Source: Eledone cirrhosa (taxonomy: Eukaryota). From it: a DNA stretch of 64,000 bases. The first letter of the stretch is position 1. The number at the start of each line of letters is the position of its first letter. Below the pieces are notes generated by a model that saw only the letters and a list, made by a program, of their open reading frames with translations, was not told the DNA's origin and searched no databases. This document shows, one piece after another, positions 1 through 64,000 of the stretch. Location: contig OZ024749.1 in assembly GCA_964016885.1 (NCBI GenBank), positions 20,336,001 to 20,400,000 of the forward strand, read 5' to 3'. The position numbers were made by a program, and so were the translations under genes.

Positions 1-3000
1 AGAGGTGTGTTTTAACTGTTCAGTTAAGGTGACAGAATGCTGAGGACCAGAGGTGTGTTTTAACTGTTCAGTTAAGGTGACAGAATGCTGAGGACCAGAG
101 GTGTGTTTTAACTCCTCAGTAAAGGTGACAGACTGCTGAGGACCAGAGGTGTGTTTTAACTGTTCAGTTAAGGTGACAGAATGCTGAGGACCAGAGGTGT
201 GTTTTAACTCCTCAGTGAAGGTGACAGAATGCTGAGGACCAGAGGTGTGTTTTAACTCCTCAGTAAAGGTGACAGACTGCTGAGGACCAGAGGTGTGTTT
301 TAACTGTTCAGTTAAGGTGACAGAATGCTGAGGACCAGAGGTGTGTTTTAACTCCTCAGTGAAGGTGACAGAATGCTGAGGACCAGAGGTGTGTTTTAAC
401 TGCTCAGTTAAGGTGACAGACTACTGAGGACCAGAGGTGTGTTTTAACTCCTCAGTAAATGTGACAGACTACTGAGGAACAGGGGTGTGTTTTAACTGTT
501 CAGTTAAGGTGACAGATTGCTGAGGACCAGAGGTGTGTTTTAACTCCTCAGTTAAGGTGACAGACTGCTGAGGACCAGAGGTGTGTTTTAACTCCTCAGT
601 TAAGGTGACAGATTGCTGAGGAACAGAGGTGTGTTTTAACTCCTCAGTTAAGGTGACAGACTGCTGAGGAACAGGGGTGTGTTTTAACTGTTCAGTTAAG
701 GTGACAGATTGTTGAGGACCAGAGGTGTGTTTTAACTCCTCAGTGAAGGTGTCAGACTACTGAGGACCAGAGGTGTGTTTTAACTGTTCAGTTAAGGTGA
801 CAGAATGCTGAGGACCAGAGGTGTGTTTTAACTGTTCAGTTAAGGTGTCAGACTACTGAGGACCAGAGGTGTATTTTAACTGTTCAGTTAAGGTGTCAGA
901 CTACTGAGGACCAGAGGTGTGTTTTAACTGCTCAGTTAAGGTGACAGATTGCTGAGGACCAGAGGTGTGTTTTAACTCCTCAGTTAAGGTGTCAGACTAC
1001 TGAGGAAAAGGGGTGTGTTTTAACTGTTCAGTTAAGGTGACAGATTGCTGAGGACCAGAGGTGTGTTTTAACTGCTCAGTTAAGGTGTCAGACTACTGAG
1101 GACCAGAGATGTGTTTTAACTGCTCAGTAAAGGTGACAGACTGCTGAGGACCAGAGAAGTGTTTTAACTGCTCAGTAAAGGTGACAGACTGCTGAGGACC
1201 AGAGATGTGTTTTAACTGCTCAGTAAAGGTGACAGACTGCTGAGGACCAGAGGTGTGTTTTAACTCCTCAGTTAAGGTGACAGACTACTGAGGACCAGAG
1301 GTGTGTTTTAACTGCTCAGTAAAGGTGACAGACTGCTGAGGACCAGAGATGTGTTTTAACTGCTCAGTAAAGGTGACAGACTGCTGAGGACCAGAGATGT
1401 GTTTTAACTGCTCAGTAAAGGTGACAGACTGCTGAGGACCAGAGGTGTGTTTTAACTCCTCAGTAAAGGTGACAGACTGCTGAGGACCAGAGATGTGTTT
1501 TAACTGCTCAGTAAAGGTGACAGACTGCTGAGGAACAGAGGTGTGTTTTAACGCCTCAGTTAAGGTGACAGATTGCTGAGGACCAGAGGTGTGTTTTAAC
1601 TCCTCAGTTAAGGTGACAGATTGCTGAGGACCAGAGGTGTGTTTTAACTGCTCAGTAAAGGTGACAGATTGCTGAGGACCAGAGGTGTGTTTTAACTCCT
1701 CAGTTAAGGTGACAGATTGCTGAGGACCAGAGGTGTGTTTTAACTGCTCAGTAAAGGTGACAGACTACTGAGGACCAGAGGTGTGTTTTAACTCCTCAGT
1801 TAAGGTGACAGACTACTGAGGACCAGAGGTGTGTTTTAACTCCTCAGTAAAGGTGACAGACTGCTGAGGACCAGAGGTTTGTTTTAACTCCTCAGTTAAG
1901 GTGACAGACTACTGAGGAACAGAGGTGTGTTTTAACTGCTCAGTTAAGGTCACAGACTACTGAGGAACAGAGGTGTGTTTTAACTGCTCAGTTAAGGTGA
2001 CAGACTACTGAGGAACAGAGGTGTGTTTTAACTGTTCAGTGAAGGTGACAGACTACTGAGGACCAGAGGTGTGTTTTAACTGTTCAGTTAAGGTGACAGA
2101 CTACTGAGGACCAGAGGTGTGTTTTAACTCCTCAGTGAAGGTGACAGACTACTGAGGACCAGAGGTGTGTTTTAACTGCTCAGTAAAGGTGACAGACTAC
2201 TGAGGACCAGAGCTTTGTTTTAACTCCTCAGTTAAGGTGACAGACTACTGAGGACCAGAGGTGTGTTTTAACTCCTCAGTAAAGATGACAGACTGCTGAG
2301 GACCAGAGGTGTGTTTTAACTCCTCAGTAAAGATGACAGACTGCTGAGGACCAGAGGTGTGTTTTAACTCCTCAGTAAAGGTGACAGACTGCTGAGGACC
2401 AGAGGTGTGTTTTAACTCCTCAGTTAAGGTGACAGACTACTGAGGACCAGAGGTGTGTTTTAACTCCTCAGTAAATGTGACAGACTGCTGAGGACCAGAG
2501 GTGTTTTTTAACTCCTCAGTAAAGGTGATAGACTGCTGAGGACCAGAGGTGTGTTTTAACGGCTCAGTAAAAGTGACAGACTGCTGAGGACCAGAGGTGT
2601 GTTTTAACTCCTCAGTAAAGGTGACAGACTGCTGAGGACCAGAGGTGTGTTTTAACTCCTCAGTTAAGGTGACAGACTACTGAGGACCAGAGGTGTGTTT
2701 TAACTCCTCAGTTAAGGTGACAGACTGCTGAGGACCAGAGGTGTGTTTTAACTGCTCATTGAAGGTGACAGACTACTGAGGACCAGAGGTGTGTTTTAAC
2801 TGCTCAGTTAAGGTGACAGACTACAGAGGAACAGAGGTGTGTTTTAACTGCTCAGTTAAGGTGACAGACTACTGAGGAACAGAGGTGTGTTTTAACTGCT
2901 CAGTTAAGGTGACAGACTACTGAGGAACAGAGGTGTGTTTTAACTCCTCAGTAAAGGTGACAGATTGCTGAGGACCAGAGGTGCGTTTTAACTGCTCAGT

Positions 3001-6000
3001 GAAGGTGACAGACTACTGAGGACCAGAGGTGTGTTTTAACTGCTCAGTTAAGGTGACAGACTACTGAGGAAAAGAGGTGTGTTTTAACTCCTCAGTTAAG
3101 GTGACAGACTACTGAGGACCAGAGGTGTGTTTTAACTCCTCAGTTAAGGTGTCAGACTACTGAGGACCAGAGGTGTGTTTTAACTGTTCAGTTAAGGTGA
3201 CAGACTGCTGAGGAACAGAGGTGTGTTTTAACTGTTCAGTTAAGGTGACAGATTGCTGAGGACCAGAGGTGTGTTTTAACTGTTCAGTTAAGGTGACACA
3301 TTGCTGAGGACCAGAGGTGTGTTTTAACTGTTCAGTTAAGGTGACAGATTGCTGAGGACCAGAGGTGTGTTTTAACTCCTCAGTAAAGGTGACAGACAAC
3401 TGAGGACCAGAGGTGTGTTTTAACTGTTCAGTTAAGGTGACAGAATACTGAGGACCAGAGGTGTGTTTTAACTCCTCAGTTAAGGTGACAGACTACTGAG
3501 GACCAGAGGTGTGTTTTAACTCCTCAGTTAAGGTGTCAGACTACCGAGGAACAGAGGTGTGTTTTAACTCCTCAGTAAAGGTGACAGACTACTGAGGACC
3601 AGAGGTGTGTTTTAACTCCTCAGTTAAGGTGACAGACTACTGAGGACCAGAGGTGTGTTTTAACTGCTCAGTTAAGGTGTCAGACTACCGAGGAACAGAG
3701 GTGTGTTTTAACTCCTCAGTTAAGGTGTCAGACTACTGAGGACCAGAGGTGTGTTTTAACTGCTCAGTAAAGGTGACAGACTACCGAGGAACAGAGGTGT
3801 GTTTTAACTGTTCAGTTAAGGTCACAGACTACTGAGGAACAGAGGTGTGTTTTAACTGCTCAGTTAAGGTGTCAGACTACCGAGGAACAGAGGTGTGTTT
3901 TAACTCCTCAGTAAAGGTGACAGACTACTGAGGACCAGAGGTGTGTTTTAACTGCTCAGTTAAGGTGACAGACTACTGAGGAACAGAGGTGTGTTTTAAC
4001 TGCTCAGTTAAGGTGTCAGACTACCGAGGACCAGAGGTGTGTTTTAACTCCTCAGTAAAGGTGACAGACTACTGAGGACCAGAGGTGTGTTTTAACTGCT
4101 CAGTTAAGGTGACAGACTGCTGAGGACCAGAGGTGTGTTTTAACTCCTCAGTAAAGGTGTCAGACTACCGAGGAACAGAGGTGTGTATTAACTCCTCAGT
4201 AAAGGTGACAGACTACTGAGGACCAGAGGTGTGTTTTAACTGCTCAGTTAAGGTGACAGACTGCTGAGGACCAGAGGTGTGTTTTAACTCCTCAGTAAAG
4301 GTGTCAGACTACTGAGGAACAGAGGTGTGTTTTAACTGTTCAGTTAAGGTGACAGACTGCTGAGGGCCAGAGGTGTGTTTTAACTGCTCAGTTAAGGTGA
4401 CAGACTACTGAGGAACAGAGGTGTGTTTTAACTGTTCAGTTAAGGTGACAAACTACTGAGGAACAGAGGTGTGTTTTAACTGCTCAGTTAAGGTGACAGA
4501 CTACTGAGGAACAGAGGTGTGTTTTAACTGCTCAGTTAAGGTCACAGACTACTGAGGAACAGAGGTGTGTTTTAACTGCTCAGTTAAGGTGACAGACTAC
4601 TGAGGAACAGAGGTGTGTTTTAACTGCTCAGTTAAGGTGACAGACTACTGAGGAACAGAGGTGTGTTTTAACTACTCAGTTAAGGTGACAGACTACTGAG
4701 GAACAGAGGTGTGTTTTAACTGTTCAGTGAAGGTGACAGACTACTGAGGACCAGAGGTGTGTTTTAACTGTTCAGTTAAGGTGACAGACTACTTGAGGAC
4801 CAGAGGTGTGTTTTAACTCCTCAGTGAAGGTGACAGACTACTGAGGACCAGAGGTGTGTTTTAACTGCTCAGTAAAGGTGACAGACTACTGAGGAACAGA
4901 GGTGTGTTTTAACTGCTCAGTTAAGGTGACAGACTACTGAGGACCAGAGATGTGTTTTAACTCCTCAGTAAAGGTGACAGACTGCTGAGGACCAGAGGTG
5001 TGTTTTAACTCCTCAGTAAAGGTGACAGACTACTGAGGACCAGAGGTGTGTTTTAACTCCTCAGTAAAGGTGACAGATGCTGAGGACCAGAGGTGTGTTT
5101 TAACTCCTCAGTTAAGGTGACAGACTACTGAGGACCAGAGGTGTGTTTTAACTCCTCAGTAAAGGTGACAGACTGCTGAGGACCAGAGGTGTTTTTTAAC
5201 TCCTCAGTAAAGGTGACAGACTGCTGAGGACCAGAGGTGTGTTTTAACGCCTCAGTAAAGGTGACAGACTGCTGAGGACCAGAGGTGTGTTTTAACTCCT
5301 CAGTAAAGGTGACAGACTGCTGAGGACCAGAGGTGTGTTTTAACTCCTCAGTTAAGGTGACAGTCTACTGAGGACCAGAGGTGTGTTTTAACTCCTCAGT
5401 TAAGGTGACAGACTGCTGAGGACCAGAGGTCTGTTTTAACTCCTCAGTAAAGGTGACAGACTACTGAGGACCAGAGGTGTGTTTTAACTCCTCAGTAAAG
5501 GTGACAGACTACTGAGAACCAGAGGTGTGTTTTAACTCCTCAGTAAAGGTGACAGATTGCTGAGGACCAGAGGTGTGTTTTAACTGCTCATTGAAGGTGA
5601 CAGACTACTGAGGACCAGAGGTGTGTTTTAACTGCTCAGTTAAGGTGACAGACTACTGAGGAACAGAGGTGTGTTTTAACTGCTCAGTTAAGGTGACAGA
5701 CTACTGAGGAACAGAGGTGTGTTTTAACTGCTCAGTTAAGGTGACAGACTACTGAGGAACAGAGGTGTGTTTTAACTCCTCAGTAAAGGTGACAGATTGC
5801 TGAGGACCAGAGGTGTGTTTTAACTGCTCAGTGAAGGTGACAGACTACTGAGGACCAGAGGTGTGTTTTAACTGCTCAGTTAAGGTGACAGACTACTGAG
5901 GAACAGAGGTGTGTTTTAACTGCTCAGTTAAGGTGACAGACTACTGAGGACCAGAGGTGTGTTTTAACTCCTCAGTTAAGGTGTCAGACTACTGAGGACC

Positions 6001-9000
6001 AGAGGTGTGTTTTAACTGTTCAGTTAAGGTGACAGACTGCTGAGGAACAGAGGTGTGTTTTAACTGTTCAGTTAAGGTGACAGATTGCTGAGGACCAGAG
6101 GTGTGTTTTAACTGTTCAGTTAAGGTGACAGATTGCTGAGGACCAGAGGTGTGTTTTAACTGTTCAGTTAAGGTGACAGACTGCTGAGGAACAGAGGTGT
6201 GTTTTAACTGCTCAGTAAAGGTGACAGACTACTGAGGAACAGAGGTGTGCTTTAACTCCTCAGTAAAGGTGACAGACTACTGAGGACCAGAGGTGTGTTT
6301 TAACTGTTCAGTTAAGGTGACAGAATACTGAGGACCAGAGGTGTGTTTTAACTCCACAGTTAAGGTGACAGACTACTGAGGACCAGAGGTGTGTTTTAAC
6401 TCCTCAGTTAAGGTGTCAGACTACCGAGGAACAGAGGTGTGTTTTAACTCGTCAGTAAAGGTGACAGACTACTGAGGACCAGAGGTGTGTTTTAACTCCT
6501 CAGTTAAGGTGACAGACTACTGAGGACCAGAGGTGTGTTTTAACTGCTCAGTTAAGGTGTCAGACTACCGAGGAACAGAGGTGTGTTTTAACTCCTCAGT
6601 TAAGGTGTCAGACTACTGAGGACCAGAGGTGTGTTTTAACGGCTCAGTAAAGGTGACAGACTACCGAGGAACAGAGGTGTGTTTTAACTGTTCAGTTAAG
6701 GTGACAGACTACTGAGGAACAGAGGTGTGTTTTAACTGCTCAGTTAAGGTGTCAGACTACCGAGGAACAGAGGTGTGTTTTAACTCCTCAGTAAAGGTGA
6801 CAGACTACTGAGGACCAGAGGTGTGTTTTAACTGCTCAGTTAAGGTGACAGACTACTGAGGAACAGAGGTGTGTTTTAACTTCTCAGTTAAGGTGTCAGA
6901 CTACCGAGGACCAGAGGTGTGTTTTAACTCCTCAGTAAAGGTGACAGACTGCTGAGGACCAGAGGTGTGTTTTAACTCCTCAGTAAAGGTGTCAGACTAC
7001 CGAAGAACAGAGGTGTGTTTTAACTCCTCAGTAAAGGTGACAGACTACTGAGGACCACAGGTGTGTTTTAACTGCTCAGTTAAGGTGACAGACTGCTGAG
7101 GACAAGAGGTGTGTTTTAACTCCTCAGTAAAGGTATCAGACTACTGAGGAACAGAGGTGTGTTTTAACTGTTCAGTTAAGGTGACAGACTGCTGAGGACC
7201 AGAGGTGTGTTTTAACTGCTCAGTTAAGGTGACAGACTACCGAGGAACAGAGGTGTGTTTTAACTGTTCAGTTAAGGTGACAGACTGCTGAGGACCAGAG
7301 GTGTGTTTTAACTGCTCATTTAAGGTGACAGATTGCTGAGGACCAGAGGTGTGTTTTAACTCCTCAGTAAAGGTGACAGACTGCTGAGGACCAGAGGTGT
7401 GTTTTAACTGCTCAGTTAAGGTGACAGACTGCTGAGGACCAGAGGTGTGTTTTAACTGTTCAATGAAGGTGACAGACTGCTGAGGACCAGAGGTGTGTTT
7501 TAACTGCTCAGTTAAGGTGACAGACTGCTGAGGACCAGAGGTGTGTTTTAACTCCTCAGTAAAGGTGACAGATTGCTGAGGACCAGAGGTGTGTTTTAAC
7601 TCCTCAGTAAAGGTGACAGACTGCTGAGGACCAGAGGTGTGTTTTAACTGCTCAGTAAAGGTGACAGATTGCTGAGGACCAGAGGTGTGTTTTAACTCCT
7701 CAGTTAAGGTGACAGACTGCTGAGGACCAGAGGTGTGTTTTAACTCCTCAGTAAAGGTGACAGATTGCTGAGGACGAGAGGTGTGTTTTAACACCTCAGT
7801 AAAGGTGACAGACTGTTGAGGACCAGAGGTGTGTTTTAACTGTTCAGTGAAGGTGACAGACTGCTGAGGAACAGAGGTGTGTTTTAACTGTTCAGTAAAG
7901 GTGACAGACTACTGAGGACCAGAGGTGTGTTTTAACTGCTCAGTGAAGGTGTCAGACTACTGAGGACCAGAGGTGTGTTTTAACTGCTCAGTTAAGGTGA
8001 CAGACTGCTGAGGAACAGAGGTGTGTTTTAACTCCTCAGTTAAGGTGACAGACTACTGAGGAACAGAGGTGTTTTTTAACTCCTCAGTTAAGGTGACAGA
8101 CTACTGAGGAACAGAGGTGTGTTTTAACTGCTCAGTTAAGGTGACAGACTGCTGAGGACCAGAGGTGTGTTTTAACTCCTCAGTTAAGGTGACAGACTAC
8201 TGAGGAACAGAGGTGTGTTTTAACTGCTCAGTTAAGGTGACAGACTGCTGAGGAACAGAGGTGTGTTTTAACTCCTCAGTTAAGGTGACAGACTACTGAG
8301 GAACAGAGGTGTGTTTTAACTCCTCAGTTAAGGTGACAGACTACTGAGGAACAGAGGTGTGTTTTAACTGCTCAGTTAAGGTGACAGACTGCTGAGGACC
8401 AGAGGTGTGTTTTAACTCCTCAGTTAAGGTGTCAGACTACCGAGGAACAGAGGTGTGTTTTAACTCCTCAGTTAAGGTGTCAGACTACTGAGGACCAGAG
8501 GTGTGTTTTAACGGCTCAGTAAAGGTGACAGACTACCGAGGAACAGAGGTGTGTTTTAACTGTTCAGTTAAGGTGACAGACTACTGAGGAACAGAGGTGT
8601 GTTTTAACTGCTCAGTTAAGGTGTCAGACTACCGAGGAACAGAGGTGTGTTTTAACTCCTCAGTAAAGGTGACAGACTACTGAGGACCAGAGGTGTGTTT
8701 TAACTGCTCAGTTAAGGTGACAGACTACTGAGGAACAGAGGTGTGTTTTAACTTCTCAGTTAAGGTGTCAGACTACCGAGGACCAGAGGTGTGTTTTAAC
8801 TCCTCAGTAAAGGTGACAGACTGCTGAGGACCAGAGGTGTGTTTTAACTCCTCAGTAAAGGTGTCAGACTACCGAAGAACAGAGGTGTGTTTTAACTCCT
8901 CAGTAAAGGTGACAGACTACTGAGGACCACAGGTGTGTTTTAACTGCTCAGTTAAGGTGACAGACTGCTGAGGACCAGAGGTGTGTTTTAACTCCTCAGT

Positions 9001-12000
9001 AAAGGTATCAGACTACTGAGGAACAGAGGTGTGTTTTAACTGTTCAGTTAAGGTGACAGACTGCTGAGGACCAGAGGTGTGTTTTAACTGCTCAGTTAAG
9101 GTGACAGACTACCGAGGAACAGAGGTGTGTTTTAACTGTTCAGTTAAGGTGACAGACTGCTGAGGACCAGAGGTGTGTTTTAACTGCTCATTTAAGGTGA
9201 CAGATTGCTGAGGACCAGAGGTGTGTTTTAACTCCTCAGTAAAGGTGACAGACTGCTGAGGACCAGAGGTGTGTTTTAACTGCTCAGTTAAGGTGACAGA
9301 CTGCTGAGGACCAGAGGTGTGTTTTAACTGTTCAATGAAGGTGACAGACTGCTGAGGACCAGAGGTGTGTTTTAACTGCTCAGTTAAGGTGACAGACTGC
9401 TGAGGACCAGAGGTGTGTTTTAACTCCTCAGTAAAGGTGACAGATTGCTGAGGACCAGAGGTGTGTTTTAACTCCTCAGTAAAGGTGACAGACTGCTGAG
9501 GACCAGAGGTGTGTTTTAACTGCTCAGTAAAGGTGACAGATTGCTGAGGACCAGAGGTGTGTTTTAACTCCTCAGTTAAGGTGACAGACTGCTGAGGACC
9601 AGAGGTGTGTTTTAACTCCTCAGTAAAGGTGACAGATTGCTGAGGACGAGAGGTGTGTTTTAACACCTCAGTAAAGGTGACAGACTGTTGAGGACCAGAG
9701 GTGTGTTTTAACTGTTCAGTGAAGGTGACAGACTGCTGAGGAACAGAGGTGTGTTTTAACTGTTCAGTAAAGGTGACAGACTACTGAGGACCAGAGGTGT
9801 GTTTTAACTGCTCAGTGAAGGTGTCAGACTACTGAGGACCAGAGGTGTGTTTTAACTGCTCAGTTAAGGTGACAGACTGCTGAGGAACAGAGGTGTGTTT
9901 TAACTCCTCAGTTAAGGTGACAGACTACTGAGGAACAGAGGTGTTTTTTAACTCCTCAGTTAAGGTGACAGACTACTGAGGAACAGAGGTGTGTTTTAAC
10001 TGCTCAGTTAAGGTGACAGACTGCTGAGGACCAGAGGTGTGTTTTAACTCCTCAGTTAAGGTGACAGACTACTGAGGAACAGAGGTGTGTTTTAACTGCT
10101 CAGTTAAGGTGACAGACTGCTGAGGAACAGAGGTGTGTTTTAACTCCTCAGTTAAGGTGACAGACTACTGAGGAACAGAGGTGTGTTTTAACTCCTCAGT
10201 TAAGGTGACAGACTACTGAGGAACAGAGGTGTGTTTTAACTGCTCAGTTAAGGTGACAGACTACTGAGGACCAGAGGTGTCTTTTAACTCCTCAGTTAAG
10301 GTGACAGACTACTGAGGAACAGAGGTGTGTTTTAACTGCTCAGTTAAGGTGACAGACTGCTGAGGAACAGAGGTGTGTTTTAACTCCTCAGTTAAGGTGA
10401 CAGACTACTGAGGAACAGAGGTGTGTTTTAACTGCTCAGTTAAGGTGACAGAATGCTGAGGACCAGAGGTGTGTTTTAACTCCTCAGTAAAGGTGACAGA
10501 CTACTGAGCACCAGAGGTGTGTTTTAATTCCTCAGTTAAGGTGACAGACTGCTGAGGACCAGAGGTGTGTTTTAACTGCTCAGTTAAGGTGACAGACTGC
10601 TGAGGACCAGAGGTGTGTTTTAACTGCTCAGTTAAGGTGACAGACTGCTGAGGAACAGAGGTGTGTTTTAACTCCTCAGTTAAGGTGACAGACTGCTGAG
10701 GACCAGAGGTGTGTTTTAACTGCTCAGTTAAGGTGACAGACTGCTGAGGAACAGAGGTGTGTTTTAACTCCTCAGTTAAGGTGACAGATTGCTGAGGACC
10801 AGAGGTGTGTTTTAACTCCTCAGTAAAGGTGACAGACTACTGAGGACCAGAGGTGTGTTTTAACTCCTCAGTTAAGGTGACAGATTGCTGAGGAACAGAG
10901 GTGTGTTTTAACTGTTCAGTTAAGGTGACAGATTGCTGAGGACCAGAGGTGTGTTTTAACTGTTCAGTTAAGGTGACAGATTGCTGAGGACCAGAGGTGT
11001 GTTTTAACTGTTCAGTTAAGGTGACAGATTGCTGAGGACCAGAGGTGTGTTTTAACTGTTCAGTTAAGGTGACAGACTGCTGAGGAACAGAGGTGTGTTT
11101 TAACTGCTCAGTAAAGGTGACAGACTACTGAGGAACAGAGGTGTGCTTTAACTCCTCAGTAAAGGTGACAGACTACTGAGGACCAGAGGTGTGTTTTAAC
11201 TGTTCAGTTAAGGTGACAGAATACTGAGGACCAGAGGTGTGTTTTAACTCCACAGTTAAGGTGACAGACTACTGAGGACCAGAGGTGTGTTTTAACTCCT
11301 CAGTTAAGGTGTCAGACTACCGAGGAACAGAGGTGTGTTTTAATTCGTCAGTAAAGGTGACAGACTACTGAGGACCAGAGGTGTGTTTTAACTCCTCAGT
11401 TAAGGTGACAGACTACTGAGGACCAGAGGTGTGTTTTAACTGCTCAGTTAAGGTGTCAGACTACCGAGGAACAGAGGTGTGTTTTAACTCCTCAGTTAAG
11501 GTGTCAGACTACTGAGGACCAGAGGTGTGTTTTAACGGCTCAGTAAAGGTGACAGACTACTGAGGAACAGAGGTGTGTTTTAACTGCTCAGTTAAGCTGA
11601 CAGACTGCTGAGGACCAGAGGTGTGTTTTAACTCCTCAGTAAAGGTGACAGACTACTGAGCACCAGAGGTGTGTTTTAACTCCTCAGTTAAGGTGACAGA
11701 CTGCTGAGGACCAGAGGTGTGTTTTAACTGCTCAGTTAAGGTGACAGACTGCTGAGGACCAGAGGTGTGTTTTAACTGCTCAGTTAAGGTGACAGACTGC
11801 TGAGGAACAGAGGTGTGTTTTAACTCCTCAGTTAAGGTGACAGACTGCTGAGGACCAGAGGTGTGTTTTAACTGCTCAGTTAAGGTGACAGACTGCTGAG
11901 GAACAGAGGTGTGTTTTAACTCCTCAGTTAAGGTGACAGATTGCTGAGGACCAGAGGTGTGTTTTAACTCCTCAGTAAAGGTGACAGACTACTGAGGACC

Positions 12001-15000
12001 AGAGGTGTGTTTTAACTCCTCAGTTAAGGTGACAGATTGCTGAGGACCAGAGGTGTGTTTTAACTGCTCAGTTAAGGTGACAGACTGCTGAGGACCAGAG
12101 GTGTGTTTTAACTGCTCAGTTAAGGTGACAGACTACTGAGGACCAGAGGTGTGTTTTAACTGTTCAGTTAAGGTGACAGACTACTGAGGACCAGAGGTGT
12201 GTTTTAACTGCTCAGTTAAGGTGACAGACTGCTGAGGACCAGAGGTGTGTTTTAACTGCTCAGTTAAGGTGACAGACTACTGAGGACCAGAGGTGTGTTT
12301 TAACTGTTCAGATAAGGTGACAGACTGCTGAGGAACAGAGGTGTGTTTTAACTGTTCAGTTAAGGTGACAGATTGCTGAGGACCAGAGGTGTGTTTTAAC
12401 TGTTCAGTTAAGGTGACAGATTGCTGAGAACCAGAGGTGTGTTTTAACTGTTCAGTTAAGGTGACAGATTGCTGAGGACCAGAGGTGTGTTTTAACTGTT
12501 CAGTTAAGGTGACAGACTGCTGAGGAACAGAGGTGTGTTTTAACTGCTCAGTAAAGGTGACAGACTACTGAGGAACAGAGGTGTGCTTTAACTCCTCAGT
12601 AAAGGTGACAGACTACTGAGGACCAGAGGTGTGTTTTAACTGTTCAGTTAAGGTGACAGAATACTGAGGACCAGAGGTGTGTTTTAACTCCTCAGTTAAG
12701 GTGACAGACTACTGAGGACCAGAGGTGTGTTTTAACTGCTCAGTTAAGGTGTCAGACTACCGAGGAACAGAGGTGTGTTTTAACTCCTCAGTTAAGGTGT
12801 CAGACTACTGAGGACCAGAGGTGTGTTTTAACGGCTCAGTAAAGGTGACAGACTACCGAGGAACAGAGGTGTGTTTTAACTGTTCAGTTAAGGTGACAGA
12901 CTACTGAGGAACAGAGGTGTGTTTTAACTGCTCAGTTAAGGTGTCAGACTACCGAGGAACAGAGGTGTGTTTTAACTCCTCAGTAAAGGTGACAGACTAC
13001 TGAGGACCAGAGGTGTGTTTTAACTGCTCAGTTAAGGTGACAGACTACTGAGGAACAGAGGTGTGTTTTAACTTCTCAGTTAAGGTGTCAGACTACCGAG
13101 GACCAGAGGTGTGTTTTAACTCCTCAGTAAAGGTGACAGACTACTGAGGACCAGAGGTGTGTTTTAACTGCTCAGTTAAGGTGACAGACTGCTGAGGACC
13201 AGTGGTGTGTTTTAACTCCTCAGTAAAGGTGTCAGACTACCGAAGAACAGAGGTGTGTTTTAACTCCTCAGTAAAGGTGACAGACTACTGAGGACCAGAG
13301 GTGTGTTTTAACTGCTCAGTTAAGGTGACAGACTGCTGAGGACCAGAGGTGTGTTTTAACTCCTCAGTAAAGGTGTCAGACTACTGAGGAACAGAGGTGT
13401 GTTTTAACTGTTCAGTTAAGGTGACAGACTGCTGAGGACCAGAGGTGTGTTTTAACTGCTCAGTTAAGGTGACAGACTACCGAGGAACAGAGGTGTGTTT
13501 TAACTGTTCAGTTAAGGTGACAGACTGCTGAGGACCAGAGGTGTGTTTTAACTGCTCATTTAAGGTGACAGATTGCTGAGGACCAGAGGTGTGTTTTAAC
13601 TCCTCAGTAAAGGTGACAGACTGCTGAGGACCAGAGGTGTGTTTTAACTGTTCAATGAAGGTGACAGACTGCTGAGGACCAGAGGTGTGTTTTAACTCCT
13701 CAGTAAAGGTGACAGATTGCTGAGGACCAGAGGTGTGTTTTAACTCCTCAGTAAAGGTGACAGACTGCTGAGGACCAGAGGTGTGTTTTAACTGCTCAGT
13801 AAAGGTGACAGATTGCTGAGGACCAGAGGTGTGTTTTAACTCCTCAGTTAAGGTGACAGACTGCTGAGGACCAGAGGTGTGTTTTAACTCCTCAGTAAAG
13901 GTGACAGATTGCTGAGGACGAGAGGTGTGTTTTAACTCCTCAGTAAAGGTGACAGACTGTTGAGAACCAGAGGTGTGTTTTAACTGCTCAGTAAAGGTGA
14001 CAGATTGCTGAGGACCAGAGGTGTGTTTTAACTCCTCAGTTAAGGTGACAGACTGCTGAGGACCAGAGGTGTGTTTTAACTCCTCAGTAAATGTGACAGA
14101 TTGCTGAGGACGAGAGGTGTGTTTTAACTCCTCAGTAAAGGTGACAGACTGTTGAGGACCAGAGGTGTGTTTTAACTGTTCAGTGAAGGTGACAGACTGC
14201 TGAGGAACAGAGGTGTGTTTTAACTGTTCAGTAAAGGTGACAGACTACTGAGGACCAGAGGTGTGTTTTAACTGCTCAGTGAAGGTGTCAGACTACTGAG
14301 GACCAGAGGTGTGTTTTAACTGCTCATTTAAGGTGACAGATTGCTGAGGACCAGAGGTGTGTTTTAACTCCTCAGTAAAGGTGACAGACTGCTGAGGACC
14401 AGAGGTGTGTTTTAACTGTTCAATGAAGGTGACAGACTGCTGAGGACCAGAGGTGTGTTTTAACTCCTCAGTAAAGGTGACAGATTGCTGAGGACCAGAG
14501 GTGTGTTTTAACTCCTCAGTAAAGGTGACAGACTGCTGAGGACCAGAGGTGTGTTTTAACTGCTCAGTAAAGGTGACAGATTGCTGAGGACCAGAGGTGT
14601 GTTTTAACTCCTCAGTTAAGGTGACAGACTGCTGAGGACCAGAGGTGTGTTTTAACTCCTCAGTAAAGGTGACAGATTGCTGAGGACGAGAGGTGTGTTT
14701 TAACTCCTCAGTAAAGGTGACAGACTGTTGAGAACCAGAGGTGTGTTTTAACTGCTCAGTAAAGGTGACAGATTGCTGAGGACCAGAGGTGTGTTTTAAC
14801 TCCTCAGTTAAGGTGACAGACTGCTGAGGACCAGAGGTGTGTTTTAACTCCTCAGTAAATGTGACAGATTGCTGAGGACGAGAGGTGTGTTTTAACTCCT
14901 CAGTAAAGGTGACAGACTGTTGAGGACCAGAGGTGTGTTTTAACTGTTCAGTGAAGGTGACAGACTGCTGAGGAACAGAGGTGTGTTTTAACTGTTCAGT

Positions 15001-18000
15001 AAAGGTGACAGACTACTGAGGACCAGAGGTGTGTTTTAACTGCTCAGTGAAGGTGTCAGACTACTGAGGACCAGAGGTGTGTTTTAACTGCTCAGTTAAG
15101 GTGACAGACTGCTGAGGAACAGAGGTGTGTTTTAACTCCTCAGTTAAGGTGACAGACTACTGAGGAACAGAGGTGTTTTTTAACTCCTCAGTTAAGGTGA
15201 CAGACTGCTGAGGACCAGAGGTGTGTTTTAACTGCTCAGTTAAGGTGACAGATTGCTGAGGACCAGAGGTGTGTTTTAACTGTTCAGTTAAGGTGACAGA
15301 TTGCTGAGGACCAGAGGTGTGTTTTAACTGTTCAGTTAAGGTGACAGATTGCTGAGGACCAGAGGTGTGTTTTAACTGTTCAGTTAAGGTGACAGACTGC
15401 TGAGGAACAGAGGTGTGTTTTAACTGCTCAGTAAAGGTGACAGACTACTGAGGAACAGAGGTGTGCTTTAACTCCTCAGTAAAGGTGACAGACTACTGAG
15501 GACCAGAGGTGTGTTTTAACTGTTCAGTTAAGGTGACAGAATACTGAGGACCAGAGGTGTGTTTTAACTCCACAGTTAAGGTGACAGACTACTGAGGACC
15601 AGAGGTGTGTTTTAACTCCTCAGTTAAGGTGTCAGACTACCGAGGAACAGAGGTGTGTTTTAACTCGTCAGTAAAGGTGACAGACTACTGAGGACAAGAG
15701 GTTTGTTTTAACTCCTCAGTTAAGGTGACAGACTACTGAGGACCATAGGTGTGTTTTAACTGCTCAGTTAAGGTGTCAGACTACCGAGGAACAGAGGTGT
15801 GTTTTAACTCCTCAGTTAAGGTGTCAGACTACTGAGGACCAGAGGTGTGTTTTAACGGCTCAGTAAAGGTGACAGACTACCGAGGAACAGAGGTGTGTTT
15901 TAACTGCTCAGTTAAGGTGACAGACTGCTGAGGACCAGAGGTGTGTTTTAACTCCTCAGTAAAGGTGACAGACTACTGAGCACCAGAGGTGTGTTTTAAC
16001 TCCTCAGTTAAGGTGACAGACTGCTGAGGACCAGAGGTGTGTTTTAACTGCTCAGTTAAGGTGACAGACTGCTGAGGACCAGAGGTGTGTTTTAACTGCT
16101 CAGTTAAGGTGACAAACTGCTGAGGAACAGAGGTGTGTTTTAACTCCTCAGTTAAGGTGACAGACTGCTGAGGACCAGAGGTGTGTTTTAACTGCTCAGT
16201 TAAGGTGACAGACTGCTGAGGAACAGAGGTGTGTTTTAACTCCTCAGTTAAGGTGACAGATTGCTGAGGACCAGAGGTGTGTTTTAACTCCTCAGTAAAG
16301 GTGACAGACTACTGAGGACCAGAGGTGTGTTTTAACTCCTCAGTTAAGGTGACAGATTGCTGAGGACCAGAGGTGTGTTTTAACTGCTCAGTTAAGGTGA
16401 CAGACTGCTGAGGACCAGAGGTGTGTTTTAACTGCTCAGTTAAGGTGACAGACTACTGAGGACCAGAGGTGTGTTTTAACTGTTCAGTTAAGGTGACAGA
16501 CTACTGAGGACCAGAGGTGTGTTTTAACTGCTCAGTTAAGGTGACAGACTGCTGAGGAACAGAGGTGTGTTTTAACTGTTCAGTTAAGGTGACAGATTGC
16601 TGAGGACCAGAGGTGTGTTTTAACTGTTCAGTTAAGGTGACAGATTGCTGAGGACCAGAGGTGTGTTTTAACTGTTCAGTTAATGTGACAGATTGCTGAG
16701 GACCAGAGGTGTGTTTTAACTGTTCAGTTAAGGTGACAGACTGCTGAGGAACAGAGGTGTGTTTTAACTGCTCAGTAAAGGTGACAGACTACTGAGGAAC
16801 AGAGGTGTGCTTTAACTCCTCAGTAAAGGTGACAGACTACTGAGGACCAGAGGTGTGTTTTAACTGTTCAGTTAAGGTGACAGAATACTGAGGACCAGAG
16901 GTGTGTTTTAACTCCACAGTTAAGGTGACAGACTACTGAGGACCAGAGGTGTGTTTTAACTCCTCAGTTAAGGTGTCAGACTACCGAGGAACAGAGGTGT
17001 GTTTTAACTCGTCAGTAAAGGTGACAGACTACTGAGGACCAGAGGTGTGTTTTAACTCCTCAGTTAAGGTGACAGACTACTGAGGACCAGAGGTGTGTTT
17101 TAACTGCTCAGTTAAGGTGTCAGACTACCGAGGAACAGAGGTGTGTTTTAACTCCTCAGTTAAGGTGTCAGACTACTGAGGACCAGAGGTGTGTTTTAAC
17201 GGCTCAGTAAAGGTGACAGACTACCGAGGAACAGAGGTGTGTTTTAACTGTTCAGTTAAGGTGACAGACTACTGAGGAACAGAGGTGTGTTTTAACTGCT
17301 CAGTTAAGGTGTCAGACTACCGAGGAACAGAGGTGTGTTTTAACTCCTCAGTAAAGGTGACAGACTACTGAGGACCAGAGGTGTGTTTTAACTGCTCAGT
17401 TAAGGTGACAGACTACTGAGGAACAGAGGTGTGTTTTAACTTCTCAGTTAAGGTGTCAGACTACCGAGGACCAGAGGTGTGTTTTAACTCCTCAGTAAAG
17501 GTGACAGACTACTGAGGACCAGAGGTGTGTTTTAACTGCTCAGTTAAGGTGACAGACTGCTGAGGACCAGAGGTGTGTTTTAACTCCTCAGTAAAGGTGT
17601 CAGACTACCGAAGAACAGAGGTGTGTTTTAACTCCTCAGTAAAGGTGACAGACTACTGAGGACCAGAGGTGTGTTTTAACTGCTCAGTTAAGGTGACAGA
17701 CTGCTGAGGACCAGAGGTGTGTTTTAACTCCTCAGTAAAGGTGTCAGACTACTGAGGAACAGAGGTGTGTTTTAACTGTTCAGTTAAGGTGACAGACTGC
17801 TGAGGACCAGAGGTGTGTTTTAACTGCTCAGTTAAGGTGACAGACTACCGAGGAACAGAGGTGTGTTTTAACTGTTCAGTTAAGGTGACAGACTGCTGAG
17901 GACCAGAGGTGTGTTTTAACTGCTCATTTAAGGTGACAGATTGCTGAGGACCAGAGGTGTGTTTTAACTCCTCAGTAAAGGTGACAGACTGCTGAGGACC

Positions 18001-20612
18001 AGAGGTGTGTTTTAACTGCTCAGTTAAGGTGACAGACTGCTGAGGACCAGAGGTGTGTTTTAACTGTTCAATGAAGGTGACAGACTGCTGAGGACCAGAG
18101 GTGTGTTTTAACTCCTCAGTAAAGGTGACAGATTGCTGAGGACCAGAGGTGTGTTTTAACTCCTCAGTAAAGGTGACAGACTGCTGAGGACCAGAGGTGT
18201 GTCTTAACTGCTCAGTAAAGGTGACAGATTGCTGAGGACCAGAGGTGTGTTTTAACTCCTCAGTTAAGGTGACAGACTGCTGAGGACCAGAGGTGTGTTT
18301 TAACTCCTCAGTAAAGGTGACAGATTGCTGAGGACGAGAGGTGTGTTTTAACTCCTCAGTAAAGGTGACAGACTGTTGAGGACCAGAGTTGTGTTTTAAC
18401 TGCTCAGTAAAGGTGACAGATTGCTGAGGACCAGAGGTGTGTTTTAACTCCTCAGTTAAGGTGACAGACTGCTGAGGACCAGAGGTGTGTTTTAACTCCT
18501 CAGTAAAGGTGACAGATTGCTGAGGACGAGAGGTGTGTTTTAACTCCTCAGTAAAGGTGACAGACTGTTGAGGACCAGAGGTGTGTTTTAACTGTTCAGT
18601 GAAGGTGACAGACTGCTGAGGAACAGAGGTGTGTTTTAACTGTTCAGTAAAGGTGACAGACTACTGAGGACCAGAGGTGTGTTTTAACTGCTCAGTGAAG
18701 GTGTCAGACTACTGAGGACCAGAGGTGTGTTTTAACTGCTCAGTTAAGGTGACAGACTGCTGAGGAACAGAGGTGTGTTTTAACTCCTCAGTTAAGGTGA
18801 CAGACTACTGAGGAACAGAGGTGTTTTTTACCTCCTCAGTTAAGGTGACAGACTACTGAGGAACAGAGGTGTGTTTTAACTGCTCAGTTAAGGTGACAGA
18901 CTGCTGAGGACCAGAGGTGTGTTTTAACTCCTCAGTTAATGTGACAGACTACTGAGGAACAGAGGTGTGTTTTAACTGCTCAGTTAAGGTGACAGACTGC
19001 TGAGGAACAGCGGTGTGTTTTAACTCCTCAGTTAAGGTGACAGACTACTGAGGAACAGAGGTGTGTTTTAACTGCTCAGTTAAGGTGACAGACTACTGAG
19101 GACCAGAGGTGTGTTTTAACTCCTCAGTTAAGGTGACAGACTACTGAGGAACAGAGGTGTGTTTTAACTGCTCAGTTAAGGTGACAGACTGCTGAGGAAC
19201 AGAGGTGTGTTTTAACTCCTCAGTTAAGGTGACAGACTACTGAGGAACAGAGGTGTGTTTTAACTGCTCAGTTAAGGTGACAGACTGCTGAGGACCAGAG
19301 GTGTGTTTTAACTCCTCAGTAAAGGTGACAGACTACTGAGCACCAGAGGTGTGTTTTAACTCCTCAGTTAAGGTGACAGACTGCTGAGGAACAGAGGTGT
19401 GTTTTAACTCCTCAGTTAAGGTGACAGACTGCTGAGGACCAGAGGTGTGTTTTAACTGCTCAGTTAAGGTGACAGACTGCTGAGGAACAGAGGTGTGTTT
19501 TAACTCCTCAGTTAAGGTGACAGATTGCTGAGGACCAGAGGTGTGTTTTAACTCCTCAGTAAAGGTGACAGACTACTGAGGACCAGAGGTGTGTTTTAAC
19601 TCCTCAGTTAAGGTGACAGATTGTTGAGGACCAGAGGTGTGTTTTAACTGCTCAGTTAAGGTGACAGACTGCTGAGGACCAGAGGTGTGTTTTAACTGCT
19701 CAGTTAAGGTGACAGACTACTGAGGACCAGAGGTGTGTTTTAACTGTTCAGTTAAGGTGACAGACTACTGAGGACCAGAGGTGTGTTTTAACTGCTCAGT
19801 TAAGGTGACAGACTGCTGAGGACCAGAGGTGTGTTTTAACTGCTCAGTTAAGGTGACAGACTACTGAGGACCAGAGGTGTGTTTTAACTGTTCAGTTAAG
19901 GTGACAGACTACTGAGGACCAGAGGTGTGTTTTAACTCCTCAGTTAAGGTGACAGACTACTGAGAACCAGAGGTGTGTTTTAACTGCTCAGTTAAGGTGA
20001 CAGACTACCGAGGAACAGAGGTGTGTTTTAAGTGCTCAGTAAAGGTGACAGACTACTGAGGACCAGAGGTGTGTTTTAACTCCTCAGTTAAGGTGACAGA
20101 CTACTGAGGACCAGAGGTGTGTTTTAACTGCTCAGTTAAGGTGACAGACTACTGAGGACCAGAGGTGTGTTTTAACTGCTCAGTTAAGGTGACAGACTAC
20201 TGAGGACCAGAGGTGTGTTTTAACTCCTCAGTAAAAGTGACTGACTACTGAGAACCAGAGGTGTGTTTTAACTGTTCAGTTAAGGTGACAGATTACTGAG
20301 AACCAGAGGTGTGTTTTAACTCCTCAGTTAAGGTGACAGACTACTGAGAACCAGAGGTGTGTATTAATTCCTCAGTTAAGGTGACAGACTACTGAGGACC
20401 AGAGGTGTGTTTTAACTCCTCAGTTAAGGTGACAGACTACTGAGAACCAGAGGTGTGTTTTAACTCCTCAGTTAAGGTGACAGATTGCTGAGGAACAGAG
20501 GTGTGTTTTAACTCCTCAGTTAAGGTGACAGACTACTGAGGACCAGAGGTGTGTTTTAACTCCTCAGTTAAGGTGACAGACTACTGAGGACCAGAGGTGT
20601 GTTTTAACTGCA
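1..20612. repeat. 48-bp tandem satellite, ~429 monomers, runs off the left edge
   Basis: Monomer AGAGGTGTGTTTTAACT(G/C)(C/T)TCAGT(T/A)AAGGTGACAGACT(G/A)CTGAGGA(C/A)C; phase at 20161 equals phase at 1; degenerate terminal unit 20612-20664 then (TA)n. Confidence 0.99.
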
Positions 20613-20661
20613 CAGTTTTCACTACACAGCTAAAGTGACACTAATAGACTGCTGATGACTA

Positions 20662-20724
<63 letters not shown>

Positions 20725-21210
20725 AAAGAGAAAACACAGGTAAGCATTAAGAGAAGGATTTTATCCAGGTATTTACGACCGTTTCATTGGTAAGTGCAAC
20801 CTTATATTGCTATACTGCAAATAGCAGCCACTCAGTTATAATTGTTGTTCACAGTCCAAATTTTCAAAATAGTAAGTTACTCTTGAAATAATTCTTAATA
20901 TATAGAGAAAAACATTTATTTGGAATTGTATTTACTAGTATAGAGAGAGAGGTATCAGAAGGTGAGGGGACAAACGGAATAGTATAGAGAGAGAGGAAGG
21001 GGGAAGAGGTAGGAAGTAGAGTGACAAACTGAGATGGAGGGAGGGGTAGAGGTGGAAGGATTCTTTGGTCAGTTTTAATAGCAGACTTCATGTCGTGGAA
21101 TGTAGTGAGTTAAAGAGAATTAAATTGATCATAGTGGGAGGGATGGATAGAGAGGGAGAGAGAGAGAGGGGGGAGATATAAAGAGATAAATATATATATA
21201 TATATATATA

Positions 21211-21430
21211 AAAAACATGAGAAGAAAGAAGAATACTGCGTGGTTGCACATGGATTACGTATGATAAAATTAAACCCTCATCAGTGATTTGCCAACCATC
21301 ATTGGTATCATCGCATTAAAAATCATATACCTCAGGTTGGTGCGAGCAATAACTAAAAAAAGCTATTGGGACAAGTAAATCGCGTAAAGCGAGTGAGACA
21401 AGTAAACAACATAGAAGGATAAAAGCAAAA
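21211..21430 (-). mobile_element. Partial copy of ~500-nt non-coding element (family P, permuted-hammerhead carrier)
   Basis: Closely matches 43228-43400 and 55938-56155; follows (TA)n; core CTGATGA kept, GAAA reduced to GA. Confidence 0.8.
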
Positions 21431-21655
21431 AATAAAGATAAAGATAATAATGACAAAAATAAAAGCAAAGAAGGGGGTGAGAAAGAAGAAAAGAAAAGAT
21501 AGCCAAGAAGGGGAGGGAAGGAAGGAAGAAAACGAAGAAATAGAAGAGGAATGAGGGAGAAGAGAGGGATATATGCATTGGTTTTGTGGGTAATTAAAAG
21601 GGTTTAGATACAAGAGGGTATAAAGTCTAAGTATATGTCAGTTGGTAGTAAGAGG

Positions 21656-21970
21656 TTAAGGGTTCGATTTGTAGTGCGAAAACTTCTCTTTGAGTCTATG
21701 GTTACAATAAATTGATCTTTCGATTTTATTGTTGAGTAACTTATTCTTCGAACTCAAGATGTGGAACAGCTCAAGGTCGCATAATCGACAGCTTCTCATA
21801 CCACTCCGATATGGGGGCGCGTTCGATAATTTTTTCCACTTCAGGGTGTATTGATGGTTACTTTCCCTCAGTTGCCAGGTCTTGTTTGCAAGGGTAGTTA
21901 CATAACGATGCTGGGAATGTTTCATTGCGTAACGGTGTGTATACCAACGGGCTTTAAATGTATTCAGTAT
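21656..21970 (-). pseudogene. GIY-YIG endonuclease C-terminal fragment of a Penelope-like element
   Basis: FKARWYTH...TTLANKTWQL...CRLCDLE...LLNNKIERSIYCNH, alignable by eye with 46652-46960 and 32250-32539. Confidence 0.85.
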
Positions 21971-22125
21971 GGTCACTCTACTTCCTACCTCTTCCCCTTT
22001 CCTCTCTCTTTATACTATTCCGTTTGTCCCCTCACCTTCTGATACCTCTCTCTCTATACTAGTAAATACAATTCCAAATAAATGTTTTTCTCTATATATT
22101 AAGAATTATTTCAAGAGTAACTTAC

Positions 22126-22227
22126 TATTTTGAAAATTTGGACTGTGAACAACAATTATAATTGAGTGGCTGCTATTTGCAGTATAGCAATATAAGGTTG
22201 CACTTACCAATGAAACGGTCGTAAATA
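22126..22227 (+). ncRNA. Degenerate type I hammerhead with ~75-nt stem II (mirror copy ~20770-20871, minus)
   Basis: TATT-TTGAAAA (two changes from CTGAAGA)-TTTGG...CCAAT-GAAAC-GGTC-GTA-AATA. Confidence 0.5.
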
Positions 22228-22417
22228 CCTGGATAAAATCCTTCTCTTAATGCTTACCTGTGTTTTCTCTTTTATACTCCAAGATTGAACGGAATTCTTA
22301 CAAACTTATGGAGTTACCCCTAACCGTACGGTGAAACCATCCATGAAACTGGCTTTCTTAACCAAGAACTGGATCACAATAAGCAATTTTCTGCTTCTCT
22401 AACTATATATATATATA

Positions 22418-22605
22418 GCGAGGGAAAAGTGGTAAGGAACCAGGTGGACCATAACGCACCAAAGTACTCAATACTTAGGGTAGTAGAGTGGGTAATAGGA
22501 GTAAGTAAGACCCCGACGGCTGAGCTCAAGCTGTTTCGACGGCTAATTCTGTACTGAATTAGCCGTCGAAACGGCTTGAGCTCAGCCGTCGGGGTCTTAC
22601 TTACT

Positions 22606-22610
<5 letters not shown>
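22418..22610. mobile_element. ~190-bp hairpin element (family H), copy 1, in (TA)n
   Basis: Unique arm TGGTAAGGAACCAGGTGGACCATAACGCACC...GTACTCAATAC, then a 55-bp-arm palindrome 22495-22610. Confidence 0.85.
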
Positions 22611-22641
<31 letters not shown>

Positions 22642-22681
22642 TACAAATATTAATAAAATAGATGTTCTTTTTATCAATTAC

Positions 22682-22734
22682 ATTTTATTATACATATTTC
22701 AGATGTACAACAGTACGTCTGCATCAGACAAAAT
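22682..22734 (-). ncRNA. Type I hammerhead with A9->C core change
   Basis: Minus strand: ATTTTGT-CTGATGC-AGACGTAC tgtt GTACATCT-GAAA-TATGTA-TA-ATAAAAT. Confidence 0.65.
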
Positions 22735-23138
22735 ATATTGATACATGACATACCCTGAGATGTTAAATGGTTAAGATTTAATCAATTAATATTTGTATTA
22801 TAATATTTGTATTTTAATATTTGTATTTTAATATTTGTATTTTAATATTAATAACTCTGGAAAATTATTTTCCATAGAGTGCTTCCAATCTACTGTAAAA
22901 CTCATTCTTTGATATACTCATTGAATCTTGTTTAACTCTTTAATATATATATATCATCTGTCCTGGTGAATCGTGGGGGTGCCACAGATGACCTGGCAAC
23001 CAGCTCCTTCCAATCCTCTTGTCTCTCTCTCTGCCTTCCTCATGGCTGCACCCAGCTTCATGCCTGCTATACATACATACATACATACATACATACATAC
23101 ATACATACATACATACATACATACATACATACATACAT

Positions 23139-23550
23139 ACTCCACCCTGATTACACCTTCAGATTTATACCTGTGATTATTGGGGCATTGGGATATGTTA
23201 GTAACTGCCTCAATACAAATCTTGAGAAGTTAGGCTTCACAGAAACAGAAAGAACACAATTAGTTAGGAAATTACAAGTACAAGCCATTAATGGAACAGT
23301 AAAAATATGTAAAACATTCCAAAAATTTTGCATCTAATGTACAGATACAAAGCATATACACATACAACTCAAAACACACACATCCACACATACAATAGCA
23401 TCCATATCTACACATGCATGCATACATACATATCTACCTAGTTGATGTTGTGTAAATTCCAATAAGAGAGTCTTGTGTCTATGTTAGAAACCGACTCTCT
23501 CTCTATAGGTAAAACTTTGTGAAATTATAAAACCAGAAGAAATTACATAC
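23139..23550 (+). mobile_element. 3' end of non-LTR retrotransposon with restriction-like endonuclease (R4/NeSL-type), after (TACA)n
   Basis: LHPDYTFRFIPVIIGALGYV...KICKTFQKF*, then a 3' UTR shared with 44488-44740, 45170-45420 and 62440-62650. Confidence 0.75.
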
Positions 23551-24245
23551 AAGAAACCTTGGTAGGTTTGCCAGTTTAGTCGCCAACGACCCGACCATGA
23601 GACAGGTTGTACTGGGATACATGTTACCAGTAGCACCAACTGGTGACCTGACATACATACATACATACATGGTGGCTGCCAACTCGTTTTCGAGTACGGC
23701 CACTACTTTATATCCATGTAGGAGAACCCCTACCGATGCGCTGAACGAGTGTGACTTTTTAGTCCAGCCAGCGACTTGAAAACTCTGGTACAAACACTAC
23801 ACCTGTGACAATTATTGACACATAGTGCTGGGCCCATTGTACCATGTGACAACAAGTGCAGAGAGATCTCCAGATATAAAGCAATGCCTGTGCGGTGAAG
23901 CTTTTATAGTGAGCAAAGGCACTGCACAAAGCCAGTCCCACTCTCTTAACCAAGATGATATTTACCAAAAAGAAGAACAAGTCAACATCATTGGATACCA
24001 TCAGGGTTGCAGGTGTTATATCAGAGTTTTCCTTCTAGAATTCTGCCTTGACAAAGGCTAAGGGGTCATCTCTCCCGGTGATTTTGGATGGCCATTGACT
24101 CTTAAGAGCTCCTTTACCTTTTGACAGGTTTTGTTTTTAGTCCTGCAGGATGTCCAAAATCACCCTCCTCACCAAGAAACCTTGGTGGGGTTGCCAGTTT
24201 AGTCGCCAACAACCCGACCATGGGGTAGGTTGTACTGGGATACAC
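23551..24245. repeat. Unclassified ~70-bp interspersed repeat, two direct copies (23551-23622, 24175-24245)
   Basis: AAGAAACCTTGGT.GG.TTGCCAGTTTAGTCGCCAAC.ACCCGACCATG...GGTTGTACTGGGATACA in both, each near TACA repeats. Confidence 0.6.
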
Positions 24246-24509
24246 ATACATATATACATACATACATACATACATACATACATACATACATACATACATA
24301 CATACATACATAGATACATACATAGATACATACATACATACTAGACATACGTGAAATGTCTACAGGATATAACTGCCTGGAAACATCTGTGTGTGTGTGT
24401 GTGTCTGTCTGTCTGTCTCTGTATTAATATGGCATTATTTCACATGACGTCACCGTTTGCTAGCTTTATGGGTCACTGAGTATACGTGTATATATGCGCA
24501 TAAATAAAT

Positions 24510-24571
24510 GTATTCAAACACACACACACACACATATATATATATACACACACACACAGACATATATATAT

Positions 24572-24622
<51 letters not shown>

Positions 24623-24679
24623 CATACATGTATATATATATATACATATATATATACATATATATATACACATACATAC

Positions 24680-24760
<81 letters not shown>

Positions 24761-24797
24761 CATATATATATACATATATATATATATACATACATAC

Positions 24798-24876
<79 letters not shown>

Positions 24877-24895
24877 CATATATATATATATATAT

Positions 24896-24965
<70 letters not shown>

Positions 24966-24981
24966 TATATATATATACAAG

Positions 24982-25032
<51 letters not shown>

Positions 25033-25166
25033 GTATATATATCTGCTACCCTAAGTATTGAGTATTTTGGTGCGTTATGAAGGTCCATCTGGTTCCTTAC
25101 CACATTTCCTTAGTTATATATATATATATATATATATACATATATATATTTATATACATATATACT

Positions 25167-25242
<76 letters not shown>

Positions 25243-25251
25243 CATATGTAC

Positions 25252-25287
<36 letters not shown>

Positions 25288-25320
25288 GTTTACATATATA
25301 TATAGATATATACATATACG
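24510..25320. repeat. (TA)n/(TACA)n microsatellite field containing a family H fragment (25043-25115, reversed)
   Basis: Direct reading; CTACCCTAAGTATTGAGTA...GGTTCCTTACCAC is the reverse complement of the family H unique arm. Confidence 0.9.
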
Positions 25321-25712
25321 TGTTTTGCAACGGGTCACTTTGTGGCTCAATGAAAAGTTAATAAATTTCTTCATAGAAGCCTTATTCTTATAGCTTGGTC
25401 TATTCGATTTTTTATATGGTTAATTATGCTAATTGGGAGAGGAAATGGTATATATTTTATCTGGTGATTCTATAGACATGTTTTATATATATATATATTT
25501 CGTTTCTGAATTTGTTTAGCAAGATTCTTTATCTGAAATCGTGTGTTGAAACCGATATTGTTATACTTTGGGAGGGTCATGTTGCCAATAAGAAATACAC
25601 GCACTAGTTGCTTTCACTTCAATTTATTATATATTTATAAATTTATAAGTTTATAAATTTATAAATTTCTGGTTGGTTGGTTGGTTCCACAACCAGATAG
25701 TTGTTTATATAT

Positions 25713-25757
25713 AGTCATAGTTCTTTCGTCACACACTCTGTGACCTCTTCAGTGACT
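25713..25757 (-). ncRNA. Minimal type I hammerhead in 3' pLTR
   Basis: AGTCA-CTGAAGA-G-GTCAC agagtgt GTGAC-GAAA-GAAC-TA-TGACT. Confidence 0.85.
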
Positions 25758-25953
25758 GGGGATTCCTTTCTTTGTTTCTGTGCCTCTCCTTTGTTCTGTC
25801 CTACGCCATTTTGTTTCTGTGTGTGTGTTGTGTGCTCAGTCTGCGCATGCGCCACATCCGGGTGTCTGTGTGTGTTTATGTTCATTTATTTATTTGTTTA
25901 TTTACATGTTACTGGTTGGTTGTTTGTTCTATGTGTGTGTTTTCATTTTGTCC

Positions 25954-28900
25954 TTAATTGTAAGTTGTGATGTTGCTGTTCCACTCATATTTTCTATTTA
26001 ATTTTGGTTGTAATTCTTTTATGTTTATTGCCTCTGTAATTTGTCTAAACATTGCGTCTTTTCTGTGTGTAGATTCTATTTCTATTTCTATGTTCTCTAA
26101 TTTACCCTTGTGTTCTATTTTTGCATGTTGGTAGAGTACAGATGATTCTTTATTATCTTGAAGGTCTCGCCAGTGTTCATTTATCCGTTCCCCTACACTA
26201 CGAGCTGTCTCACCTATGTACACTATATTTTTGTCTCTACATTGTCCTTCAGTACATCTTATGCTATACACTACATTTCTAGTTTTACAGTTAATATGGT
26301 GGGCTTATTTTACAGGTTATACATTTCTTATCTATACATGAGGGTCTTTGAAAAGGGTATGTCTTGCTAATAAGTGTTTTTATGGAGGTACCTGGTCTTT
26401 CTACTATCTTAATATTGAGTTTATGTTTATTTAGGGCCCTTCTAAATTTGTAAGCTAATTCACCTCTAGGGGTTGTATCGATGAACATTACACTCTGGTA
26501 TTTATTGCTATCATACCATGAGTTTATTCTATTAGCCTTGTTCCTAGTTCTTTCTATTCTATTCCAAAATTTGCTCCTATACAAGGGGCAGGTCCCATTT
26601 ATGTCATTATTTACCATTTTTTTCCCATTTGGTTCTGGCTCCTCTATACACTCTGATTTTATCTCTCTGATTGTAGCCAGAGAACTGCATACGGTGGATG
26701 AAGTGTTGTATGTGTCTCTCTAGTTCTTCGGGGTTGCACATGCGGGACACATTTCTCATCACCCGTACCAAATCCGCAATCAGTATGTTGATTTTGGTAT
26801 GGTCCGAAATGGCCGAGTTTCGGTGGATCAGATGTTTGGAAGTCATGGGTTTGGCATAATGGGAATGGAGGATTTGTTTTTTGTTGTTAATGGTATCTAA
26901 CCAGAGCTCTGTCTCTAGTACAGGTAATCGATGGTTGGGGTGTTTACTTGGGTAGTCTATAGTAACTCTAATGCTCTGGTGGATGGAGTTTGCTATTTGC
27001 TGGATGCTTTCCATTGTGTTTTTCTCTAGTTCCTGACTGTTCTCTAGTGGGGGTGTCTTAACTACGATGTTTATATCATCTACGTAGCGGGAGTACATTA
27101 TCAGGGTTAAGGGGTCTTCTAATTGTTCTTTAAGTTTAAGTCTACTGTCCCACCATACCATGAATAAGTTAGCTATGTCGCCTGCAATGCTAACGCCAAT
27201 AGCTGCTCTTGGGCATATGTTTTTCCATTAAATTTGAACATATGTTCCTTAAGGGTTAGTTTTATGCTGGCCCCTACCGCATGTGCAATCATTTTTTTCA
27301 GTTCGTCGTGGTTTTCGGGTGTCCGTATGGCTCTGGTCCACCCGTTCCATCTATCTGTGTGGGTTTTCTTGGACATTGAGGTAATGGTAGGTGGTCTGCC
27401 TCTTGCTGGTCTTGTAGGGCACAGGTTGCTAAGGTCATATGTGTCTAGGTAATTATTACTATAGGTAAGCTTAAGTAGGAGTCCCAGCTCACTGGTATCA
27501 ATCCCACGGAACTCAACCTTGCTCCCACTGATCATTTCTACGCATTTCTCCACAGCAAAATCCACGTCAATAGATGGATACAGGGACACAACATCCATAC
27601 TGCCTATTGTGCAGTTTGTTAGGTCCCCAGATCGGTTACTCACGCCGATTCTGCTGAGGAGGTCCTCCGTGCTGTCACATACATCTGGGGACATTTCAAT
27701 GATGGGGCGTATGATCAGGGAGAGGAAGTAGGACAGTCTGTAGTTACTAGCAATGTTAGCTCCACAGACTGGCCGTGTTGGTGGTCCCGCGACAGGGTCA
27801 CAGCCCGTTTTATGGTCTTTTCGAAGCCCATACAACGCCGGCACGTCATTGTTCCAGGCCTGGAAGTTGTTGGCAGTCCTTTTGTTGGGCTACATTATAT
27901 TCGTCCACATCACCATATGGGCATTGAGGGATTTTTCTCTATCCTCATGCTCCTGTGGTGTTACCTCTCTTGTGTTAGTGATGTGGGGTTGCATTGCCTG
28001 GATGTAGTTTGGCAGGCTGTCAACCGACATTCTGCCAGACTTGTCTGTTGGAAAGCATGCTATCTCTCCGTTACGTGAGCGCTGCATGAGCTTACGCAAG
28101 CCATTTGCAGATTTTTCTCCCAGTTGCTGGGCCTCCATTCTATTATGCTTCTTGCCATACTGTTCTATAATATTTCTAAGTTCGGATCTAGCTATACTAA
28201 ATTGTGCTTCTGTTTGTTCATCGACCTGCGACGGCAATTGTGTGCGTTTGTTAAATGGTAAAGTCGTGGCGTGGACTCGTCGCAGGTCGAATGATTTATC
28301 GGAGGGATTATAAAACGTAGAGTTCCAGGCTGCTGCTTTATGTGTACTAGTGCTATTGTTATTGTTAGTTGTGTTGTTTCTATTTCTATTTCCACCAACA
28401 GCCTCATGGTTGTTTCTATGTCTCTCATAATTACTCCTGTCTCTTTCCACTGGCTCATTGTTGTTATCTACCCTATTTTGTGTGTCTGTGTGTTCCTCTT
28501 GGTTATTCTCTTTGTCCTTAGTCTCCCTTCTCCTTTTAATCCTATTACTTTCCCTTATTTCTGTGATTTCTGTGCTACTGTCATTACTTGTTTTCTGTGT
28601 CTGTGTGTTTTTTAAGATTGTGGTGGTGGTGAGAGGCATTGAATGCGTGTGTGTTGTTGTTGATGTGTGCTGTTGTTGATGTGTGTTGTTGTTGTCTCCG
28701 TGTGTGTTATTGTTGTTGTGTGTTGTTATTGTTGTTTGTGTCTGCGTGTCTGTAGTTGTTGTTGTTTCTGTGTATGTTGTTGTTGTTGTTGTTGGTGTGT
28801 GTGTGTTGTTGTTATTGTTGTTTGTGTCTGTGTGTCTGTTGTTGTTGGGATGTGTGTTGTATATGTGTGTGCGTATATTGTTGCTTTTGTTTTTATTTTT

Positions 28901-29638
28901 GTTTTTGAGGCTCCAGCGTAGTTTTGTAAATGATTTTTCTATTTCTGACAGACAACTAATCATATTTACCTTCTTGAATGTCGCAAATTTCGGGGGTAAA
29001 CATAACACAGACATCTCATCGTTATCTATTCTTGTGTTACCATATATATTTGTGTTGTTGTTGTTGAACTCTTCTGTTAATGAGGTGTCGGCCATATTTA
29101 TACCGTCAATTTTGTCGGGATATCTATTGGTATTCTCTATAGTATCCTGATTTAGCTTTATCTGCTTAAGCCACTTTAGTTTCTTGTTAAAGTGCTTATC
29201 ACATTCTTGAGTAATGTACTGTTCTTCAGGGCGTATAAAGCTTATAAATATTAGTTTCTCTCTTGGTGTGGTGATCCTAGCTATTTCTTGTATTAGGTTA
29301 CGCTTATGTTTTTCTTGATGACTTAATTCTCTATAGATCTTCTTTTTTATGTTTAGAATTAATGTTCGTTTTAGCCTATCTGCTTGTTTTTTGGTGAGTT
29401 GTAATCTTCTAACGTCGGTGTTGATGGTGTTGGTGTAAATTCGGGATGAGGCACATTTTTTTATGAAGTGTAGTTGTCGAGATGTTATGGTTTTTCGTAG
29501 ACAACAGAACATGGTGGTTTTCAGTATCTTGTTAGCCTGGCTAAGGCTTACGATATTTCGTTTCTGAATTTTTTTAGCAAGATTCTTTATCTGAAATCGT
29601 GTGTTGAAACCGATATTGTTATACTTTGGGAGGGTCAT
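25954..29638 (-). pseudogene. PLE polyprotein: reverse transcriptase plus C-terminal GIY-YIG endonuclease, disrupted
   Basis: PTDKSG, LYGLRKDHK, PTRPV, SMDVVSLYPSI, AIGVSIAGDIANLFM, YSRYVDD, NVVYSIRC, YIGETARS..ER..EH. In-frame TAG at 27890-27892; frameshifts near 27207, 26620 and 26300. Confidence 0.93.
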
Positions 29639-29766
29639 GTTGCCAATAAGAAACACACGCACCAGTTGCTTTCACTTCAATTTATTATATATTTATAAAT
29701 TTATAAGTTTATAAATTTATAAATTTCTGGTTGGTTGGTTCCACAACCAGATAGTTGTTTATATAT

Positions 29767-29811
29767 AGTCATAGTTCTTTCGTCACACACTCTGTGACCT
29801 CTTCAGTGACT
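29767..29811 (-). ncRNA. Minimal type I hammerhead in 5' pLTR
   Basis: Same sequence as 25713-25757. Confidence 0.85.
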
Positions 29812-30060
29812 GGGGATTCCTTTCTTTGTTTCTGTGCCTCTCCTTTGTTCTGTCCTACGCCATTTTGTTTCTGTGTGTGTGTTGTGTGCTCAGTCTGCGC
29901 ATGCGCCACATCCGGGTGTCTGTGTGTGTTTATGTTCATTTATTTATTTGTTTATTTACATGTTACTGGTTGGTTGTTTGTTCTATGTGTGTGTGTGTTT
30001 TCATTTTGTCCTTAATTGTAAGTTGTGATGTTGCTGTTCCACTCATATTTTCTATTTAAT

Positions 30061-31010
30061 TTTGACAGCAAAATAGAAAGATCAATTTTCTGTAGGCATA
30101 AAATAGCTACTAGATTCACAAACTTCAAACCACCGTGATTTGAACCAGCAATCCCAAAATTAGAACTGAACCACCTAGATTTTAAATATAGAATACACAC
30201 CATCGCACTGCTATTAGCTGCCAAACGGCCAACTGGTCACTGGATCATAAATCTCTGAACATCTCTTTCACCCTCTCTCCCCGAAACAGCTTCAACCCCA
30301 TTAAGATAGAACAATCAGCAAAACATTTACAACAAGCGTTTGTCAAACGTCCCGTCATCCCTAGCCCATAAATCTCATACCAGTATCCACCAACTAATCT
30401 CTAATTTATTGTTTTTTTTCTTTTATCTGTCACTACATCGGACCCTCTACACGTATCTATGTACATCTCGAATCTGATTTTTCATGTTAGCACTAAACCC
30501 ACCAAGGAATCCTTATAAGAAAACTTACTCACAACTGCTACAAATATACTATGTATTCACACGCTCCCACTACATCTCTAACTTCTCTACCTATTTACCA
30601 TATATGTTTTATTATTGATGTTATTGTTTTGATTATACGCTATTTTTCTATAAATGTCTTGCCTCGAGTGAATTATTTTTATATCTATGTACCCTGTGTT
30701 GACCAGAGGTAAATAATGTATTGGATATCGAGTGACGCAACTTCAAGCGATTAGCGAACTCTAGACTCACATGATCAACCACACAATTGTCAGTACTTTA
30801 AATAAAGCCCTTATTGTACAACCAACCATGTTACTCTTCATTCTTTCACTATTATTACTCCAAGTATAACCTGCATAGAAATTACCGCGATCTCACTGCA
30901 TAACTATGGAAGCATCTTGTTGAGTCAAACAAAGCCGTACGTTAAAACTATCCACGACGCAGAGTACTCGCAACCGCTAATTGGATTAACTATAACGATA
31001 ACTTGTTATA
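30061..31010 (+). mobile_element. 3' remnant of GIY-YIG family B element abutting the family A element
   Basis: 30061-30138 reads FDSKIERSIFCRHKIATRFTNFKPP*, matching NNKIERSIYCNHRLKEKFSHYKSNP; right boundary inferred from (TA)n. Confidence 0.65.
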
Positions 31011-31067
31011 CCATATATATATATATATAAAGTGTTTAAACGATCAAATTTTAGTTTAGAACATTTA

Positions 31068-31119
31068 TTAGCTGACAATTGTTTCTTCCAGAGAGAAGTC
31101 TGGAATCATCGGAACATAA
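31068..31119 (-). ncRNA. Type I hammerhead with U4->C change
   Basis: GTT-CCGATGA-TTCCAGA cttctc TCTGGAA-GAAAC-AATT-GTC-AGC. Confidence 0.7.
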
Positions 31120-31423
31120 GGAATGTCGAAAACGTGTAACTAGAATTCTAGTCATTTAGGACATTTAGGGTACATAGTTGTTATTAGTGTCAAAGGCATT
31201 ATGTGGAGATTCAGGAGTTAAAAAGATGCTCCGCTTGAAATAACACAATTACAGGCAGCAATGGTTGGGAGTGTAATAGGTATAAGTAAAAGTAAAAAGC
31301 ACAAGCCAAAAAATCACAAGCAAAGAAAAAAAACACAAGCAAAAAAAAAACACAGGGAAAGAAGTTATAAGCAAGGACAATTGGTGTACAATGCAGGAGT
31401 CAATACAGTCAATAAGGCAATGA

Positions 31424-31489
31424 ATGAGGAAAGAGTTATGGTGCAGTTGAAATAAACTTATTTCAACTGCATTATAACTCTTTCCTCAT
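31424..31489. repeat. 32-bp-arm palindrome
   Basis: ATGAGGAAAGAGTTATGGTGCAGTTGAAATAA ac TTATTTCAACTGCATTATAACTCTTTCCTCAT, then (TA)n. Confidence 0.9.
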
Positions 31490-31554
31490 ATATATATATA
31501 TATTCTACTAATAACACTATAAACAAACAACCTAATATTACCAACAAACACCAA

Positions 31555-32539
31555 ATGAAAAGTACACACCTAAATGCCACTCACACTATACCCCAAGATA
31601 CCAACATAAAACCAAATTTCTCTAACTCCTCTAATATAAAGTATAGTAACTCTCAAAAAACTACTCATCATACAACTCTAATAAATGTTAATAATAAAAC
31701 TCCTAATAAACAAGCTAAAACTCCTAAATCAATAAATCTAACTAAAAATGTGCGTGGTGAGGTCATTAACATTAATCCTCCTAGTAAACATCACGATGCA
31801 TCCTATAAAAACAATAAACAACATAGAAACCGTAATAGACGAGTTACTTGGTATAATGCTCCATTTAATTTACAAATTAAGGATAATATTGCTAAAAAAA
31901 TTTTTAATATCCTAGAGAAAAACTTCCCGCCAAACCACAAATACCATCAAATCTTAAATAGATCAACAGTTACATTCTCATACTCAACAACCAAAAACAT
32001 AAAACAAAATATAAGTGCCTATAATGCATATAAATGTAAAAAAAACCATAAGTATACCACCAATACATCAAACTAACCATAATATCTCCTCAAATACAGA
32101 ATTAACGAAAGGTTGTAACTGTAGAAACAAAGCAAACTGCCCATTAAAAGGAAATTGTCTTGTTAACAACATAGTTTATAAATGTAAAGTTAAAACTAAA
32201 GATTCTATTTGCTCATATATAGGAGCTACTTCTAACAATTTTAAGGTAAGGTTTAATACCCACAAGCATAGTTTTAAAAATGCCGCACTGGCTAATACAA
32301 CATCTCTAGCAGAAAAAATTAATTGTTATAGAAATAAGAATATAGAATATGATATGACCTGGAGTGTGCTCAAAAGAGCCACCCCTTATCAAAATAATAG
32401 AAATGAATGTAGATTGTGTTCCCAAGAACTATTTGAAATAATGAAATCTAAGGATATCCTATTAAATAAGCGACAGGAATTAATTATATCGTGTAATCAT
32501 AAACTGAGAAAAACATTTAAATATTATAAACCTAATTAA
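31555..32539 (+). pseudogene. Penelope-like linker plus GIY-YIG endonuclease (family B-related), frameshifted, no RT visible
   Basis: RRVTWYNAPF...FSYSTTKN; frameshift in A-run ~32038-32045; CNCRNKANCPLKGNCL, IVYKC, YIGAT, FKVRFNTH, CRLC, LLNKRQE..SCNH. Confidence 0.9.
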
Positions 32540-33400
32540 TAATATATATTTTAGAAATTAATATATAAATTAATTTAAATGTAGTTAACCTATAATTTTA
32601 ATTTAATTAAAATTCTACTACAGATGAAATTAAAAAATATTGTGTAATCATAAACTGTGAAAAACTTTTAAATATTATTAACATAATTAATATATACTTT
32701 GGAAATTAATTTATAGATTAATTTTAGTTTATTTAACCTTTTATTAAAATTCCTTTACAGATGAAATATAACAAAATATCGTGTAATCAATAACAGAGAA
32801 ATACTTTTTAATATTATAAACCTAATTAATGTACAATTTAGAAATTAATTTATAAATTAATTTTAATTTAGTTAACCTATAATTTTAATTTAGTTAGCTT
32901 AAAATTAAAATTCTAATACAGATGGATTGCAGAATATCATGTAATCATAAACTGAGAAAAACTTTTAAATATATACCTAATTAATATATTCTTTACAAAT
33001 AAATATATAGATTAATTTTAATTTTAGTTAACCTATAATTATATTCTACTATAGATAAAATACAAAATTTGCTTTAATTATTATAAACCTAATTAACATA
33101 TACTATAGAAATTAATATATAATCTTTAATTTAGTTAACCTATAATTAATATTCTACTACCGATGAAATACTTGATTTGGCTTTCCCTATTACAAAATTC
33201 ATTTCCTAAAATTGATACCATCATGTTAATATTTTTAATTTAGTTATGCTATAATTAATACTCTACTACTGTTTAACTTCAAAATTCCGCTTTAAATATT
33301 ATAAACCTAAGTAGTATACACCTTAGAAATTAATATATTAACTATTTTTACTTTAATTAACCTATAATTAATAGTCTACTTATATTAAAATGCATAATTT
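32486..33400 (+). repeat. Degenerate AT-rich ~140-160-bp tandem repeat built from the ORF end and 3' UTR
   Basis: TGTAATCA(T/A)A motif recurs near 32492, 32643, 32782 and 32940; shorter units with TTATAAACCTAA near 33081 and 33299. Confidence 0.8.
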
Positions 33401-33569
33401 AGCCTTCTTTCTTACAAATACCATTTCCTAATACTGACACTACTATGTAAACACATATTATGATTTAAATGCAGATTAATATTCTATGTTCCTTGAAACC
33501 TATATTTACTATTTCCCACTAATAATTTTAATCCCCCTCCCCCCCCTATAATTATTCGTATTTGTAAGC

Positions 33570-34700
<1,131 letters not shown>

Positions 34701-34931
34701 AAACATACAGAGACATTAGCCCTGAATGTTTATATTTACATACACTTTTTCGACATGCGTATGCATGTGAACATACATTTTTATGCATATCTGTGAACGA
34801 AGTTACTTACATATATACACACACCTAACTGTATTTTCTTGATGAATTTTTATGTGTTTCATTGGTCTATTTAAAATCTGTTCCCAAACAGACCTGTAAT
34901 TTTGAATTGTTGTTATTATCAATAAATATAC

Positions 34932-35074
34932 TTCATTATTTCTGAAGACAGCATATATATGTGTTGGTATGTATATTCTCTTTGATAGTTTGTATAATTT
35001 TGTACATAGATCTTTTGAATATGCATGCCAATTCTAACACATATATGTCCTAGAAACGATCGTTAAATAATGAA
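34932..35074 (+). ncRNA. Type I hammerhead with ~104-nt stem II
   Basis: TTCATTATTT-CTGAAGA-[CATATATATGTGTTGG...CTAACACATATATG]-GAAAC-GATC-GTT-AAATAATGAA; 10-bp stem I, palindromic stem III. Confidence 0.8.
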
Positions 35075-35127
35075 CTTTTTTTGTTTAATATAAGGAACTG
35101 TTTCATTGTTTTATTCATTATTTTTTT

Positions 35128-35217
<90 letters not shown>

Positions 35218-35289
35218 CTCTGAACGATCGACAAGATCCCAGACCTAATTTGCTTGCCCAGTGGGGTGGACCTCGTCAAATCGGACCAA

Positions 35290-35470
35290 GGAAACAATGT
35301 TTCCATTGGTCTTTCCATTGCTGATACCATCTAACGTTCGCAACTCCTTGCGAAGGGGGGCAACATGAAATAAAGTGTCTTGCTCAAATACACAACGCAT
35401 CACTCGATCCTAGAATCGAACTCAGGACCTTACAATTGCGAATTCAACTGTCTAACCTCTAACCTTCCCT
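35290..35470 (-). mobile_element. tRNA-derived SINE, degenerate
   Basis: Minus-strand B-box GAGTTCGATTC followed by TTGAGCAAGACACTTTATTTCA; similar to 49555-49610. Confidence 0.6.
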
Positions 35471-36011
35471 ATTTTTCTGAAAATGATTGCGCAACCTTAG
35501 GTTTCGTGATCTGGCAAGATTGCATGATAACAATCATTGGTATCAACCCCGTCTTCAGGCGCTTACAAACAATGTCTCGCAATAATTATTTCCTCGGTAT
35601 GAATCATAATATATATCTATATATAAATTTGAGCGACTTTCGCCCGTCACACAATGGGTGTGTGTTTGTGAGAATGTATGTGTATTTGTGTAAATGTCTG
35701 TGAAGTGTGTATGTGTTTGCACGTTTATATTTACATACTCATACATATAAATGCATGCATATGCACAACTAAACACGCACATCAATATACGTGTACGCGT
35801 CAGCGTATTGAAAAAAAATCCTAGTAATAAGAAAAAAGCGCTGAAGTTTCGTTTAAATATTTTTTATTGATTATCGACCTGTTATATATGTAACCGGATG
35901 ATAATAAAAAAAATGTAAAAGAAACTTCATCACTTTTTCCTTAAGATATACACACAGCTTGCGCACCGAGAGCTCTTATTGGGGCCTGTATATCATTGAA
36001 TCACTTATATA

Positions 36012-38357
36012 TCTTATATATAAAGTGAAGATGGACATTGTTTGGTGTTCCCAACTTGCATGCTACACCGTTCATCCAATTTTCATGAAACCTCACACAT
36101 ATATAAAACTCAACGCGTAGAGTGGAATAGGCTACTTGAAAATTTCGAAAAATCGATAATGGGGACCCCCAGAAGCCAAAAATCGATATTTTCAAAAATC
36201 GATGAAACTCGACGCAAGTGTGTATTTTGATTCAGGGATAAACGTGCGCTACATTAAATTTTCGAAAAATCGATAATTGGATCACCAGAGGCAAAAATCG
36301 ATATTTACGAAATTTGTCCGATTCCAATGAAATTTGACGTAGGTATGTATTTTGATGCGGGGATTAACGTGGGATACTTGAAATTGTAAAAAGAAAATCG
36401 ATAATCGGACCCCCAGAAGCAAAAATCCGGCAACCGAAAAACGCCATTCTTCTTGCTTACATTTGTCGCGACTCCCGCCATGCAAAAAATGTTCAATCTA
36501 TCAGGATTATCTACCGTAAGTATTAACGCTCACCATATTCAGCAAACCTTTTATGCCGATTCTTCCATTTCTTATATAAGGACTATCAACACTATACCGC
36601 CGCGCATCATCCTGTGTTGCACCCAGTCTTATCAAGCGATCATCGAGCCTCCATGCGCTCCCTTCATTCCCGTGGTCCCACTACCGTACCATAATGAGGC
36701 ATCCGTCAAACTCTGCCCTCTCCCATCCCTGCACGCCGTCGACCTACTGCATCGTTGTGCATCACCATGCGCATCTCTGCATTGTCAGCTGCAATTCATT
36801 CCCCGGCCCTTTCCATTGCCTGCCCTCCGTGGTCCCTAAGGACTGCCACGGCTCAACATGCCGAATCCCTGCCACCGTCCACCCCTGCCCATTTCCATTG
36901 CCTACACTCCGGGAGAGCTCAAGACTTCCAGGCCTGACCAAGCCGCATCCCTGCCACCGTCAACCCCTGCCCTTTCCCTTCCCTGCACGCCGTCGTCCCA
37001 CTGCATCGTCATGCCGCATTACTGCCCTGTCGGCCACCATCCCCTCCTCAGCCATTTTTTTGGCCTGCCCGCCGTGCTCCTTCAATACTGCCTTGCCTAA
37101 CTAAGCCGCATCCCTGTCACCATCAAGTTCTTCCTTCTCCCTTCCCTGCACGCTGTCGTCCCACTGCATCGTCATGCCTCACCATGCCGCATCCATGCTC
37201 TGTCAGCCACCATGCCCTCCCCTTCCCTCTCCCTTACCCGCACGACTTGGTCCTTCACGAGTGCCATGGTTCACCATGCGGAATCCCTGAAACCGTCAAT
37301 CCCGGCCATCTCCCACTGCATCGTCATGCATCACCATGCCGCATCAATGCTCTGTCAGCCGCCATCCCCTCCTTGGCCCTTTCTTTTTCTTGCCCGCAGT
37401 GCTCCTTCAAGACTGCCATGGCTCACCATGCGGCATCCTTGCCACTGTCCACCCATGCCCTCTTCCTTGCCTGCTGGCCGTCGCCCCACTACATCTTCAT
37501 GCCTCAGGATGCCGCCTCCATGCACTGTCAGCCACCATCCCCTCCTCGGCCCTTTCTTTTGCCTGACCGCCGTGCTCCTTCAAGACTCCCATGGCTATCT
37601 ATGCCGCATCAATTCCTTGCCACCCGCTTAAACGTCATCAGTATGGCTTATTGTTGCCTCATTTGATCACCGATTTTCGCAGGCTAAACACAATACCAAC
37701 GTGCACGATAGTCCATGGTAAATCTTTTTAATTACATGTTCTTGAGGCTGTTGCAAAGGGCAATAACCCTAGACGTAATTTTGATCAACTTTTTTTCACC
37801 TATAGCAAATTTACCGGGATAGGTCTTTAGCTACTCAAATCTACTTCAGAGGTCACGCATTCATGTAAAAAATCAATAAAACTGAAGCGGGGGTTCGACT
37901 TTGCGCAAAAAACAAGACAAAGTTGCAGATGGGATAATTTTTTACAGGAACGTCCGATTTTCGTGAAAACTGTCGCAAATGAATCGTCCATTATGCCGCG
38001 ATTCAGATAAAGTCCCTTTTATTTCTTCTTCTGCACATGTGAGCGCCAAAATTGTAAAAAAAAAAAAATTTGAAAAAATCGACTTTTTCAACCTGCTTTA
38101 AAAATCAACTGAAATTTCAATTTCAAGTTAATTTGACTTCCGTCAGTCTTGCAAAGAACAATTTCAACGATACACTCTGAACCTACAATTGATCCATTAT
38201 TTATGCTCAATTACACACCTGCGTATACTAACCTCTATTTTTTCCCTTGAGGTGCGAAGGTTTTTGCACCTGTGATGCGCGGGAAGTAACTTTCAAACAT
38301 TTTAACAACAGACCAAAGGTCGACTTACACCCGGGCAACGCCGGGTACTTCTGCTAG
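36012..38357 (+). mobile_element. Non-autonomous Helitron-like element (alternative 5' end at 35616)
   Basis: A|TCTTATATATAAA start; end ACCCGGGCAACGCCGGGT hairpin then CTAG|T; internal ~115-bp subrepeats at 36075-36430. Confidence 0.75.
36640..37625. repeat. GC-rich degenerate minisatellite (~150-175-bp period) inside the Helitron
   Basis: CTTCAAGACTGCCATGGCTCACCATGCCGCATC-like units near 36839, 36921, 37083, 37257, 37408 and 37581. Confidence 0.7.
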
Positions 38358-38602
38358 TATATATATATATATTTATGGATAACTGCCTCCCATTGGCCTT
38401 ACTTTATTTTATTTTATACTTTTCTCTTTCTCTCTCTCACTCTCGCTCTCCCTCTCTTTCTCTCTCTCTTTCTCTCACTCTCTCTCTCCCTCTCTTATTC
38501 TCTCTCTCTTTGTCTCTCTCTTTCTCTCTCGCTCTCGTTCTCGCTCTCTCTCTCCCTCTCTCATTCTCTCTCTCGTTCTCCCTCTCTCTCTTGCCCTCTC
38601 TC

Positions 38603-38654
<52 letters not shown>

Positions 38655-38699
38655 GATTTTATTTCAAATACGAGTACATTTCAATATATCTTTGGTTTC

Positions 38700-38815
38700 T
38701 CCATGTGGTCGAAATGGCGAATCGTCAGAGCGTTCTGAGTTCAAATCTCGCCTTCAAGTCCCCTTTGCCTGTCACCCTTTCTGGATCGATAAGAAAACGT
38801 ACCAGCCCAATGCCG
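38700..38815 (+). mobile_element. Degenerate tRNA-SINE
   Basis: CTGAGTTCAAATCTCGCC...TTTGCCTGTCACCCTTTCTGGATCGATAAG resembles the SINE at 56460. Confidence 0.55.
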
Positions 38816-39335
38816 GTGCAAGTATCTCTCCCCCACGCTCTCCCACCCATCACTCTCTACCTCTCTCTCTCCCACCTTTACTCTCTCTCCCACTCGTACA
38901 AAGTCTTACTCGATTGTGAGTGGCGGCCCGGCCGTAGTGTATTTGGTTATTTAGTTTAAAATTTTTCCTCATCAACGCAATAATTATATTGTTTATCGTC
39001 TGCAATATATTTCTTTAAACTATTCATGACCCAATTTCTATATAACTCTCAACCTAAGTCAATATTCTACAAGCCATTTGGGTCACACTTTATTTTGTTC
39101 ACAGAAAATTTCTAGAACGCCATTGTTATGAAATATTAATAATAAAAATAATAATAATTCTTTCGTTTTTTTGTTTTTTTTTGCCGCCAACGTACATTCA
39201 TTCGTTGGTTCGTTCGACAGAAAGAACCCTATAGAAAGGTGTTACAAAAAAATATATCGGCGTAGACAATAGAAATATATATTAAAAAAAAAACAGGAGG
39301 CAAAGACGCTACGCAACATATATATATATATATAT

Positions 39336-39440
<105 letters not shown>

Positions 39441-39529
39441 CATACATATATATATATAAATATATATATATATGTATATAAAATAAAGTTAAATAAAAGT
39501 CAAATGATTAAAATTTAGCTTCGTTTATT

Positions 39530-39584
39530 ACTGCTATATATATTTCAGTGACAGCCATCTTTGGCTGTGACCTCTTCAGGCAGT
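39530..39584 (-). ncRNA. Type I hammerhead, intact core
   Basis: ACTGC-CTGAAGA-GGTCACAGCCA aaga TGGCTGTCACT-GAAA-TATATA-TA-GCAGT. Confidence 0.8.
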
Positions 39585-39700
39585 TTGAATTAGTATGGTA
39601 TAGACAAGTACATATGTTGTTTAGGTGTATGATATTGTCAATACTCTGATATGCCCAGTTCCTTGTTGGGTTGTTAATTCACTGGGGAACTGGAGTCATA

Positions 39701-39750
<50 letters not shown>

Positions 39751-39780
39751 CATATATATATTTATATATATATATGTATG

Positions 39781-39851
<71 letters not shown>

Positions 39852-39932
39852 TATATATATATTCATTTTATTAAGGTTAAAATAATGAGTCTTGTTACTC
39901 TGGAGTTTCACCTGCTTCTCACATATATTTTA

Positions 39933-40038
<106 letters not shown>

Positions 40039-40159
40039 TAAAATAACAGATTAAAGTTTAAGCAAAGAATCGCTGCTTTCACTCTTAACGGGATCTTCTC
40101 TGTAACTAAAAAAAAATCAATCTGTAAACGCAGAAGTAAATATTTCGAAAAACGTTACA

Positions 40160-40247
<88 letters not shown>

Positions 40248-40299
40248 GCGTCATAATGTCGTAATACAGACAGATATTATAAGGGCGTGACGTTGTAGT

Positions 40300-40513
40300 T
40301 ATGTCTATCTAAAAAGAGACAGACTAAGAATTATAGAAAGAGATCGCTTTTTCGCCTAATGCGGTCATTGAAAATTTTAAATATTTTTTGCTCAAAACAC
40401 TCACACACCATAAGTATTACATGTGTAAAGTTTGAAAACAATCGGTTGGGTGGTTCCCGAGTTTTAGGGAGTCAGACAGACAGACAGACATTCTCTGTTT
40501 TAGATATATAGAT
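40300..40513 (-). mobile_element. Helitron-like 5' terminal fragment
   Basis: Minus strand begins A|TCTATATATCTAAAAC, then (TGTC)n and CCAACCGATTGTTTTCAAACTTTACAC, like the start of the 36012 element. Confidence 0.5.
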
Positions 40514-40553
40514 GTGTGTGTGTGTATATATATATGTGTGTGTGTATATATAA

Positions 40554-40608
<55 letters not shown>

Positions 40609-40612
<4 letters not shown>

Positions 40613-40708
40613 GTGTCCCAGAAAATGTATACACACTTTGATTACCTGTACAGGCAATATTTATTAGATTGCTGTTGAAGTACGTATACATTTTTGGGGG
40701 GCACCCTG
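40609..40708. mobile_element. Tc1/mariner-type MITE, 100 bp
   Basis: Imperfect TIRs CAGAGTGTCCCAGAAAATGTATAC / GTATACATTTTTGGGGGGCACCCTG; TA on the left, CA on the right. Confidence 0.7.
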
Positions 40709-40745
40709 CATATGTATATTTACGCTTACATACAAGAGTGTGTGT

Positions 40746-40803
<58 letters not shown>

Positions 40804-40808
<5 letters not shown>

Positions 40809-40861
40809 AGTATGTGTGTATACGTACATACATATATGTATACAGACGTACAGTAGCATGC

Positions 40862-40924
<63 letters not shown>

Positions 40925-41043
40925 CATACACATACAGGTACACATACATATATGCACGTATCAGTTTAGCTGACGCTTATTATAACGCCGCTTTGTTCGT
41001 TTGTAAACTGATACGTGCATATATGTATGTGTACCTGTATGTG

Positions 41044-41131
<88 letters not shown>

Positions 41132-41240
41132 TGCTACTGTACGTCTGTATACATATATGTATGTACGTATACACACATACTTACATTTAAGTAAGTGCCG
41201 TACTAAGAGTGAGAAATGAAATTTCGTTTTCATTTTATTT
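40804..41240 (+). mobile_element. Truncated copy of the 53308 element with ~165-bp inverted 5' duplication
   Basis: 40804-40968 is the reverse complement of 41004-41186; 41010-41235 matches 53665-53815. Confidence 0.8.
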
Positions 41241-41243
41241 CAA

Positions 41244-41330
<87 letters not shown>

Positions 41331-41369
41331 ATTAGAAATGTAAGCTATCGCCGTATTTTGACTAAAGAA

Positions 41370-41890
41370 TTTACGCGATTTACTGGTCCCAATAACTTTT
41401 TTTAGTTATTGCTCGCACCAACCCGAGGTATATGATTTTTAATGCGATTAAAATACCAATGATGGTTGGAAAATCACTGACGAAGGACTATTTTTATCAT
41501 ATATAACCCCGCAATATTCTTCTCTCTTCTCATGTTTTTTATATATATTTACCTCGGCTGCTTCCCCGCTCTCTCTGTTTCTCTCACCTTCTTTCGACCC
41601 CTCTGTCAGTTACACTTTCTCTCGACTGACCTCTTCCTCGCACTTCCACTCACTCACTCTCTGTTTCTCCCCTTCTCACTTCCTCCCGTTTGGCTTGTAG
41701 TGGGTCTCTTCTTGCTTACATCTCACTCACGTCGGACGGTCTGTACCTCTTTCGCTCATGAAATCCACCCAGCGTATGCTGACCGGACAACCATGTTGCT
41801 TGTTTATTTTCCTATCTTTGGTTTGCTTTTATCCTTCTATGTTGTTTACTTGTCCCCCTCGCTTTACGCGATTTACTGGTCCCAATAACT
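41370..41890 (+). mobile_element. Family P element: 493-bp monomer plus 28-bp terminal redundancy
   Basis: TTTACGCGATTTACTGGTCCCAATAACT at 41370 and 41863; permuted HHR motif 41418-41484 with damaged GAAA. Confidence 0.85.
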
Positions 41891-41973
41891 AAGCCAGCAG
41901 TATCAGAACGGCGAGAATCTATATAGACACATAAACACACACACAGACACACACACACACACACACACACACC

Positions 41974-42008
<35 letters not shown>

Positions 42009-42399
42009 TCATCAATATAAACACACACACGCATATATATATGTGTATATATGACCTCCCCCCTATATATAGAGGTCTACCGTTCCTCAGCCCCTAATAC
42101 CTCATACCACACCTCTTACATCCCCTCCCCTACCAACGACACACCTCCGCCCACAACACCTCACCTCTTTCTGCCCACCTCCCTTTTACCCACTTCCATT
42201 ACCACTTACCACAACAACCACACCGCCCTCACCACCCAGTACCTTCACACCTTTACACCTCCACCCTACCCCATGTCGCTACCTATCTCCTACCATCCAT
42301 CACGCCCTAGTCGGAGGTGAGGTGGGGTGAGGGTGGCAGCTGTGGCGAATTGTTATGTCTACTCCCCCCACTACCACTCAGCAGCTGTGGTAACTAGCT

Positions 42400-42991
42400 A
42401 CCCCTACCATCACGCCACCACCACCACCGCCACACCGCCAAAACCATCACCACAACACCTCACCACTAACATCACCATCACGCAACCACCACCACTACAC
42501 CGCCAACACCATCACCACAACACCACCGCCATCGCCACCGATGCCACAGCCGCCAACACCATCACCACAACACCACACCACCACCACCATCGCCACCGTT
42601 ACCACCACCACCACCACCACGCCTCCAACACCATCACCACAACACCACAGCACCACCACCACCATCGCCACCGTTAGCACCACCACCACCACCACGCCGC
42701 CAACACCATCACCACAACACCACACCTCCACCACAACACCATCATCATCACGCCACCACCGCCGCTACCGTTACCACCACACCGCCAAAACCATACAACA
42801 CCGCCACCACATCCCCACCACCTTCCACCATACCACCAGCACCAATACACCACCACTATCACCACAACACCGCAGCACCACCACCACCATCATCACTACC
42901 ACCAAGAACAACATCCAGCAGCAGCAACACGCCACCGCCACCACCACCACCACCAACAACAACAACACACAACCACCAACAACAACAACAC

Positions 42992-43022
<31 letters not shown>

Positions 43023-43100
43023 CACCACCACCAACAACAACAACAACAACAACACACCACTACCACCAACAACAACACACCACCACCACCACCACTACAA
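42400..43100. repeat. (CAC)n/(CAA)n trinucleotide-derived low-complexity tract
   Basis: Direct reading; internal ~65-bp duplications of CCAACACCATCACCACAACACC. Confidence 0.9.
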
Positions 43101-43185
43101 TGACACAGGACCAGTTGTTGTTCTATAGAAATTCGTTGTTCCAGTAATATTTGGGTTGTGATGTTTCACCCTGTGTGTGTGTGTG

Positions 43186-43227
<42 letters not shown>

Positions 43228-43230
<3 letters not shown>

Positions 43231-43782
43231 GAGAAGAAAGAATACTGCGTAGTTGCACATGGGTTACATATGATAAAAATAGTCCTTCGTCAGTGATTTT
43301 CCAACCTTCATTGGTATTTCGTCGCTTTAAAAATCATATACCTCCGGTTGGTGCGAGCAATAGCTAAATAAAGCTATTGGGACAAGTAAAGCGAGCGAAA
43401 CAGTAAACAAACAAGGAAGGATAGCAACGCAAAGATAGGAAAAAACAAGCGCATGGGGATCCGGTCAGCTTAAGCTGTGTGGATTTCATGAGCGGGGGAA
43501 ATACAGACCGTCCGACGTGAGTGAGATGTGAGCAAGAAGATAACCCACTACAGGCCAAACGGGAGGAAGTGAGAAGGGGAGAAGCAGAGAGTGAGTGAGT
43601 GGAAGTGCGAGGAAGAGGCCAGTCGAGAGAAAGTGTAACTGACAGAGGGGGCGAAAGAAGGTGAGAGAAACAGAGAGCGAGGAAGCAGTAAGAGAGAAAC
43701 AGACAAACGCAGCTGAGGAAAATATATATAAAAAACATGAGAAGGAAGAATACTACGTGGTTACACATGGGTTACATATGAT
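43228..43782 (-). mobile_element. Family P element: 508-bp monomer plus ~47-bp terminal redundancy
   Basis: CATGAGAAG.AAGAATACT.CGT...GGGTTACATATGAT at 43228 and 43736. Confidence 0.85.
43286..43351 (-). ncRNA. Candidate permuted (pseudoknotted) hammerhead with kink-turn
   Basis: CCAACC GGA GGTA-TA-TGATTTT taaagcgac GAAA-TACC AAT GAA GGTTGG AAAATCA-CTGACGA. Confidence 0.6.
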
Positions 43783-43849
43783 GTGTGTGTGTATGTGTGT
43801 GGAAGATATATATTCATTTTATTGAGGTTAAAAAAATATATATATATAT

Positions 43850-44027
43850 AATTGTTTCTACTTTAGGCACAAGGCCAGCAACTACCCAGTGCCTCACTGG
43901 TACTTTATTTTATCGACCCCGTAAGGATGAAAGGCAAAGTCAACCTCGGCGGGATTTGAACTCAGATCGTAAAGGGACGTAACTATGCTAGAAAGCATGG
44001 CGTCCGACCCTCTACCGATACTACCAA
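43850..44027 (-). mobile_element. tRNA-derived SINE (octopus-type)
   Basis: A-box TGGTAGTATCGG, B-box GAGTTCAAATCC, body GACTTTGCCTTTCATCCTTACGGGGTCGATAAAATAAAGTACCAG. Confidence 0.85.
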
Positions 44028-44029
44028 TA

Positions 44030-44257
44030 TAATATTAATTCAAAATATTAACAAAATAGATATTCTTGTGATCAATTATACATATTATACATATTTCAGT
44101 ACCTCTGAAATATTTATAATAAAATATAATTGATCACAAGAATATCTATTTTGTTAATATTTTGAATTAATATTAATAAATCTAGAAAATATTTTTTAAC
44201 TGTAGAGTGCTTCCAACCTATTGTAAAACTCATTCTTTGATGTATTCATTGAATCTT
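44030..44257 (+). mobile_element. Fold-back copy of the 22635-22930 family; ~70-bp-arm palindrome 44030-44175
   Basis: Arms centred on TTTCAG tacct CTGAAA; tail TAGAGTGCTTCCAA...AAAACTCATTCTTTGAT..TCATTGAATCTT shared with 22875-22929. Confidence 0.8.
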
Positions 44258-44487
44258 ATATATATATACAAAATGGCCGATAAAATACATACACGTTTTT
44301 CCTCAAAGATTTTTTTTTCCGTTCTTTTCTCTTCTCACTCTCTATCTTTCTATTTCTTTTATTTCTCATTCTATCTTTTGATGAGTCCAAAACGTAAAGA
44401 CTCTTTTTCCACACTATCAAGCATTAAACTAATATATATTCATTTTATTAAGGTTATATGTTTTGCTTTATGACGGTTCAACGATGT

Positions 44488-45420
44488 ATGTATATATGTT
44501 CTGGTTTTATAATTTTATAAATGTTTACCAACAGAGAGAGAGAGAGTCGGTTTCTAACATAGACACGACTCTCTCATTGGAATTTACACATCAACTAAGT
44601 AGCTATGTCTGCATGTCTGCATGCATGCATGTGTGTGCAGGTATAGATGTTATTGTATGTGTGGATGTGGATGTGGTTGTTTTGAGTTATATGTGTGCCT
44701 CTGCATATGCTTTGTATCTGCACAAGTATATATGCATCTAATGATGCAGAATTTTTGGAATGTTTTACACATTTTTACTATTCCATTAGTGGATTGTACT
44801 TGTAATTTCCTAACTAGTTGTGTTCTTTCTGTTTCTGTGAAGCCCAGCTTCTCAAGATTTGTATTGGGGCAGTTACTAACATACCCCAGTGCCCCAATAA
44901 TCACAGGCATAAATCTGAAGGTATAGTCAGGGTGGAGTATGTGAAGATTTCTCATTAGTTCTGCGTAGATATTCTCCTTTTCGCATCTGCTGGGCAGCTA
45001 ACTTCCACTAATGTGTATGCCTTCATTTCCCTGTCCTATATCATAATATCTGGTCTGTTATGCCTGCATTTTATTGGGGTTTTTACTGGTACATTCCGCC
45101 TGTACTCTTTCATATTATGTATATGTATGTATGTATGTATGTATGTATATAAGTCTGTATGTATGTATGTATATTCTTCTGGTTTTATAATTTCACAAAG
45201 TTTTACCAATAGAGAGAGAGTCGGTTTCTAACATAGACACAAGACTCTCTCATTAGAATTTACACATCAACTAGGTAGGTATGTATGTATGTATTCATGT
45301 GTAGATATGGATGTTATTGTATGTGTGGATGTGTATGTTTTGAGTTGTATGTGTGCATGTGTATATGCTTTGTATCTGTACATGTGTATATGCAGTTATT
45401 AGATGCAAAATTGTTGGATA
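44488..45420 (-). mobile_element. Two tandem 3' ends of the RLE-type non-LTR retrotransposon (44488-45115, 45170-45420)
   Basis: Minus strand HNRPDIMI.DRE...VEVSCPAD (PD-x-D/E nuclease motif), then ENIYAELMRNL...PVIIGALG; TACA flanks. Confidence 0.8.
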
Positions 45421-45999
45421 TAAATCTGTATGTATGTATGTATGTTTGATGGTGGTTGTGGCGTTGATGGTAGTTGTGGTAGTGTTGGTGATGTTGGTGT
45501 TGATGTTGGTGATGATGATTGTGGTAGTGTAGGTGATGGTAGTTGTGGTTGTGGTGTTGGTGGTAGCTGTGATGGTTGTGGAGGTGTTGGTGATGGTGGT
45601 TGTGATGGTTGTGGTTGTGATGTTGACGGAGGTAGTGTTAGTGGTTGTGATGTTGGGAAGGCAGTTTTGATGCTAACAGTCGTGAAAACTGAATGAATGA
45701 ATGAATGGCACGTGATGTTTACACTGACCAATCACTAACGTCCCACCTCCCTCTCTTTCTTTCTTTCTGTCTTTCTTTCTCCCTTTTCTCTTCCTTCTAT
45801 TTCTCACCTTTTCCTCGCCCCTTACTCTCACTCACTCCCTATATCTCCCATCCCTCCCTTATTTCCACACTACAAATCACTCTCACCATACCTCTCTCTC
45901 CTCCTTCTCTTTATATCCACACACCCCACACTATAAGTCTCTCTTACCATTCCTCCTTCTCTCACCCCCTCTCTTTCTATATATATATATATATATAAA

Positions 46000-47303
46000 G
46001 AATGAATAATAACAGGTAGACATCATAAAAAGGTAATTTATTCCGTGTGCTTACAAGTGTTTCCACGGTGGTACTGCAGCCTAGTTCCGCTACGTGCAAA
46101 TTCACAAGTACTTGCAGAACTCGAATATCCAATGCTGTGACCACTGTTTCCTCAGAGCAGAATGGTAAATGTACAATGTAAATACCCTTAAGTGGGGTTG
46201 TTGCGGAAGATAGAGTAGAACAGGAAGAGAGAAAAGTAGGGAAGAGGGAGAGAGAAAGAAAGATATGCAGGGGTTGGAGAAGTAGGAGAGAGTGGCTTGT
46301 AGATATCTTAATCAAAATGTTATGGTAGGGGTTTTATTATACTGGTTACTTTTGGAGAGATGCGTTGATAGTTAAGGTCGGAATTATTTATTGCCCCAGA
46401 GGGCAGGTTCATAGATGTTGAGAGGGAGGTAGGTCAAAGGTGAGAGAGAGAGAGTGTAATGGATGTAGAGAGAGATAGGTAGAGAGGGGACAGATAAAGT
46501 ATGTGTGGTGAGTGAACTATGGGTTTGTAGTAGTAATCTAGGAATTGCACTGAGTTACCATGTATAGTGATAAGCAGTGTATTGTCTTGTAGTGTGGGGG
46601 GAAGAGAAGGTTGTTAGCTAGAAAGTGGTGTTATAGTTACGGGTTCGAATGTTAAGTTATTTTATAGTGAGAGAATTTAGCTTTTAGTTTGTGGTTGCAG
46701 TATAATGATCGTTCAATTCTATCGTTAAGTAGTTTGTTTTGGGATTTTAATATGTAAAATAGCTCAAGGTTACATAACCTGCAGTACTTCAATCCACTCC
46801 GATATGCACTTGCGCTGGAAAGTATATCCCATTTTAAGGTGAACTGTTGGTTGTGTTCACGGAGTTGCCAGGTCTTGTTGGCGAGCGTGGTCACAAAACG
46901 GTGATTCGGATGTTTGATTGAGAATCGATGACGGTACCAGCGAGATTTAAACGATGTGGTGGTAGATCCGATATAATACCATTTCTGGTCGTTCGATTCA
47001 ACCGTGCATTGGTAAACAATGTTGGACTTTAGGCATTCATTCTGCATACTATCATACTCCACGGCACCAAACCTTGAAGCATACATAAAAAAACTTAACT
47101 TAAGGCAATTAAACAACACTACAAAACAAAACATTTTAGTAACAGATGGGCAGAACGCAATATCTGCCTCCCAACCACTAAATGGGAGACGGGTATTACA
47201 CAACCCACCTGTACCGCTATCACAACCTATCCATGGTATACCCGCTACCCACAACAAAGAATGTAACTGCCATCTACCTGAAAGATGTCCATTGCAGAAT
47301 GAA
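46000..47303 (-). mobile_element. 5'-truncated GIY-YIG family B Penelope-like element with inverted 5' segment
   Basis: Minus 46652-47046 gives QNECLKSNIVYQC...YIGST..FKSRW..H...CRLC; plus 47046-47303 gives the upstream LSYSTAPNL...CNCHLPERCPLQNE. Confidence 0.88.
46048..46159 (-). ncRNA. Type I hammerhead with ~85-nt stem II in PLE 3' UTR
   Basis: TGCT-CTGAGGA-[ACAGTGGT...ACCACCGT]-GAAAC-ACTT-GTA-AGCA. Confidence 0.78.
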
Positions 47304-47541
47304 GGATCAGGAACTAAGTTTCTTGAACAATTCTTCCATAACTCGTAGAGTAACCTCTTACCGTACGTCAACCATATCCAGTGTAGTAATTAACCATTAC
47401 TACATCTTGGATAATCCTATACCTAATATATATATATATATATATATTTATATCAAAATCTCCTACTCTATAAGTCTCTTTCACTATCCCTTTCTATCTC
47501 TCTATCCCCTCCCCCACTCCTATCTCTCTCTCTCTCCCTCC

Positions 47542-47575
<34 letters not shown>

Positions 47576-47576
<1 letters not shown>

Positions 47577-47751
47577 GTGGTAAGAAACCAGATAGACCAT
47601 AACGCACCAGAGTTCTCAATACTTAGGGTAGTAGAGTGGGTAATAGGAAAAGGTATGACACCGACGGCAGAGCTCAAGCCGTTTCGACGGCCTTTTCTGG
47701 ACCCAGAAATAGCTGTCGAAACGGCTTGAGCTCTGCCGTCGGGGTCATACC

Positions 47752-47758
<7 letters not shown>
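47576..47758. mobile_element. Family H hairpin element, copy 3
   Basis: Same unique arm; palindrome 47645-47758. Confidence 0.85.
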
Positions 47759-47821
<63 letters not shown>

Positions 47822-47935
47822 CATACCAAACCCACCCCAAACATGTCCTCCAAATGCCATCTGACCAAATGTTACAGTTCATTACTCAGGCATCTGACTT
47901 GACTCAATGTCTCTTGTGACTCCCTAGATTCACAT

Positions 47936-47971
<36 letters not shown>

Positions 47972-48210
47972 ACACAAACATACACACACACACACATACA
48001 CACACAAACATACACACACACATACATACACATGCATACATACACACACACACACACAAACATACCCACACATACACACACAAACATACACACACACGTA
48101 CATACACACACACACATACATACACATACACACATACATACACACATACGCACACAAACATACACACACATACACACATACACACATACACACATACATA
48201 CATATATATA

Positions 48211-48345
48211 TAACGAAGGAGTTGTGGTAAGGAACCAGATGGACCATAACGCACCAGAGTACTCAATACTTAGGGTAGTAGAGTGGGTAATAGGAGAAAG
48301 TATGACCCCGACGGCTTGAGCTCTGCCGTCGGGGTCATACTTTCT

Positions 48346-48350
<5 letters not shown>
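48211..48350. mobile_element. Family H hairpin element, copy 4, centre missing
   Basis: ATAGGAGAAAGTATGACCCCGACGGC ttgagctct GCCGTCGGGGTCATACTTTCTCCTAT. Confidence 0.85.
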
Positions 48351-48402
<52 letters not shown>

Positions 48403-49529
48403 TTGTGTATGTATTTGTGTATGTATTTGTGTGTGTATGTGTATATGTATGTGTGTATGTGTATGTGTATTATATGTTCCTTGGTTGACTGTTACTGGGG
48501 TTTCGCCTATTTCACCCAGTATACACACATACACTATGTATACACATACATACACTATGTATACAGATCCATACACTATGTATACATACATACATGTATA
48601 CACACCCATATACAATTATCACCCTCTACTAATACCACCACTACATATCACAACCACTAAAGTCACCACCATTACATACCCACCAACACTACTCCCCCAC
48701 TATCACCACTATATCTCACCACCACCACCATTATATCCCCCATCACCACCACCACTACCACTACACACCACCACTACACACCACCACCACTACATTCCCC
48801 ATCACCACTACACACCACCACCACACCACCACCACCACCATCACCACCACTACACACCACCACCACTACATTCCCCATCACCACTACACACCACCACCAC
48901 TATGCAATCAATCAGAAAGCTGATCTAATTAAGTGATCAATAATTGATGCAACCAATCTGTTGTTATGACACATTCACTGGTTGTTGGCTGTATTGGTAT
49001 TGACACCTCCCTCCCCGCCTTCTCCACCTCCTCCACCCTACTATCCCGCTCCTTTCCACCTCACCCCTTCTCCCTCTCATATTCAACCCCACCTCCTCTC
49101 TCTCTCATTTTCAACTTCCCCCTTCCTCTCCATATATCTTATTACTCTTCCACCTCCTCGCTTCCTCCACCCAATCTCCCCCTCTTTGCTTCTCCCTCAT
49201 TTTTCTCCCTCTCCTAATCTCCCTCCTCCCCCTTCTCTTCCACATCACCCTGTCCACTACCACCACCCCCTCCCAACCACCACCTGTTTCACTGTTGTTG
49301 TTTGGTAAGTCACATGATCTAAGCATGTGTGTATGACTGTCAGTATGTTAGTGTCTGTGCATGCATACGTGTGTGTGTGTGTATGTGTGTAACCAAGCAA
49401 TTTAATCCCACAGGGTGGCCTGATGGGTAATTTTGTATTTTCCGACAACCTCGGGTTGACCCAGGCTTTCTTAGTGAAATTTGGCAGACAGAAATTATGT
49501 GAAAGCCCATCCTATGAATTGTACTTGTA

Positions 49530-49780
49530 ATTAAAAGGTTGTGGCCATAATGTCGTGGGTTCGATTCCTGGGCTGCGTGTTGAGAGCAAAACACTTCATT
49601 TCACGTTGCTCCAGTATACTCAGCTGAAAATGAGTACCAGCAATAGCTGGAGGTTTAACCCTGCGATGGACTGGCGTCCTGTCCAGGGGGGAGTCTTGTA
49701 CTCTCAGTCGCTTCACGCCATGAAATCGGGATAAGCACCGGTCAAATGAGTCTTCTGGCTTAAGACAGACTTTAGACCTT
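49530..49780 (+). mobile_element. tRNA-derived SINE, second family
   Basis: B-box GGGTTCGATTCC; central AACCCTGCGATGGACTGGCGTCCTGTCCAGGG; T-rich tail. Confidence 0.65.
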
Positions 49781-50999
49781 TTTTTTTTAGCCTCGTTACG
49801 TATAGTTCCACTTTGATTCAGTTTGTGAATGATGTGAAGGAGGATACACGTGTTAGTGCAATGTTCAGATATTTACACAGTAGGTAGATAATTCAGTTCA
49901 TTGAACTATTGGAATGATACACTTCGTCGAAACCGACTGAGATCCATTAACTCCTTTTGATTTTATATAACAAAACAAATGTTCTCGCATGAAGATCGCA
50001 GTTGCATGAAACTGAGATCGTGAGAAAAAGAATTTCGGTTTAAACACAGACACACACACGCTCCACCCCCTCAGACACCCCTACATACATTCACACTCAC
50101 GCATGCATACACCCCCTACATACATTCACACACACGCACACAAACACCCTCTGCCACTCCCGCATACAATCCCTACATACACATGCATGCATACACCCCT
50201 ACATACATTCACACACGCACACTCCCCCACTCCCGCATACAATCCCTACATACACACGCATACATACACCTACACACATTTTCACACACACACACACATT
50301 TTCACACACACACACACACACATTCCCACATGACTCATACAGACAGCCATGTGTGTGTGTGTGTGTGTATACATGCGAAATAAATCCTACATGGGTTAGA
50401 GCTGGTAAAATAAAACTAGAATATATAAAAAGATGCGTGGGTGTATGTGTTTGTTTGTGAGCGTGTGTTTCTGTGTGGGTTTAGTGTGTGTGTTTATGCA
50501 CGTATATATATACTAACAACAGTGTGTATGGGTGTGTGTGTGTATGTTTGTGTGTGTGTCTGTGAAGGTGTGTATGTATATGTGTTGTGAGCATGTGTGT
50601 GTATCTGTGTGTGTGTGTGTGTGCCTCTGTGTGTGTGTGTGTGTGCCTCTGTCTGTGCCTGTGTGTGTAAGTTGATATATAGTTAGTGGAGCGAAACATT
50701 TGACATATTTCTACTTGAAGGACTATTAAGAGGAAAATTCGTTCTCAGACTAAAGAATCATAAGTAAGACAGACTTTAAGAGGAGTCAAGTCATAACTTT
50801 ATATCTTAACAAAGACACATTTTATGATATGTCTCGTATATTTATAGAATTGCAGTTACGAAGTTCCCATAACAAAGATTGACTCGATGATATGTCTTAA
50901 CTCTTTAGCATTTTAACATATATATATATATATATGTTTATCCCGGGTTCAATAACCACAGTAAGTAAGGTACTCAATACATAGCAGAGTATATATATT

Positions 51000-51112
51000 T
51001 AATATAGAAATGGCTTCTGCAGGACTAGAACTGATTCATTCGGAGGAAAGCTTTCCTGGTGATTTCCTCCGAACAAAGCAGTTCTAGTCCTGTAGAAGCC
51101 ATTTCTATATTA
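51000..51112. repeat. ~50-bp-arm palindrome
   Basis: TAATATAGAAATGGCTTCTGCAGGACTAGAACTG...CGGAGGAAA / TTTCCTCCG...CAGTTCTAGTCCTGTAGAAGCCATTTCTATATTA. Confidence 0.9.
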
Positions 51113-51803
51113 TACTAGCTGACCCGTCCGGCTGGCGTCCGGCTAGGTATACCCGTATTTTATCTTTTCAGGAATCCCCCCTCCACTCCAGTGCAAAGAT
51201 ACCGCACGCCCTCTCAAGTCAGCGCTCTGATGCTGGGTTTGAATAGTTTTTAGGATTCCCCAGTTCAGCAGCCAGTACGTTAAAGAAAATTGATAGTTAC
51301 AACAATAAAGGCTGAACAGAGAACACATTTTTTGACAAACTTTACAATAATTTGTACAACCATAATGGTAATTCCAAGTAACAGAAAATACATAAATTAC
51401 ATTGTTAGAGCTTCAGAGTATACAATATTTTTTGTTCGGCCCCCGGGAGAAAAGATGAAGAGATTGTTTGGCGAGCATCCTACATACAATTGACCATGGG
51501 AGAAGCATGGTTTTCTCATATGAAGGCCAGCCACTTTTAGGGTTTGAGCCTGAGCTTTGTTGATGGTAATCGCGAAGCTTAGTCTCTCTCTGTTGCTCTA
51601 GTAACATTTTTTCTTCTGAAAAATCTGATCTTGCGGCCAGGCTAGGACTTTTTGGGTGGCATATCGGCAGTAACAATGACGATAAGCCGTCTGTGCTTTC
51701 GTGAAATAAATACGTTTGTTTATATTTGTTTTTTTTTGTATGCAAAAATATCTGTACACGAATATATAATTATATATATATATAATTACATTATATATAT
51801 ATA

Positions 51804-51884
<81 letters not shown>

Positions 51885-51896
51885 TATATATATATA

Positions 51897-51944
<48 letters not shown>

Positions 51945-52116
51945 CCCGTTTCGACGGCTATTTCTGGACTAAATTTCTGGACACAAATAGCCATTGAAAC
52001 GGCGTGAGCTCTGCCGTCGGGGTCTTGAACATTTTCCTATTACCCACTCTACTACCCTAATTATTGAATACTCTGGTGCGTTTTGGTCCACCTGGTTCCT
52101 TACCACTCTTCCTTCG

Positions 52117-52119
<3 letters not shown>
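51945..52119. mobile_element. Family H hairpin element, copy 5 (reversed, short outer arm)
   Basis: CCGTTTCGACGGCTATTT...AAATAGCCATTGAAACGG, then the reverse complement of the unique arm. Confidence 0.8.
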
Positions 52120-52185
<66 letters not shown>

Positions 52186-52365
52186 TAAACGGAATAGAAA
52201 ATGCTGACAAATTGTTCACAGTGAAAAATAGTTTAATTAGGAATAAGTGAGAATTAGTAATTGTATTGGTTAGTATTCAGTTTTGGTTTTAAGTTTTACA
52301 GGTTGCGCATTTCTCATGCTTTTCAAAAATAATTTTGAGATAGAGTGTCCGTGATGTTTGCTCTG

Positions 52366-52434
<69 letters not shown>

Positions 52435-52438
<4 letters not shown>

Positions 52439-52611
52439 TGTTTCTACTATTGGCACACGGCCAGTAATTGTCCCAGTGCATTACTGGTACTTTATTTTAT
52501 CGACCCCGTAAGGATGAAAGGCAAAGTTAACCTCGGCGGGATTTGAACTCAGGATGGCAAGGGCCGTAACTCTATGTGTCAAAGCATGGCGTCCGACCCT
52601 CTACCGATACT
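52435..52611 (-). mobile_element. tRNA-derived SINE (octopus-type)
   Basis: Matches 43850-44027. Confidence 0.85.
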
Positions 52612-52857
52612 GTGTGTGAATATGGTGCACCAACGATCAAATGAGTGAATCCAGTCAAAAAATATATATATCTTACACCTCTTTCTCTCTCTCTAACTCT
52701 CTCTCTAGCTCTCTCACTCTTTCCCTCTTTCTTTCTCTCTGACACACATTCTCTTTGTAACCACCGCCACCTTCTCCCACTCAATGTCCCCCTCCTCTCC
52801 CTCCTCACACTACCCTCTGCCATTATCTAGTCCATTGCTTCAATACACTTACACAAA

Positions 52858-53233
<376 letters not shown>

Positions 53234-53307
53234 ATATATGTGAAGGCGTGTAGCTGAGTCGTTAGAGAATTGGATTCACAATGTTGAGGTTGTGAGTTCG
53301 ATTCCTG

Positions 53308-53821
53308 GAGTAGCCCAATTTGCATATTTGCAATTTGCATATTTGTAACAGCCGTACTAAGAGTGGGAAATGAAATATCGTTTCATTTTTTCCGTTTATC
53401 GTTTTCGGTGCACCCGGCCGATTAACCCACTCGATATGCAAATTGGGCTACTCAGCCGTTAATATGCATAAGGTAAGTATATACGTTCAACAATCTGGCA
53501 GGAAGGTATACGTTGCTGACGATAGCTAACAAGCTTGAAACTAGTACAGCGTTCCTTTGTCAGTGTTGAACAAACGAGCAACGGTGGTTGCTAGACACTA
53601 CGGCTTAATACGGGATGTTTGTTTACAAACACACCGAGCATTATAGTGGATGTTCGGTGAATCCATACGTGCATATATATATGTGTGCATGTATGTATAT
53701 ATATATATACATACTACTGTACGTCGGTACACATATATGTATGTACGTGTACATACTTATATTTAAGTAACAGCCGTACTAAGAGTGGGAAATGAAATAT
53801 CGTTTCATTTTTTCCGTTTAT
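53308..53821 (+). mobile_element. Retrozyme-like non-coding element: 422-bp monomer, 55-bp terminal redundancy, HHR, 20-bp inverted 5' tip
   Basis: 53345-53399 repeats at 53767-53821; 53308-53327 is the inverse of 53434-53453; follows a SINE tRNA head (53243-53307). Confidence 0.8.
53511..53551 (+). ncRNA. Minimal type I hammerhead
   Basis: CGTTG-CTGACGA-T-AGCT aaca AGCT-T-GAAAC-TA-GTA-CAGCG; palindromic stem III ACTAGT. Confidence 0.85.
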
Positions 53822-53831
53822 ATATATATAT

Positions 53832-53968
53832 ATTATTTCTGAAGACGGCATATATATGTGAAGGTATGTATATTCTCTTTGATAGTTTGTATAATTTTGT
53901 ACATAGATCTTTTGAATATGCATACCAATTCTAACACATATATGTCCTAGAAACGATCGTAAAATAAT
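53832..53968 (+). ncRNA. Type I hammerhead with ~104-nt stem II (second copy of the 34932 motif)
   Basis: ATTATTT-CTGAAGA...GAAAC-GATC-GTA-AAATAAT; 53832-54030 nearly identical to 34935-35135. Confidence 0.8.
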
Positions 53969-54327
53969 GAACTTTTTTTGTTTAATATAAGGAACTGTTT
54001 CTTTGTTTATTCATTATTTTTTTAATATTTTATATATATATATATATATATAATGTACGAGGTGAGTTTTATTGTAGTACAATAAAGCAATGCAGTTATA
54101 AAGGCTATCTCTCTCTTTCTATCACCCATCTCTCCTCCTATCTCATCCTTCCTTATTATACTTCTCCCCCACCATTCTTTACTCTCATCTCCTCCTCTTT
54201 TTCATCTTTTCCAACCCCCGCTCACTTTTTTTCCCAATATCACACATCAATCTAAAACTACTTTTCATATGTTGATTTAAAACTCCACTATTCACAAGTG
54301 TTTTTTAACCTTCATATCATGTATCCC

Positions 54328-54398
54328 TGTTTTATCTGACGAAAACACAAATGTCATCTCAGGATGATATTTGTTTTTGAAATGCGCATAATAAAATA
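54328..54398 (+). ncRNA. Type I hammerhead, intact core
   Basis: TGTTTTAT-CTGACGA-AAACACAAATGTCATC tcag GATGATATTTGTTTTT-GAAA-TGCGCA-TA-ATAAAATA. Confidence 0.85.
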
Positions 54399-54427
54399 CA
54401 TGGAACTATTTTAACCATCTTTTGATC

Positions 54428-54505
<78 letters not shown>

Positions 54506-54749
54506 TGTGTGTGTGAATGTAGTTAGCCACACTGACATAAATACGCACAGACACACAGACAAACTCACACACACACACAAACACACACTCACAAACACAC
54601 ACACACATATATATATATACAAATAAACAATGAGGAAATGTAAAGAGTGAGACTGCATGAGAAGTGGAAGTTAGTTCAATATATGTTTATTTAGATAGTA
54701 ATAGTAACCCCTCTATACATGTTTCTCTTTCTCTAGATTTCCACTCCAT

Positions 54750-55680
54750 TTTTGTATGTGTGTGTAGGCATGTGTGTATGTATGTTTGTATGTATGTGTG
54801 TATGTATGTATGTATGTGTGTGTGTATGTGTGTATGTATGTATGTTTGTATGTATGTGTGTGTATGTGTATGCATGTATGTGTGTATGTATGTGTGTATG
54901 TATGTGTGTGTATGTATGTATGTATGTATATGTGTGTATGTATGTATGTGTATGTATGTGTGTATGTATGTGTGTGTATGTATGTGTGTATGTATGTGTG
55001 TATGTATATATGTATGTGTGTATGTATGTGTGTATGAAAATATGTATGTATGTGTGTATGTGTGTGTATGCATGTATATGTGTATGTATGTGAGTATGTA
55101 TGTTTGTGCGTATGTATGTATGTATTTATGTATGTATGTGTATGTATGTATGTAAATATGTATGTATGTGTGTAAGTATGTGTGTATGTATGTTTGTATG
55201 TATGCATGTGTATGTATGTATGTATGTGTATGTATGTATGTATGTATGTGTATGTATGTGTGTGTATGTATGTATGTAAATATGTATGTATGTGTGTATG
55301 TATGTGTGTATATGTGCATGTATGTGTGTGTATGTATGTATGTATGTGTATGTATGTATGTGTGTATGTATGTGTGTATGTATGTGTGTGTATGTATGTG
55401 TGTATGTGTGTATGTGTGTATGTGTGTATGTATGTGTGTATGTATGTGGGTATGTGTGTATGTGTGTATGTAAGTATGAATGTGTATATGTATGTATGTG
55501 TGTATGTATGTGTGTATGATGTATGTATGTATGAATGTGTATATGTATATATATATATATATATGTTATGTATATATACATATATATATGTGTGTGTGTG
55601 TACGTGTGTGTGTGTGTGCATGTGTGTATGTGTGTGTATGTGTATGTGTGTGTGTGTGTATGTATGCGTGTGTGTGTGTG
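54750..55680. repeat. (TGTA)n/(TG)n compound microsatellite
   Basis: Direct reading. Confidence 0.95.
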
Positions 55681-55889
55681 CATATTGGATGTCATATGAT
55701 ATGTTGGGAGGAGTAAGACGTGACATGACAATTGTGTATGATGTGAAACATAAATAAATAGATAGATTGATGGGGAGAAAGGGGGAGAGGGAGAGAGAGA
55801 GAGAGAGAGGAGGAGGAGGAGGAGGGGGAACGTGAGAGAGTGAGAGATGTACAAAACAGAGGAATGATCAAGAGATTAGCCGTCACATT

Positions 55890-55937
<48 letters not shown>

Positions 55938-55945
<8 letters not shown>

Positions 55946-56393
55946 GTGAAGAAAGAAGGATACTGCGTGGTTGCCCATGGGTTACATATGATAAAAATAG
56001 TCCTTCGTCAGTGATTTGCCAACCATCATTGGTATTTCATCGCATTAAAAATCATATACCTCAGGTTGGTGCGAGCAATAGCTAAATAAAGCTATTGGGA
56101 CAAGTAAATCGCGTAAAGCGAGGGGGACAAGTAAACAACATAGAAGGATAAAAGCAAACCAAAGATAGGAAAAAAACAAGCAACATGGTTGTCCGGTCAG
56201 CATAGGCTGGGTGGATTTCATGAGCGAAAGAGGTACAGACCGTCCGACGCGAGTGAGATGTAAGCAAGAAGAGAACCACTGTAAGCCAAACGGGAGGAAG
56301 TGAGAAGGGGAGTAACAGAGAGTGAGTGAGTGCAAGTGCGAGGAAGCGGTCAAACAACATAGAAAGATAAAAGCAAACCAAAGATAGGAAAAA

Positions 56394-56398
<5 letters not shown>
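55938..56398 (-). mobile_element. Family P element, truncated, with internal 46-bp re-duplication
   Basis: Matches 43228-43615; 56133-56178 repeats at 56352-56398. Confidence 0.85.
56004..56069 (-). ncRNA. Candidate permuted (pseudoknotted) hammerhead with kink-turn, best-preserved copy
   Basis: CCAACC TGA GGTA-TA-TGATTT ttaatgcgaT GAAA-TACC AAT GAT GGTTGG c AAATCA-CTGACGA-A. Confidence 0.62.
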
Positions 56399-56446
<48 letters not shown>

Positions 56447-56459
56447 TATATCATATATA

Positions 56460-56568
56460 GAGTTCAAATACCGCCGAGGTTAACTTTGCCTTTCATCCTT
56501 ACGGGGTCGATACAATAAAGTAATGCGGTGGGGTAATTGCTGGCCTTGTGCCAAAAGTAGAAACAATT
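56460..56568 (+). mobile_element. 5'-truncated tRNA-SINE
   Basis: GAGTTCAAATACCGCCGAGGTTAACTTTGCCTTTCATCCTTACGGGGTCGATA. Confidence 0.8.
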
Positions 56569-56970
56569 ATATATATATATATATATATTTATTTATATAT
56601 ATATATATATTTATATGTATATCATAGTTGAAACAGAAAACAAAAAAAACAACAAGGAAGTGAAGAGGCAGTACAAAATGTTAATATTAGTTTCACGCTT
56701 CAGAGTGGGATATATACATACACATATATATATATATATATACATACACACACATACACATACGCACACGCACACACATGCATATACATACACACACACA
56801 CATTCACAGATACACACATGCACATATACATACATACACATTCACAGATACACACATGTACATATACAAACATACATACATAAATACATACACATATACA
56901 CAAATATACATTCACAGACACGCATTCACACACGCACACATAGATATACACTTTCACAGACACGCCGATG

Positions 56971-57002
<32 letters not shown>

Positions 57003-57761
57003 CATACATTCACTGACATGCACATACACGCATTCACACACACACCTTCACACAAACACACATATATATATATATACGCACACATATATATACACACACA
57101 CACACTTATTATATATCACACGAGGATCATGCCCAGCCATTATCAAACCATTGTAAACCAGTCCTAATTATTCAAATCCTGTACCAAACTCTTCCATGTA
57201 AAGCACATAAATTTATCGATCTCAACACTCCATTCCCTCCTCTGTCTACCCCCACTATATCAACCCGTCCCCCGTGACCGTCATTCGACATACAACTTGG
57301 CCCATCTGTTGCCATTCGTTCGTGTAAAATGCCATATGTTTTTTTTCTTTTTTTTAAACTTACTCATCCGAATCAAGACAATAGCGCCTCTTAAATGGCA
57401 AGTATTTACTGAGAGAATATATATATATATGTGTGTGTGTGTGTGTATAGTGAAAGCGTATATATATATATACTCAGCTCAATTAAGGCAATAAAGCCAC
57501 TAAAATGCCAAAGGTTACTGTAAAGGGAAAAAGACGATAAATATAAAACGAACATCATTCAAGGAGAAAAAAGATGGCGGTTGGTTTTTTAAAAAAAAGT
57601 TTTAAAAGTCGCTCTCAAGCCATCTTTCATAAAAAAAAACAACACTAATAATAATATACGTAGCCAATCTCTCCGACTATTTCCATCTCTATAGGTATTC
57701 ATCCTATTTTTAAAGTTATTTTATAACATCGCGCATGAGCACACCGCTCTTTATATCAACT

Positions 57762-58865
57762 AATAACTGTTTCTACTTTTGGCACAAGGCCAGCAATTAT
57801 CCCAGTGCATTACTGGTACTTTACTTTATCGACCCCGTAAGGGTGAAAGGCAAAGCTAACCTCGGCGGAGTTTGGACTCAGAATGTAAAGGGTCATAACT
57901 TTATGCCACAAAGCATGTTGTTCGACGCTCTAACGATACTGCCAATGATAATAATAATAATAATGATTTCTACTACAGGCAAAAGGCCAGTAATTTTGGG
58001 GGAGGAGAAAGTCGATTGAATCGGCCCCAGTACGTTACTGGTGCTTTATTTTATCGACCTTGAAAGGTTGAAAGGCAAAACTGACCTCGATGGTTATTGA
58101 ACTCAGAACGCAAAGGGCCGTAACTCTATGCCACAAAGCATGTTGTCCGACACTTTACCGATACAGCCAAAAATAATAAAGACGATTTCTTTATTAGCCA
58201 CACGGGGCTTACATTAAGAAAACATTAAAGACGGTAAAGGACGGAAGAGAACTATGGAGTGTGGGGGCGGTTGTGTAAAATAAAATGTCTAACAGTAATA
58301 ACTGTTTCTACTTATGGCACAAGGCCAGCAATAACCCCAGTGTATTACTGGTACTTTTTATTTTATCGACCCCGTAAGGATGAAAGGCAAAGTTGACCTT
58401 GGCGGGATTTGAACCCAGAATGCGTCAAAGCATGGCGTCCGACCCTCTACCTCTATGTCTAACAGTAATAACGATGAGGATTGGTTACAAAAGAGTCCAA
58501 TACATCGGGGACATTAGAGGGATAAAACCACACAGTGTGGGGTTTACATTGGGTAAAGGAAGGAGGACATTAGAGAAGGGAAAACAGCGGATATAACAAC
58601 ATCAACAACAACGCCAACAACGACATCAACGACATCAACAACAACAACATCATCACCATCAACAACATCAACAACATCAACAACAATAATAATTGTTTCT
58701 ACTTTTGGCACAATTCACCAGTGTATTACTGGTACTTTATTTTATCGACCCCTGTAAGGATGAAAGGCAAAGTTAACCTCGGCAGGATTTGAAACCAGAA
58801 TGTGACGGACCTTAACTAAATACTGCAAAGTATTTAGACCGACGCTCTACTGATTCTACTGCCAA
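57762..58865 (-). mobile_element. Cluster of four co-oriented tRNA-SINEs (~57762-57945, 57962-58170, 58297-58452, 58686-58865)
   Basis: Each has a variant of TTATCGACCCCGTAAGGATGAAAGGCAAAG..ACCTCGGCGGGATTTGAAC. Confidence 0.85.
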
Positions 58866-58982
58866 TCCACAGACAACAACAACAACAACAACAACAACAA
58901 TATAAAGACTACTCTGGGGAATCCCGGGAATGTTGATTTGTTTGTTTTTCAAACTGCGTTTTAGATTTAAAGTGGAAAATAT

Positions 58983-59039
<57 letters not shown>

Positions 59040-59045
<6 letters not shown>

Positions 59046-60654
59046 ATACTTGGAGAGGGTCTTTTTTGTATAATATTGCCAGAATTAATAACAGAACACA
59101 TTCACTGTTTGGTTGCTTTTCGCTTCTGTGCCCTTTATAACGGTTAATTTAATTTATTCGGTCCTCAATGTTGCCATTGACTGACCAACGGTCAAACATA
59201 CAGATACAATATAGACACAAACACATATATATATAGTCTATCAAAGTTCTTTCGTTGCACATCTGCAACATCGTCAGTGTTGCTATTATGTTTTCTCCCG
59301 TTGCATTGTATGCTTACGCCATCTTTATTTAGTCTGTTTATTTATTTATTTGTTTATTTTTTTGTCTTCTCTGCGCATGCGTTTGCGTGTGTGTATAGTG
59401 TTTTGTTTGATGTGTGTTCTTGTTTGGGTGACCGTGTATTGGTTAATGTATTCTATCTTAGTTTACTAGTGTGTGTTTATATGTGTTTGTTGTTATTGTG
59501 CTTGTGTATGTATTTATTTATTTATTTATTTATTTATACTTCTCTTAGGTCAGTGTTGTTTGTTTGGGTGTTGTTGTTATTCCATTCATTTTTTCTGTTT
59601 AGTCTTGGCTTTCTAAGTTCTATTTCGCTGGCCTCTCTGATTTGCCTATCTGCTGGGTCATTTCTATGTTTAGATATTATTCTAACTTCTATGTTGTTGT
59701 CTAGCATGTTCGTATAGTACTGAACCGTTTTTTCATCCTTTTAGCCCCCCCCCCCCCAGTGTTGGTCTATCCTTTCACCTATGCTACGAGCTGTCTCGCC
59801 TATGTATGTTGTTGTCATGTTTCTGCAAGTAGCCTCTGTACATCTTATGCTATAGACTACGTTTCTAGTTTTACAGTTTATCCGGGGGTTTACTCTACAT
59901 ATGATACATTTCCTATTAGTACAGTGGGTTTTCTTAAAAGGGTAGGTTTTGCTGATCAGGGATTTTATGGTGGTTCCTGGCTTTTCTACCACCTTAATCT
60001 TTAAGTGGGTCTTTCTCAGGGCCTTTCTACACTGGTTAGCTAATTTCCCTCCAGAGGTAGCGTCCACAAACATGACACTCTGGTATCTCTGGTTGCGGTA
60101 CCATGAGGTGGCTTTCCCTATCTTATGTCGAGTCATATCTAAGCTATTCCATGATTTGCTCCTGTATAATGGGCAAATTCCTTTCATGTCCAGTTCTATG
60201 AGGGTCTTATACTTCTCCGTGGCTCCTTTGTATACTCTGACTCTGTCTCTTTGGTTGTAGCCAGAGAACTGCATGCGGTTGATGAAGTGTTGGATGTGTC
60301 TTTCCATTTCTGTTGGGTCGCACATGCGGGACACGTTCTTCATCACTCGTACCAAGTCTGCGATCAGAATATTAAACTTAGCACTACTGGACATTGCTAA
60401 GTTTTTGAGTATCAGGTATTTGGAGGCCATGGGTTTAGCATAGTGTGAGTGGAGAATTTGGGCTCTCTCGTCTAGAGCGTTAATCCAGAGTTCCGTGTCT
60501 AATACAGGTAGTCTACTGTTAGGGTGTTTGGAAGGGAAGTCTATAGTTACAGTTATACTATGAAATTAGCTATCTGCTGGATGCTTTCCATTGTGCTATG
60601 TTCTAAATCAAACTTGTTAGTGCTCTCTTGTGCACAAGAGAGTACTAACAAGTT
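59040..60654 (-). mobile_element. 5'-truncated Penelope-like element related to family A, ending in a 44-bp palindrome (60611-60654)
   Basis: RLPVLDTELW, HYAKPMASK, ILIADLVRVMKNVSRMC, CPLYRSK, CKTRNVVYSIRC, YIGETARSIGERIDQH; G-run frameshift ~59750; tail ATTGTTATACTTGGAGAGGGTC like 25557-25578. Confidence 0.9.
59240..59281 (-). ncRNA. Minimal type I hammerhead, weak stem I
   Basis: AACA-CTGACGA-T-GTTGCA gatg TGCAAC-GAAA-GAAC-TT-TGAT; same position in the 3' UTR as the family A HHR. Confidence 0.72.
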
Positions 60655-61017
60655 GTGAGTAGATTATATGTGTGTATGTCTGTAAGTCGTTATATATGTG
60701 TGTATGTGAATGAGGTTATATGCGTGTGTGTATCTGTTTTATTTATTAGAGTAGGGTGTAAACTGTTCTATATTTGTGTTCATGTGAATGTGTGTATGTG
60801 TGTATCAGTGTGTGTGTGTGTGTCAGTGTGTATTTCCCTTTTGCTGTGTCTATGACCGACACTGAACTGTAAAACAGTCCAGTCCACCTAGCTGTCTGTA
60901 GGTACCACAGGTTTAACATGCCCAACACGGTGCCCCTACCACCCCAGCAAGACTAACGGATCGATGTATACATACACACTATCATCAAACAACAATGGAA
61001 TGATCGCTGTGCAGTAT

Positions 61018-61218
61018 CGCATCGTTCTAGGTTAGGCAGCTATCAACAAGAACAAGGAAGTACTAACATCAAAACGAATTTCCTATCATTTGAAGGCTAA
61101 GACCTTTGATACTTACATCCTACCAGTTGTATTATATGGTCTTGACTGTGTTAATTGGACGACGACAAGGTCACTTCAGAAGCTCTCTACATTCCAGAAA
61201 CACATGATGAGATTTTAA
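61018..61218 (+). pseudogene. RTE-like LINE RT/thumb fragment
   Basis: RIVLG*AAINKNKEVLTSKRISYHLKAKTFDTYILPVVLYGLDCVNW...KLSTFQKHMMR. Confidence 0.7.
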
Positions 61219-61518
61219 AGTGAGGAAAGACTGTGCACTGAGCCAATCCCACTCTCTGAGCGACAGTAACTATAACCCGAAAAGAAGAAAAGATCAACAT
61301 CATCGGTAACTACCGAGCCGCAGGTTTTATATCGGAGTTATCCCAGTTTCCTGAGTTGCCTTCTCCTAGAAGAATATCCCAACAAAGGCTAGGGGTCCTT
61401 CACTCCCAGTGGTTTAACCACGCAATCGGGTATCCAGCCCGATTATTTCTATGTCCCCGCGCATATACATACACATGTATACATGTAAATACATACATAC
61501 ATAAGGATTACAATGTTT

Positions 61519-62418
61519 TCATAGACGATTGTCGTCTCTTATTGATTCTTCGTTATCATCCGATCTGCGTCCATGACTTTGTAGGCCAGCTGTAGATCTG
61601 CATGGTTTACGACACAGGTGACAGAAGAGAGTTGTGCTTTCCACAGGACCGGTGGTGTCAGCCTGTGGGACACAATCTTTATGTACCACCGTGTGTTTTT
61701 TTAGTCCGGAACTAGTTCTACACACTTTGTTGCCTATCATGCATGCGGTTTCATCAGATCTTTGTTGAGTGGTGTTGCAGGTGGTTATCCTTTCATGTGA
61801 CTTTAGGTGATTAACATAACCAGCCTTTGGGAGGAGTACACGCTGACAGAAATTGCATGTCCAACTACTGATGACTTCATCAAGGCTGAGCACAGCCCTT
61901 CCGGAGCTGACATTTCAGTTGTTTATGTTCTAGACCAGGCATGTCAAACATGCGGCCCTTTACAAGCAACGCTGCGGCCCGCACAAAAGGTTTTTACAGC
62001 GCGAGTATGTTTTATTTTCGTAATATAAAATTTAAAAAATAGTTGTGATGTACGCAATCAGTTGTGTGTGTGTGGCCCTCAGACAACACATATGTGACCC
62101 ATGTGGACCTCGGGGGACCCTCAGTTTGACATGCCTGTTCTAGGCGACATTACTCAAAAGTTTTGCAACTGCCCTTTGTGCGCTTTCTCCACTCAGCTCT
62201 ATTTAGCGCTATCTCCTCCTAGTTTTCTATATCAAATGCCAGCTCTTTGAGGTTGTTCTTGATGCTGACCCTGAACCTCATTTTCGGTTTGTGTTGAGGT
62301 CTTTTCCCAAGATGGAGCTCACAGTAAAACAGTTGCTTCGGTATCCTGCCTTCTTTCATGCGGACGATATATCCTGTCCAGCGCATTTGAGATGTTACTT
62401 GGGACTCAATGCTTGGAC
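61519..62418 (-). mobile_element. 3' part of RTE LINE with C-terminal C2H2 zinc fingers, interrupted by a hAT MITE
   Basis: QMRWTGYIVRMKEGRIPKQLFYCEL..GKR....PKMRF; CNFC...NHLKSH, C..C..GLKKH...H, CHLC...GLQSH. Confidence 0.8.
61936..62137. mobile_element. hAT (Charlie-like) MITE, 202 bp
   Basis: 14-bp TIR CAGGCATGTCAAAC/GTTTGACATGCCTG; 8-bp TSD TTCTAGAC/TTCTAGGC. Confidence 0.88.
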
Positions 62419-62439
62419 ATACATACATATTTATGCATG

Positions 62440-62645
62440 TAATAACTGTATGTACACATGTACAGATTCAAAGCATATGCACAGGCACACATGTAACTCA
62501 AAACACCCACATCTACACATATAATAACATCCATATCTGCAGACACACGCATACATATCTACCTAGTTGATGAGAGAGTCTTGTGTCTATGTTAGAAACT
62601 GACTCTCTCCCTATTGGTAAAAATTTACAGTCATAAAACCAGAAG

Positions 62646-62650
<5 letters not shown>
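62440..62650 (+). mobile_element. 3' UTR of the RLE-type non-LTR element, ending in (CA)n
   Basis: Matches 23338-23540. Confidence 0.75.
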
Positions 62651-62732
<82 letters not shown>

Positions 62733-62872
62733 AAGAAACAGTTTTGTATCAGAGAACCAAAGGGCGGTTTTATGCAGTTTCGTATCAAAAGGGTTAACGA
62801 ATATTAGGTCACTACTTCTAGCCAGCAGGTCGAATGATCACGCAGAGAAGTCATTGTTGGTTCGTGCAAACA

Positions 62873-63440
62873 TACGTCACTTCCGGGGGTTGCTGCGAGG
62901 TAAATGGTGTGACGTAACCAAGACTACGTCACTTCCAGAAGTTGCTGGGGGGGGGGGGGGGGGGCAAATTGTGTCATGTGACAAAGACTACGTAATTTCC
63001 GGAAGTTGCTGCGGGGTAAATGGTGTGACGTGACCAAGACTACGTCACTTCCGGAAGTTGCTCGGGGGGCAAATTGTGTCATGTGACCAAGACTACGTAA
63101 TTTCCGGAGGTTGCTGCGGGGTAAATGGTGTGACGGGACCAAGACTACGTCACTTCCGGAAGTTGCTCGGGGGGCAAATTGTGTCTTGTGACCAAGACTA
63201 CGTAATTTCCGGAAGTTTCTGCCGGGTAAATGGTGTGACGTGACCAAGACTACGCTATTTCCGGAGGTAAATTGTGTCATGTGACCAAAACTACGTCACT
63301 TCCGGAGGTTGCTGCAAGGCAAATGGTGTCATGTGACTACGTCACTTCCGGGGGTTGCTGATGGTGTCATGTGACGAAGACTACGTCACTTCCGGAGGCT
63401 AATGCAGGGCAAATGGTGTCATGTGACCAAAACTACGCCA
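62873..63440. repeat. 52/53-bp alternating minisatellite (105-bp dimer)
   Basis: GACTACG at 62922, 62986, 63038, 63091, 63143, 63196 and 63248, then shorter units. Confidence 0.92.
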
Positions 63441-63549
63441 TAAAAGTTTTACTAGACAGAATCTCTACTGGTTTATTTTTGGTAGACAAAATCTGGAGTA
63501 GTTTATTTTATTAAGTAGTACCACACTGGTCATGACTTAGAGGACTGTT

Positions 63550-63859
63550 AGAGAGAGGAGGGAGGAGGGAGAGAGAGGGGGAAGAGAGAGGAAGAGAGAA
63601 GAGAGGGTGAGTGGAGGGAGAGAGGTGGGGGAGAAATGAGAGAGATAGGAGAGAGTGGAGAGAGAGAGTTGGAGTAAGGGAGAGAGAGAGAGATGAGAGA
63701 GAGGAGGGAGAGAGAGTGGAGAGAGAGAGATGAGAGAAAGTGAGGGGCAGAAGTAAGAGAGGGAGCAAGATATAAAGTGCGAGAAAGGTATATATAGAAA
63801 AGAAGAGAGGGTGAGAGAGAAACAGAAAGAGAGAGATAGATAGAGAGATAGATAGAGAG

Positions 63860-63890
<31 letters not shown>

Positions 63891-63985
63891 TATATAGAGA
63901 GAGAGAGAATGCGAATGTATGACGGAGATAAAAAGAGAGGGAAAAGTGGAGAGAGGGAAAAGAGGAGAGAGAGAAGGGGATAGAA
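63550..63985. repeat. GA-rich low-complexity tract with (GATA)n
   Basis: Direct reading. Confidence 0.9.
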
Positions 63986-64000
63986 TGCGGGTGTAAGATG

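Follow-up and report, generated by a model that had tools for sequence, protein, structure and literature searches.

The window, i.e. the whole stretch of 64,000 nt analysed here from Eledone cirrhosa (contig OZ024749.1, forward-strand positions 20,336,001 to 20,400,000), contains five members of a family of short insertions termed family H. The first unit (22418-22607) is flanked on both sides by (TA)n and is composed of an 80-nt unpaired part followed by two arms of about 55 nt, the unpaired part forming a tail on one of the two inverted arms. The features are given in window coordinates, with RNA positions counted from the putative RNA start discussed below:

22404..22417, no strand: (TA)n target, left flank of the first stub, read from the sequence
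22418..22555, minus strand: tailed arm, the complete terminal repeat R of a Penelope-like parent (R is 138 nt long in the parent)
22418..22497, minus strand: tail of 77-80 nt between two reverse-transcription starts, on one arm only (end points r3692 and r3769 in long copies)
22547..22558, no strand: head-to-head junction with the self-complementary GTAC at its centre, in the recurrent 112-nt register
22556..22607, plus strand: tail-less arm, RNA +7 to +58, ending at the proximal start CC/TA (boundary between CC and TA), read from the sequence
22560..22595, plus strand: 3' half of a hammerhead ribozyme within the tail-less arm, the complete ribozyme being found in the parent
22608..22637, no strand: (TA)n target, right flank of the first stub, read from the sequence
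25042..25128 (approximate), minus strand: tail-only fragment of family H between TA runs
47577..47757, no strand: second stub, of a different subfamily, left arm tailed
48213..48347, no strand: third stub, arms joined through ACGGC microhomology
51943..52119 (approximate), minus strand: fourth stub, in reverse orientation, with an internal deletion in the tail-less arm

The sequence-only reading had described palindromes at 22495-22610, 47645-47758 and 48290-48350, and we find these to be nearly perfect, with two mispaired positions in 116 nt, five in 114 nt and four in 61 nt, respectively; the subfamily-specific blocks it quoted are mirrored within each copy. It had also interpreted each arm as the 3' half of a type I hammerhead with GAAAC, which is borne out by the complete ribozyme of the parent, except that the copy at 48290 has GAAAC in neither arm. 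Within 22560..22595, the 3' strand of stem II, GAAA (22568-22571), stem III with a palindromic GAGCTC loop, GUC and the 3' strand of stem I follow each other in this order, placing the predicted cut of the first stub between 22590 and 22591, after GUC. The 5' half of the catalytic core is missing from the stubs, which hold the 3' half of the hammerhead only, and an Rfam search of the stubs returned no ribozyme but only sub-threshold microRNA-type hairpins. The tailed arm of the first stub spans the putative RNA start (+1 being the A of AGTAC, 22555) to the distal reverse-transcription start (22418) and matches residues 2-50 of the parental reading frame P0003 in a tblastn search (92%). The TATA-like element upstream of +1 is absent from the stubs, which were probably inactive from the moment of insertion.

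Several other elements surround the family H members. Directly adjoining the first stub lies an inverted insertion of another Penelope-like family with one tail (20721-22403), in which the tail-less arm of about 1.24 kb, containing an endonuclease remnant (21958-21680), is longer than the tailed arm of about 0.44 kb. Positions 1-20650 are occupied by a tandem satellite of about 20 kb with a 48-bp unit and the word CTGAGGA in most units. Sibling stub palindromes of two other families are present at 50950-51112 and at four further loci of the genome (L281, L291, L287, L288); their arms begin just before CTGATGA and keep the whole hammerhead core, and their tails have AGTATTGAGTACT in common with family H. 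Endonuclease remnants related to P0003 (37-41% identity) lie at 32081-32536 and 47047-46673, and other inverted repeats between or around TA runs are found at 44030-44175, 52858-53233 and 41376-43769. The reading frame at 23160-23300 contains IIGALG and presumably resembles the end of restriction-like-endonuclease LINEs. Elsewhere in the genome, a second abundant family (P0001; L250-L279, L300-L305) has a canonical minimal hammerhead, forms inverted pairs and shows two 3' ends, 65 nt apart, at TA.

The Penelope-like origin proposed from the window could be traced to a parent element of 3.6 kb. At locus L304 (G000:C3:245773000-245782999, 245.78 Mb), an open frame of 801 residues (P0003) begins with the family H sequence, and the element is organised as a partial tandem, pLTR-ORF-pLTR-tail-(TA)n, with a unit of 3,631 nt and an inverted tail-less copy upstream. 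Family H corresponds to the last 138 nt of the pLTR, which are also the start of the 3,631-nt unit; further partial tandems are present at L374 and L390. Long parent copies and stubs have both end points and all sampled subfamilies in common, every stub subfamily seen having long copies, and the window's own subfamily (94 matches) includes the locus L390, which continues into the ORF. Searches of P0003 against Pfam, PDB sequences and PDB profiles gave no match. Its predicted structure (pLDDT 84, 89 sequences) matches TERT and other reverse transcriptase folds, with TERT structures at ranks 1, 3 and 5, the residues YRDD, Y..YIG, R, H, E and N are conserved, and the related protein P0002 gives a sub-threshold GIY-YIG match. 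The parent thus shows the features of EN+ Penelope-like elements, i.e. a single ORF with a telomerase-like reverse transcriptase and a GIY-YIG endonuclease, pLTRs in partial tandem, an inverted truncated copy and a tail at one end.

Several motifs place the parent within this group. The DKG to DKT change of the Hydra clade is seen as MVHSDKT in 10 loci, the Hydra-type linker CxCx5C as CNCPDRSxC in most copies, the last Cys being replaced by Phe in P0003, and CxxC and CxH flank the conserved Glu and Asn as CNLC and CKH, with no CCHH and one unconserved Cys within the GIY-YIG core. The insertion into (TA)n is likewise a trait of this clade. Of the N-terminal RWK motif, RW is conserved in 88 homologues and LY stands at the same place in P0003, in a region that is frameshifted between copies. 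Judged by DKT, CxCx5C, CxxC, CxH and the lack of CCHH, the parent is a Hydra-type Penelope-like element; membership in Neptune/Nematis (DKG, CX2-5CxxC, CCHH) is ruled out by DKT and CxCx5C. Once the parent had been found, an HDV-like ribozyme, an independent SINE with an internal promoter and a restriction-like-endonuclease LINE as partner were dropped as candidates.

The parent carries a complete ribozyme, its 5' half located upstream of the part present in family H. It is built from stem I ACCCC (pairing as ACCCC/GGGGT), the core UUGANAA, a G, stem II CGGCTA (pairing as CGGCTA/TAGCCG) and a loop II of 37-39 nt. A parent with CTGANGA, as expected from the window, does not exist as such; what stands in its place is a parent with the covariant core UUGANAA and the stems named. 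Searches for a canonical-core parent failed because the core is UUGANAA and lies 54 nt away: CTGANGA within 30-38 nt of the body gave 39 and 80 matches, which we read as junction filler or joins to other families, and stem I with CTGANGA and GACGG gave a single match inside an unrelated reverse transcriptase-like frame. Genome-wide, 6,780 matches to a whole-ribozyme pattern were counted, against none for the control. From 63 distinct parent sequences, part of which were drawn with a pattern fixing TGA and A, 59 could be parsed, with the core TTGANAA in 52, CTGANAA in 5 and others in 2; in the TTGANAA cores N7 can be any of the four bases. The cut triplet is GTC in 56 and the loop GAGCTC in 57 of these 59, with stems II and III paired, and the hammerhead is the best fold or at most 1.3 kcal/mol from the best in all three sequences folded. 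The C3-A8 mismatch core of 5/59 long copies should impair cleavage. With stems I-III, a covariant core, G10.1-C11.1, GAAA and NUH all recognisable in its sequence, the parent pLTR is, by comparison, a type I hammerhead with a U3-A8 variant core. The stubs do not represent a non-LTR retrozyme, which is defined as tandem monomers each with a complete hammerhead (bioRxiv 10.64898/2026.07.22.740005), since they are single inverted pairs without the core.

Family H is highly abundant. A 26-nt body motif has 60,570 exact matches in the genome and none for the reversed pattern, and a random sample of 200 kb contained two copies. Reading by eye the first 24 insertions behind motif matches on contig C1, we found 18 short one-tail inverted stubs, 5 insertions with a long arm and a single join to a foreign element. 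Pattern counts yield 12,215 inverted stubs with one tail, to which 1,115 and 2,504 with shorter centres add to give 15,834, centres of 70-76 nt lying outside the patterns. The 12,215 compare with 223 strand matches with two tails and 250 with no tail, in which many loci are counted twice, so that exactly one arm is tailed in 96-98% of inverted stubs. The rule extends to long inverted pairs, 23/24 of which have one tail (20 neighbouring minus/plus matches of the whole ribozyme and 4 others).

The arms turn at a defined position. The sequence-only reading had placed it at stem II, but it coincides with the putative 5' end of the RNA, within loop II, or with the ribozyme cut. As many as nine further bases (AGTMCAGAAT), belonging to loop II in the parent ribozyme, separate stem II from the turning point. 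Among 91 stubs (70 with one tail, from the head of the match list, and 21 of 30 loci selected by the tail only), 56 of 182 arms end at +1 and 37 at +2 of AGTMC, together 93/182, with about 9/91 copies mis-anchored by internal mutations. For the 56 arms reaching +1 with filler beyond, the next cDNA base is A in 33, C in 15, G in 5 and T in 3. No parent templates a C beyond +1, and a C would be added by a reverse transcriptase copying the cap, as established for other retroelements. The A could be templated from a second start 4 nt upstream, in which case the RNA start would not be a single base. The putative start site itself reads TCAGT or TTAGT and is preceded, at a distance of 25-29 nt, by TATTTAAA or a similar AT-rich, TATA-like word. 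In contigs of the public run X1 the summed depth drops about 25-fold at the start base, with loose A-runs; the kind of this run is unrecorded, we read it as DNA, possibly from the assembly's own sample, and it gives no copy number. TATA and initiator-like motifs have been noted in the pLTR of Adineta vaga Penelope elements (PMC3846280). Taken together, these sequence features suggest the turning point being a capped RNA start in loop II, with a second start 4 nt upstream. Alternatively, the pile-up at AGTMC might mark a pause or processing site for cDNAs begun at the 3' repeat. AGTMC sits in a structured region, as a pause site would, and some stubs extend a few to 17 nt upstream of +1 (L066, L394, L396, L398, L401, L413, L415), which speaks against an RNA start; the non-templated C and A-runs at the arm ends, the AT-rich word together with TCAGT/TTAGT, and long copies passing straight through AGTMC all argue the other way, making the pause site unlikely.

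The junctions vary between copies, and this variety is relevant for how the palindrome arises. The common 112-nt junction occurs with either of the reciprocal spacers and as either of the loop-free hybrids, as expected if two cDNA ends pair at GTAC or GGAC. When the unpaired tail alone was the query, 25 of the 30 loci found had an inverted arm, with many different junctions and with a loop-free palindrome at GTAC in 7/30. Target-site duplications are unreadable within (TA)n; the TA microhomology postulated for the ends is supported. Head-to-head joins of H arms to other Penelope-like families are also seen (L031, L033, L034, L047, L054, L443). A join in the same direction is seen at L039, where an H arm continues into another hammerhead family at the common CAGAAT, which suggests a template jump between RNAs of different families.

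One could argue that the palindrome is inherited, either as a MITE-like DNA element or as a palindromic master RNA in each subfamily, its centre decaying after insertion. With the whole unit as query, 40/40 scored best matches were at least 99% identical over 195 nt, as this would predict, but these matches were selected by similarity to the query; the recurrence of the 112-nt junction also fits. Against it stand the many junctions of tail-selected loci, the ends, which are not terminal inverted repeats and which ORF-bearing long copies share, and a tree of arms in which tailed and tail-less arms are intermixed (25 changes versus 21.4 in shuffled data; 106 arms over just 46 columns, taken from 53/70 one-tail stubs after setting aside 17 that were short or mutated). 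An inherited palindrome is refuted by the existence of the parent and by the stubs with both arms at the cut described below, and we consider it exceedingly improbable; a MITE or DNA transposon proper was rejected because asymmetric ends and a variable centre are found where terminal inverted repeats and a fixed interior are required. With arms intermixed and without separate left and right clades, the arm sequences indicate that the palindrome is rebuilt from one arm sequence at each insertion and is not inherited, and the earlier proposal of palindromes made anew at insertion stands in this respect. Rare variants are mirrored across the arms (L137, L153, L189, L190, L192); in six mirrored rare variants inspected by eye, none was an A-to-G editing mark shared by both arms.

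Another part of that proposal, that the cDNA snaps back, is contradicted by the copies. According to this model, which resembles the self-priming published for inverted junctions (PMC3846280), the tailed cDNA folds back, copies itself and anneals to the far TA end, later flips and deletions of the centre blurring the pattern. It would account for arms mirroring each other down to rare variants and for those junctions, that of the window among them, whose spacer comes from the tailed arm; in PMC3846280, self-priming was the explanation given for palindromes found at inverted junctions. A self-copied tailed cDNA could never yield a tail-less arm longer than the tailed one. Yet the tail-less arm exceeds the tailed one in 27 of the 91 stubs (the reverse in 37, equal lengths in 27). 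The same holds for 12 of 23 long pairs, counted without one complex locus, where the difference reaches 2.5 kb (L388; the reverse in 7, unclear in 4). Tail-less arms often hold sequence missing from the tailed arm, including the copy at 48290 (48213..48347), in which TTGAGCTCT is present on the tail-less arm only. At L396, L413, L426, L427 and L448 the tailed arm has little or no body and stops in or just past the tail, and such body-less tailed arms stand opposite full tail-less arms. Loop-free palindromes and foreign joins occur, the centres lie at putative RNA 5' ends and not at stem II, and flipping would need to have affected roughly half of the copies, even young ones that are 99% identical. 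We therefore regard snap-back as very unlikely.

The two arms usually agree in subfamily. Both arms belong to the same subfamily in 56 of 59 assignable one-tail stubs (20% expected at random; 11/70 unassignable) and in 9/9 no-tail stubs (4/13 unassignable), compared to 23/31 two-tail stubs (9/40 unassignable; p = 0.007 versus one-tail). Two RNAs were used in the 3/59 discordant stubs, in the long pairs L326 and L350/351 and in the joins to other families.

A second line of evidence comes from stubs ending at the ribozyme cut. Both arms stop exactly at the predicted cut between GUC and GGGGUC, with foreign bases between them, in 93 matches, 90 of which are true, the other 3 belonging to one tandem repeat and not lying at the cut. 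A further 44 stubs have both arms at the cut with a single A or T between, giving 134 (90 + 44), compared to about 3 expected with independent arms. As controls, the same pattern form gave 3 matches (2 loci) when shifted inwards by two bases and 2 matches when shifted outwards by one base. At most 102 and 36 stubs combine one arm at the cut with a long second arm, and many of these are CpG mutants or joins at CC/GG microhomology; about 1% of stubs stop at the predicted cut. The base-exact excess of double-arm ends in genomic copies suggests in vivo cleavage by the variant ribozyme and a shared 5' end of the template for the two arms. If this reading is true, these stub ends show the hammerhead cleaving in living cells.

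Our data support a model according to which family H consists of twin-primed stubs of the parental terminal repeat, made by an enzyme that cuts both strands of (TA)n, with one RNA being copied twice, to which we assign a probability of about 0.72. With the two strands of the tract cut by the parent enzyme, two cDNAs would be primed on the same RNA, one from each DNA end. Priming at the distal site would yield the tailed arm, and priming 77-80 nt further 5' the tail-less arm; both start sites sit at a UA that could pair with a TA primer. Synthesis of both cDNAs would continue up to the RNA 5' end, with displacement of the first by the second; this end would usually be the capped start in loop II and in about 1% the ribozyme's own cut, and the two cDNA 3' ends would then be joined by microhomology or end joining. 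A stub would result if priming took place at start sites close to the 5' end of a transcript, which may be full mRNA or read-out from downstream pLTRs, or close to that of the ribozyme's 3' product. A Penelope protein was reported to cut and extend both strands in vitro, to start at two sites bounding the tail and to be a predicted dimer (PMC11167929). The two-site, two-end step, if true, explains both the inverted ends and the one-sided tail. We lean slightly towards a wider version, in which a promoter in hammerhead loop II would give an mRNA that begins with half a ribozyme, and hence cannot behead itself, and ends with a whole one cutting in vivo; the capped or cut RNA would be copied twice by a dimer, one subunit serving each start site and DNA end, as the normal mode of Penelope insertion in place of self-priming.

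The GAGCUC loop is a 2+6+1 loop, like the kissing loop of retroviruses. This raises the possibility of twin priming on two RNAs of one source locus, paired through this loop and cut as a dimeric hammerhead, with a protein dimer setting one start on each RNA. GAGCTC is kept in 57/59 parsed parents, metazoan hammerheads with a palindromic loop 3 can function as dimers (PMC4209133), the foreign head-to-head joins show that two RNAs are usable, and a pair from the same locus cut together would give the same concordance between arms. Since all subfamilies share the GAGCUC loop, the concordance of 56/59 requires pairing at the source locus; moreover, two-tail stubs mix subfamilies in 8/31, and a stable stem III of 4-5 bp lets the ribozyme fold as a monomer. 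Paired RNAs thus appear rather unlikely, and the cut-site result and the subfamily concordance together point towards a single RNA being copied twice.

The element class and the shape of the insertions are already known, inverted copies with a one-sided tail having been described before (PMC8557442, PMC3846280, PMC8969392, PMC2377424). With the EN+ elements of the Hydra clade (PMC8557442) the parent shares DKT, the CxCx5C linker, CxxC and CxH around Glu/Asn, a C-terminal GIY-YIG, the (TA)n target, partial pLTR tandems and an inverted truncated copy with a tail at one end. It differs by a unit of 3.6 kb, compared to mostly under 3 kb, by RWK, which is not seen in P0003, by the U3-A8 core and the 37-39-nt loop II of a hammerhead that is canonical in the Hydra clade, and by a tail of 77-80 nt instead of 30-40 nt, the insertions here being mostly stubs of about 195 nt (PMC8557442). 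Poseidon PAc of Anolis (PMC11167929) resembles the parent in having two reverse-transcription starts bounding the tail, an AT-rich target, a hammerhead in the pLTR and a tail that is the start of the open frame, both strands being cut and extended in vitro in PAc. For PAc, no homology between target and RNA start and no reads ending at the ribozyme cut were found, and the accessible part of that source offers no route to inverted ends. In family H, by contrast, each of the two starts lies at a UA that matches the TA target, and about 1% of stubs stop at the cut.

The Penelope elements of Adineta vaga (PMC3846280) have inverted pLTRs, an optional one-sided tail, TATA/initiator-like motifs and junction palindromes, as found here; self-priming, possibly on an antisense template, was proposed for them, and the copies analysed here contradict this and point to a capped sense template. 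Known Penelope-like hammerheads (PMC4209133) share the U3-A8 variant, G10.1-C11.1, a palindromic loop 3 and pairs on opposite strands, and family H adds a stable stem III of 4-5 bp, a loop II with the putative promoter and RNA start, and a probable genomic footprint of cleavage. A search of the open-access literature, subscription papers and supplements not included, found neither a proposal of two-end priming for Penelope-like elements nor in vivo hammerhead cut footprints for them.

In L1 twin priming, both target strands prime cDNA on one RNA, which results in an inversion. The two L1 cDNAs copy different parts of the RNA, whereas in family H the same part would be copied from two fixed sites, giving a mirror-image duplication. 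Family H contributes a putative RNA start within loop II of a hammerhead with the U3-A8 core, as well as controlled counts at the cut. The origin of inverted ends and one-sided tails, the strand copied and hammerhead cutting in cells are treated as open in the accessible parts of PMC8557442, PMC3846280 and PMC11167929, and about 16,000 short insertions now separate the models by the one-tail rule, the lack of a fixed longer arm, arms from the same template and base-exact ends.

Follow-up and report, generated by a model that had tools for sequence, protein, structure and literature searches.

Non-LTR retrozymes of metazoans carry, by definition, a type I hammerhead; the available parts of the literature give their length as 51-972 bp and propose that they depend on Penelope-like elements (PLEs) (PMC7229834; 10.64898/2026.07.22.740005), and retrozymes are already treated in print as PLE derivatives (available part of Li, Clavereau and Pollet 2026, 10.64898/2026.07.22.740005). 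Hammerheads of type SGC (HRIMA-1 and variants; Eckert et al. 2023) are described, in the accessible part of that work, only from assembled metatranscriptomes (PMC10085705), and non-circular hammerhead permutations are cited in passing only in the portion available of another paper (PMC13725137). For Naiads, the available part of their description reports no canonical hammerhead, only core or half-core motifs (PMC8557442). Our search of the literature, outside which lay most subscription papers, all figures and bioRxiv supplements, yielded no description of a hammerhead with non-circular permutation from an animal genome, a retrozyme or a Naiad.

The window, which is the whole analysed stretch of 64,000 nt from Eledone cirrhosa, holds copies of a repeat, family P, that resembles each of these systems in part. 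We propose, with a probability of roughly 0.65, that family P encodes no protein, has a unit of about 526 nt and resides in TA microsatellites, that it bears a covarying SGC hammerhead predicted to self-cleave, and that it is copied in trans by a PLE. Like non-LTR retrozymes, family P is non-coding, ranges from monomers to tandem multimers with one hammerhead per unit and has thousands of dispersed copies, and its 526-nt unit falls inside the retrozyme size range; unlike them, it has a predicted hammerhead that is non-circularly permuted and missed by type I descriptors and Rfam, and it is strictly (TA)n-targeted, with a fixed end that would reflect internal priming. Expression and circles have been shown for non-LTR retrozymes, whereas family P is known here from genomic DNA alone. 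It thus appears to work like a non-LTR retrozyme, with its hammerhead blocks predicted in S-G-C order where that class has type I.

With the type SGC hammerheads, family P shares the S-G-C order, a 3-nt stem I-stem II linker, a far-side helix and all core bases. It differs from them in lying in animal genomic DNA, in that its cleavage is a prediction only, in a stem II 5' strand that would be broken after 10.1 by two extra helices, so that the molecule opens there, and in a predicted kink-turn that joins stem III to an extra helix where SGC molecules have their ends. By its predicted fold, then, family P is SGC-like with a stem II that is not continuous. The traits shared with Naiads, as given in the available part of Craig et al. 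(2021, PMC8557442), are (TA)n targeting, 5' truncation, partial tandems and inverted 5' copies; to these can be added the scrambled fold of P, which inspection by eye places at the 3' ends of several Naiad consensi, two octopus Naiads having the hairpin loop of P as well. Unlike Naiads, family P is without an ORF, and the likeness in fold was judged by eye, not from a sequence alignment. Family P would also be, like the MRC1-type Chlamys elements, a non-autonomous PLE derivative with multicopy head-to-tail insertions; the Chlamys elements are green algal and have no ribozyme reported in the available part of the source (PMC8557442), whereas family P is of animal DNA and has a predicted ribozyme fold. 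If this reading holds, the known range of non-circular hammerheads would extend from assembled environmental RNAs to the genomes of animals, where they would reach very high copy numbers, and a split-core, kink-turn-closed wiring that escapes standard descriptors and Rfam would make ribozyme and retrozyme censuses undercounts.

Family P copies in the window

Four copies of family P lie in the window (Table 1), two of them with a broken core (c1 and the copy at 21216-21429). Copies c1 and c2 are in opposite orientation and share 82-84% identity. The terminal redundancy that the initial annotation had noted in both was reproduced: c1 has a period of 493 with all 28 of its 28 redundant bases identical, and c2 a period of 508 with a 47-bp overlap that is 91% identical. 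A full monomer is about 526 nt, and both copies carry deletions. The family is also non-coding as had been stated, the longest ATG frame on the pyrimidine-rich strand being 140 aa in one copy and the median 51 aa over 76 copies. The odd start of c1, previously taken as a permutation, is due instead to short microhomologies through which both its ends are joined to fragments of two other repeats; we read these chimeric joins as template switching or later deletion. No empty site was found for c1, and the exact 21-mer of its right flank is unique in the genome.

Table 1. Positions of family P copies, parts of their predicted hammerheads and adjoining features, numbered from the first letter of the window.
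Feature	Position	Strand	Remarks
Family P copy c1	41370..41890	+	1.05 monomers; RNA-sense (pyrimidine-rich) strand is +; chimeric ends; 3' end without (TA)n
Scrambled (SGC-order) hammerhead fold in c1	41386..41488	+	Predicted; parts in order: helix a strand (41386), hairpin b, stem II splint (41413), helix d, stem III 3' strand (41427-41431), predicted cut after 41432, stem I
G block of c1 hammerhead	41449	+	Mutated, core GAAA gone; predicted dead
CUGACGA of c1 hammerhead	41477..41483	+	
Internal U-run/(UA)n patch in c1	41535..41550	+	Fixed 3' end of most genomic insertions; putative priming site
Unrelated TA-associated repeat fragment	41336..41369		Fused to c1 5' end; 97-100% matches in loci L027, L332 and L360
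Second unrelated repeat fragment	41891..41921		Fused to c1 3' end with 4-nt microhomology; 87% match in locus L127
Family P copy c2	43228..43782	-	One monomer and some 47 nt more; typical of the family; fixed 3' end at 43228, continuing into (TA)n
Scrambled hammerhead in c2	43281..43383	-	Predicted; every core base kept; C-A mismatch at 10.1/11.1 position
Predicted cut in c2 hammerhead	43337/43336	-	Between these two positions
5'-truncated family P copy	21216..21429	-	Inside internal (AT)n tract of Penelope-like element; G block damaged (GAAA lost)
Family P copy	55943..56397	-	410 nt plus repeated 47-nt piece; (TA)n on both sides; core intact
Coding Penelope-like element remnant	20721..22276	-	C-terminal GIY-YIG; inverted 5' copy; (TA)n 3' end

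The coding Penelope-like element is the target of one family P insertion and a candidate helper family, separate from family P. A second, diverged Penelope-like GIY-YIG remnant lies on the minus strand at 46600-46990 (69% to 21668-21958). Elsewhere in the window, a satellite fills positions 1-20617, where at least 426 copies of a 48-bp unit, 90-96% similar to one another, extend over 20 kb and leave no frame open throughout, and long palindromes built on (TA)n tracts lie at 40880-41130 and 52858-53233.

Ends, target sites and template of family P

A monomer query against the 3.0-Gb genome gave 4,574 first-look candidates, and a family-specific pattern of 33 places matched exactly 1,870 times, against 0 for its reversed control. 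The first 100 listed of these 1,870 matches led to 90 mapped insertions, of which 88 were kept and 2 dropped at a locus edge. In 81 of the 88 the 3' end falls at one main patch, in 5 at an AT-rich patch 40 nt upstream and in 2 elsewhere; the main patch is an internal U-rich/(UA)n stretch that continues into a (TA)n tract, and an internal 121-nt query gave the same end in 28 of 30 loci. The initial annotation had described the family as inserted as circular permutations and had suggested that the ends be mapped onto the monomer. That mapping places 5' ends anywhere, as permutation would have it, but the 3' end is fixed in the 81, so permuted insertion is not a property of the family.

More than one monomer is present in 34 of the 88 insertions and more than two in 4, and an inverted piece adjoins 8 pieces. 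In 83 insertions the fixed 3' end has a (TA)3 motif no more than 25 nt away, and in 67 the variable end has TATA no more than 10 nt away; target duplications are unreadable inside (AT)n/(TA)n tracts. Among 30 copies of the Penelope-like element of the window, P sequence is present in the internal (AT)n tract in 3 (filled) and absent in 27 (empty); this tract has also been hit repeatedly by other insertions. A fixed 3' end, 5' truncation, tandems and inversions, all referred to the pyrimidine-rich strand, make up the anatomy described for PLEs, and together with the microsatellite target they are what is expected of a PLE-mobilised non-autonomous element. The retrozyme-like and multimeric character proposed earlier for family P is upheld, together with a Penelope-type insertion anatomy. 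It is highly probable that family P is retrotransposed by a PLE-type enzyme, and likely that a Penelope-like reverse transcriptase and endonuclease do so in trans. A sister family, Q, found as a chance neighbour, has a 622-nt unit 68% identical to P; it has a P-like end pattern in 30 of 30 loci, with inversions commoner than in P.

We propose the following route. Read-through transcripts of tandem copies would be cut by the ribozyme once per unit, after GGUAU-A/C, and the resulting monomer may, at about even odds, be ligated into a circle. A GIY-YIG endonuclease would nick (TA)n, and the nicked strand would anneal to the U-run/(UA)n patch some 110 nt past the cut, which would produce the observed fixed 3' end. 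Reverse transcription would then proceed for a variable length across the cut site, often for more than one monomer, and would finish by joining the target at a TA microhomology or with an inverted piece, in line with the end pattern seen. About 110 nt separate the predicted cut from the fixed 3' end downstream of it, and the patch at that end is complementary to the target; priming is therefore likely to be internal rather than at a cleaved RNA end. A fixed internal priming site, combined with empty and filled sites, would make the poorly understood priming of PLEs directly testable on a 526-nt substrate.

The form of the template is less clear. Of 80 multi-piece insertions, a sample in which long copies are over-represented, 47 span two predicted cut sites that are both intact, and just 1 has its end precisely at the site; neither these 80 nor the 88 insertions show an accumulation of 5' ends there. 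With an active ribozyme, a ligated circle is the simplest account of insertions that cross intact cut sites; with a slow one, linear multimers would serve. Within 55 multimers the units have a median divergence of 3.3%, and rare alleles are common to multimer units in 0.20% of columns, vs 0.10% for nearest neighbours, a comparison that gives no clear rolling-circle signature and cannot separate a circle from a linear multimer. We put the chance that an RNA circle is the template slightly below one half. With element and helper unchanged, the template could instead be a read-through transcript from tandem source loci that stays linear and is cleaved only in part, with no circle, an explanation that we regard as possible but distinctly less probable than our main reading. 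PLEs ordinarily combine a fixed 3' end with 5' truncation and partial tandems, the multimer units lack a circle signature, the arrangement resembles the multicopy head-to-tail non-autonomous Chlamys element MRC1, and published SGC ribozymes are, in the available part of the report, rather slow (PMC10085705). On this explanation, however, most templates must escape cleavage, given the 47 insertions with two intact cut sites and the lack of a 5'-end pile-up, and circles are made by other metazoan retrozymes, according to the portion available of their description (PMC7229834). Family P is present in contigs of two runs of unrecorded kind, which is not evidence of expression. A 16-piece family P array at locus L288 (G000:C15:29892000-29901999) has a four-unit higher-order period with equivalent units 0.2-0.4% apart; it arose later by higher-order amplification, and here a retroelement is becoming a satellite.

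Predicted ribozyme fold

Comparison of P with Q on the pyrimidine-rich strand gives as kept bases the hammerhead site strand, then GAAA, then CUGANGA. A loose pattern of two core blocks has 16,421 matches in the genome against 25 in controls, and another core pattern 14,144 against 0, the matches being spread over many subfamilies. From 5' to 3', the fold consists of a helix a strand, hairpin b, the stem II splint, a helix d strand and UGA; the stem III 3' strand, H17, the stem I 5' strand, a UAA linker and the stem II 3' strand; GAAA, the stem III 5' strand, a 3-nt bulge with GA and the second helix d strand; and the stem I 3' strand, CUGANGA, one base and the closing helix a strand, positions being given in hammerhead numbering. 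Stem II has a single direct pair, the remainder being formed via the upstream splint strand (helices a, b and c) in a four-way junction, and stems I and II are linked by 3 nt plus one unpaired base, with helix d connecting them on their far sides. The permuted hammerhead invoked by the initial annotation is accordingly there, with covariation, but in a non-circular order (type SGC) that is none of types I-III.

The covariation was scored on 22 subfamily rows, which we chose for haplotype classes, which are related and mostly come from core-requiring searches, and from which the structure itself was derived; on these, 94.8% of 748 cells pair and 17 of 34 pairs show two-sided changes, and this is to be taken as support for the fold and not as a probability. 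At least one pair in every helix is changed on both sides: 5 of 7 in stem I (94% of cells paired), 1 of 5 in stem III (99% of cells paired) and 4 of 6 in helix d. None of 500 shuffles reaches the observed level, and slid registers pair at 26-45%. Among 189 cores that passed a fixed-spacing filter, H17 is A in 128, C in 59, U in 2 and G in 0, and the 10.1/11.1 position is pairable in 182, with the states A-U, G-U, G-C and U-A. In a kink-turn, two helices flank a 3-nt bulge and the tandem G-A/A-G pairs that come after it; the predicted loop between stem III and helix d conforms to this consensus, with both GA dinucleotides kept in at least 168 of the 189 cores and a bulge that varies. The fold is very probably real, and there is a good chance, somewhat smaller, that the ribozyme cleaves.

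A fold that is real but no longer catalytic, kept as a structure recognised by the Penelope-type protein, seems unlikely. Covariation speaks for structure, not for chemistry, most of the searches required the core, stem II is split and no such core is tested in the published work consulted; moreover, the available part of one study found Xenopus retrozyme dimers uncleaved in eight of nine tested (10.64898/2026.07.22.740005). Against this, no core was required in finding families P and Q, and both retain every core base, with variation confined to N7, H17 takes permitted states only, and the P-type core recurs, by eye, in Naiads of corals, nematodes, an arthropod and cephalopods. An SGC hammerhead that would cleave is our preferred reading of the fold.

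Rfam gave no ribozyme match at E<=1 in the window and none at E<=10 in a family P dimer; no canonical type I-III hammerhead or other Rfam ribozyme was therefore matched in the family. A CUGACAGA...GAAA look-alike on the purine strand was dropped, being without stems, and a weak match to the yeast snoRNA snR66 (E 0.21) that overlaps the kink-turn strand was taken as chance. Folded as a circle, the whole monomer is mildly stable and not rod-like (z -2.3 and -1.7 against 40 shuffles, in a program that cannot fold pseudoknots). Another non-coding tandem family with a (TA)n 3' end, seen at loci L292 (minus strand, about 2950-3150), L324, L325, L327 and L330, has the same fold as P, although beyond the ribozyme the two sequences are little alike.

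Relation to Naiads and other Penelope-like elements

That the copies could be pieces of a pseudo-LTR belonging to a longer coding element, a possibility named in the initial annotation, is very improbable and largely refuted for the sampled loci. The copy at 21216-21429 does sit in the 3' UTR of a Penelope-like ORF, and Naiad 3' ends bear a P-type fold; the P segment, however, is missing from 27 of 30 copies of that Penelope-like element, which rules it out as the element's shared pseudo-LTR, the 5' ends at mapped loci wrap into the next monomer and never into coding DNA, and 13 diverged motif loci have no coding neighbour. Least probable of all is a non-autonomous DNA rolling-circle element (Helitron/Helentron-like) with one fixed origin and read-through multimers, since, although such elements too show one fixed end and tandem multimers, the inverted 5' pieces, the microhomology joins, the chimeras with other repeats and a fold of RNA type with G-U-tolerant pairs on one strand all point to reverse transcription.

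The PLE-copied repeat that we prefer likely descends from a Naiad pseudo-LTR, its predicted architecture being that recognised by eye at published Naiad 3' ends. In the published Naiad consensus file, at places 26-44 of the 62 CTGATGA matches and with record names inferred from the next header, SGC order was recognised by eye in eight of 19 and CSG order in two of 19. The eight SGC-order records comprise three coral, two octopus, one squid and two others, most with a splint strand and a four-way junction; the two CSG-order records are both nematode and have a plain stem II. If this is right, it would explain why Naiads seemed to be without hammerheads. Family P is not itself a Naiad, being non-coding, whereas a Naiad has an ORF with an N-terminal GIY-YIG, a CxC linker and a C-terminal RT. 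The available part of Craig et al. describes cephalopod Naiads as preferring (TA)n, octopus Naiads as (TA)n-targeting, one of them listed as half-core, and cephalopod Naiads as long inactive (PMC8557442); family P copies, by contrast, are only about 3% apart. A wider reading, which we hold tentatively and consider improbable when all its parts are taken jointly, would make P part of an animal retroelement superfamily of more than 16,000 copies that spreads as a small RNA circle from a newly wired hammerhead and is reverse transcribed via internal priming at the (UA)n patch; the kink-turn would bind protein, the ribozyme would be the one Naiads were thought to lack, and the parasite would have outlived its Naiad parent and now use another TA-targeting Penelope-type enzyme.

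A coding Naiad was sought in the genome with two motif patterns, which gave 0 matches and 1 (non-coding) match, and with a third, which gave 48 matches vs 5 in controls and no RT frame within 1.5 kb of any of the 30 examined; none of these searches revealed one, and many of the 48 matches belong to old, non-coding repeats in SGC order. Old G+T-rich repeat families at loci L336-L365, about 70% alike, have SGC-order core motifs and are possibly decayed Naiad 3' ends. Among 50 GIY-YIG loci, drawn from 150 scored of 10,595 candidates, the endonuclease is C-terminal in all 50, and none has P homology at its ends. Several of these C-terminal GIY-YIG families likewise end in (TA)n, and one older family has in common with P only a short pyrimidine-TTTTCA-(TA)n end. 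No homology was found between P and the Penelope-like element of the window, whose family, at a median pairwise identity of 96% over 29 copies, is about as young as P (units 3.3% apart); near its 3' end this element has a GAAAC motif and no CUGANGA. A further PLE family with a C-terminal endonuclease, at loci L366, L377 and L390, has a hammerhead core with UUGAUAA in place of CUGAUGA, and the dozen bases at its 3' terminus are similar to those that end one P subfamily.
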